Below, piece by piece: positions 1-32,738 of a stretch of DNA of 32,738 nucleotides. How positions within the stretch are numbered: position 1 is the stretch's first letter; each line of letters starts with the position of its first letter. The stretch comes from Candidatus Woesearchaeota archaeon (GTDB taxonomy: Archaea; Nanobdellota; Nanobdellia; Pacearchaeales; GW2011-AR1). The notes under the pieces are model-generated. The model did no database searches. It saw nothing but the letters and a program-made list of their open reading frames with translations, and was not told where the DNA came from. Where the stretch lies: the NCBI GenBank assembly GCA_964600565.1, contig CAZRJS010000004.1, positions 1 through 32,738 on the forward strand. The letters are read 5' to 3'. The position numbers and the translations under genes were made by a program.

Positions 1-54
1 CTGATATGGGCAATTTTCGTAAGTGCTTACACGAGAATGGGAATATGTCGCCAT
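1..54 (-). CDS. N-terminus of a PD-(D/E)XK (RecB/Cas4-like) nuclease; runs off the left edge
   Basis: Minus strand from ATG at 54 reads MATYSHSRVSTYENCPYQ, the S-x-S-x6-CP N-terminal pattern of PDDEXK_1-type nucleases. A TATA-like T-run/AAG lies about 25 nt upstream. Not in the ORF track. Confidence 0.65.
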   Translation of the reverse strand, partial: MATYSHSRVSTYENCPYQ

Positions 55-89
55 ACTAATTTATTAGAGACATTACTTAAAAAAACCTT

Positions 90-248
90 TCATTCTTCAT
101 CCAAATCATCAAATCCATAAAATATTGGATCAGACCTCCAACCTGCTTTTTTTCCACACACTGGACAAAAAGGAGCATTTTTAATCATTTCATCCTCGGA
201 TATGTTTGCTCCACAATTTTTACAATTAAATCTATCTTGTTTTTTCAT
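90..248 (-). CDS. Small zinc-ribbon protein (about 52 aa)
   Basis: CKNC...CPVC pairs. The ATG at 248 sits just after the Rep stop codon and is preferred over the track start at 287. Confidence 0.65.
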   Translation of the reverse strand: MKKQDRFNCKNCGANISEDEMIKNAPFCPVCGKKAGWRSDPIFYGFDDLDEE

Positions 249-249
249 T

Positions 250-1311
250 TTAATACGGCGACCTCCTTTTGAATGGTGGAGGATCATACTCGTCCCTTAA
301 AATCTTATTTAAATCAGAATCAAAACTGAATTTCACAACTTCTCCACATTTTGGGCATTTAAACTGAGAAGTTAGAAAAGAATATTGCTTAATTTGAAAC
401 TTAAAATTATAGAACTTCCCAAAAGCGTTAATTTGCCTATCTCCATAAGACTTAGAGAGATAAAATGCAAAAGTATCTAAATCTTGAAATGAATCTTTAA
501 CAACAGAAATATATTTGAGCACGTAATTAAGAAGAGATGATGGCGATTTTATTTTTGAGATATCTATCATACAACTCCTTCCAGAAGAAGCTTCAAACTC
601 TAATTGAACTTTAGAAGTCCTTATTACTCCAACATATAACTTCATACATTTTTTATTAGCACAATAGAATTTCTGGTCTTCTTTATTCCACCTGAGATAA
701 TTTTGGCCACAATAAGAACAATGCCCCCTATAAGTATTATCAAGATATCTTGAATAAATAATAGAATGGATATGTAAATTCCATCCCTTACCTTTGTTAG
801 TTACTTCAATTACTGAAAACCCTCCATAAATTCTTTTAGAGATATACTCTCTTCTTATGAATTTGTTAAATGAATCTCTAATATGGTATTTGCCAGCTTC
901 ATATCCTTCAAAAGTAATAGAACATTTTGGAGTAATTCCTTGTTTAGTTTTTCTTTTAGAAAATTGTTTAGTATAATTAAAATCATTAGGATAATTTTTT
1001 GGAGATATTGTTAAAAAACTCCATTGGTGCATATTATTATTTTTATGGTATTTCAAAAAAGGCAATAAACGCCTCCTAATACGTCTCTTTCTTTTTTTAG
1101 AGCAATTAGGACAAAAAGGTTTATTGCATGAATGATTTAATTCAATAGCATGAGTTCCACACCCACAACTAGCCATTATGAAATTATTTGATGGTTGACC
1201 ACATTTTTCAATAAGATTCAATGCTTTTGCAGGATAATCATACTTTCTCAAATGTGAACTTATTTCTAATATGTTAAAAGAAGGACGCTTCGCGTCCTGT
1301 TGAGAAATCAT
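250..1311 (-). CDS. rep: HUH-superfamily rolling-circle replication initiator (Rep_1/IS91-like) with several Cys clusters
   Basis: Motif 1 FLTIS, motif 2 EVT...WNLHIH, motif 3 YVLKY. N-terminal CNKPFCPNC, internal CSYC...CANKKC, C-terminal CPKC. Confidence 0.8.
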   Translation of the reverse strand: MISQQDAKRPSFNILEISSHLRKYDYPAKALNLIEKCGQPSNNFIMASCGCGTHAIELNHSCNKPFCPNCSKKRKRRIRRRLLPFLKYHKNNNMHQWSFLTISPKNYPNDFNYTKQFSKRKTKQGITPKCSITFEGYEAGKYHIRDSFNKFIRREYISKRIYGGFSVIEVTNKGKGWNLHIHSIIYSRYLDNTYRGHCSYCGQNYLRWNKEDQKFYCANKKCMKLYVGVIRTSKVQLEFEASSGRSCMIDISKIKSPSSLLNYVLKYISVVKDSFQDLDTFAFYLSKSYGDRQINAFGKFYNFKFQIKQYSFLTSQFKCPKCGEVVKFSFDSDLNKILRDEYDPPPFKRRSPY

Positions 1312-1451
1312 TTTGTTTTAATCGCGAATTCCTGCCTGTAGGCAAAGGAATTCGCTTCCTCCATTTCAGAAATTTTTTGTTTGAAATTAGAGCATCTCTC
1401 TAAAAACTCTTTTACTTGGGTTTCTAACTCTTGAAAATTTTCATCAGTCAT
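1308..1451 (-). CDS. Small helical protein (47 aa) translationally coupled to rep
   Basis: ATG 1451 to TGA 1308 reads MTDENFQELETQVKEFLERCSNFKQKISEMEEANSFAYRQEFAIKTK. Its stop overlaps the rep start (ATGA). Below the ORF-track length cutoff. Confidence 0.6.
   Translation of the reverse strand: MTDENFQELETQVKEFLERCSNFKQKISEMEEANSFAYRQEFAIKTK
1324..1355. other. GC-rich stem-loop just upstream of rep; candidate double-strand origin or regulatory hairpin
   Basis: GCGAATTCC-TGCCT-GT-AGGCA-AA-GGAATTCGC forms a nearly perfect hairpin in very AT-rich DNA. Confidence 0.5.
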
Positions 1452-1510
1452 AAAAAATTTAGTGAAAGAATTTAAATATATCTAATTGCATCTTATTTGG
1501 CATACCTAAA

Positions 1511-2287
1511 ATGAATATAATGAAGACTCCTGTTGAAAATGAAATAGCAAAAGAATTTTTTCTTGATTTTGATAATACAACAAACGTTTCTAATAGATTA
1601 CGTCCAAACGCTGTGTTTAAGAAAAATCACAGATCTGTTTCCCGTTATTTTTCAAAATGGAATAGCTTGGGATATATAAAAGAAGGAACAAAGATAATAG
1701 AAAAAACAAATAAGAAAGGTACTAGTTACACTCAAAGGATTACTGTTTATATATTGAATATGAATTTTTATTTTGATTATGCTAAAGAAAAACTAAGTAA
1801 AAAGGGATTCACTGCTGTAGAAAAAGAGATTATTGAATATATCTTTTCATTTAAAGAAAATAGAGAAGTTGTTTTTAATTTTGATAACATAATTGAAGGA
1901 ATTACTGCTTTTCTTGAGAGAATTTTTTTATTTAGGGGAAGTTTTGAGTTCGAGGAAATATTGGGATTGCAATATATTAAAGGTTTTATAGTCAAACATA
2001 AAATAAGATATATTAAAAGTAAAGATATTGGAAACCAATTTGAAGAATTCTGGAAATATGGTATAAAATATGGGGCTGATTTAAGAAATAAAATAAGAAT
2101 ACTTTCTAATTTTAGCGATAAAAAATATGAAGAGATTTTATTTGGGGGAATAAAGAAATATCATCTGTTACCTTTTGTTATTCCTAACTATTCTACTAAA
2201 GAAGAAAAAGAGGAATTGTTGAGAAGATTTTCAATAATTCTAAATGAAGATAGAGCATTAAAACCTTGGGCAGGGAGATTTATTTAG
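1511..2287 (+). CDS. Hypothetical protein, probable N-terminal winged-helix regulator of the element
   Basis: 258-aa ORF divergent from the rep operon. SVSRYFSKWNSLGYI followed by a beta-wing-like segment resembles wHTH. Confidence 0.5.
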   Translation: MNIMKTPVENEIAKEFFLDFDNTTNVSNRLRPNAVFKKNHRSVSRYFSKWNSLGYIKEGTKIIEKTNKKGTSYTQRITVYILNMNFYFDYAKEKLSKKGFTAVEKEIIEYIFSFKENREVVFNFDNIIEGITAFLERIFLFRGSFEFEEILGLQYIKGFIVKHKIRYIKSKDIGNQFEEFWKYGIKYGADLRNKIRILSNFSDKKYEEILFGGIKKYHLLPFVIPNYSTKEEKEELLRRFSIILNEDRALKPWAGRFI

Positions 2288-3356
2288 AAATTATTTTTTG
2301 TTCACTAATATCTAAGCTTTCATTACCAGATTCTAACATTATCTTAATCATATTTTCCATCTTAGCCATTTTTGTTTGCAATTCTGATAGTTCTGTATTT
2401 GTCATCTGAGTATCTAATTCTTTACTTTCCATTCCTGATCTTGAAATATAAACATCTGGCATATCACTAGAAAAAGCCCAGCCATATCTATAACATAATT
2501 GATGTCTATTAATCTTAGGAGCGTAATAAGTAGCAGAGCTATGTCTAAATAAATGATAATGTATTGCCTTGTCTAATATTTTCCTGCCTAATCTTTGTAA
2601 AAATTTTCTTGTAGTCCCATAACTCTTATCATAAACTTGTTCATCAGACCTAATACCCTGTTTTTCTCTTTCTTTAAGAAATTCACTAACAGCCTCTAGA
2701 CTATATTTCCAATACAAAGAAATAGTTCTCCCTTTAGTTTTACTATATTCCTCTTTAAGTGTTAATTTAACAAAATTATTTTTGCCTTCTGGTAATTGAA
2801 TATCTTCATATCTAATATTATGAAATTCTTCTGCTCTTGCTCCAGAATCAAATAAAACAGCAATTAAAAACCTCTCAGAAGCAGATTTACACCCCTTGTA
2901 TAATTTTATCACCTCTTTTTCTTTAAGATAATCTGGGGTCTTTTTTACTCCTCTTGTATCTAGCCAATCAGTAATTTTTATGCCCTTTTCTTTTAATTTC
3001 CATTTAAGATAAATTTTAATTCCTCTTCTAATATCTACTTTAGTTGAATTTGAATAAGGCTCTCCCCTGATTGTTTTTATTTTATCAGAACTAATAGCTT
3101 TTTCAAAATTTTCTATGTCTTTCATAGTTAGCTTGTTCTCTGACTTGTTCCAAAATTCTAAAGGAATTTTTAATACATCTAAATATTTAGATTGCCTTGA
3201 TTCAGAGATTTTCAATCCTTTATTCACTTTACCTAATTCCAAATCTTCAAGAAATCTCAAAATATTTTTCTTAACAGAATCAGGGATTTTCCATTTGATT
3301 AAATTCTTTTTTCTAGAAGCAATACCTTTCTTATGAATTCTGATTCTTTTATTCAT
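2280..3356 (-). CDS. Tyrosine recombinase/integrase
   Basis: GARAEE (Arg), KTKGR (Lys), HLFRHS (HxxR), YGWAFSSDMPDVY (Trp and catalytic Tyr). Adjacent to a tRNA 3' end. Confidence 0.92.
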   Translation of the reverse strand: MNKRIRIHKKGIASRKKNLIKWKIPDSVKKNILRFLEDLELGKVNKGLKISESRQSKYLDVLKIPLEFWNKSENKLTMKDIENFEKAISSDKIKTIRGEPYSNSTKVDIRRGIKIYLKWKLKEKGIKITDWLDTRGVKKTPDYLKEKEVIKLYKGCKSASERFLIAVLFDSGARAEEFHNIRYEDIQLPEGKNNFVKLTLKEEYSKTKGRTISLYWKYSLEAVSEFLKEREKQGIRSDEQVYDKSYGTTRKFLQRLGRKILDKAIHYHLFRHSSATYYAPKINRHQLCYRYGWAFSSDMPDVYISRSGMESKELDTQMTNTELSELQTKMAKMENMIKIMLESGNESLDISEQKIISK

Positions 3357-3414
3357 AAGTATCCCACGAGGAGCCAGTTTTTAAGTCTTTCTCAAGTGGG
3401 ACACAAATGTCTCA

Positions 3415-3494
3415 CGCCCACGCCAAGAGTCGAACTTGGGTGCCTAAAAGGCCTCGCGCTCCAGGCGAGTGCAGTACCGTTGTGCCACGTGGGC
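3415..3494 (-). tRNA. tRNA-Ser(GGA), intronless, CCA not encoded
   Basis: Acceptor GCCCACG/CGTGGGC plus G discriminator; anticodon arm CTCGC-CTGGAGC-GCGAG; long variable arm GCCTTTTAGGC; T arm CCAAG-TTCGACT-CTTGG. Confidence 0.95.
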
Positions 3495-3625
3495 TTATTT
3501 ATGTAAAATAATTAAAGATTATCTAAAAAATTCAATAGCCTTAAAAGAGTTTCTATATTTTGGGTATATTCTTGAGCATAAAAATATCACCACAATCTTT
3601 TTATATTAATTTTTTCTCCCAAAAA

Positions 3626-4306
3626 ATGGGCGAATTACTATTAGGGATTGATGATGCAGGGCGTGGTCCTGTTATAGGTCCAATGGTTCTTGCAGGATGT
3701 CTTATTGATTCTTCTAAAGAAGGGGAATTAAGGGAATTAGGAGTAAAAGACTCTAAACAACTTACACAAAAAAGAAGAACATTTTTAGTAGAAAAAATAA
3801 AAGAGAGAGCAGAAACATTTGAAATAGTAAGAGTTTTACCTCCTGAAATTGATGGAATGGGTCAAGAGGGTAATCAAAGAATAAAATTAAATGAAATTGA
3901 AGCAAGAGCATGTGCAAAAATAATAAATCGTATAAACAAGGGTTATAAAGAAATAAAAATAGTAATTGATTGCCCTTCAACTAATATAACCAAGTGGAAA
4001 GATTATCTTCTTACAAGAATAGAAAATCTTTCAACCTTAAAGATTTCTTGCGAGCATAAAGCAGATCAAAATCATATTGTTGTTTCAGCAGCTTCAATAA
4101 TAGCAAAAGATATAAGGGAAAAAGAAATGGATAAAATTAGGGAAAAGTATCCTGAAGGAGTTGGTTCAGGTTATTGTTCAGATCCCTTAACAATAAAATT
4201 TCTTGAAAAACACGGGAAAAAATATAAAGATGATGGAATTTTTAGAAAGACATGGATAACTTGGAAGAGAAATTCATTAAACTTCGAACAAAAGAAATTG
4301 ATTTAG
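3626..4306 (+). CDS. rnhB: Ribonuclease HII
   Basis: GIDDAGRGPVIGPMV, VKDSK, HKAD, VSAASIIAK and GSGYCSDP motifs. ATG 3626 preferred over TTG 3560. Confidence 0.96.
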   Translation: MGELLLGIDDAGRGPVIGPMVLAGCLIDSSKEGELRELGVKDSKQLTQKRRTFLVEKIKERAETFEIVRVLPPEIDGMGQEGNQRIKLNEIEARACAKIINRINKGYKEIKIVIDCPSTNITKWKDYLLTRIENLSTLKISCEHKADQNHIVVSAASIIAKDIREKEMDKIREKYPEGVGSGYCSDPLTIKFLEKHGKKYKDDGIFRKTWITWKRNSLNFEQKKLI

Positions 4307-4429
4307 AAAATAGGCTAATAAATTAAAAAAGGAATTTGTGATGAAAGTAAAATTACTTTGTATCTAAAGATTATATAAAATTTCAAAAAACATTAAAGCT
4401 TTTTCTTCAATATAGCTGATTAGTGTGGT

Positions 4430-5395
4430 TTAATAAGGCAGAGTTTTTACCAGTCCTTCATTTTCAATTAATAAAATTTGGGATTTTTTTATTTCTTTTT
4501 TGAAATTGTGCATAATATCATTAATAGCATCTCTAAATTCTTTTTCTTTTTCATAAAATATTTGGATTACACAGTTATACTCTGAAATTCCAAAAGTAAG
4601 GGCGTTAATATTTTTATGACCTTTGCAAAATTCTCTTATTTTTGTTCTTAATAGTTCGTTATTATTTTTTAAATTTATTTTTAGTATTCCAAGATAAAAA
4701 CCTATTTTTTCTATATCAAGTAAAATTCTCGTTCCAAGAATTATCTTTTTTTTATGAAATTGCTTTAATTTATAGATTATACTTTCACTTGAAAAATTAG
4801 CTTCCCTAGCAATATCAATTATTTTTGCCCTTCCGTTTTTTTCTAATATCTTCAAAATTTTCCAATCTTTTTTATTTAATTCAAAAGATTTAGTGGGGTG
4901 AACTAAATGATATATTTTTTCTTCTCTGGAAAAACCAAATTCTTTTAGGGGAAATAACTCAAAAGAGATTGTTATGAATATAGAGTAATCTGTGATAAAT
5001 TTTTCATTTTTTTTTGTGAAGGAGTAAAATTCAGATTCAAATTCTTTTTTATCCTTAAAGATAAAATCAATGAATAAATCATAATTAGCTATTGCAGATC
5101 CCACTGAAACAACATTTTCCATCTTTTCCAATTGCTTTTGAATCTCTTTTTTTTTATCTTCAGACCCTTTTAATTTTAGCCAAACAATAATAAATTCATT
5201 ATAACCAAGTAAATCATAATTGAAGATAGTTAGATATTTTTTGATTAATCCAATTCTTTCATATTTCTTAATTCGATATTCTACTTGGTCCCTTGAAATT
5301 TCGCAATCCTTGGCTATTTTTGTTAAAGGTTCTCTATAATGATGATATAAATAAGAGAGTAATCTTTTATCTCTTTTATCTAATTTTATTGCCAT
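4430..5395 (-). CDS. Lrp/AsnC-family transcriptional regulator with two tandem HTH-RAM modules
   Basis: LDKRDKRLLSYL...IAK...VEYRIKKYERIGLI and LNKKDWKILKILEKNGRAKIIDIA...IGF repeats. Confidence 0.88.
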   Translation of the reverse strand: MAIKLDKRDKRLLSYLYHHYREPLTKIAKDCEISRDQVEYRIKKYERIGLIKKYLTIFNYDLLGYNEFIIVWLKLKGSEDKKKEIQKQLEKMENVVSVGSAIANYDLFIDFIFKDKKEFESEFYSFTKKNEKFITDYSIFITISFELFPLKEFGFSREEKIYHLVHPTKSFELNKKDWKILKILEKNGRAKIIDIAREANFSSESIIYKLKQFHKKKIILGTRILLDIEKIGFYLGILKINLKNNNELLRTKIREFCKGHKNINALTFGISEYNCVIQIFYEKEKEFRDAINDIMHNFKKEIKKSQILLIENEGLVKTLPY

Positions 5396-5540
5396 AAAAT
5401 GGGAGAGGATTATTCTTTATAAATTTTACTAAAATAATAAAATATACAGCTTTTTATTTATTATATTAGGAAAAAGATGACCAAATTTTTATTAAGGAGA
5501 ATTACCAAGGAGTATTAATTAAATTTGGAGTATAAAAAAA

Positions 5541-5762
5541 ATGGCACTAGGATTTAGCGGGAGTGGTGGAGGAATAGGAGAATTATATAAAGATTTTGTA
5601 AAAGCAGATGTAGAATCAGCTATATTAAAATATGAGAGTTTGATAAAAAAAATTCCTGAAGGAATGTTAGATATTAAAGCATATTATCAAGAAATTTTGC
5701 AAAATTTTGAAACATTAAAAGATAAGACTTCTTCTCCCAACAATTTAGAGTCTAAGATATAA
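5541..5762 (+). CDS. 73-aa protein, copy 1; candidate radical-SAM substrate or precursor peptide
   Basis: GGAG Shine-Dalgarno-like site upstream. Gly/Ser-rich N-terminus ALGFSGSGGGIG followed by a helical region. Upstream of the radical SAM gene. Confidence 0.8.
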   Translation: MALGFSGSGGGIGELYKDFVKADVESAILKYESLIKKIPEGMLDIKAYYQEILQNFETLKDKTSSPNNLESKI

Positions 5763-5780
5763 ATTTGGAGGATAAAAAAA

Positions 5781-6002
5781 ATGGCACTAGGATTTAGCGG
5801 GAGTGGTGGAGGAATAGGAGAATTATATAAAGATTTTGTAAAAGCAGATGTAGAATCAGCTATATTAAAATATGAGAGTTTGATAAAAAAAATTCCTGAA
5901 GGAATGTTAGATATTAAAGCATATTATCAAGAAATTTTGCAAAATTTTGAAACATTAAAAGATAAGACTTCTTCTCCCCATAATTTAGAATCTAAGATAT
6001 AA
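5781..6002 (+). CDS. 73-aa protein, copy 2 (N67H relative to copy 1)
   Basis: GGAGG site upstream; ends 17 nt before the radical SAM start. Confidence 0.8.
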   Translation: MALGFSGSGGGIGELYKDFVKADVESAILKYESLIKKIPEGMLDIKAYYQEILQNFETLKDKTSSPHNLESKI

Positions 6003-6019
6003 ATTTAGAAGAAATAAAA

Positions 6020-7156
6020 ATGGCAATAAGAGAAAACAGTAACATCCTGAGAGATAATAATCTAAAAACTCTTGAAGAGAAAATAGAAATTGTACCTCAA
6101 AAGGACAGGACATTAATAGAAGAACTAGAAGATTTAGAAAAAACCTATAAACTTTTTTGTTTAGCAGAAAGTAATAAAGAAGGAAGAAAGAGTTCTATTC
6201 GTTATATTGATTTATTTATTAATAATAGATGTAATTTAAAATGTAAGCATTGTTATGTTAAATATGAAGAAGAAAGTGAAGGTTTAGGTGTAGATGAGAT
6301 AAAAAAAGTTATTTCTGATTTAAAGGATTGTGGGGCAATGGTGTTTGGTATTGTGGGAAAAGAACCTTTATTGGATTGGAATAAAACAAAAGAAATTCTT
6401 TATTTTTTAAAAGAAAAGCGAAAAGAAGAACATAGATTAAGATTTGGGATTGTTACAAATGGAACTTTATTGGATGAATCTAAAGCAGAAGAATTAAAGA
6501 AGATAGATCCGACTTATATAGACTTAAGCGTTGATGGAACAAAAAAAGAGCATGAATATATTAGAGGAAAAGGACAATATGATAAGGTAATTAATGCTAT
6601 TAGAAATTTAAAGAAAAAAGGCTTGGAGAATAAAATCTTTATCAGCTATACATTAAATAAAAAGAATCAAAATGTATTCTTACCTTTAGTAGATGATTTA
6701 CAAAAAGAAGGAATAAAACAATTTTTAGTATCTCCTTATTTGACAACAGTTAAAAATGATCCTTTGGAAGTTTCTCTTAAGGATTATCTTAATTTTGTTG
6801 AGAATATTATGGAAGAATCAAAGAGAAAAAAATTCAATGCAGAGATATTCATAAAAAATGATTACACAAGTAAAAAGTATCAAGTGGAATTAATAGATAA
6901 AGGAGTAATTAATTTAAATAAACTCTTAGTAGATGATAATTATGCTTTATGGAATATTAGAGAAATAAATGGAAATAAACTCTTATTTAATATTCAACCA
7001 TGGGACACACAAAACTGGTATGGAGTAAGAGTAAGCCATGATGGTTATGTGAGCGATTGCTTTAGTATGTTTTATAGGAACTATCCTGATAGAGCAATTG
7101 GGAATGTAAAGAAAAATTCAATTAAAGAAATTCTTAAACTTTATATTAATTCTTAA
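6020..7156 (+). CDS. Radical SAM enzyme of the SPASM/Twitch-related group
   Basis: CNLKCKHC (CxxxCxxC), GKEPLL, VTNGTLL, LSVDG, HEYIRGKG. C-terminal DGYVSDC...IGNV...SIKEIL beta-hairpin remnant. Confidence 0.9.
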   Translation: MAIRENSNILRDNNLKTLEEKIEIVPQKDRTLIEELEDLEKTYKLFCLAESNKEGRKSSIRYIDLFINNRCNLKCKHCYVKYEEESEGLGVDEIKKVISDLKDCGAMVFGIVGKEPLLDWNKTKEILYFLKEKRKEEHRLRFGIVTNGTLLDESKAEELKKIDPTYIDLSVDGTKKEHEYIRGKGQYDKVINAIRNLKKKGLENKIFISYTLNKKNQNVFLPLVDDLQKEGIKQFLVSPYLTTVKNDPLEVSLKDYLNFVENIMEESKRKKFNAEIFIKNDYTSKKYQVELIDKGVINLNKLLVDDNYALWNIREINGNKLLFNIQPWDTQNWYGVRVSHDGYVSDCFSMFYRNYPDRAIGNVKKNSIKEILKLYINS

Positions 7157-7251
7157 AATTTTACAAAGTAAAAATATTTTGAATTTGAGTTTTGTATGTA
7201 ATTTTTTTATAATACTTAAAACTTTAAAAACATATATGGCTTTTTCTTAAA

Positions 7252-10107
7252 ATGACTTATATAAAAAAATTGGTGATGAAAGGTTTTAAAAGTTTTGTTA
7301 GGAAAACAGAAATTCCTTTTACTAACGAAATAAATGTTATTTTAGGTCCAAATGGTTCTGGAAAGTCAAATATTTCAGATGCATTATGTTTTGTTTTAGG
7401 AAGACTTAATATAAAATCAATGAGGGCTGCAAAAGCAAGCAATTTAATTTTTTTAGGCACAAAGGATCTTGGACCTGCAAAAGAGGCAATTGTGGAAATA
7501 GTTTTTGATAATTTAGATAGAGCTTTTTCAATAAATGAAAATGAAATTTCTATAAAAAGAATATTAAGAAAAAACGGACAAAGCATATATAAAATAAATA
7601 ATGAGAAAAAAACAAGACAAGAGATTTTAAGTTTATTAGCACAAGCAGGAATTGACCCAAATGGATTTAATATAATTCTTCAAGGAGAGATACAAAATTT
7701 TGCAAGAATGCACACAGAAGAGAGAAGAAAAGTTATAGAAGAAGTTTCAGGAATTTCAATTTATGAATTAAGAAAAGAAAAATCATTAAAAGAACTTGGA
7801 AAAACAGAGGATAGATTAAGAGAGGTAATTTCAGTTTTAAAAGAAAGAACCACTTATTTAAATAATTTGGAAAAGGAGAGACAACAAGCACTAAAATTCA
7901 AAAAATTACAAAAAGATGTTGAAAAGTTTAAAGCAAGTATAATTTATTCAGATTTAATAAAGAAGAGAAAAGAAAATAAGTATATTGAGGGAGAGATAGA
8001 TAAGTATAAAAAAGAAATTGAAAAAATAAAAAAATCTTCTGCAAATATAAATTTATTAATAACTAATCTTAATTCAAAAATAAATTCTATAAACTATAAA
8101 ATACAGCGTTCAACTGGTTTTGAACAAGAAAAATTGAATCAGGAAATAGCTGATTTACGTGCAGAAATGGCAGGGATAAATGTTAAAATTGAAAATTTTG
8201 AGAAAAATTTTTCTGAATTATCTAGAAAAAAGAAAAATTTGAGTTTAATTGTAAAAGAATCTGAGGATTCTTTGAAAGAATTAAGAAAAGAATCTCCTTT
8301 AACAAAAAAAACTAAAGAGATAAATGATAAAAAAAATGAAATTGAGAAGTTAGAAGAGGAAAGAAAAAAATTTTACACTTTAAAGACTCAATTAAAATCA
8401 TTAAAAGAAAGAAGTTTAGATAAGCAAAATTTACTCAAAAATTATCAAAATGAATCAGAATTTTTGATGAAGAACATTAAAATTCTTTCACAAGATTTAT
8501 TTGATAAAAATTCTGATGGAGAGAAATTAGGGGCATTAAAATTCTCTCTTAAAGGAAGAAAGGAAATTTTAGAGAAAATTTCAAAAGAAGAAAAAAATCT
8601 TGAAAAAAATGCTTATGCAAATGAAAGCGAGATAGAGAAAAATGAGAATTTAATAAGAAGAATTCCTTCAACAGATATATGTCCTTTATGTAAAAGTAAG
8701 ATAACAAAAGATCATATTGATTCTATAAAAAATGATGTTAATTATAAGAATTCTATCCTGAAAAAAGAAATTGAAAAATATGATAAAAAACTCATGGAAA
8801 TAGAACAAAAAAGAAAGACTCTTAATTCAGAAATAGACTCATTGGAGTTAGAAATTTCAAGAAGAGAATCTGACTTAATTAAAATTTTAAATATTAATGA
8901 TAAAAAAGAGCAGATAAAAATATTATATGAAAAAATAGAATTATTAAAAAAGGAAATTTCAACTATAGAAAATAATAAGAGGCATTTAGAGAATAAATTT
9001 GATGAAACTTCTAATATAGAGCAGAGATATGAATCTGCAAGAATTGATATTCAAGAAATTTCTATGAGAAGTAAAGAAACTGTAAGTTCTGAAATTTCTT
9101 TTAAGATAAGAGAATTGGAAAGGTCGAGAATTCAATTAAAACAGTTTTATAGAGATGAAGAGGAAATTAAAGAAGAACTAGAAGAGATAAAAAAATTTCT
9201 TGTATCTAAAGAAAAAACTCTTAAATCTAAAAGAGAACAAGAAGAAGAACTTGCTAAAAAATTCCAGGAATTAATTAAGAAAAGGGATTTTTATCAGTCT
9301 GAAATAAGAAACTATGAAATAACTCTTTCTGAAGATAGGAATAAAATTTATAATATAGAGCAAAAAATTAATGATTTAAAAATTGAAAAAGCAAAAGTTA
9401 ATGCAGAAATTGAAAATTTTGAAACAGATATGCTGAGTTACGAAAATATTGAGATAGTAAAAATAAATAAAGATTTTTTATTGGATAAATTAAATAAAAC
9501 TCAGGACATTCTTTTAAAAATTGGCTCTGTAAATATGCGTTCTCTTGAAGTTTATGATTCTATAAAAGAAGAGTATGAAAAGATTAATCAGAAGGCAGAG
9601 ATTATAATGAAAGAAAAAGAAAGTGTATTGAAAATTATTCATGAAATTGATATTAAAAAGAAAAAAACTTTTATGAATACACTAAATTCTTTAAATGAGA
9701 TTTTTTCAAAAAATTTTTCCCAATTAAGTTCTAAAGGACAGGTTTTTTTAGAGGTTGAAAATAGAAAAGACCCTTTTTTAGGAGGAATTCGCATAATTGT
9801 TAAAACAGGACATGGCAAATATTTTGATGTTAAATCTCTTTCAGGAGGAGAACAAACAATTGTCGCATTATCTCTTATTTTTGGGATACAAGAACTTAAA
9901 CCATATTCTTTTTATGTACTTGATGAAATTGATGCGCCCTTAGATAAGAGAAATTCTCAAAGACTTGCTGTTCTTTTAAGAAGATATATGAAAAAAGGAC
10001 AATATATAGTTATAAGTCATAATGATGAGGTTATTTCAGAATCAACAACCCTTTATGGAGTGAGCATGCACGAGGGTGTTAGCAAAATAATTAGTTTAAG
10101 ATTATGA
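7252..10107 (+). CDS. smc: SMC-family ATPase (Smc-like heads, central CxxC zinc hook)
   Basis: GFKSF, Walker A GPNGSGKSN, Q-loop ILQGEI, GSVNMRS, signature LSGGE, Walker B/D-loop LDEIDAPLD, ISH switch, long coiled coils. Confidence 0.85.
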   Translation: MTYIKKLVMKGFKSFVRKTEIPFTNEINVILGPNGSGKSNISDALCFVLGRLNIKSMRAAKASNLIFLGTKDLGPAKEAIVEIVFDNLDRAFSINENEISIKRILRKNGQSIYKINNEKKTRQEILSLLAQAGIDPNGFNIILQGEIQNFARMHTEERRKVIEEVSGISIYELRKEKSLKELGKTEDRLREVISVLKERTTYLNNLEKERQQALKFKKLQKDVEKFKASIIYSDLIKKRKENKYIEGEIDKYKKEIEKIKKSSANINLLITNLNSKINSINYKIQRSTGFEQEKLNQEIADLRAEMAGINVKIENFEKNFSELSRKKKNLSLIVKESEDSLKELRKESPLTKKTKEINDKKNEIEKLEEERKKFYTLKTQLKSLKERSLDKQNLLKNYQNESEFLMKNIKILSQDLFDKNSDGEKLGALKFSLKGRKEILEKISKEEKNLEKNAYANESEIEKNENLIRRIPSTDICPLCKSKITKDHIDSIKNDVNYKNSILKKEIEKYDKKLMEIEQKRKTLNSEIDSLELEISRRESDLIKILNINDKKEQIKILYEKIELLKKEISTIENNKRHLENKFDETSNIEQRYESARIDIQEISMRSKETVSSEISFKIRELERSRIQLKQFYRDEEEIKEELEEIKKFLVSKEKTLKSKREQEEELAKKFQELIKKRDFYQSEIRNYEITLSEDRNKIYNIEQKINDLKIEKAKVNAEIENFETDMLSYENIEIVKINKDFLLDKLNKTQDILLKIGSVNMRSLEVYDSIKEEYEKINQKAEIIMKEKESVLKIIHEIDIKKKKTFMNTLNSLNEIFSKNFSQLSSKGQVFLEVENRKDPFLGGIRIIVKTGHGKYFDVKSLSGGEQTIVALSLIFGIQELKPYSFYVLDEIDAPLDKRNSQRLAVLLRRYMKKGQYIVISHNDEVISESTTLYGVSMHEGVSKIISLRL

Positions 10108-10146
10108 ACCAAAATATTTAAATATATAATAACTATATAACATACT

Positions 10147-10365
10147 ATGGTAACTACAATTCAAATAAGTAATGGGTTATTACAAAAACTTAGGATGATG
10201 AAAATCCATACAAAAGAAAGTTATGAAGATCTTATTTGGGATTTAATAGAAGATAGAATGGAATTCTCAGAGGAAACAAAGAAGAGTATTACACAATCAG
10301 AGAAAGATTTTAAAGAGGGTAGATTGATTTCTCTTGAAGAGTTAAAAAAGAAAAGAGGATTATAA
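10147..10365 (+). CDS. Antitoxin (RHH-like) of a type II TA pair
   Basis: MVTTIQIS...ESYEDLIWDL...GRLISLEELKK; stop overlaps the toxin start (TAATG). Confidence 0.8.
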   Translation: MVTTIQISNGLLQKLRMMKIHTKESYEDLIWDLIEDRMEFSEETKKSITQSEKDFKEGRLISLEELKKKRGL

Positions 10366-10616
10366 TGTATTCTATAGAATTTTCAAAAACTGCAGAAAAG
10401 CAGTTAGATAAACTTCCAAATTTAGTGCAGAATAGAATAATATTAACACTAGATAGAATAAAGATTAATCCTTTTCGTGCTGTAAAAAGAAAACAAGGCA
10501 CACCTTATTTTATTTTAAGAATTGGAGAATATAGGGCAATTTTAGATATAAAAAAAGATAAATTGGTTATTCTTATATTAGAAGTTGGTCCACGAGGAAA
10601 AATTTACAAAAATTAG
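10365..10616 (+). CDS. RelE/ParE-family toxin
   Basis: YSIEFSKTAEKQLDKL...LRIGEYRAIL...VGPRGKIY. Confidence 0.88.
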   Translation: MYSIEFSKTAEKQLDKLPNLVQNRIILTLDRIKINPFRAVKRKQGTPYFILRIGEYRAILDIKKDKLVILILEVGPRGKIYKN

Positions 10617-10795
10617 TTTAAAATTATCTTATAATTTTAATAGAAATTAATAGAATTTTATTTTGCTTTAATTTCTTTAGTGTATTTTATTAAACCAATA
10701 TTATCTAAAATATCAAAATTTTCCCCTCCTTTTAATATTTAGAAGATAAAAAAGAGAAAGTTAAATAAAAAAAATAAAAAAATTTAAAGATTTAA

Positions 10796-12061
10796 TTAGT
10801 AATAACTTTCTCCGAATTCTTCTTTTTCGTTTTCTTTAGGTTTTTTTCCTAATAAAACAATCACGATTATTAGCAATACTAATAACACAATTGCAAGACT
10901 TACAGTTAAGATAATCATTGGATTATCCATTTTTGATTCTTTTGTTGCATCTGCTTTCAGAGTTGTAGAACTTACAATTTCTGAACCAGAGAACAAATTA
11001 ACACTAAACTGATATTTCCCGCTTGTTTTAGCATTTGCAATTAAACTAATTGTTTTACTTGAGCCAGCAGGAATAGCTATAACAGAGCTTTCCGCACTCA
11101 CTCTTAAGTCTTGAGGAGATTCAATTACAATGTTATAAACTTTTAACTTATTAGTTGGATTAGCAATTAATAAGTTATATTCTGCATCTTTTCCTACAGA
11201 AAAAGTTTTTCCTATTGTAGTTGCAATAAGGTTGCCTGAAGCAAAATCATTTTTTACAATAATCTGCTTTTCCTTGTTTGTAACAATATCTTCATTTTGA
11301 ATTTCTACTTCAAGGGCATAAATTCCAGGTTGTGCATCATATGGAATTTCTAAATAAAATTTGCCCTGAACTGTATCTTCTTCATCATTGTTACAGTAGC
11401 AATTTCCATTATCACAGTCTTCATATTCAACTGCAATTATGTCGCCAAGGTAAGATGTTCTTTCAATTCCTAATGCAGGAATTCTCACTGTCACATATGT
11501 GTCATCAAGTTCGTTATAACCAACATTTTTCAAAGTAGTTTTAACAAGAAAGTTCTCACCAGCTTCTACACTGCTTTTTGAATCAATAGACATTACAAGT
11601 GCTTTATATGGTTCTCTTTGGACATTAAGTGATATTTCTGAATGTTCAGTTTTATAGTCACTGTTCCAAATTTCTATTTCAAGAAAAACACTGTCACTTA
11701 CTTCATCCTTAAGTTCATAAGGAATTTTCACATTAAGTGTTTTCACATACCTTTTTCCTTCTTCTAAGTCAAAAGGGCCTTTTTTAGCACTAACATCTAT
11801 CTTTTCTCCTTCAATCTCTGCTTTTATTCTAACATTAGACGCGTCTTCAAGAGCTGTAAAATAAACTGTTATAATTGCGGTTTCACCACCAATAATGCTG
11901 ATGTCTTCATCACCATAATCATATAACTCGTTAATTTTTACAGAATCAACTGATACTAACTCGTCTTCTGCAATTGCTAAATTAGCAACTGATAAAATGC
12001 TAGCGATTACAAGAAAAAAAACCAAGAGGTTTTTTGTTTTCATTTGAGCTTTTTTTTGCAT
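10796..12061 (-). CDS. Membrane-anchored surface/S-layer-like protein with Ig-like domains
   Basis: N-terminal signal peptide, beta-rich acidic body (LKNVG, PYDAQPGIY), C-terminal TM helix and charged tail. True start may be 12043. Confidence 0.7.
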   Translation of the reverse strand: MQKKAQMKTKNLLVFFLVIASILSVANLAIAEDELVSVDSVKINELYDYGDEDISIIGGETAIITVYFTALEDASNVRIKAEIEGEKIDVSAKKGPFDLEEGKRYVKTLNVKIPYELKDEVSDSVFLEIEIWNSDYKTEHSEISLNVQREPYKALVMSIDSKSSVEAGENFLVKTTLKNVGYNELDDTYVTVRIPALGIERTSYLGDIIAVEYEDCDNGNCYCNNDEEDTVQGKFYLEIPYDAQPGIYALEVEIQNEDIVTNKEKQIIVKNDFASGNLIATTIGKTFSVGKDAEYNLLIANPTNKLKVYNIVIESPQDLRVSAESSVIAIPAGSSKTISLIANAKTSGKYQFSVNLFSGSEIVSSTTLKADATKESKMDNPMIILTVSLAIVLLVLLIIVIVLLGKKPKENEKEEFGESYY

Positions 12062-12201
12062 TTTTTTTAAATTTAATTATACAGAATCTTTGTTTCTGTT
12101 GGTTTTTTAACCCCAAAACCTTTTATAAACTTTATGGTGATAACAATAATCCTTAATTTTATAGTAACAAAAATTTAACTTTATGTAAGTAACAATCAGT
12201 G

Positions 12202-12975
12202 CTATTTTTTATAGATTTTTAACCCATCTAAGCTATCTTTAACTGGGGTTGGAGATTCATTAATTATTATTATTTCCTTATCTTTAGGAAGATTATATAA
12301 AAGTTTTTCCCACTCTTTTTTTTCAGTGAATTTGTGTTTTTTTTCACCTTTTTCTCCATATTCAATTCCAGAAAAATGTAAATGCCATTTCTTATATTTT
12401 TTAAATTTCTCTTTAATTTCTTTGAAACAATATTCTTTATATCTTGCCAAGATATGTGCAAAATCAATGCAAAAACTACACCCTGTGTCATGCACAAGAT
12501 TAGATATCTCATCAATACTCCCAAAAACATTAATTTTTCCTGTTGTTTCAGGAGCTAGTTTAGGGGTATATTTATTTTTTTTAATCTCTTTTTGCATATC
12601 TGAAATCTCATTTTTAATTTGATTATATGTTTTTTCTTTATTATCTTTGCCATAATAACCTGGGTGAAATACAATCTTTTTTGCATTAAGCCATGTCCCA
12701 ACTTTACAACAATCTAAAATTCTCTCTTTACTTTTTTTAATCTTATCTTTTTCATTAGAATTTAAATTAATATAATAAGGTGCGTGAATACTTAATGTAA
12801 TCCCTAATTTTTCAGCTTGTTCGCTAATTTTAATTGCTTCTCCTTTGTTTTTAATATAAATTCCATGAGTAAAGGAAATTTCACAAGCTCTTAAACCTAA
12901 TTTGTGATATTCCTGCAATGTTTCAATTGCAGTTTTAACAGAACCTAAACCTGCTGGCCCGAATTTTATTGTCAT
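12202..12975 (-). CDS. nfo: Endonuclease IV-like TIM-barrel protein
   Basis: IKFGPAG, SIHAPYYINLNS, VFHPG, PETTGK, CIDFAH, HLHFSGI, IINESP. Confidence 0.88.
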   Translation of the reverse strand: MTIKFGPAGLGSVKTAIETLQEYHKLGLRACEISFTHGIYIKNKGEAIKISEQAEKLGITLSIHAPYYINLNSNEKDKIKKSKERILDCCKVGTWLNAKKIVFHPGYYGKDNKEKTYNQIKNEISDMQKEIKKNKYTPKLAPETTGKINVFGSIDEISNLVHDTGCSFCIDFAHILARYKEYCFKEIKEKFKKYKKWHLHFSGIEYGEKGEKKHKFTEKKEWEKLLYNLPKDKEIIIINESPTPVKDSLDGLKIYKK

Positions 12976-13078
12976 GATAATAAAAAGATATGTTTAATTT
13001 AAAGAAGTTTTGGAAAATTTAGATTTAATTCAATTAAGGGATTTTTACTCTTCTATTATTTTTTTATACTTATAGGTT

Positions 13079-13393
13079 TTAATCCTTATATAAGCTCTTT
13101 TCAAAATCTTTTCTATAAGCATCTCCAAAGCCAATAGTTCCTCCACCAAAAGCCCTCTGGCCTGTAATAGCTTTATAATCTATTCCAAACACATAATTTG
13201 TATTTAAATTTCTAGCTCCTTTTTTTAAGTTTGTATTTATGGTTTCAAGTGCTTTATTACTAAAAGGTTCTGCTTTACTAGTTCCAGTGACTAAACCTAC
13301 TAGTTCTAAATCCTCTTTAAAACCATTTATTTTAGCTTCACTATAAGATTGTTTGAAAAGGGTTACTTCATTCTCTAAATTTTTTCTTTCCAT
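13079..13393 (-). CDS. YbjQ/UPF0145-like small protein
   Basis: VGLVTG...ALE...LKKGARNLNTNYVFGID...FGDAY resembles the YbjQ pattern. Confidence 0.5.
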   Translation of the reverse strand: MERKNLENEVTLFKQSYSEAKINGFKEDLELVGLVTGTSKAEPFSNKALETINTNLKKGARNLNTNYVFGIDYKAITGQRAFGGGTIGFGDAYRKDFEKSLYKD

Positions 13394-13524
13394 GTTAAGA
13401 GTTTAATAAATTCTTTTATAAGTTTTTATGTTTTATATATATTATTCTAAGTCAACTTTTTACTTTTTTATAGAAATTTATTTTTTTGCGTTTATTTCAA
13501 ATTTTTTAATTTATAATTAACTTC

Positions 13525-13785
13525 CTATAGTGTAGGATTAAAGATATTATGAAAATTATCCATAAGCATTGTTTCTGCAAGCACAAGTCTATTTTCTTTA
13601 GAGCCAGCATGTTCCATTTTATTATCCCAATCTTCTTGTATTTTCAATAATCTAGGCCTGTATTCTTCAGGTGCAGAATTAATAAGTTCTTTGGTTAATC
13701 TTGTTCTTTCTTTTTCAAATTCAAAACGATTTTTCTTATGCAAAGAAACCATATATTTATGAAACTCTGGTATCTGCTTTTTCAT
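13525..13785 (-). CDS. DUF3135-like protein
   Basis: FEKERTRLTKELINSAPEEYRPRLLKIQ resembles my recollection of the DUF3135 consensus. Confidence 0.55.
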   Translation of the reverse strand: MKKQIPEFHKYMVSLHKKNRFEFEKERTRLTKELINSAPEEYRPRLLKIQEDWDNKMEHAGSKENRLVLAETMLMDNFHNIFNPTL

Positions 13786-13832
13786 AATCTACTATTATTT
13801 AATACTTATAAAAAGATTTAGATATTTTTTAT

Positions 13833-14171
13833 TTATCTGCATATCAAATTTAATACAGCACCTGTAGACCAAGATAATGCAGCTCCATAGAGAAGGTGCT
13901 CTCCTTTAATTTTGTAATTTGTATTATTCATTTTTTTTGCAGTATAAACTATAAAACTTAATGAACTAATTTTTGGAAGAACTAATGAAGCATTTACACC
14001 AATATATTTAATTGATTCTGTTATAATTGGATTTCCTTCAAAATCAATACCATATTTACTTATATTTTCTAAAGTTATAACTGAATCTGCTATTGCACTT
14101 CCAATAAGTGCTCCTGATGCTATGAATATTTCTTTATTTATCTTTGTAAATTTCTTGATATTTTCCAACAT
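13833..14171 (-). CDS. Small membrane protein (DUF5658-like)
   Basis: Hydrophobic segments with a D-x2-T...G-x3-EGNP motif. Confidence 0.5.
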   Translation of the reverse strand: MLENIKKFTKINKEIFIASGALIGSAIADSVITLENISKYGIDFEGNPIITESIKYIGVNASLVLPKISSLSFIVYTAKKMNNTNYKIKGEHLLYGAALSWSTGAVLNLICR

Positions 14172-14221
14172 TTTTTACCAATTTAAAAAAAAATAAAAAG
14201 AAAACCTTTAAGGGTTTTCTC

Positions 14222-15388
14222 TTAGAAACTTAATAATTTTAAACTTGTATCTCTAATTGCAAAATTTTTAGCAACTAATACTTTACAACCTGATTCTTCA
14301 GCAGATTTGATAATAGAAGCAGTTGCTGTTCCATCAAGCAAAACTACAAAAGGTTTTTTATCAATCTTTTTAAAAGAAATTGCAAGTGTCTTTATAGAAA
14401 TATTTTTAATTTCTTCAAGGTTTTCATCAAGCAAAATAGCTCTTTCTTTTCCCTTATTTTTTTCTGCAATTTTTTTTAATTCTGATTTTTTTCCTTCGTC
14501 TAATTCGAACTTTTTAACTTCTACAGAATTTTTTGGAGTTTTCTCAAATTTATCTTTATCTCCTTTATTCCAGTTTTTTTTTGCAAATTCTTCTATGGGC
14601 ATTTTTTTCCTTAAACTTTGCCATATTTCTTTTCCATTAAGTTCTTCGACTTCTTTTCCTTCTGGTGCAACTGCAACATTCTTGATTTTCGTGTTGTCAG
14701 AAACATTTTGAGCAATTAATTTTCCTCCTCTATCTCCATCAACAAAAAGAGTTAATTCTTTTTTATTGCCTAATTCTATAATGTCTTTTGGAAGTTTTGT
14801 CCCATTCATTGCAATAACATTATTTATGTTATTTCTTAATAAAGTCAAAACATCTGCACGTCCCTCAACAACAATTATCTCGTTTTTAGACAAATCTCCA
14901 GAAGGTAATTTTTCTTCTCCATACTCCTTAATTGTGTCCATTCTTGCAGATTCTTTAATCTGATTTGAAATTTCTCTTGAATCTGTGTTCCCACTTAAAC
15001 TAGACATGAGTTTTTTTGCTCTTTCAATAATGTAGTCTCTTTTACTCCCTCTCACATCTTCAACTTTATCAACTTCTATTTGAGAATCGCAAGGACCTAT
15101 TCTTTCTATTGTTTCAACAGCAGCAGCAATTAAAGTAGTTTCAGATTGATCTAAAGCAGTAGGAATTTTAATTGTTCCCAAAGTTAATTTATCTTTTCTT
15201 TCTAATTCAACTTCTATTCTGCCTATTTTTCCTTCTTTTTGAAGTTCTCTCATCTCTAAATCACTTCCTAAAAGCCCTTCTGTTTGCCCAAATAAAGCTC
15301 CAATTATGTCTGGTTTTTCCAAAGCACCTTCAGCTGTAAAACTTGCATGTATCATATATTTTATTGATACCGGACTTATTTTTGCCAT
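14222..15388 (-). CDS. dnaG: Archaeal DnaG (TOPRIM) protein
   Basis: EKPDIIGALFGQTEGLLG, GKIGRIEV, IERIGPC, IVVEGRADV, DGDRGG, GKEVEEL. Confidence 0.96.
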   Translation of the reverse strand: MAKISPVSIKYMIHASFTAEGALEKPDIIGALFGQTEGLLGSDLEMRELQKEGKIGRIEVELERKDKLTLGTIKIPTALDQSETTLIAAAVETIERIGPCDSQIEVDKVEDVRGSKRDYIIERAKKLMSSLSGNTDSREISNQIKESARMDTIKEYGEEKLPSGDLSKNEIIVVEGRADVLTLLRNNINNVIAMNGTKLPKDIIELGNKKELTLFVDGDRGGKLIAQNVSDNTKIKNVAVAPEGKEVEELNGKEIWQSLRKKMPIEEFAKKNWNKGDKDKFEKTPKNSVEVKKFELDEGKKSELKKIAEKNKGKERAILLDENLEEIKNISIKTLAISFKKIDKKPFVVLLDGTATASIIKSAEESGCKVLVAKNFAIRDTSLKLLSF

Positions 15389-15584
15389 TTTTATTATTTA
15401 TTTTCCTTATTTTAATTAATTGAAAATCTAAGATTTTCTTAATTAGAAAAATACTTATTACTAATTTTTTAATACCCTTTTTACACAAAAATAAATGAAT
15501 GTGATTGTAAGTGATAATTTAATAATATCCTGTAATGATTTTTCTAATATATTATGTGAAATAAAGAGTTTTTAAAGGTTTTTG

Positions 15585-15860
15585 TTAAAAATCTGTGATT
15601 TCATCTGATGGATCTTTAAATCTAGGATAAATAACCCCTTTTTTATTAACTTTAAAATCTTCATAACAGATTGCTTGAATTGGTTTAAATCTAAGAGTTT
15701 GTATATGTTTGATAATCTTATCTGGCTTGATAGTAAAATCTTCTCTTAAATATTGTTCTAATAAAGAAATAGCCTTTTTAGGGGTATTATCTGAAACTAT
15801 TGCTTTTTGATATTTTTCACTACGAATGCTATAAATTATTTTGTAAATGTTGAATTCTAT
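15585..15860 (-). CDS. Unannotated 91-codon ORF with ATA start (non-canonical start or recent pseudogene)
   Basis: Stop-free frame IEFNIYKIIY...PSDEITDF ending TAA at 15585. TTTAAATA box about 25 nt upstream of the ATA. Confidence 0.45.
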   Translation of the reverse strand: MEFNIYKIIYSIRSEKYQKAIVSDNTPKKAISLLEQYLREDFTIKPDKIIKHIQTLRFKPIQAICYEDFKVNKKGVIYPRFKDPSDEITDF

Positions 15861-15972
15861 TAAAATAAAAGTAGTCTATTATTTAAAAACATAATTATCT
15901 TAAGATATATAATTTTTATTTAATTACTTTAAAAAACAAAACAATTAAATAAGATTTAGTATTAAGATAATT

Positions 15973-16200
15973 ATGCCCACTAAAAACCAGCAACTCAAAA
16001 TGTGGCAATTTAAATATAAAATTGGATTGAATGATGGACAATATTTCTGTAATGATTCTGGAAAATTATTGGAGAATATATTCTTTAATACACCAATAAT
16101 TTCTAAGAAAGATTCACGTAGTAAAGCAATAGGAAAACTTCATTATGATAAAGAAAATAAGGAAATAAAACTAATTTCAGATAATTATAATCAAGATTAA
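15973..16200 (+). CDS. Hypothetical protein
   Basis: 75-aa ATG ORF in otherwise free space, with a TTAAATAA box upstream. Confidence 0.55.
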   Translation: MPTKNQQLKMWQFKYKIGLNDGQYFCNDSGKLLENIFFNTPIISKKDSRSKAIGKLHYDKENKEIKLISDNYNQD

Positions 16201-16251
16201 TTTTTCCCCCTGAATTGCTTTTATGTTATTTAAAAATAGATTATTTGTTTT

Positions 16252-16803
16252 TCAATTTCTTTTCAACCTATAATACTCCTTAAATTTTCCTAATCTTTCA
16301 TATAAACTTAATAACTTATTTTTTATCTCTTGTTTTTCATTTTCAGGAATATTCATTTGCATTATTTTTTCATAGATTATTGCAGCATTATTTCTCTTTA
16401 AATTTTTTTCATAAAATTCAGCTTCATTTTTATAAATTTGTTTTATTGTAAAAAAAATTTCTGCCTTTTGAGTTTCATTTGCTTCATATAATGCTTTCTT
16501 AGTTGCTTGTTCTGCCCTGTCAAATTGCTTTGCTTTGATAAACATCGCTGTTTCTTTCACATAATTTTTAATTTTTTCAGAAAAAGCTATAGAAAAATTA
16601 GCAGCATTTCCATACATTTTAGCAGCTTCATTATATAAGCTTTTTTTCTCATAAATTTTTGCTAATTTTAAAAATACAAATCTTTTTGTTTCAATTGATG
16701 GATTTAAATGAATATATTTATTCAAATAATCAATTTGAATAAATTCTCCTTTGTTTTTTAAAACAGATTCAATTTCAGATTTAGACATATCTTTTTCCAG
16801 CAT
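16252..16803 (-). CDS. TPR-like helical repeat protein
   Basis: LAKIYEKKSLYNEAAKMY and LYERLGKFKEY helical repeat pattern. Confidence 0.65.
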   Translation of the reverse strand: MLEKDMSKSEIESVLKNKGEFIQIDYLNKYIHLNPSIETKRFVFLKLAKIYEKKSLYNEAAKMYGNAANFSIAFSEKIKNYVKETAMFIKAKQFDRAEQATKKALYEANETQKAEIFFTIKQIYKNEAEFYEKNLKRNNAAIIYEKIMQMNIPENEKQEIKNKLLSLYERLGKFKEYYRLKRN

Positions 16804-16858
16804 GAAAAATAAAAGGGAAATGATTATTTAAGTATTCTGTTAAAAAAATAATAATATC

Positions 16859-18214
16859 TTAGTGAAAATCAGATTTTTTAAAAAATATTTGCCCAAAGAT
16901 TAAAACGATTAATGAAACTGGCAATGTTACTACAGAAGTTTCGGGTGTGATATAGCCAACTGCTATAAGAATGATTGCTGAAATAAAACCTAATAATATG
17001 CTATAAAATACTGCTTTTTCTTTTAGGTTCCAGAAGAATGAAGTTACCATTGCAGGCGCTATGGCTAAACCAATAGCCACGACTGCAAATACTATATCAA
17101 TAATCTTTTGAACAAATATGGCAACAAGTATTGATAATAAAATTAAACCAAATATTGAAAGTCTTGTCATCTTTACAAGTCTTTCTTTTGAGGCACCCCT
17201 AAATCTAGCAATAAAATCTTTTGATATATTCATAGAAGTAACAAAAGCAAAAGTATCAGCACTTGACATAATTGATGCAAAAATAAATATTAAAGCAAAA
17301 CCTAACAGCCAAGAAGGTAATAGATGTGAAAACCCATAGTAAAGTGCTTCTTGTGATTCTATATTTGGAAAATTATTTTTAGCAACAATACCAACAATAC
17401 TAATCGCAAGACCAAATAATAACAGCACAATTCCTGCAAGGTAAAATCCTTTTTTCAAGGTTTTTTTAGAAGATGAAGCATAAGCTCTTTGCCAAATATC
17501 CGCAGATATTAACAGAGCAAACAAGCCGATTATACTAAAACCAATAATTTGTCCAATACCTACTGAAAAGAGATTATATTGTAATGGATCTAATTTTACA
17601 GTTGTATTAAATGAAAATATTAAAACAAAGATTAAAGTAATCATCACAAAAAATTGAAATAAGTCTGTTTTAACTACAGAGCTAAATCCTCCTAACATTA
17701 AATAAAGGAAGATAATTGATCCCATGATCAAAACTGATGAAATATAAGACCACCCTGAAATTGCAGAGAGCAATTTTCCCCCTGCAATAAATTGAACTAA
17801 TAACAAAGCAATAAACATAATAAAAACAAGTATTGCACTAATAAGCCCGGTTCTTTTTCCGAATTTATAATAAAAGTAATCTGATACTGTATGAAATTCT
17901 TTTTCATCAGCAAGAGGTTTTAATTTTTTTCCGATTAAAGAAGGAAAAACAAATAATCCTAATGAAGCTCCAACAAACATCCATATTGAAGAAATACCAT
18001 ATTCAAAAGCTAAGGCTGTAAAAGTTACTAATACTCCTCCTCCAACAAAACCGGCACATAAAGTTGCAACTAAGGGAATTACTTTCACTTTTCTACTTGC
18101 TATTAGAAAATTATCTTCAGATTTTCTTCTAAATGAGATAAATCCTATAAGTATACACGCTAATAGATATGCTATTACTAAAAGCAAGTTTGCCGATCCA
18201 ATTGCGTTTGCCAT
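16859..18214 (-). CDS. Sodium:solute symporter (SSS/PutP-like)
   Basis: About 13 TM segments; FLIASR, VGGG, YLMLGGFSSVVKTDLFQ, WQRAYAS, ASIMSSADT. Confidence 0.9.
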   Translation of the reverse strand: MANAIGSANLLLVIAYLLACILIGFISFRRKSEDNFLIASRKVKVIPLVATLCAGFVGGGVLVTFTALAFEYGISSIWMFVGASLGLFVFPSLIGKKLKPLADEKEFHTVSDYFYYKFGKRTGLISAILVFIMFIALLLVQFIAGGKLLSAISGWSYISSVLIMGSIIFLYLMLGGFSSVVKTDLFQFFVMITLIFVLIFSFNTTVKLDPLQYNLFSVGIGQIIGFSIIGLFALLISADIWQRAYASSSKKTLKKGFYLAGIVLLLFGLAISIVGIVAKNNFPNIESQEALYYGFSHLLPSWLLGFALIFIFASIMSSADTFAFVTSMNISKDFIARFRGASKERLVKMTRLSIFGLILLSILVAIFVQKIIDIVFAVVAIGLAIAPAMVTSFFWNLKEKAVFYSILLGFISAIILIAVGYITPETSVVTLPVSLIVLIFGQIFFKKSDFH

Positions 18215-18298
18215 ACAAAAATATTCCTTGAAATACTACTTAAAGAACAGTTGCGGAATATCCACAACATTTAAAAATAAAGTCTTCTAATTCAATAT

Positions 18299-19015
18299 AT
18301 GAATGATAAAATAAAACAGGTTTTGGAAAATTTAGGATTTGAAGATAGAGAAATTAAGATTTACCTAACTTTAGTTAGAGAACAAAACCTTACCGCATTG
18401 CAAATCTCAAAGAAAACTTGGATAGATAGAACTACTACTTATGATATTTTAGAAAGATTGATAAATAAGGGTGTTGCATCTTCATTTACACAGGATAAGA
18501 TTAGACACTTTAAAGCATTGACTCCTAATAATTTGTTAATTTATTTTAAGGAAAAGTTTTCTTCATTAGAGACTATTCTTCCATCTCTAAATCAAATTAA
18601 AGACCAACCTAAGGAAATTGTTAAATGCGAATTATTTCAAAGTAAGAATGGATTTAAAGCAGTTATAAGAGATTTTATTGAAGCTAATGTGAATTATAAG
18701 GCAATAGGGATAAGAAAAGAATATGAAGAGATATTAGGATATTCAACAGATCAAGGCGTTTTAAAATTAAATGAATTAAAAGTCAAAGAAAAAGCGATTA
18801 TAGAAGAAGGCTCAAAATTTATTCCACTCAAATATGGAGTTTACCGTTATCTTAAAAAGAAGTGGCTTCCACCAATTACAACGTTAATTTATACTAATGT
18901 TGTAGTTTTTTTTATTTGGAAAGAACCCTATTTTGCTATAAGAATCGAAAACAAAGAGTTTGCTAAACTTCAATCTGAATATTTTGACCTTTTGTGGGAT
19001 GTTGCTAAACCTTAA
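18299..19015 (+). CDS. TrmB-family transcriptional regulator
   Basis: LENLGFEDREIKIYLTL...ISKKTWIDRTTTYDILERLINKG; C-terminal YFDLLW. Divergent from the symporter. Confidence 0.88.
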   Translation: MNDKIKQVLENLGFEDREIKIYLTLVREQNLTALQISKKTWIDRTTTYDILERLINKGVASSFTQDKIRHFKALTPNNLLIYFKEKFSSLETILPSLNQIKDQPKEIVKCELFQSKNGFKAVIRDFIEANVNYKAIGIRKEYEEILGYSTDQGVLKLNELKVKEKAIIEEGSKFIPLKYGVYRYLKKKWLPPITTLIYTNVVVFFIWKEPYFAIRIENKEFAKLQSEYFDLLWDVAKP

Positions 19016-19236
19016 GTTGGATGAAAATTGCTAAATATTTTAATATTTAAATATTATTAAACAAAAAAGGCATATCTTTATTTCCCCCTAATTTTGTTAT
19101 TAGGCTATATTCATTATAAATATTAATATGATTACTCCAGCTATTATTCTCTGAAAACATTTTCATAATTTTAACTAATATTATAATATCAATAAAAAAT
19201 TTATATTTTTATATAGAATTCAATAAGCACAAATTA

Positions 19237-19446
19237 TTAAAATTTATCTAAATAATAATTAAGTAATTTATAGCCCTTTCCCTCCTTAATCATTTCAACT
19301 CCCCATTTAGTAAATTTTCTCTCAGCATTTTTAACAAGTTCAGGAGAATAAAATTCCTTTTCATTTTCATCAAAATAATCTCTTAAGATTTTAGATCCTT
19401 TTTTTAAGCCATTTCCCCCTTTATGTTCTCCATATAATTTTTTCAT
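19237..19446 (-). CDS. Hypothetical protein
   Basis: 69-aa ATG ORF downstream of tuf. Confidence 0.5.
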   Translation of the reverse strand: MKKLYGEHKGGNGLKKGSKILRDYFDENEKEFYSPELVKNAERKFTKWGVEMIKEGKGYKLLNYYLDKF

Positions 19447-19578
19447 AAAATTTTCTCTTAACTTATTTATTTGTTTTATTTTTAAAATTTATTTTTGTTG
19501 AATAAAAAAAAATAATTATCCTCAATATTATTGACTATTAGTAAATAGTTTCTCTCCTCCATTTTTTTTAAAAAAGAA

Positions 19579-20868
19579 TTAGGCTTTTTTTTCGCTTACA
19601 ATTTCTGTACACATTCCTGCAGCTACTGTCTGTCCAGCATCTCTTACAGCAAATCTGCTCATAAAAGAATTATCTTTTTGTGTTTCAATGCAAACATTTC
19701 CTTGTGGTTTAATTTTAACTTTTGCAGTATCTCCATTTTTCAAAAAATCAGGACTTTTTTCAATAGCTTCACCTGTTCGTGGATCTATTTTTTCAATTAA
19801 TTCTACAAATTGACAAGGAACTTGCGCTGTGTGAATATGAAATACCGGAGTATAACCTTTTGCTAAAACAGTTGGATGATTAATAACAGTTATTGTAGCA
19901 AGAAACTCTTCTACAACTGAAAGAGGTTTTGCAGAATCACAAATAACATCACCACGAGCAATATCCTTTTTACCAACACCTCTAATATTAATTCCAACAT
20001 TATCTCCAGCTCTTGCTTCTGAGAGGGTTTCATGATGCATTTCTATTGTTTTAACTTCACCCTCAATTCCTTTTCCAGTTCTTCCAGGAAGAACTTTTAC
20101 TTTCATACCTTGTTTCATAAGTCCAGTTTCAATTTTTCCAACAGGAACTGTTCCAATACCAGTGATATCATAAACATCTTGCACAGGCATTCTCATAGGT
20201 AAGTTAGTAGGAGATTCTGGGGCTGGGAATAAATCAAATTGCTCTATTATTGTTGGACCTTTATACCAAGACATATTTTCTGTTTTTTTGAAAATATTAT
20301 CTCCTTTTAATCCAGAACATGCAATAAAACTAGTTGTTTCAGGATTTATTCCAACACCTTTTAATAATTTCCCAATTTCTTCTTTAACCTCATTGAATTT
20401 TTTTTCATCATAATTTATTGCATCCATTTTATTGATTGCTACAGCAATATTCTTAACACCCATTGTTCTTAATAACCATAAATGTTCTGTTGTTTGTGGT
20501 TGAACACCTGCAGGAGCAGCAATAACTAAAAATGCTGAATCAGCTTGTGAAGCACCAGTAATCATATTTTTAACAAAATCTCTGTGTCCAGGAGCATCAA
20601 TAATTGTAACCTCCCATTTTTTTGTAATTATTTTTTTATAAGCAAGATCAATTGTAACCCCTCTTGCTCTTTCTTCTTTAATTTTATCCATAACATAAGC
20701 AAATTCAAAACCAGATTTTCCATGTTTTTCAGCTTCTTCTCTAAGTTTTTTCATTTCTTGGTCAGAAACAGCTCCAGACTGGAATAAAAGTTGTCCAACT
20801 ACTGTTGATTTTCCAGCATCAACATGCCCTACAAAAACAATATTCATATTTGGTTTTTCTCTTGCCAT
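19579..20868 (-). CDS. tuf: Translation elongation factor 1-alpha
   Basis: GHVDAGKST, ERARGVTID, DAPGHRDFVKNMITGASQAD, NKMD, RFAVRD. Confidence 0.98.
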   Translation of the reverse strand: MAREKPNMNIVFVGHVDAGKSTVVGQLLFQSGAVSDQEMKKLREEAEKHGKSGFEFAYVMDKIKEERARGVTIDLAYKKIITKKWEVTIIDAPGHRDFVKNMITGASQADSAFLVIAAPAGVQPQTTEHLWLLRTMGVKNIAVAINKMDAINYDEKKFNEVKEEIGKLLKGVGINPETTSFIACSGLKGDNIFKKTENMSWYKGPTIIEQFDLFPAPESPTNLPMRMPVQDVYDITGIGTVPVGKIETGLMKQGMKVKVLPGRTGKGIEGEVKTIEMHHETLSEARAGDNVGINIRGVGKKDIARGDVICDSAKPLSVVEEFLATITVINHPTVLAKGYTPVFHIHTAQVPCQFVELIEKIDPRTGEAIEKSPDFLKNGDTAKVKIKPQGNVCIETQKDNSFMSRFAVRDAGQTVAAGMCTEIVSEKKA

Positions 20869-21210
20869 TTTTATAAGTTTATTAAAAAATGTTTAATGTC
20901 TAATTCAAAAAAAATGAGTTTATAAACTTTTTGTTGTTTTTCTTTTTAAAGTTGCAAATATTTTTAATTTATTAGTTCCTTAATTAACCTTGTTGTTGTA
21001 GAAGTGAACTTATTAATGATGAAATTTGCAATAGATATTTATTAACTTCTTCAGTAGAAATCTATAATCTTCAAAATATCAATTTATTAACTATACAAGG
21101 GATATTTAGAAATTTTGATTAGAAAGGAGTTTTAAAACAAGTTATTTTGTTTAAGAATTGTAGATATAATCTTCCAATAACTTTTTAACCTTTTTTTCTA
21201 TAGAAAAATA

Positions 21211-22020
21211 ATGCAACTAACAATAATACAGCAAATAATTCTTGGGATAATCCAGGGAGTAACTGAATGGATTCCTATTAGCTCAAGTGCAATGACAACT
21301 TTGGTGATGTCAAATTTTTATAATATCACAGATATAAGTTTTTTAATTCATTCAACTTTATTATTGCATTTAGGAACTTTTTTTGCAGCTTTAATTTATT
21401 TTAGAAAAGATGTGTGGAATTTAACAAAATCTTTATTTAATTATAAGAATTCTGAAAAAGAAATTCAAAATATTTTGAAATTTTTAATTATTTCAACAAT
21501 AATTAGTGGGATTATTGGATTAATTATCTTAAAATTTTTAATGAATTTTAATGATGTATTAGATATAACAAGCAAAAGCATAGTTTTTTTTGTAGGAATT
21601 TTATTATTGTTTACAGGAATTATTCAGATTAAAATAAAAAATAGGGGATTAAGAAAAGAAAATGAGATTACTAATAATGATTCAGTGTTCCTTGGAATTG
21701 CACAAGGGGCTGCTTTGCTTCCAGGGGTTTCCCGCTCAGGAATAACTATTTCTTCACTGCTTTTAAAAAAGTTTGATGATACAACTGCGCTTCGATTAAG
21801 TTTTTTAATGAGTCTTCCAATTGTTTTGTTAGGAAATATTTTTCTAAACTTGCCTGATTTATTTGAGATAGCAAATACAACATCAATCTATGGTTTGCTC
21901 ACCTCTTTTGTATTTGGTTTAGCTACAATCTCTGGGTTAATGAAACTTTCAAAGAAAATTAATTTTGGATGGTTTGTATTAATATTTGCATTGTTAATGT
22001 TAGGAAGTTTGCTGATTTAA
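21211..22020 (+). CDS. uppP: Undecaprenyl-diphosphate phosphatase (BacA/UppP family)
   Basis: QGVTEWIPISSS, LHLGT, GIAQG...PGVSRSG, LSFLMSLP; multiple TM segments. Confidence 0.9.
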   Translation: MQLTIIQQIILGIIQGVTEWIPISSSAMTTLVMSNFYNITDISFLIHSTLLLHLGTFFAALIYFRKDVWNLTKSLFNYKNSEKEIQNILKFLIISTIISGIIGLIILKFLMNFNDVLDITSKSIVFFVGILLLFTGIIQIKIKNRGLRKENEITNNDSVFLGIAQGAALLPGVSRSGITISSLLLKKFDDTTALRLSFLMSLPIVLLGNIFLNLPDLFEIANTTSIYGLLTSFVFGLATISGLMKLSKKINFGWFVLIFALLMLGSLLI

Positions 22021-22089
22021 TTTTAGCTTAAATGTTATAGCATAATAAACATAAATGCTTAAAAACTAGAATTATTTATAGAAATAACA

Positions 22090-22461
22090 ATGGGAGTTTT
22101 AAATAAAGAATTAGATTCTAGAATATTTTCCTTAGAAAATTCTTTAAGAAAATTACAAGATTTAAAACCTTCTCCCTCGTTCAATTGGGCTAGTTCAGGA
22201 AGACAGATGAATAAAAAGCAAATTAATGATTTTAATTCGGATTATACAAATTTAAATAAAAAAATAGACAGATTAAAAGAAAATAGATATGATAAAAATA
22301 CTCCCTCTTTTAATAATGAAGTAGAAAGCAGTTTATCTCTTGCAAGAGAATTAACTATGAAATATACTCCTATGAAAAATTTTCGGGAAGTTTCTCAAAA
22401 ATTTTTCTATTCCCAAATCTTTCCAAATAGCATAGGTTCTTTAAGAAGTAGAAGTTGGTAA
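22090..22461 (+). CDS. Hypothetical protein
   Basis: 123-aa ATG ORF with a TTAAAAA box upstream. Confidence 0.6.
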   Translation: MGVLNKELDSRIFSLENSLRKLQDLKPSPSFNWASSGRQMNKKQINDFNSDYTNLNKKIDRLKENRYDKNTPSFNNEVESSLSLARELTMKYTPMKNFREVSQKFFYSQIFPNSIGSLRSRSW

Positions 22462-22556
22462 GTTAATTTTAATATTTTTATCTTTTATCCAATTATTTTA
22501 TATTCTCACTCTTTAGTAAATAGAAAAGTTAATATTAACTCTTTTTTAGAAATTAA

Positions 22557-24617
22557 ATGGAATCTAAAAAATCTGAAAGTTCTTGGTGTTTATATTCTGA
22601 AAAAAACAATAATCTTCTCCCTCCAATGAAATTTTCAAATGGAAAAACACAGGAAACAGTTGTAGATGAAGTTTTATCTGAAATTAAAAAAGGAACAAAA
22701 GTAATTTTTATAAAAGGCTTGTGTGGAACTGGAAAATCTGCAATTGCATTAAATATTGCGCGTCAATTAGGAAGAGCTTCAATTGTTGTCCCAATAAAAA
22801 ATCTTCAAAAACAATATGAAAGAGATTATACAAATGAAAAATATCTCATTAAGAATATAGACAATTCCCTTAATAGTAACAAATTGAATGGGAAATTCTC
22901 TAATAATTCTCTTAAAAAAAAGTCTGATTCTATTAATGAAGAGACTTATGATAAAAAATTAAAAATATCCTCAATAACTGGGAGGCAGAATTTTGAATGC
23001 CCTTTTTTAAAGGAGGAACCTACTAGTGTAAAACCTGAGAAAAAAGAGAGAAATCTCTCTTTAGATATTTTTGATTCTCCTATTAAAAAATTAGAAAATT
23101 CTTTTAAAAAAGAAGATAGCTCTTGTGATAATGATTCTCTTCCTTGCAAAATAAAATTTAAATCTAAGAATAGTCAACTAATAAGAAAATATTTAAGAAA
23201 AAACCCAAAAGTTAATTCAAGTATTTTGGCTATTGAAGAAATAAAAAGATTCTCCATTGCCCCTGTATGCCCTTATTGGTCTCCTATAATTCCTGCTGAA
23301 ATTGATTTAAAGAGGATTTTAGATGATGCAAAATTAATTAATTATAAAGGCTTAGATAATAAAGAATATTCAATATATCAGAGAAAAAAAGGTTGCCCTT
23401 ATTATAATCAGTTTCTTTCTTATACTAATTCAGATGTTTTAATTTTTAACAGTTCTAATTATAAAATTGAATTAAGTATGGGTAGAAAGCCTGAAACAGA
23501 TATAGAAATTATTGACGAGTGCGATGAATTTTTAGATAGTTTTTCAAATAATGAAAAAATTAGCTTTAAAAGACTTGAATCAGAAATACCTTATATTCTC
23601 CCTGAGACTGATTCTGCAAAAAGGGCAATTGATGAGATAATCAGACTATCAAAAGAAATACAAATTAATTTTAAAAGTAAAAATTTAGAAGATGAAAATG
23701 AAATAATTCCCTTAAAACAAACAAAAATTTATGATTTATTAAAAATTTTCCTTGATTCTTCACTTTTGAATTCTGTTGAAAGTGATGAAGAAAATTATTG
23801 TTTTCATATTGAAAAAGTAGGAAAAACTTTTGAAAATTCATTTGAAGACACATATGTAACTTTCTATAAAAATGAAGATTCTTTAATCGCAGAACTTGTA
23901 ACTATAAATCTTGAGAAGAAATTTCAGGAAGTTTTAGATAAAAGCAATTCTTTAGTTTTTATGTCAGGAACTCTTCATTCAGAAGAAATTTTAAAAAATC
24001 TTTTTGGAATAAAAAATTTCATCACAATAGATGCTGAAACAAAATTCCCTGGAGAAATAATTCCAGTTAAAACAGGTTTTGAGATTAATTGCAATTATAG
24101 AAATTTAAGATCAAGTGAAACAACTCGTGAAACATATCTTAGGGCATTAAATAGGTGTATTGATAAGGCAAAAACCCCTTGTTTAATTCATGTAACTTCT
24201 TTTTATGATTTGCCAACTGAAATTGAGCAAGAAAAATTTGGATTAAGCCTGATGTCAAGAGAAAAACTAAAAGAAATTCAAAATAAAGATAAAGAAAATA
24301 AATTAATTGATTCTTTTAAAAGAGGAAAGATTTCTTATTTTTATACAACTCGCAGTTCTCGAGGGGTTGATTTTCCTGGTGAAATGTGCAACAGCATTGT
24401 TTTAACAAAATATCCTTATCCTAATGTAAATTCAACTTTTTGGAAAATTCTTAGAAAAGTTAAACCTGAGTATTATAATTCTTTTTATAAAGATAAATCA
24501 GAAAGAGAGTTTCTTCAAAAAATTTATAGGGCTTTGAGGTATAAAGATGATAAAGTTTATCTTTTATCTCCTGATTCAAGAGTGTTTTATAATTTAGATA
24601 ATTTAATGAGGAAATAG
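22557..24617 (+). CDS. XPD/Rad3/DinG-type SF2 helicase
   Basis: Q motif, Walker A CGTGKS, GRQNFEC and GCPYY (FeS-region Cys), Walker B IIDECD, MSGT, RGVDFPG, KYPYP, motif VI QKIYRALR. Confidence 0.82.
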   Translation: MESKKSESSWCLYSEKNNNLLPPMKFSNGKTQETVVDEVLSEIKKGTKVIFIKGLCGTGKSAIALNIARQLGRASIVVPIKNLQKQYERDYTNEKYLIKNIDNSLNSNKLNGKFSNNSLKKKSDSINEETYDKKLKISSITGRQNFECPFLKEEPTSVKPEKKERNLSLDIFDSPIKKLENSFKKEDSSCDNDSLPCKIKFKSKNSQLIRKYLRKNPKVNSSILAIEEIKRFSIAPVCPYWSPIIPAEIDLKRILDDAKLINYKGLDNKEYSIYQRKKGCPYYNQFLSYTNSDVLIFNSSNYKIELSMGRKPETDIEIIDECDEFLDSFSNNEKISFKRLESEIPYILPETDSAKRAIDEIIRLSKEIQINFKSKNLEDENEIIPLKQTKIYDLLKIFLDSSLLNSVESDEENYCFHIEKVGKTFENSFEDTYVTFYKNEDSLIAELVTINLEKKFQEVLDKSNSLVFMSGTLHSEEILKNLFGIKNFITIDAETKFPGEIIPVKTGFEINCNYRNLRSSETTRETYLRALNRCIDKAKTPCLIHVTSFYDLPTEIEQEKFGLSLMSREKLKEIQNKDKENKLIDSFKRGKISYFYTTRSSRGVDFPGEMCNSIVLTKYPYPNVNSTFWKILRKVKPEYYNSFYKDKSEREFLQKIYRALRYKDDKVYLLSPDSRVFYNLDNLMRK

Positions 24618-24657
24618 GATTATTATTGATTCCCATTAAATACTTTCCACAATCTTT

Positions 24658-24909
24658 TTATTGTTTATCCTTATGGTATAAATCTAACAATGTTATTTTG
24701 TTTTCTTCAATAGAATAAGCATATGAAAGTCTAAAATGCCCAATATAAACTTCTCGCGTTCCTTTTCTGTTATATTTCATTGGCTTTCCAATTTCAGGAT
24801 TAGAAATAAGCTTTTTAATTTGTTTTTCAACTCTTTCTTGGATATCTCTTTTTAATTTTTGAAAAATTTTTCTGAATCTATTTGATTCTCTTATAAATTT
24901 AACTATCAT
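24658..24909 (-). CDS. RelE/ParE-family toxin
   Basis: NPEIGKPMKYNRKGTREVYIGHFRLSY...LYHKD. Confidence 0.85.
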   Translation of the reverse strand: MIVKFIRESNRFRKIFQKLKRDIQERVEKQIKKLISNPEIGKPMKYNRKGTREVYIGHFRLSYAYSIEENKITLLDLYHKDKQ

Positions 24910-25096
24910 TTTTTAATTTTTCAAAGAATTCTTTAGTAGAATATTCACTAAAATTACCTTCATCAATTTCCTGCCATGCTTCTTCAGTTCTTCTTGCAAA
25001 TTCTAGATTATCTATAATAAAATGTTTTATTTCAGCCACTTCTTTTTTTAGAGAAATTATTTCTTCACTTATTTTCGCAATATTTATTTGTTCCAT
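24899..25096 (-). CDS. Putative antitoxin
   Basis: Acidic 65-aa ORF overlapping the toxin start; EEAWQEIDEG...KEFFEKL. Confidence 0.75.
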   Translation of the reverse strand: MEQINIAKISEEIISLKKEVAEIKHFIIDNLEFARRTEEAWQEIDEGNFSEYSTKEFFEKLKNDS

Positions 25097-25126
25097 AATT
25101 AATTAAAATAACATAATTATTTAAGT

Positions 25127-25405
25127 TTGTTGGTTTATGGTTTTGGAAATTTAAATGCATATTTAATTGAATATCTTGAATCAAAAGTAGAAAAAAAGGA
25201 TAATATAAGGATTTTTTCAGGAGGAAATTTAGAAAAGCAGACAAAAAAATTACAAAAGTTAGGAGTGAATAAAAAATTTTTACCTGTTCTTTCAAAAAGT
25301 AAATTTAAGGGGAAAATTGTTGAAGAATGTATTGATGACACAAATCCCATCTGGCAGGGATTTCAAACTTTAAAATATAAACACCCAAATGGGCAATTAG
25401 ACTAA
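25127..25405 (+). CDS. Hypothetical protein, possibly a 5'-truncated fragment
   Basis: Only a TTG start, lying within the divergent TA promoter; IFSGG...K...IDD. Confidence 0.4.
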   Translation: MLVYGFGNLNAYLIEYLESKVEKKDNIRIFSGGNLEKQTKKLQKLGVNKKFLPVLSKSKFKGKIVEECIDDTNPIWQGFQTLKYKHPNGQLD

Positions 25406-25430
25406 TTAATTAGTTAAAAGAAATAATAAA

Positions 25431-25691
25431 ATGAAAATGAATCAAGAAAAAATAGAATTATTAATTAAAGAATATGGAATAAATCTTGGAGAAGAAAAAG
25501 GTCGTTCTATTAATATTTTACGATATGATTTAATAGATAAGTTACAAGCATTTCAAAGAATTTTTAAAGATTCTCCAAATCCAAAAACAAGAACTACAAC
25601 TGCAATCGCTTACAAACAACATTATAATAATTGTCTAAAGGCATTTGAATTATTAATTCCTGAATTAAATATTTATAAAAATAAAAAATAA
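25431..25691 (+). CDS. Hypothetical protein
   Basis: 86-aa ATG ORF. Confidence 0.6.
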   Translation: MKMNQEKIELLIKEYGINLGEEKGRSINILRYDLIDKLQAFQRIFKDSPNPKTRTTTAIAYKQHYNNCLKAFELLIPELNIYKNKK

Positions 25692-26089
25692 AATACAAAA
25701 TTAGGCATATTGAAACAAGTGTAGGGAAATATGGACAGAAATTTGTAATTAATAAACAAGAGGATAAATTAGTATATTATGCGCGAACTTTAAAATCGCG
25801 AAAGTATCCTTTTCACGAGGTGATAGAAGAAAGATATAATTTAAAAGATGTGGTTGGAGGGGGGAAATATAGGCCTTTTTAGGGAACAATTATTTGCCTT
25901 AGATTTTAATGGTATATCAAATTCTATGGGAACTCGGGCAAGTATAAGGGAATTCCTAAGGAAATAATGAAAAATTTTAAGCAACCTTTAATAAAAGTTT
26001 ATAATCAAATTAATCCAAAAATTAAAGATATTATAATTAATACAAATTATCTTAAAACTTTAGAAAGATGGTTAGATTTAAATTATTGA
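25688..26089 (+). pseudogene. Disrupted gene resembling the Janus/Ocnus (PHPT1-like) fold
   Basis: One frame from ATA 25688 to TGA 26089, with internal stops at 25880 and 25907. Motifs FHEVI...VVGGGKY...IKFYGNSGKY. Confidence 0.5.
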
Positions 26090-26114
26090 TTTTCACTTAA
26101 ACCTTTTATAAAGA

Positions 26115-27005
26115 TCAAACGCCATCATAAAAAGAAAAAGAATATTTTTTATCTTCTGTTTTTTCAGGTTTTAATGCACTTTCTATTTTTTCTGGAACAT
26201 AATCTGAAAGTTCTTTTCTAAAAGCTCTCGCACGCAGATAATTGTTTGTGATAAAAAAAGGTTTTATATTTTGTTTAATATATTTTTCATAAGTATCAAA
26301 AAGTTCATCCTTATTTTTTTGTATTTCGAAACTTTCTTCTTTTTTTATCATTCTAAATTTATCTACAACAAATGTTTTGTTTTTAATCAGACTAATTCCC
26401 TCATTCGCAGAGTAACTAACTAATCCTGCTTGTGCTGTTCTTTTTTCTCCAATATCTATATTAAATAAAGAGTATTGTTTTTTTGCATTTTTAGAAACAG
26501 AAAAAATTCCTCCTTTTTGTTCTTCTGATTTTCCAAAATTCCCTAATGTTATTCCTGATAACATTTTATTTGCAAGTCCAAAATTCCCTAATCCAATTCC
26601 TGAAACCATATTTTCTGTCTTTCCGAAATTTCCTAACCCCCCTATTAAAACCATATTTTCTGCTTCTCCAAAATTACCTAAACCTATTCCTGAATTCATT
26701 TTTTCTGATTTCCCAAAATTCCCTAATCCAATTAAATTTCCCATCTCTTCTGATTTTCCAAAATTTCCCAATCCTAAAAAATACCCAATATTTTCTGCTT
26801 CTCCAAAATTCCCCAAAGAGATAATTTGAACTGAACCATTTTTATTGCCTATAGTTCCTCCAATAAAAGAATAATCATTTATTGGAAATTTTCCAATTGT
26901 AAAATTAACCAAGGAATATCTGCTTGGTGTTTTATTTGATTTCAATGTTAAAAAAGTTATGTCATATAATTTTTTCTCTATTCCTTTATATTTTATATTA
27001 TCCAT
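26115..27005 (-). CDS. Glycine-rich 15-aa repeat protein (probable beta-solenoid)
   Basis: Seven LGNFG-containing repeats at exact 15-aa spacing. Confidence 0.75.
   Translation of the reverse strand: MDNIKYKGIEKKLYDITFLTLKSNKTPSRYSLVNFTIGKFPINDYSFIGGTIGNKNGSVQIISLGNFGEAENIGYFLGLGNFGKSEEMGNLIGLGNFGKSEKMNSGIGLGNFGEAENMVLIGGLGNFGKTENMVSGIGLGNFGLANKMLSGITLGNFGKSEEQKGGIFSVSKNAKKQYSLFNIDIGEKRTAQAGLVSYSANEGISLIKNKTFVVDKFRMIKKEESFEIQKNKDELFDTYEKYIKQNIKPFFITNNYLRARAFRKELSDYVPEKIESALKPEKTEDKKYSFSFYDGV
26510..26824 (-). repeat. Seven degenerate 45-bp coding tandem repeats
   Basis: CCRAAATT anchors at 26533, 26578, 26623, 26668, 26713, 26758 and 26803. Confidence 0.85.
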
Positions 27006-27063
27006 TATTTTAAAGAATTAAAAGATTTATAAGAATTATTGTCCTAAATTAATTTTAATCTGC

Positions 27064-29232
27064 TTACTGATTTTCACTCAAACCTTTTCTATCACGAATT
27101 CTTTTTATAATATTACTCTGAATTCCTGTGGGAACTTTTTCAAACTGCTGGTCAGCTAATGAACTAGAACCTCTTCCTTCAGTAGCACTTCTTAAATCAT
27201 TGCTCCATCCAAGCATTTCTGCAACAGGAAGTTTAGCTTTAAGCTTTGCAATACTTCCTTCTTGCTGAACATCAAGCATCTGTCCTCTTTTGCCTCCAAC
27301 TAACTTTGTTATTGCTCCTAAAAACTTATCAGGCATTTCAATAACATGAATTTGTAATGGTTCAAGTATAACAGGATTTATTCTTAACATAGATTTTTTT
27401 ATTGCTTCTCTAATAGCAGGATAAACCTGTGCAGGTCCTCTGTGAATAGCATCTTCATGCAGTTTAATATCAACTAAAGAAACTTTCATTTTCATACAAG
27501 GTTCTCTTGCTAAAGGGCCCTGGTCCATAACCATCTCAAAAGCATCTAAAATCATTTCAATAACTTCTCCAATATGAACCTCCCCACGAGTTTCATCAAG
27601 AAACATATTTCCTTTGTAAATCTCCCTCACATCCCTTATTTCATCTCCACTCCAACCAAGTTTTGAAAAGGCATCAAAAATAATTTTATTTTTTTTCTTA
27701 ATTCTCCCTTCATTTAAATCCCCTGATTTTATTGCTCCATAAATATTATCTTCAAGAGGTTCAACTGTTATAAAAAAACTATTATGTTTATTAGGGCTTC
27801 TCCCTTCAGATGCAGGTGATTCTTTTGTTACATTTTCTCTATAAACAATAATTGGATTAGAAGTTTTAACTTCAAGTCCTTTTTCAGTTTTAATTCTATT
27901 TTCAATAATTTCTAAATGTAATTCTCCCATTCCAGAAATCAAACTTTCTCCTGTTTGTTCATTAATATTCACTTTAATAGAAGGGTCTTCTTTAGCAATT
28001 TGTTTTAAAATTTCAACAAGCTTAGGTAAATCAGCAGCTTTTGTAACTTCAATAGATTTTGTAACAACAGGCTCAAATAAATGAGTTATAGCCTCAAAAG
28101 GTTCTATTGGCTTTTTACTTATTGTTTCACCAGTAAAAACATCTTTTAATCCAACAATTCCAATAATATTTCCCGCTTTAGCATTTTCAACTACAATTCT
28201 TTGAGAGCCTTTATAAACAGAAACTTGCTGAACTCTCACATTTCTTTTTGCAAGATTCATATAAACTTCATCTCCTTGCTGAATTGTTCCTGAAAAAATT
28301 CTTCCTGAAGCAACTTCTCCTGCATGTTTATCAACAACAATTTTTGTAGGAACAAAGATTGGTTCTCCTTTTGGATCACAATTAATTAAATTTTTTCCTT
28401 CTGAAGAATCTTTATCTCCATGCCATATTCTTGGTATTCTATATTTTTGAGCATCAACAGGATTTGGATGATGTTTAACAGACATAACTAAAACAATTTC
28501 ATGAAGAGGAGCTTTTTCAGCAAGTTCCTTAACTTTATCAGAATTATAAGCGTCAATAACATCCTTAAAAGTTATATTTTTTTCTTTCATATAAGAAAAA
28601 CTTAATGCCCAGTTATGAAAAGCACTTCCAAAAGCAACACTTCCATCACTCACACTAACCCTCCATTTCTTTTTATAACCTTCAGGAGCAATTTGTTCAA
28701 TTAATTCATTAACATGGTCAATAATACTAATAAATTTTGCTTGCATAGCTTCAGGAGTTAGTTTAACTTCTTTGATTAATCTGTCAACTTTATTAATAAA
28801 TAAAACTGGTTTTACTAATTCTTTTAATGCCTGTCTTAATACAGTCTCTGTTTGGGGCATAACCCCTTCCACAGCGCAACACAAAACAACACACCCATCA
28901 ACAGCTCTCATAGCTCTTGTGACATCCCCTCCAAAATCAACATGTCCAGGAGTATCAATTAAATTAATTAAATAATCTTCTCCTGCAATTTTATGAACCA
29001 TAGATACCGAGGCAGAATCAATTGTTATCCCTCTTGAAGATTCATCTTCGTGAAAATCAAGTTTAAGTGCTTTTCCTGCCTCTTCTGCTGAAACCATTCC
29101 TGCACCATAAAGAAGATTATCAGAAAAAGTTGTTTTACCATGATCAATATGCGCAGCAATAGCTATATTTCTTATATTGTCTCTATTTTCCATTAATTTC
29201 CAAATTTTTTTTGTTTTTTCATCTATAGCCAT
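27064..29232 (-). CDS. fusA: Translation elongation factor 2
   Basis: AHIDHGKTT, RGITID, DTPGHVDF, NKVD, GMGELHLE, diphthamide loop HEDAIHRG. Confidence 0.98.
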   Translation of the reverse strand: MAIDEKTKKIWKLMENRDNIRNIAIAAHIDHGKTTFSDNLLYGAGMVSAEEAGKALKLDFHEDESSRGITIDSASVSMVHKIAGEDYLINLIDTPGHVDFGGDVTRAMRAVDGCVVLCCAVEGVMPQTETVLRQALKELVKPVLFINKVDRLIKEVKLTPEAMQAKFISIIDHVNELIEQIAPEGYKKKWRVSVSDGSVAFGSAFHNWALSFSYMKEKNITFKDVIDAYNSDKVKELAEKAPLHEIVLVMSVKHHPNPVDAQKYRIPRIWHGDKDSSEGKNLINCDPKGEPIFVPTKIVVDKHAGEVASGRIFSGTIQQGDEVYMNLAKRNVRVQQVSVYKGSQRIVVENAKAGNIIGIVGLKDVFTGETISKKPIEPFEAITHLFEPVVTKSIEVTKAADLPKLVEILKQIAKEDPSIKVNINEQTGESLISGMGELHLEIIENRIKTEKGLEVKTSNPIIVYRENVTKESPASEGRSPNKHNSFFITVEPLEDNIYGAIKSGDLNEGRIKKKNKIIFDAFSKLGWSGDEIRDVREIYKGNMFLDETRGEVHIGEVIEMILDAFEMVMDQGPLAREPCMKMKVSLVDIKLHEDAIHRGPAQVYPAIREAIKKSMLRINPVILEPLQIHVIEMPDKFLGAITKLVGGKRGQMLDVQQEGSIAKLKAKLPVAEMLGWSNDLRSATEGRGSSSLADQQFEKVPTGIQSNIIKRIRDRKGLSENQ

Positions 29233-29485
29233 TTTTAAATTAAAGAGAATAATTAAGAAAAAGAATTTGGTTTAAAAAGTTTTGGTTGAATTAACTTTAA
29301 TAAATTCTTATAATCTCTAAAGATAAAATTATCTTTATCTTAATATTATTAATTTAAGAAGTAATTCTTTCTTTTGTTTTTCAAAGGATTTTACTTAAAA
29401 TACTATTTTTTTAAATAACAATATAATACTATTTTAATTTTGTTTTTTAAAATAAATTTTTTTATATTCTACTAATCAGATTGAA

Positions 29486-29851
29486 TTATTCTCTCCCAAA
29501 ATACTCTTCGAATGATTCTGATTTTTTATATTTTGTTTTTTCAATCATTTGTTTAACTTCCTTTAACCATTCTTGCATTGAATTGTTTTTTTCTGCATAA
29601 GGCGGTATAGGTGTTGTAACAGGTTTTTCTAATGCAGTCACAACCTTCTTTTCAATTTTGATGATACTTTCTAAAGGAATTTTTGTTCTAAAAATTCTAT
29701 AATTTTTTTTGCTCCCAACTATGCTGAAAAAAGTTGCCCACTCTTTTTTAGTTGAAGACAAAAACTGATTCATAACATAATATTTTTCATGAGGAAGATA
29801 TTCTCCAGTTATTTGATAATCTATCCATTTTTTGAGTTTATCTGCTTCCAT
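29486..29851 (-). CDS. Hypothetical protein
   Basis: ATG 29851 lies about 24 nt below a TTAAAAA box and is preferred over TTG 29872. Confidence 0.6.
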   Translation of the reverse strand: MEADKLKKWIDYQITGEYLPHEKYYVMNQFLSSTKKEWATFFSIVGSKKNYRIFRTKIPLESIIKIEKKVVTALEKPVTTPIPPYAEKNNSMQEWLKEVKQMIEKTKYKKSESFEEYFGRE

Positions 29852-29873
29852 AACCCTTACTGAATATTTCAAG

Positions 29874-29895
29874 TTTTTAAGAATTATTGTGATAA
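29874..29895. repeat. 22-bp direct repeat, copy 1 (promoter-like on the minus strand)
   Basis: TTTTTAAGAATTATTGTGATAA; 21/22 identical to 31988-32009. Confidence 0.7.
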
Positions 29896-29906
29896 ACTTG
29901 CAAAAG

Positions 29907-31238
29907 CTATTCTATTTTTACATTAATATCTTGCTCAGTAATAGCTTGATAACTTTTTTTCATTGTTTGGTAAACTTTAACTTTATCTTCTTTTTTGGAA
30001 ATTATCTCGTCATGTAAGGGGACTCCTAAAATACCTTTGCTATCTAAATCTTGCATAATCTCTCTCATTATCTGACTTTCAACAAACATTACATGATGGG
30101 GTTTATTTGAACTAGAAGTAAAAAATTCCCTTATTCCCGGATTTATTCTCACAAAAGTTTGATAAATTTCCTTTGGAGCAATTCTAGATTCTTTCAACAA
30201 TCTTGATTCTTCCCGATTATTGAAGTTAAATGCTTTTATACAAGAATGCATATTAGGAGTGTTAAATCCTATAATCACCAACTTTTTAATTGCCTTTCTT
30301 ATTTCAGGATTTTCTTTAGCTTTATCTATTTCAGAAAAAGGAAGATAACTAAGATTTTCTAAAACTGGATAATAAGCATCATCTGGATAAGGATTTTTTT
30401 TGTTACATATAAAATAAGATGAATTAACATGCATGCTTGAAAAATCAAGTTCAACAGTTGGTGAGCTATTTATTGTTAAAAGTTTTCTTAACCCAGATTT
30501 TATATTTTGGAAAGAATGACATCTTTGATACATTCTCCCACCACCTTCCTTGCTGAACATTGAAGTCAAAAAAACATTTGTTGCCATAAAATTAATTTTG
30601 CCTTTCTTTGTTTCTTCTCTCAATGCCTCAAAAGACATTGATTCCATAGGAACTATTTTTTCAGGGTCAAATCCTAATTCAATTTGCGAGAAATACTTTT
30701 TATTAAGATATTCAGTTTGGAAAAAAGCTCGCATTAAAACTTCTGAACTTAAAGGAGGTTTAAGTTTTTCCCCAATTTTTTTTATTTTTTCAAAATTAAA
30801 TGGAGCTTTTTCAACAGTTACAGAAGGGTGAGTATCAGGATTTACCTTAAAGGGCTTCAAATTTATCCCTCTAAGAATGCTCTCTAGTTTAGGGGTAGCA
30901 GTTATAATAGAACTTATTCCTTTTTCTTCTCCTCTTCTTGCTCTTTTTCCTATCTCTATCTTCATCAATCCTCTTTCTAACATTTCATCTTGCGCTTTTA
31001 CAGCATAATGTCTTGTATACCATTTAGGACCATTATCCCCCCTAAATGCGAGAATTGTCTCTCTTTTTCTGGAAACAGCAATTTCCTTAAAATACATAAA
31101 ATTACTAATCATTGAATAAATATTCTCGCGAACAGGTTCATCTGCTTTTTTAAAAAAATCTTTAATTATATTTTGTATCTCAGGGTATTTCTCAGAAGAT
31201 ATAAGTTCTAAAAAGTGGGGCAAGGGGTTTTCTTCCAT
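29907..31238 (-). CDS. Family-A/T7-RNAP-related polymerase-like protein (TV-Pol type)
   Basis: GGRMY...FQNI, motif A VELDFSSMH, motif B RKAIKKLVIIGFN, ESQIM, motif C PLHDEI. Confidence 0.7.
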   Translation of the reverse strand: MEENPLPHFLELISSEKYPEIQNIIKDFFKKADEPVRENIYSMISNFMYFKEIAVSRKRETILAFRGDNGPKWYTRHYAVKAQDEMLERGLMKIEIGKRARRGEEKGISSIITATPKLESILRGINLKPFKVNPDTHPSVTVEKAPFNFEKIKKIGEKLKPPLSSEVLMRAFFQTEYLNKKYFSQIELGFDPEKIVPMESMSFEALREETKKGKINFMATNVFLTSMFSKEGGGRMYQRCHSFQNIKSGLRKLLTINSSPTVELDFSSMHVNSSYFICNKKNPYPDDAYYPVLENLSYLPFSEIDKAKENPEIRKAIKKLVIIGFNTPNMHSCIKAFNFNNREESRLLKESRIAPKEIYQTFVRINPGIREFFTSSSNKPHHVMFVESQIMREIMQDLDSKGILGVPLHDEIISKKEDKVKVYQTMKKSYQAITEQDINVKIE

Positions 31239-31303
31239 ATATTTTTTGTTAATATATTTTATAAAGAATATTGTGTTATAATAAATATGTAATTCAGAAT
31301 ACT

Positions 31304-31966
31304 TTAGATTTCTTTTAATCTTCCAGAAGAAATTAGTTCAATACCTATTGATTGCAAAAAATTAAGATGCCTTTTAGCATCTTGAATTTTATTTTTATAA
31401 CCATTAGTTCCATCACTTATTTCATTTTCAATAACTTTTTCAAGAATTTCTCTATTTAATTTTTTTTTATCTATTTCTGCACCTTTTTTTGAGATATATC
31501 CTAGAGCATCTAAAGCTCTTCCAGCAAAACAATCATCAGAAACTGCACCATAAGCTTGTTCTGCAATTTTTTCTAAATCAAATTGAACTTTAAATTCATT
31601 TTCATAAAATCTTAATAATTTATCTCCATAATTAACAACAGATTGATTCCCAATATTTTTAATTTCTTCAGTATCAATTTTAAGCTTATATTTTTTAAGA
31701 GTTTTTTTCAAAATAAATGCCCCCACTTCATAAGATTCTAAATGCATTAATTTTTTGTAAGCTAAGTCAAGTAAGGGATCAATAAGTGTTGGATTTTTTT
31801 TAGATAATTTATTGATTTTATCCAGAGAATTAATCACTTGTTTCTTTCTATAATTATCTTCAAAACTATTAACAGAATTTATATTTTCAAGGGCATCTCT
31901 TATCTCAGGGCCTCCTGTTTCAGTTTGATATTTATCTAAAGCTTTTTCAATAAGATTTTTTTCCAT
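31304..31966 (-). CDS. Hypothetical helical protein
   Basis: ATG 31966 lies below a TTTAAAAA box and is preferred over TTG 31984. Confidence 0.65.
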   Translation of the reverse strand: MEKNLIEKALDKYQTETGGPEIRDALENINSVNSFEDNYRKKQVINSLDKINKLSKKNPTLIDPLLDLAYKKLMHLESYEVGAFILKKTLKKYKLKIDTEEIKNIGNQSVVNYGDKLLRFYENEFKVQFDLEKIAEQAYGAVSDDCFAGRALDALGYISKKGAEIDKKKLNREILEKVIENEISDGTNGYKNKIQDAKRHLNFLQSIGIELISSGRLKEI

Positions 31967-31987
31967 AATAAATGAAGATTGCAATTA

Positions 31988-32009
31988 TTTTTAAAAATTA
32001 TTGTGATAA
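31988..32009. repeat. 22-bp direct repeat, copy 2
   Basis: TTTTTAAAAATTATTGTGATAA, immediately after the rps7 stop codon. Confidence 0.7.
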
Positions 32010-32011
32010 TT

Positions 32012-32737
32012 TTATCTTGCAGAATCAGCCTGAGCTTCACTTTCTTTTTTCTTTTTTATTGCAAAACTTTCACCATTTTGTTCAGAAGCCATAATTATCT
32101 CTTCAGAAATAGCTTGTGTCAAACTCTTTTTTTTATTAAATGCTTTATCTGATGCTCCCTGAGTAAGCCATCTTAAAGCAAGATTAACTCTCCTTATTGG
32201 AGAAATATCAATTGCTTGAGGGTATTTTGCACCACCATATTCAATTGTTGTAACCTCATCTTTTGGGGAGGAATTTTCAACTGCTTTAACTAAAACAGCA
32301 ACAGGATTTTTGTTAGTTTTTTTCTCAATTAATTTAAGGGCATTAAGAACCATCTGGGCATTTTTTGTAAATTTCCCTGTTGAATGTCCTAAAATAATTC
32401 TGTGTTTTTTCCCTCTGTGTCCTGCAACACCAACTCTGTTTATTAATCTCTCAACAATATTAACTTTTGTTTGCCCATATTTTTCAACATTTCTTCCTTG
32501 GGTTTTTAACATTAGCTTTGGCTTAAGATTAATTGCTGACTTAAGCCCTTTATCTTCCACTTCAATTTCTGATAAATCATATAAATCAAATATTTTAAAA
32601 TCAGAAACTTTTTGTGTTGTTTTGTTTAAAGTTTCTGTTCCAGAAATTTCTTTTGAAGATTGTGATTTGTTAGAAATTTCCTCATCAGAAACTTTTTGTG
32701 TTGTTTTGTTTAAAGTTTCTGTTCCAGAAATTTCTTT
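32012..32737 (-). CDS. rps7: 30S ribosomal protein S7 (uS7); true start lies beyond the window
   Basis: IVERLIN, NPVAVLVKAVENSSP, AIDISPIRRVNLALRW, EAQADSAR. The frame stays open upstream of 32560 through FKIFDLYDLSEIEVED to the window end. Confidence 0.95.
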   Translation of the reverse strand, partial: KEISGTETLNKTTQKVSDEEISNKSQSSKEISGTETLNKTTQKVSDFKIFDLYDLSEIEVEDKGLKSAINLKPKLMLKTQGRNVEKYGQTKVNIVERLINRVGVAGHRGKKHRIILGHSTGKFTKNAQMVLNALKLIEKKTNKNPVAVLVKAVENSSPKDEVTTIEYGGAKYPQAIDISPIRRVNLALRWLTQGASDKAFNKKKSLTQAISEEIIMASEQNGESFAIKKKKESEAQADSAR

Positions 32738-32738
32738 T
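32600..32738. repeat. 84-bp-period in-frame repeat with internal palindromes in the rps7 5' region
   Basis: 32600-32654 is identical to 32684-32738 (55 bp). Each copy contains the inverted repeat CAGAAACTTT...AAAGTTTCTG. Confidence 0.92.

Follow-up and report, generated by a model that had tools for sequence, protein, structure and literature searches.

Radical SAM (rSAM) enzymes paired with peptides are a main source of new peptide chemistry. Among those described, the SPASM maturases (CteB, SkfB, SuiB and PapB-type) come closest to the enzyme considered here; enzymes of the SPASM/Twitch subgroup bind one or two auxiliary 4Fe-4S clusters through cysteines, the seven of a SPASM motif or the three to four of a Twitch. 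In glycyl-radical systems, an rSAM activase acts on a glycine that precedes a hydrophobic or aromatic residue in a flexible segment; the fingerprint of this segment is Arg-Val-small-Gly-aromatic near the C-terminus, and GrcA/YfiD is a small stand-alone spare-part protein carrying the same segment as its larger glycyl-radical partner. We know of no radical SAM enzyme whose substrate is fused to itself, an arrangement found in the omphalotin-type fungal borosins, where the precursor is fused to the modifying enzyme. Borosins are reported in both fused and split forms (10.1101/2021.12.24.474128; PMC8429565).

The locus described here lies in a window of 32,738 nucleotides (the whole stretch of DNA analysed) from a Candidatus Woesearchaeota archaeon, and comparison with its homologues suggests that it belongs to a conserved, undescribed module made of an rSAM enzyme and a 12-residue N-terminal motif, a pairing of enzyme and peptide that seems to occur in tiny archaea and in several bacterial groups. 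No curated family or publication covering this module was found, the literature being judged from titles and abstract openings; at that level, papers on radical SAM proteins with SIR2, Lrp and RiPPs and on DPANN peptide maturases hold nothing on the module, and the motif strings are unmatched. Two genes for 73-residue proteins that differ by a single residue are followed by the gene of a 378-residue rSAM enzyme, and a 321-residue double Lrp/AsnC protein is encoded divergently:

4430 to 5395, minus strand: double Lrp/AsnC-type protein, 321 aa, two HTH and putative effector-domain repeats, presumed regulator (AsnC-type HTH and HTH_24 matches)
5396 to 5540, no strand: divergent intergenic region, 145 bp, AT-rich, holding an 18-nt inverted repeat (5424-5441 / 5457-5474)
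5520 to 6025, plus strand: tandem duplication, 240 bp, 2.1 copies, bearing the small gene and a ribosome-binding site (TRF)
5541 to 5762, plus strand: small protein copy 1, 73 aa, M-A-L-G-F-S-G-S-G-G-G-I then a helical hairpin (ORF, homologues, predicted structure)
5541 to 5576, plus strand: codons 1-12 of copy 1, the shared N-terminal motif (pattern match)
5781 to 6002, plus strand: small protein copy 2, 73 aa, N67H (ORF)
5781 to 5816, plus strand: codons 1-12 of copy 2, the shared N-terminal motif (pattern match)
6020 to 7156, plus strand: rSAM enzyme, 378 aa, uncurated family, its own N-terminus without the motif (Radical_SAM match)
6230 to 6253, plus strand: CxxxCxxC cluster-binding motif, residues 71-78 (invariant in alignments A1 and A2)
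7058 to 7060, plus strand: Cys347 in a SPASM-like hairpin, the sole conserved Cys outside CxxxCxxC (59-row alignment)

The gaps are 18 nt between the two small genes and 17 nt between copy 2 and the rSAM gene. This arrangement, reported by a first-pass annotation made from the DNA letters, holds in all its coordinates.

The enzyme is a radical SAM protein: PF04055 matches it at 90.5 bits (cut-off 29.5), and its residues 71-78 read CNLKCKHC. Its only Pfam matches are Radical_SAM, Fer4_12 and a marginal SPASM (22.6 bits against 21.5). Like the SPASM maturases, it has a CxxxCxxC core followed by a SPASM-like C-terminal hairpin, and short ORFs with a conserved motif stand directly upstream. Unlike them, its family keeps one of the seven SPASM cysteines: only four columns of the 59-row alignment are Cys in 100% of rows, the three of CxxxCxxC and C347, and with this single conserved C-terminal Cys no auxiliary cluster is therefore expected. 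The first-pass placement of the enzyme in the SPASM/Twitch group does not survive this count; what the family retains is a cluster-less SPASM remnant. A further difference from the maturases is that the family has no N-terminal RRE domain: 11 to 60 residues precede the rSAM core, and Pfam gives no PqqD/RRE match in the enzyme. The RRE is absent from some RiPP rSAM enzymes, and its lack does not exclude membership. Nor does the window enzyme reach the cut-off of any NCBIfam maturase model, the best being PapB (84.1 bits against 340), and the same is true of the enzymes of L129 and L131. The closest solved relatives by profile are CteB (5wgg, 81.6 bits) and SkfB (62.5 bits), and the closest solved folds are SkfB, SuiB and CteB (TM 0.61-0.67), with viperins at about 0.51.

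The divergent protein carries one AsnC-type HTH in each half (residues 5-46 and 173-219), and its homologues stand divergently beside the rSAM module in 17 loci, which bears out the divergent double-Lrp partner described in the first pass. In a 12-member profile the best matches are Lrp/AsnC regulators (PH1519, 65.6 bits), and matches in the PDB cover about 120 residues of archaeal Lrp proteins. It resembles Lrp/AsnC (FFRP) regulators in the HTH of both halves and in its best solved matches, which are archaeal Lrp/AsnC proteins, and differs from them in that two units are fused in tandem and the ligand-binding RAM domain goes undetected by Pfam (PF01037 absent at E<=0.1); the NCBIfam AsnC model aligns over 5-120 of its 153 positions and scores 65.1 bits, its cut-off being 227. 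Most likely the protein regulates transcription of the operon. The module gives an unusual double Lrp protein a defined operon as its presumed target. In the divergent intergenic region, the inverted repeat is 89% complementary and, in AT-rich surroundings, is a candidate element only. A scan with bacterial promoter and terminator models gave 10 promoter-like sites against 12.2 expected and no terminators, and is uninformative.

Taken together, the two larger proteins raise the question as to whether the locus is what remains of a siroheme-dependent pathway to heme or heme d1, with the double-Lrp protein as an AhbA/B or NirDL-type decarboxylase and the rSAM as an AhbC/NirJ-type enzyme. The top NCBIfam matches of the rSAM are indeed AhbC, NirJ1 and NirJ, the double-Lrp protein weakly matches AhbA/AhbB, and NirDL (PDB 4ch7 matched) is likewise a fused double Lrp-like protein. 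However, none of the 73 NCBIfam matches reaches its cut-off (for the rSAM, AhbC 92.9 against 650 and NirJ 84.9 against 515; for the double-Lrp protein, AhbA 28.3 against 140 and AhbB 25.5 against 125), and the double-Lrp profile favours true Lrp/AsnC regulators over a NirD-like protein (65.6 against 27.9 bits). The auxiliary-cluster cysteines are also missing from the rSAM, porphobilinogen synthase (ALAD, PF00490) was not found in the 86.8%-complete genome by a search whose control was positive in 11 of 14 reference genomes, and the shared peptide motif would be left unexplained. A heme origin is thus extremely remote.

Homologues of the rSAM number 94 at E<=1e-20 and their distribution is patchy, with members in CPR bacteria, other bacteria and DPANN archaea; among 60 close relatives, the best non-self match is 33% identical (E 5.1e-44), and one of 400 other genomes of the phylum holds a member at E<=1e-60. 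When genome contigs were scanned with the rSAM alignment, NirJ-like genes dominated the outcome through the generic pattern CNLxC[KR]HCY, and the 80 loci kept include only one family member (L035).

What unites the family is a motif with the consensus M-A-x-G-Φ-S-G-S-x-G-G-I/V, in which Φ is hydrophobic. The first 12 residues of the window's small proteins are the same motif that starts the rSAM enzyme itself in 51 of 59 homologues gathered by similarity of the catalytic domain alone, and degenerate versions start three more. The window, where the motif stands on separate proteins, is therefore the "split" exception and not the standard layout. Within the window the pattern occurs twice, and none of 100 shuffles contains it; across the full genome of 1.4 Mb it is confined to the two small genes, and in viral contigs it has no match. 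Across 47 distinct motif instances, every Gly position uses all four codons, and TCN as well as AGY codons encode Ser6 and Ser8; this synonymous spread points to selection on the peptide and not on RNA, and on the same grounds an RNA or DNA element was rejected as the cause of the conservation. A general cellular targeting tag is also unlikely, as no other kind of protein starts with the motif in the 37 loci of the family or in the window genome. The N-terminus of the window enzyme was considered as a decayed copy of the motif, which is not supported: over nucleotides 7-36, 10 of 30 positions agree with the small gene, where 23 other ORF starts give 6 to 14 matches and 357 in-frame windows a mean of 8.4.

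At position 5 the motif may have F, I, L, W, Y or M. At position 9, the small proteins of the window and the nearest rSAM clade (P0003-P0006, L129) have Gly, all copies of L127 and L158 have Lys, and both peptides of L165 have the shortened form M-A-G-Φ-K-G-S-M-G-G-F; motif variants track the enzyme clades. Several ORFs (L118, L123, L127, L158, P0040) hold tandem repeats of the motif, in the manner of multi-core precursors. The motif is strictly N-terminal and its M-A is invariant, even in the internal repeats; if the motif were simply a "core peptide", neither feature would be accounted for.

The small protein contains no Cys, no Trp and four Tyr, and AlphaFold2 (19-row alignment, mean pLDDT 82.1) leaves residues 1-7 below a pLDDT of 50 and predicts helices at 10-37 and 43-64, in keeping with the Tyr-rich, Cys- and Trp-free composition, unstructured N-terminus and helical remainder first noted for it. 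It also lies outside known families, which favours the first-pass interpretation: an exhaustive HMMER search gives a family of its own with eight small homologues, to which the loci add further members (alignment A3), and a word-based search matches its own cluster only. Pfam has no family for it at E<=0.1, the single NCBIfam match scores 11.4 bits against a cut-off of 100, the ESM Atlas has no usable match, and a fold search gives nothing at E<=0.001 and only generic helical hairpins at E >1. Weak matches of the helical part to the TPR-containing proteins P0105, P0107 and P0108 (E 5e-5 to 7.5e-4) were not taken as homology. The sequence behind the motif differs by subtype and may be the helical hairpin, an unrelated tail of 59-61 aa, or the remainder of peptides of 29-62 aa; the helical part, proposed by the first-pass annotation as a follower or recognition domain, is thus not a general feature, the tails being unconserved between subtypes.

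A scan of metagenome contigs with a degenerate-codon form of the motif gave 47 loci, 36 of which hold the rSAM module in three layouts, with L138 as a likely variant; these and the following locus counts overstate the number of independent cases, since they include many near-duplicates out of related samples (e.g. L117/L130, L120/L122, L137/L143, L126/L144/L159). Type A, that of the window, combines a divergent double-Lrp protein, none to two small motif proteins and the rSAM (17 loci counting the window); type B, an Opp-type ABC importer, SIR2_2 and the rSAM (13 loci); and type C, a divergent TrmB-like protein, a different small motif protein and the rSAM (8 loci counting L035). In 37 loci (the 36 and L138), proteins that begin with the motif are either the rSAM or the products of short ORFs immediately preceding its gene, and never of another kind. 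An upstream small motif ORF is present in 14 of 17 type-A and 5 of 8 type-C loci, so that the co-occurrence of Gly-rich small ORFs with rSAM homologues, which the first-pass annotation had proposed to look for, is indeed found. Where the context of a motif-less enzyme is known (the window, L127, L158 and L165), two small motif ORFs precede it in all four cases, and where the small ORF is missing (L134, L152, L123 and all 13 type-B loci), the enzyme bears the motif. In this way split and fused forms are complementary.

Beyond what is directly observed, namely a shared motif that is selected as protein and confined to the module, the conserved neighbourhoods and the cluster-less SPASM remnant, we infer binding, modification and a chemistry. 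On the leading reading, to which we give somewhat less than an even chance, the rSAM binds the motif and modifies it there, either in cis or in trans. The active site would take up the motif segment and modify it by hydrogen-atom abstraction; in the cis route the enzyme would act on its own flexible N-terminus, and in the trans route on a separate carrier. The window enzyme would then have lost its motif, which the two copies of the helical-hairpin small protein would supply in trans. Besides the distribution, selection, variants and repeats of the motif described above and the complex prediction given below, two observations are counted for this reading: CteB, SkfB and SuiB, closest by sequence or fold, are all peptide-modifying, and structure prediction makes the motif flexible on the small protein as well as on an enzyme that bears it (P0041, residues 1-6 with pLDDT <50, core 91.6). 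The logic would be that of the borosins with radical SAM chemistry and a leaderless N-terminal site. As in borosins, the peptide is fused to the enzyme in many members of the family (51 of 59) and is a separate small protein in others (the window, L127, L158, L165). Unlike here, the borosin enzyme is a SAM-dependent alpha-N-methyltransferase and its peptide is C-terminal; the likeness is best taken as an analogy of layout only, not as membership. The glycyl-radical systems likewise combine an rSAM with a flexible Gly-hydrophobic segment that a small protein can also bear, but the window motif reads M-A-hydrophobic-G-Φ at the N-terminus, without the glycyl-radical fingerprint, and the enzyme groups with the SPASM-type maturases and not with the activases.

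Predictions of the complex between the window rSAM, with 4Fe-4S and SAM, and the small protein gave 0.42, 0.02 and 0.67 (median 0.42) against 0.01 for the best of three controls, a verdict of weak support under a mark that is reached by 58 of 80 solved complexes and, among 110 mismatched pairs, by 2; 7 of the 80 and both mismatched pairs do so at <=0.60. The runs share at least 36% of their contacts and the partner has a pLDDT of at least 53. Modelling of this complex had been advised in the first-pass annotation; the outcome is a weak pass. Several points speak against binding and modification. The AlphaFold2 monomer of a fused enzyme docks the N-terminus nowhere with confidence; a substrate fused to its own enzyme would be turned over once per protein, save where it is acted on in trans; and an RRE domain, a protease and an exporter are missing from the conserved neighbourhoods. 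For the latter two, none being conserved around type-A loci, the initial remark that neither is adjacent is confirmed. The motif is also without Cys, Trp, Tyr or Lys, the usual cross-link partners, and with the variable position 5 this means that the motif points to none of the known rSAM peptide chemistries. Given one invariant free Cys and no auxiliary cluster, our favoured guess, of low probability, is a redox-neutral outcome, for instance epimerisation.

The same features can be read differently. The motif may never be chemically altered and serve instead in docking or regulation, as a lid, a pseudo-substrate or an assembly handle; the small proteins would supply it or compete for it, and the true substrate would be another, for instance a small molecule or an imported peptide. 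The motif is mainly part of the enzyme, it is strictly N-terminal with an invariant M-A, and the small-protein tails are unrelated between subtypes, all of which such a role would accommodate; the small motif proteins upstream of four of four motif-less enzymes fit it as they fit trans complementation. In five type-B loci, the rSAM shares a closely packed operon with SIR2_2 and the Opp-type ABC importer, which suits an imported or small-molecule substrate equally well. However, the tandem repeats within single ORFs are hard to square with a structural lid, the motif peptides of 29-35 aa (L138, L165) resemble precursors and not regulators, and the motif is predicted to be disordered, without confident contact to the core in the monomer model. 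We regard pure docking as unlikely; it would still be a new way for small proteins to control a radical SAM enzyme.

It is improbable that the module is a classical RiPP system in which the motif is a short leader read by the enzyme and the variable sequence behind it holds the modified residues. A conserved motif with varying tails is the usual leader/core pattern, and the window-type tails do keep some positions (D23, K30, Y31, L34, L59; alignment A3). Yet most members are fused, and for them the "core" would have to be either a linker of about 11-35 residues that is not conserved or the enzyme itself; an RRE domain that could read the leader is missing, and a leader of twelve residues would be very short. 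With respect to the first-pass interpretation, which placed the core in the N-terminal stretch of the small proteins, modification of the motif by the rSAM remains our preferred reading and that interpretation is partly supported.

The SIR2_2 partner of type B also raises the question of an anti-phage or conflict system, with a viperin-like rSAM effector, a SIR2 NADase in type B, and the motif proteins as sensors, antidotes or decoys. The patchy spread and thin representation among close relatives and within the phylum would suit defence, as would the PADLOC scores of pVip models on the rSAM (69.8 bits, no cut-off stated) and of ThsA SIR2 models on the type-B partner (77.5 bits). By comparison, NCBIfam viperin_w_prok scores 62.9 bits against a cut-off of 180, below the heme and peptide maturase models, and the fold likeness to viperins is lower than that to RiPP maturases. 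No SIR2_2 gene was found in the window genome at its 86.8% completeness, the locus is flanked by RNase HII and SMC without defence genes, and an operon with a solute-binding-protein importer is untypical of defence islands. We hold a defence role to be very improbable.

If the enzyme does act on the motif, the family could be pictured more boldly as a horizontally spread one (DPANN, CPR and other anaerobic bacteria) that bears its own leaderless substrate as its first 12 residues and modifies it in cis, in trans or on small carriers; the product would be a conserved signal- or cofactor-like peptide, sensed by the divergent double-Lrp or TrmB-like regulators and imported in type B via Opp. This picture is quite unlikely. 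The family departs from known rules in having no auxiliary cluster, no RRE and a Cys-free site at the extreme N-terminus, usually on the enzyme; were the enzyme its own substrate, it would be the first fused and split system of this kind in radical SAM chemistry. The module is found in very small genomes (DPANN, CPR), where a retained accessory system likely matters.

The two small genes form a tandem repeat (5520-6025, period 240 bp, 2.1 copies, 97% matches, TRF score 956), and residue 67 (N67 or H67) is the sole difference between the proteins. In run X4, one contig connects 5531 to 5772, as a single-copy form or an assembly collapse would; in run X1, perhaps the source sample itself, and in run X3, a 93-nt contig spans the junction between copy 1 and copy 2.

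The locus is made up of the following genes, for which the coordinates of the first-pass annotation are all borne out by the ORF list:

4430-5395, minus strand: divergent double-Lrp ORF, 321 aa, with two AsnC-type HTH domains
5541-5762, plus strand: small ORF, copy 1, 73 aa
5781-6002, plus strand: small ORF, copy 2, 73 aa, one residue different from copy 1
6020-7156, plus strand: radical SAM ORF, 378 aa, with CNLKCKHC at residues 71-78

In the same list, gaps of 18 nt and 17 nt separate the two small ORFs from each other and the second from the radical SAM gene. The small-gene pair coincides with a tandem repeat (5520-6025; 240-bp unit, 2.1 copies, 97% matches), and a 93-nt contig that spans the junction of both repeat copies is present in two sequencing runs, X3 and X1, the latter being possibly the source sample. 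One contig of a further run, X4, joins 5531 to 5772 and skips exactly one 240-bp unit; this may be a single-copy form, the duplication then being polymorphic between populations, or an assembly collapse of the repeat.

The main result concerns the first 12 residues of the small proteins, M-A-x-G-Φ-S-G-S-x-G-G-I/V (Φ, hydrophobic). Protein similarity searches with the radical SAM enzyme return 94 homologues at E<=1e-20, the closest beyond the window's own cluster at 51% identity, with source names that include Pacearchaeota, Nanoarchaeota, Aenigmarchaeota, Dehalococcoidia, Brocadia, Bacteroidales, Firestonebacteria and Magnetococcales. Nearly all aligned homologues start with M-A-x-G-F-S-G-S-N-G-G-I, the motif that also opens the window's two small proteins: 51 of 59 aligned enzymes carry it within their first 45 residues, three carry a degenerate form and five, the window's enzyme included, lack it. 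The stretch first proposed as the core of a RiPP-like substrate is thus, in most of the family, the N-terminus of the enzyme itself. Across 47 distinct motif instances, every one of the five glycine positions draws on all four glycine codons, and both TCN and AGY codons encode Ser6 and Ser8; this spread is no product of the search pattern, which admitted all synonymous codons. Codon usage thus shows selection on the motif as a peptide, not as RNA. Its variants also track enzyme clades: position 9 is glycine in the window's small proteins and in the nearest enzymes (homologues P0003-P0006 and locus L129) and lysine in every motif copy of loci L127 and L158. Tandem motifs within a single ORF occur in L118, L123, L127, L158 and the homologue P0040.

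The small protein itself has no Pfam match at E<=0.1, its sole NCBIfam match is far under cut-off (11.4 bits vs 100), and Foldseek gives no significant match. An exhaustive HMMER search recovers 14 proteins at E<=0.001, namely one near-identical variant, eight small homologues and five larger proteins. Seven of the eight small homologues have the motif, complete or shortened, at their start; in the eighth, P0106, whose ORF is probably over-called, it is located at residue 15 and precedes a shared segment, Y-R-x-F-V-x-A-D-V-E-A-G-I-x-K-Y-E-x-L. Three of the five larger matches were read (P0105, P0107 and P0108) and contain TPR-like repeats, to which residues 12-70 of the small protein align weakly (E 5e-5 to 7.5e-4), possibly through nothing but a shared helix-turn-helix composition. 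G4, G7, S8 and G11 are invariant in a 19-row small-protein alignment, and AlphaFold2 confidently predicts a helical hairpin (helices 10-37 and 43-64) after a disordered N-terminus.

A first scan of genome contigs was swamped by generic NirJ-like matches and yielded a single true family member, L035, from a Patescibacteria MAG. A degenerate-codon motif pattern gave no match in viral contigs and 47 loci in metagenome contigs, which were sorted by ORF extraction, all-against-all BLAST clustering and Pfam scans. Three layouts take in 36 of these 47 loci together with the window and L035, counts that overstate independence, several loci being near-duplicates from related samples. Type A (16 loci and the window) has the order divergent double-Lrp homologue, zero to two small motif ORFs, radical SAM gene; small motif ORFs are found in 14 of the 17, and in the others (L123, L134 and L152) the motif is on the enzyme, twice in L123. 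In type B (13 loci), a co-directional SIR2_2 gene lies immediately 5' of the radical SAM gene, the stop codon of the former often overlapping the start codon of the latter, and a small motif ORF is absent throughout (13/13). In five type-B loci (L126, L129, L136, L141 and L144), the enzyme gene ends a tight six-gene operon (e.g., L129:5756-12042) that runs from an ABC ATPase with oligo_HPY through an SBP_bac_5 binding protein and two permeases to SIR2_2 and the radical SAM gene. In type C (seven loci and L035), a divergent TrmB-like winged-helix protein takes the place of double-Lrp; five of the eight (L124, L128, L155, L156 and L157) combine it with a motif protein of 59-61 aa, the tail of which bears no relation to the helical hairpin seen in the window. 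Among the 11 unsorted loci, L138 shows the beginning of a radical SAM gene after a motif ORF of 35 aa, and the other ten have no such gene and look like chance matches. On a maximum-likelihood tree built from 22 complete enzymes, the layouts cluster, requiring 3 changes vs a shuffled mean of 8.8, a value reached in none of 200 shuffles; the row nearest the window's enzyme is L129 (type B, 48% identity), and no well-supported set contains the window.

Motif-less enzymes with visible context occur in the window, L127, L158 and L165, and each of the four is preceded by two small motif ORFs; the remaining motif-less homologues are P0059, P0070 and P0076. The genome of L165, G267, is the sole other family-bearing genome among 400 sampled in the phylum (E<=1e-60); there (L165:2480-3150), ORFs of 30 and 29 aa with the start M-A-G-[LC]-K-G-S-M-G-G-F and acidic tails precede the enzyme, and two double-Lrp paralogues flank the module, one on either side. 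In the window's own genome (1.4 Mb, 170 contigs, 86.8% complete), the motif pattern matches the two small genes only. Sixty genomes of the same family and order hold no orthologue of the window's enzyme (best match 33% identity, E 5e-44), and the module is therefore sporadic. Within the same order, genome G043 has two paralogous radical SAM genes (L006 and L029; 427 and 423 aa, 32-33% identical to the window's enzyme). Neither begins with the motif or has a small motif ORF in front of it; a winged-helix-like ORF of 90 aa precedes one, and an ORF of 229 aa with a C-terminal HTH-like region follows the other.

Every family locus seen (the 36 sorted scan loci, the window, L035 and L165) has the motif either on the enzyme or beside it. 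Because the motif is also exclusive to the module, selected as a peptide and co-varying with enzyme clades, the data show that enzyme and motif are functionally and specifically linked. The reading we lean towards, with a little less than even confidence, is that the flexible motif would insert into the radical SAM active site and be modified there, in cis on the enzyme's own N-terminus or, in trans, on small proteins that carry it. Fused and split layouts are known in borosins; the same layout would here be paired with radical SAM chemistry. Alternatively, the motif could be an unmodified docking or regulatory element, the substrate being something else; this is unlikely on the whole and is favoured by the type-B tie to an Opp importer and SIR2_2. 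That the motif is a leader and the tails are the cores is distinctly less probable still.

Pfam assigns Radical_SAM, Fer4_12 and, marginally, SPASM to the window's enzyme, and all NCBIfam models stay under their cut-offs for this protein and for those of L129 and L131. For P0041, a fused member of the 345-aa L131/P0041 type, the confident AlphaFold2 model (pLDDT 91.6, pTM 0.91; first six residues <50) matches SkfB, SuiB and CteB best in Foldseek (TM 0.61-0.67), then viperins (~0.51), and CteB comes first in a profile search of PDB sequences (81.6 bits). Cysteine is conserved in only four columns of the 59-sequence alignment, three of them in CxxxCxxC and the fourth after the conserved glycine of the SPASM hairpin, so an auxiliary cluster is not expected. 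With one invariant free cysteine and no such cluster, we would guess at a redox-neutral outcome on the motif, for instance epimerisation. Complex prediction, run on the alignments of the window enzyme and the small protein together with 4Fe-4S and SAM, gave weak support (three scores of 0.42, 0.02 and 0.67, with a median of 0.42, vs 0.01 for the best control). Of 80 complexes with solved structures, 58 reach the mark, as do 2 of 110 mismatched pairs; at 0.60 or under, only 7 of those 80 and both mismatches reach it. The runs share at least 36% of contacts and partner pLDDT is at least 53. The prediction makes binding only slightly more probable.

A 12-member double-Lrp profile prefers archaeal Lrp/AsnC regulators (65.6 bits) over a NirD-like double protein (27.9 bits), AhbA and AhbB score far under their cut-offs, and no ALAD gene was found in the window's 86.8% complete genome. 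The protein is therefore read as a regulator, as first suggested, and an Ahb/NirDL-like pathway is scarcely credible. An 18-nt inverted repeat (5424-5474; 89% complementary, 15-nt spacer) in the AT-rich intergenic region of 145 bp between the divergent genes could be its operator. Pfam, NCBIfam and PADLOC contain no family naming the module, which is very unlikely to be a defence system, and searches for the module and motif strings found nothing in titles and opening abstract text. We place it with a known kind, radical SAM enzymes with a cognate peptide, as a variant that has several unusual features.

The window (GC ~25%) is archaeal and encodes EF-1alpha with an eEF1A C-domain, aEF-2 and a Toprim/DnaG-like protein. 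Grouped within 250-3494 are a Rep_1/IS91-zinc-finger replication protein (250-1311, minus strand), a phage-type integrase (2280-3356, minus strand) and tRNA-Ser(GGA) (3415-3494, minus strand), an arrangement that looks like a small plasmid or virus integrated at the tRNA 3' end; the radical SAM locus lies on the opposite side of this tRNA from the replication protein and integrase.

Follow-up and report, generated by a model that had tools for sequence, protein, structure and literature searches.

A hingeless Smc with a Rad50-like zinc hook in one archaeal order

The smc locus and its gene product

The window, by which we mean the whole analysed stretch of 32,738 nucleotides from a Candidatus Woesearchaeota genome, contains a single open frame, delineated by ORF translation, for a 951-aa Smc protein (Table 1). 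Motifs, NCBIfam models and a PDB sequence search identify in it a split ATPase head of the Smc type with all ATPase motifs intact. The sequence-only reading had pointed to the head motifs GFKSF, GPNGSGKSNISDALCFVLG, GSVNMRS and LDEIDAPLD in a 951-aa protein and to a CPLC motif at the midpoint of its coiled coil, and all of these are in place: GFKSF begins at residue 11, GSVNMRS at 758 and LDEIDAPLD at 890, with the signature LSGGE at 863, and CPLC occupies residues 477-480, the midpoint of the protein. Outside CPLC the only cysteine is C46, and residues 436-757 are glycine-free. Two public sequencing runs, one of them possibly the source sample, each yield one contig that runs unbroken through the hook and its two junctions (7739-10300 and 7765-10300, with 1 and 0 letters differing from the window, respectively), indicating that the frame is not an assembly chimera.

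Table 1. Features of the smc gene, in window coordinates with residue numbers in brackets
Feature	Position	Strand	Basis
smc gene, hingeless, with central CPLC hook	7252..10107	+	951-aa frame, motifs, NCBIfam scores
Smc-derived N-terminal head and head-proximal arm (1-345)	7252..8286	+	profile diagonal 0 against hinge-bearing Smc
Walker A, GPNGSGKS (32-39; GPNGSGKSNISDALCFVLG starts at residue 32)	7345..7368	+	motif
N-side junction, non-helical break (346-354)	8287..8313	+	Smc diagonal ends; model pLDDT <50
Rad50-like central hairpin (~350-605), hook with ~125 coiled-coil residues per side	8299..9066	+	profile match, weak in the flanks
Zinc-hook loop (474-488) with C477, C480 and invariant H488; CPLC at 8680-8691	8671..8715	+	motif, alignment, profile, models
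C-side junction, non-helical break (606-611)	9067..9084	+	pLDDT <50 at 607-609; Smc diagonal +211 resumes afterwards
Smc-derived C-terminal arm and head (612-951)	9085..10104	+	diagonal +211/212, arm segments z 6.9 and 6.7
Smc-type motif region GSVNMRSLEVY, presumably the 'joint' (755-772)	9514..9567	+	motif; PDB sequence matches
ABC signature LSGGE (863-867)	9838..9852	+	motif
Walker B and D-loop (887-898)	9910..9945	+	motif
H-loop (917-927, H923)	10000..10032	+	motif; alignment

Several other genes of the window deserve mention in their own right; the radical SAM gene before smc and the toxin-antitoxin pair after it are not counted as components of the Smc locus. At 250-1311 lies a gene for a Rep-like protein that carries an IS91-type zinc domain, and at 2280-3356 one for a tyrosine integrase; both probably belong to an integrated element. 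Tandem 73-aa ORFs with a Gly/Ser-rich start (5541-5762 and 5781-6002, +), identical at 219 of 222 nucleotides, directly precede a radical SAM/SPASM gene (6020-7156, +) and possibly represent peptide substrates with their maturase, or else a recent duplication. Just after smc, a ParE/RelE-type toxin gene and a small ORF upstream of it (10147-10616, +) form a likely type II toxin-antitoxin pair. RNase HII (3560-4306) and a membrane-anchored protein ending in SYY (10796-12061) are common smc neighbours in relatives (28/54 and 16/54 loci with short flanks, respectively), and in this window small inserts part both genes from smc.

Pfam detects SMC_N and no SMC hinge in the 951-aa ORF, and SMC_hinge (PF06470) finds no match anywhere in the genome (1.4 Mb, 87% complete), so that the earlier impression of a missing hinge is borne out by the HMM scan. 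The same kind of check gave a more divided answer for the hook: Rad50_zn_hook (PF04423) taken alone matches weakly (E 0.34), and it is the profile comparisons and structural models described below that support a hook-type CxxC at the coiled coil's apex. An alignment of 22 rows shows no variation at C477, P478, C480 or H488. The fetched loci yielded 56 Smc ORFs of 930-1000 aa that are distinct and complete, the unparsed L038 and L039 lying outside this count; a CPxC motif is placed at 0.49-0.51 of the length in 54 of them, and the remaining two, which come from another family, retain a hinge. Such invariance and placement are not expected by chance.

Descent of the heads and extent of the Rad50-like segment

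Among the NCBIfam models the protein scores highest with SMC_prok_A (TIGR02169, 492.7 bits in two stretches) and SMC_prok_B (TIGR02168, 472.1), far above the best Rad50 model (97.2), ASRP (NF045487, 88.2) and arcadin-4 (NF053563, 29.1). None of these scores reaches the cut-off of its model (729.4 bits for TIGR02169, 567.35 for TIGR02168, 300 for NF045487 and 860 for NF053563), the shortfall with TIGR02169 (493 vs 729 bits) being due to the missing hinge. The top matches in the PDB sequence search are Pyrococcus Smc heads (E 3e-149), with Rad50 at 4e-16. In a tree of the heads (297 columns) the 17 Rad50 rows, including the genome's own, form one clade (100/97), and the hook proteins sit with Smc; the single ASRP-like row included lies outside the Smc group. 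A second tree of heads and proximal arms (678 columns, 46 rows picked from 84) unites 20 hook rows and 4 rows with neither hinge nor hook in one 100/100 clade, which in turn lies within hinge-bearing Smc of the phylum (group support 98/97). Every hook row placed in the trees falls in this single clade. The original assignment to Smc is borne out, the heads grouping outside the Rad50 clade in the tree and standing well apart from ASRP and arcadin-4 by model score, and on the sequence evidence the heads descend from within prokaryotic Smc.

The extent of the non-Smc segment was delineated by setting a profile built from 54 hook proteins against same-phylum profiles of hinge-bearing Smc (37 proteins) and of Rad50 (three sets). 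The protein keeps to Smc diagonal 0 from residue 1 to about 345 (z 10.1 for 175-260 and z 6.5 for 260-345), the central region follows no Smc diagonal, and from about residue 612-620 on an Smc diagonal is found at +211/212 (Table 1). Within the central region, residues 466-492 match the Rad50 hook with z 8.7-11.8. With the short Rad50s (n=14), out of about 620 diagonals the one on which the hook lies comes out best in the segments 420-465, 493-550 and 550-610, and the segment 350-415 is best on a diagonal 6 away, with z no higher than 2.9-3.5 in each case; with the long Rad50s the flanks disagree with the hook diagonal. The Rad50 match of the flanks (z 2.9-4.3) lies in low-complexity coiled coil. 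Aligned to Rad50 without gaps, 130 residues show 17-19% identity, which drops to 10-11.5% when the alignment is shifted by 7 or 14, and a profile-profile alignment with Rad50 gives 99.4% over 276 columns, a value inflated by the coiled coil. By these comparisons the central segment corresponds to the Rad50 hook and, probably, to its flanking arms, and we infer that about 477 residues of an 1164-aa Smc, comprising the hinge and outer arms, have been replaced by about 265 Rad50-like residues. The sequence-only reading of a Smc/Rad50 chimera stands as to the Smc heads and the Rad50-like hook, with the refinement that the exchange would have taken in the outer arms and not the hinge alone. Such a protein could have originated by an in-frame recombination that set about 265 residues of a same-phylum rad50 between Smc positions ~345 and ~823, where it either displaced the hinge itself or joined a helical tip from which the hinge was already gone. 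Trees built from the hook segment identified no Rad50 donor.

The AlphaFold model of the 951-aa protein (pTM 0.42) shows an extended, antiparallel coiled coil whose small loop falls at 474-485. Its pLDDT drops below 50 only at 346-354 and 607-609, which coincide with the two inferred junctions. When the tip is modelled alone the pLDDT is 95. A Foldseek search with this tip places Rad50 hooks at ranks 1-4 (1L8D with TM 0.79 and E 0.016) and returns no match under E 0.001, and in VIA-align it retrieves generic helical hairpins (best Z 10.7), with P. furiosus Rad50 (6ZFF) at Z 9.6, a listing of little diagnostic value. A complex prediction for Zn and a pair of chains spanning residues 420-545 scored 0.09 and 0.05, against a mark of 0.42, and is given no weight for or against a dimer.

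Partner genes and distribution across the order

A search of the source genome recovered both ScpA and ScpB, and also rad50 and mre11 as genes distinct from smc, the Rad50 being found by the Rad50 family model after eluding tblastn and phmmer with the Smc query. Across the family, ScpA is present in 61/61 genomes and ScpB in 58/61, a separate Rad50 of ~680 aa in 60/61 (one of them a weak match), and Mre11 in 41/41, where its gene often directly adjoins rad50. In the source genome itself about 3.3 kb of other genes lie between rad50 and mre11 (G000:C5:7721-14318, L169), which are adjacent in many relatives. No mre11 occurs among the 28 window ORFs scanned, in agreement with the initial observation that it is absent nearby, and a motif scan of short flanks found neither mre11 nor scpA beside smc in any of 54 loci. 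As scpA and scpB do not adjoin smc, the partnership of their products with this Smc rests on co-occurrence.

The hook-tipped form is not special to the genome in which it was first noticed and proves to be common across the order. An Smc match is found in 199/201 genomes of the family, and among the 150 matches listed the intact family frames measure ~950-1040 aa, or ~1490 aa with an intein; frames in other families of the phylum are mostly near 1150-1200 aa. One such intein-like insert, of ~540 aa, interrupts Walker A of a hook-bearing Smc (L098:767-5251), and several family frames are of ~1490 aa. A hinge was detected in 0/121 genomes of the host family, compared with 10/14 in the control. 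When the 150 top-ranked representatives from a profile search are sorted with our own models and a CxxC check, they comprise 32 hook forms, 97 hinge forms, 16 full-length proteins with neither (4 of which score partially for a hinge) and 5 fragments. A further 33 loci come from eight other families of the order, 32 of them parsed (L227 being left out): all 20 long forms carry CxxC, and the other 12 encode Smc proteins of 781-809 aa without hinge or hook (families f70, f72 and part of f69), so that the hook cannot be a requirement throughout the lineage. Short Smc proteins of this kind (779-809 aa; L219-L226, L228-L231, P0021, P0022, P0026, P0029) have an amphipathic helical hairpin as their tip. 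A 944-aa Smc of family f23 was considered as a second hook case and rejected, as it retains the hinge; the 944-aa hinge-bearing Smc proteins at L079:846-3680 and L080:710-3544, with arms of ~234 residues, are natural mini-Smc forms.

In the order's Smc tree f70 branches first (100/100 vs 100/98), and the remaining groups without hinge or hook branch from within the hook rows. The tips of f69 and f72 are homologous by hhalign (96-97%, values to which shared flanks contribute in thin alignments) yet these groups are not sisters, and the f70 tip bears a weak likeness to both (10-32%). The hooks of f67/f69 show 19.3% identity to the other Smc hooks and 19.8% to Rad50, and a test of one common origin for all Smc hooks neither establishes nor rejects it (p-AU 0.425). 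As relatives in three families possess neither hinge nor hook, the hook may have been grafted onto a hingeless tip, possibly more than once. Either a single graft with later losses or a prior loss of the hinge with at least one subsequent graft may account for this picture. We tentatively entertain, as a possibility somewhat short of an even chance, that the ancestor of the order lost the hinge to leave a bare helical tip, onto which Rad50 hooks were then grafted, possibly repeatedly, giving a natural series of loop-extruding hinge, hook and hairpin condensins. Further full-length archaeal Smc proteins without hinge or hook include forms of 1296-1497 aa (P0110, labelled Promethearchaeota, P0111, P0139, P0141 and P0147), two of 754-770 aa (P0126 and P0127) and one of 838 aa (P0100). 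As these long, 754-770-aa and 838-aa forms lie on separate branches, the hinge seems to have been lost several times.

Proposed mechanism, alternatives and significance

We consider it quite probable that the protein is the cell's condensin Smc, with hinge and outer arms replaced by a Rad50-like hook hairpin, and that it acts as a homodimer with the tips held by one zinc ion. The lack of a hinge together with a tip that matches the Rad50 hook makes zinc the likely means by which two copies join: by analogy with Rad50 and an engineered Smc, C477 and C480 of two protomers would bind one Zn2+. ScpA would bridge the heads and close the ring and ScpB would bind ScpA, as suggested by orthology to Smc-ScpAB and by co-occurrence, and ATP-driven head engagement would, as in Smc-ScpAB, capture and loop DNA for chromosome organisation and segregation. 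That a hook-joined Smc is feasible is indicated by Buermann et al. 2017 (PMC5344682), in which B. subtilis with Smc(Zh), a Rad50 hook substituted for the hinge, grew normally, and by the reverse swap reported for fission yeast Rad50 (PMC6969161).

Arm length complicates a simple transfer from B. subtilis. The arm of the hook Smc measures 316 residues (53/54 proteins, range 314.5-317.5) and that of hinge-bearing relatives 342 (25/37 parsed), with rough boundaries modelled on PMC5344682. The same paper describes B. subtilis Smc as functional with arms of at least 321 and of 253-267 residues and as mostly failing at 268-320. An arm of ~316 residues falls just inside the failing range, which mildly argues against such a transfer; the junction breaks may free the arm geometry.

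Among alternative readings, if the arms paired by coiled coil and kleisin, the condensin could work with a CPxC loop that caps or stabilises the tip without being the essential joint. The relatives of 781-809 aa that manage with neither hinge nor hook, f70 among them as the first branch of the order, lend this some appeal, but we judge it improbable given that CPxC is kept in 54/54 hook proteins, where the surrounding 100 columns average 46% identity, and in 20/20 long forms of other families. Moreover, a lone CxxC provides half of a tetrahedral site, as is established for Rad50. The occurrence of similar hooks on two proteins of one cell might also suggest that Smc pairs with the resident Rad50, or has shifted to a repair role alongside Mre11; this we regard as very unlikely, since both of those proteins are intact, with their genes side by side in many genomes, the heads are of the Smc type, ScpA and ScpB are retained, and the arm lengths are very different (688 vs 951 aa).

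We likewise give little credence to an independent origin of CxxC in a shortened Smc arm, with a mere resemblance to the Rad50 hook. The motif is short, and BRCA1 RING fragments score level with 1L8D in the PDB sequence search, but of 100 profile positions BRCA1 covers 13, as against 87-96 for the three Rad50 hook entries, the match runs past the cysteines on one ungapped diagonal, and the profile-profile value, even if inflated by the coiled coil, extends over 276 columns. That the protein is a member of the ASRP/ClsN/Sph assemblage, or that the contig is a misassembly of Smc and Rad50, is scarcely credible: PMC9389158 does attribute a zinc hook to ASRPs, but the score of 88 bits compares with a cut-off of 300 and the lone ASRP-like row falls outside the Smc group, and the form occurs across the family and is spanned by single contigs.

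The favoured reading, a condensin Smc with a zinc-hook tip, can be set against the known systems. With prokaryotic Smc (TIGR02169/TIGR02168; Pyrococcus heads 5XEI, 5XNS and 4I99) the protein shares orthologous heads, proximal arms and ATPase motifs, and as in Smc-ScpAB systems a single smc copy was found per genome together with ScpA and ScpB. Unlike the Smc of those systems it has no SMC_hinge, measures 951 vs ~1165 aa and scores below the model cut-offs; though Smc-descended, it is hence filed, for want of the hinge, as a variant and not as a canonical member. It resembles same-phylum Rad50/SbcC and the P. furiosus hook 1L8D in its CPxC hook, the sequence context of the latter and the predicted hairpin fold, but differs in its heads, in the lack of an adjoining mre11 and in coexisting with a separate Rad50-Mre11. 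ASRPs (ClsN/coalescin, Sph; NF045487) and arcadin-4 (NF053563) are likewise archaeal and SMC-like, and according to PMC9389158 and PMC9764264 a zinc hook is present in ASRPs and ClsN acts as a chromosome organiser, but the present heads are Smc orthologues that score 88 and 29 bits on those two models. The hook-tipped Smc is neither Rad50 nor an ASRP. Closest to it is the engineered Smc(Zh), in which Smc heads and arms likewise bear the zinc hook of Rad50 where the hinge would be; the archaeal form is natural and lineage-wide, its graft adds ~125 arm residues per strand, and its arm is ~26 residues shorter than in hinge-bearing relatives.

In the literature searched, a scope that mostly excluded subscription papers, no description of a natural hook-tipped Smc was found. 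None appears in the portions consulted of PMC6969161, PMC9389158, PMC8665677, PMC7752040, PMC9764264, PMC11840125, PMC7055376 and bioRxiv 2024.01.07.573240, or in those of PMC5344682. The natural form is real and lineage-wide and, apparently, unpublished.

This Smc represents a natural version of the hinge-to-hook swap built in the laboratory, the knowledge that a hook can stand in for the hinge having come from one B. subtilis construct. The hinge counts among the defining features of the SMC family, and it has been credited with functions in DNA binding, gating and loop extrusion. A lineage in which a hook-bearing Smc coexists with ScpA and ScpB, beside hinge-bearing and bare-hairpin relatives, supplies evolved reagents for testing the need for the hinge, as well as a test of the 91-residue arm-length rule and of how a cell stops the cross-pairing of two hook-bearing proteins. 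It also implies that hinge-based searches miss real condensins. If the hinge has indeed been swapped repeatedly in nature, it would be dispensable for SMC function there, and the order would offer a series varying in both tips and arm lengths.
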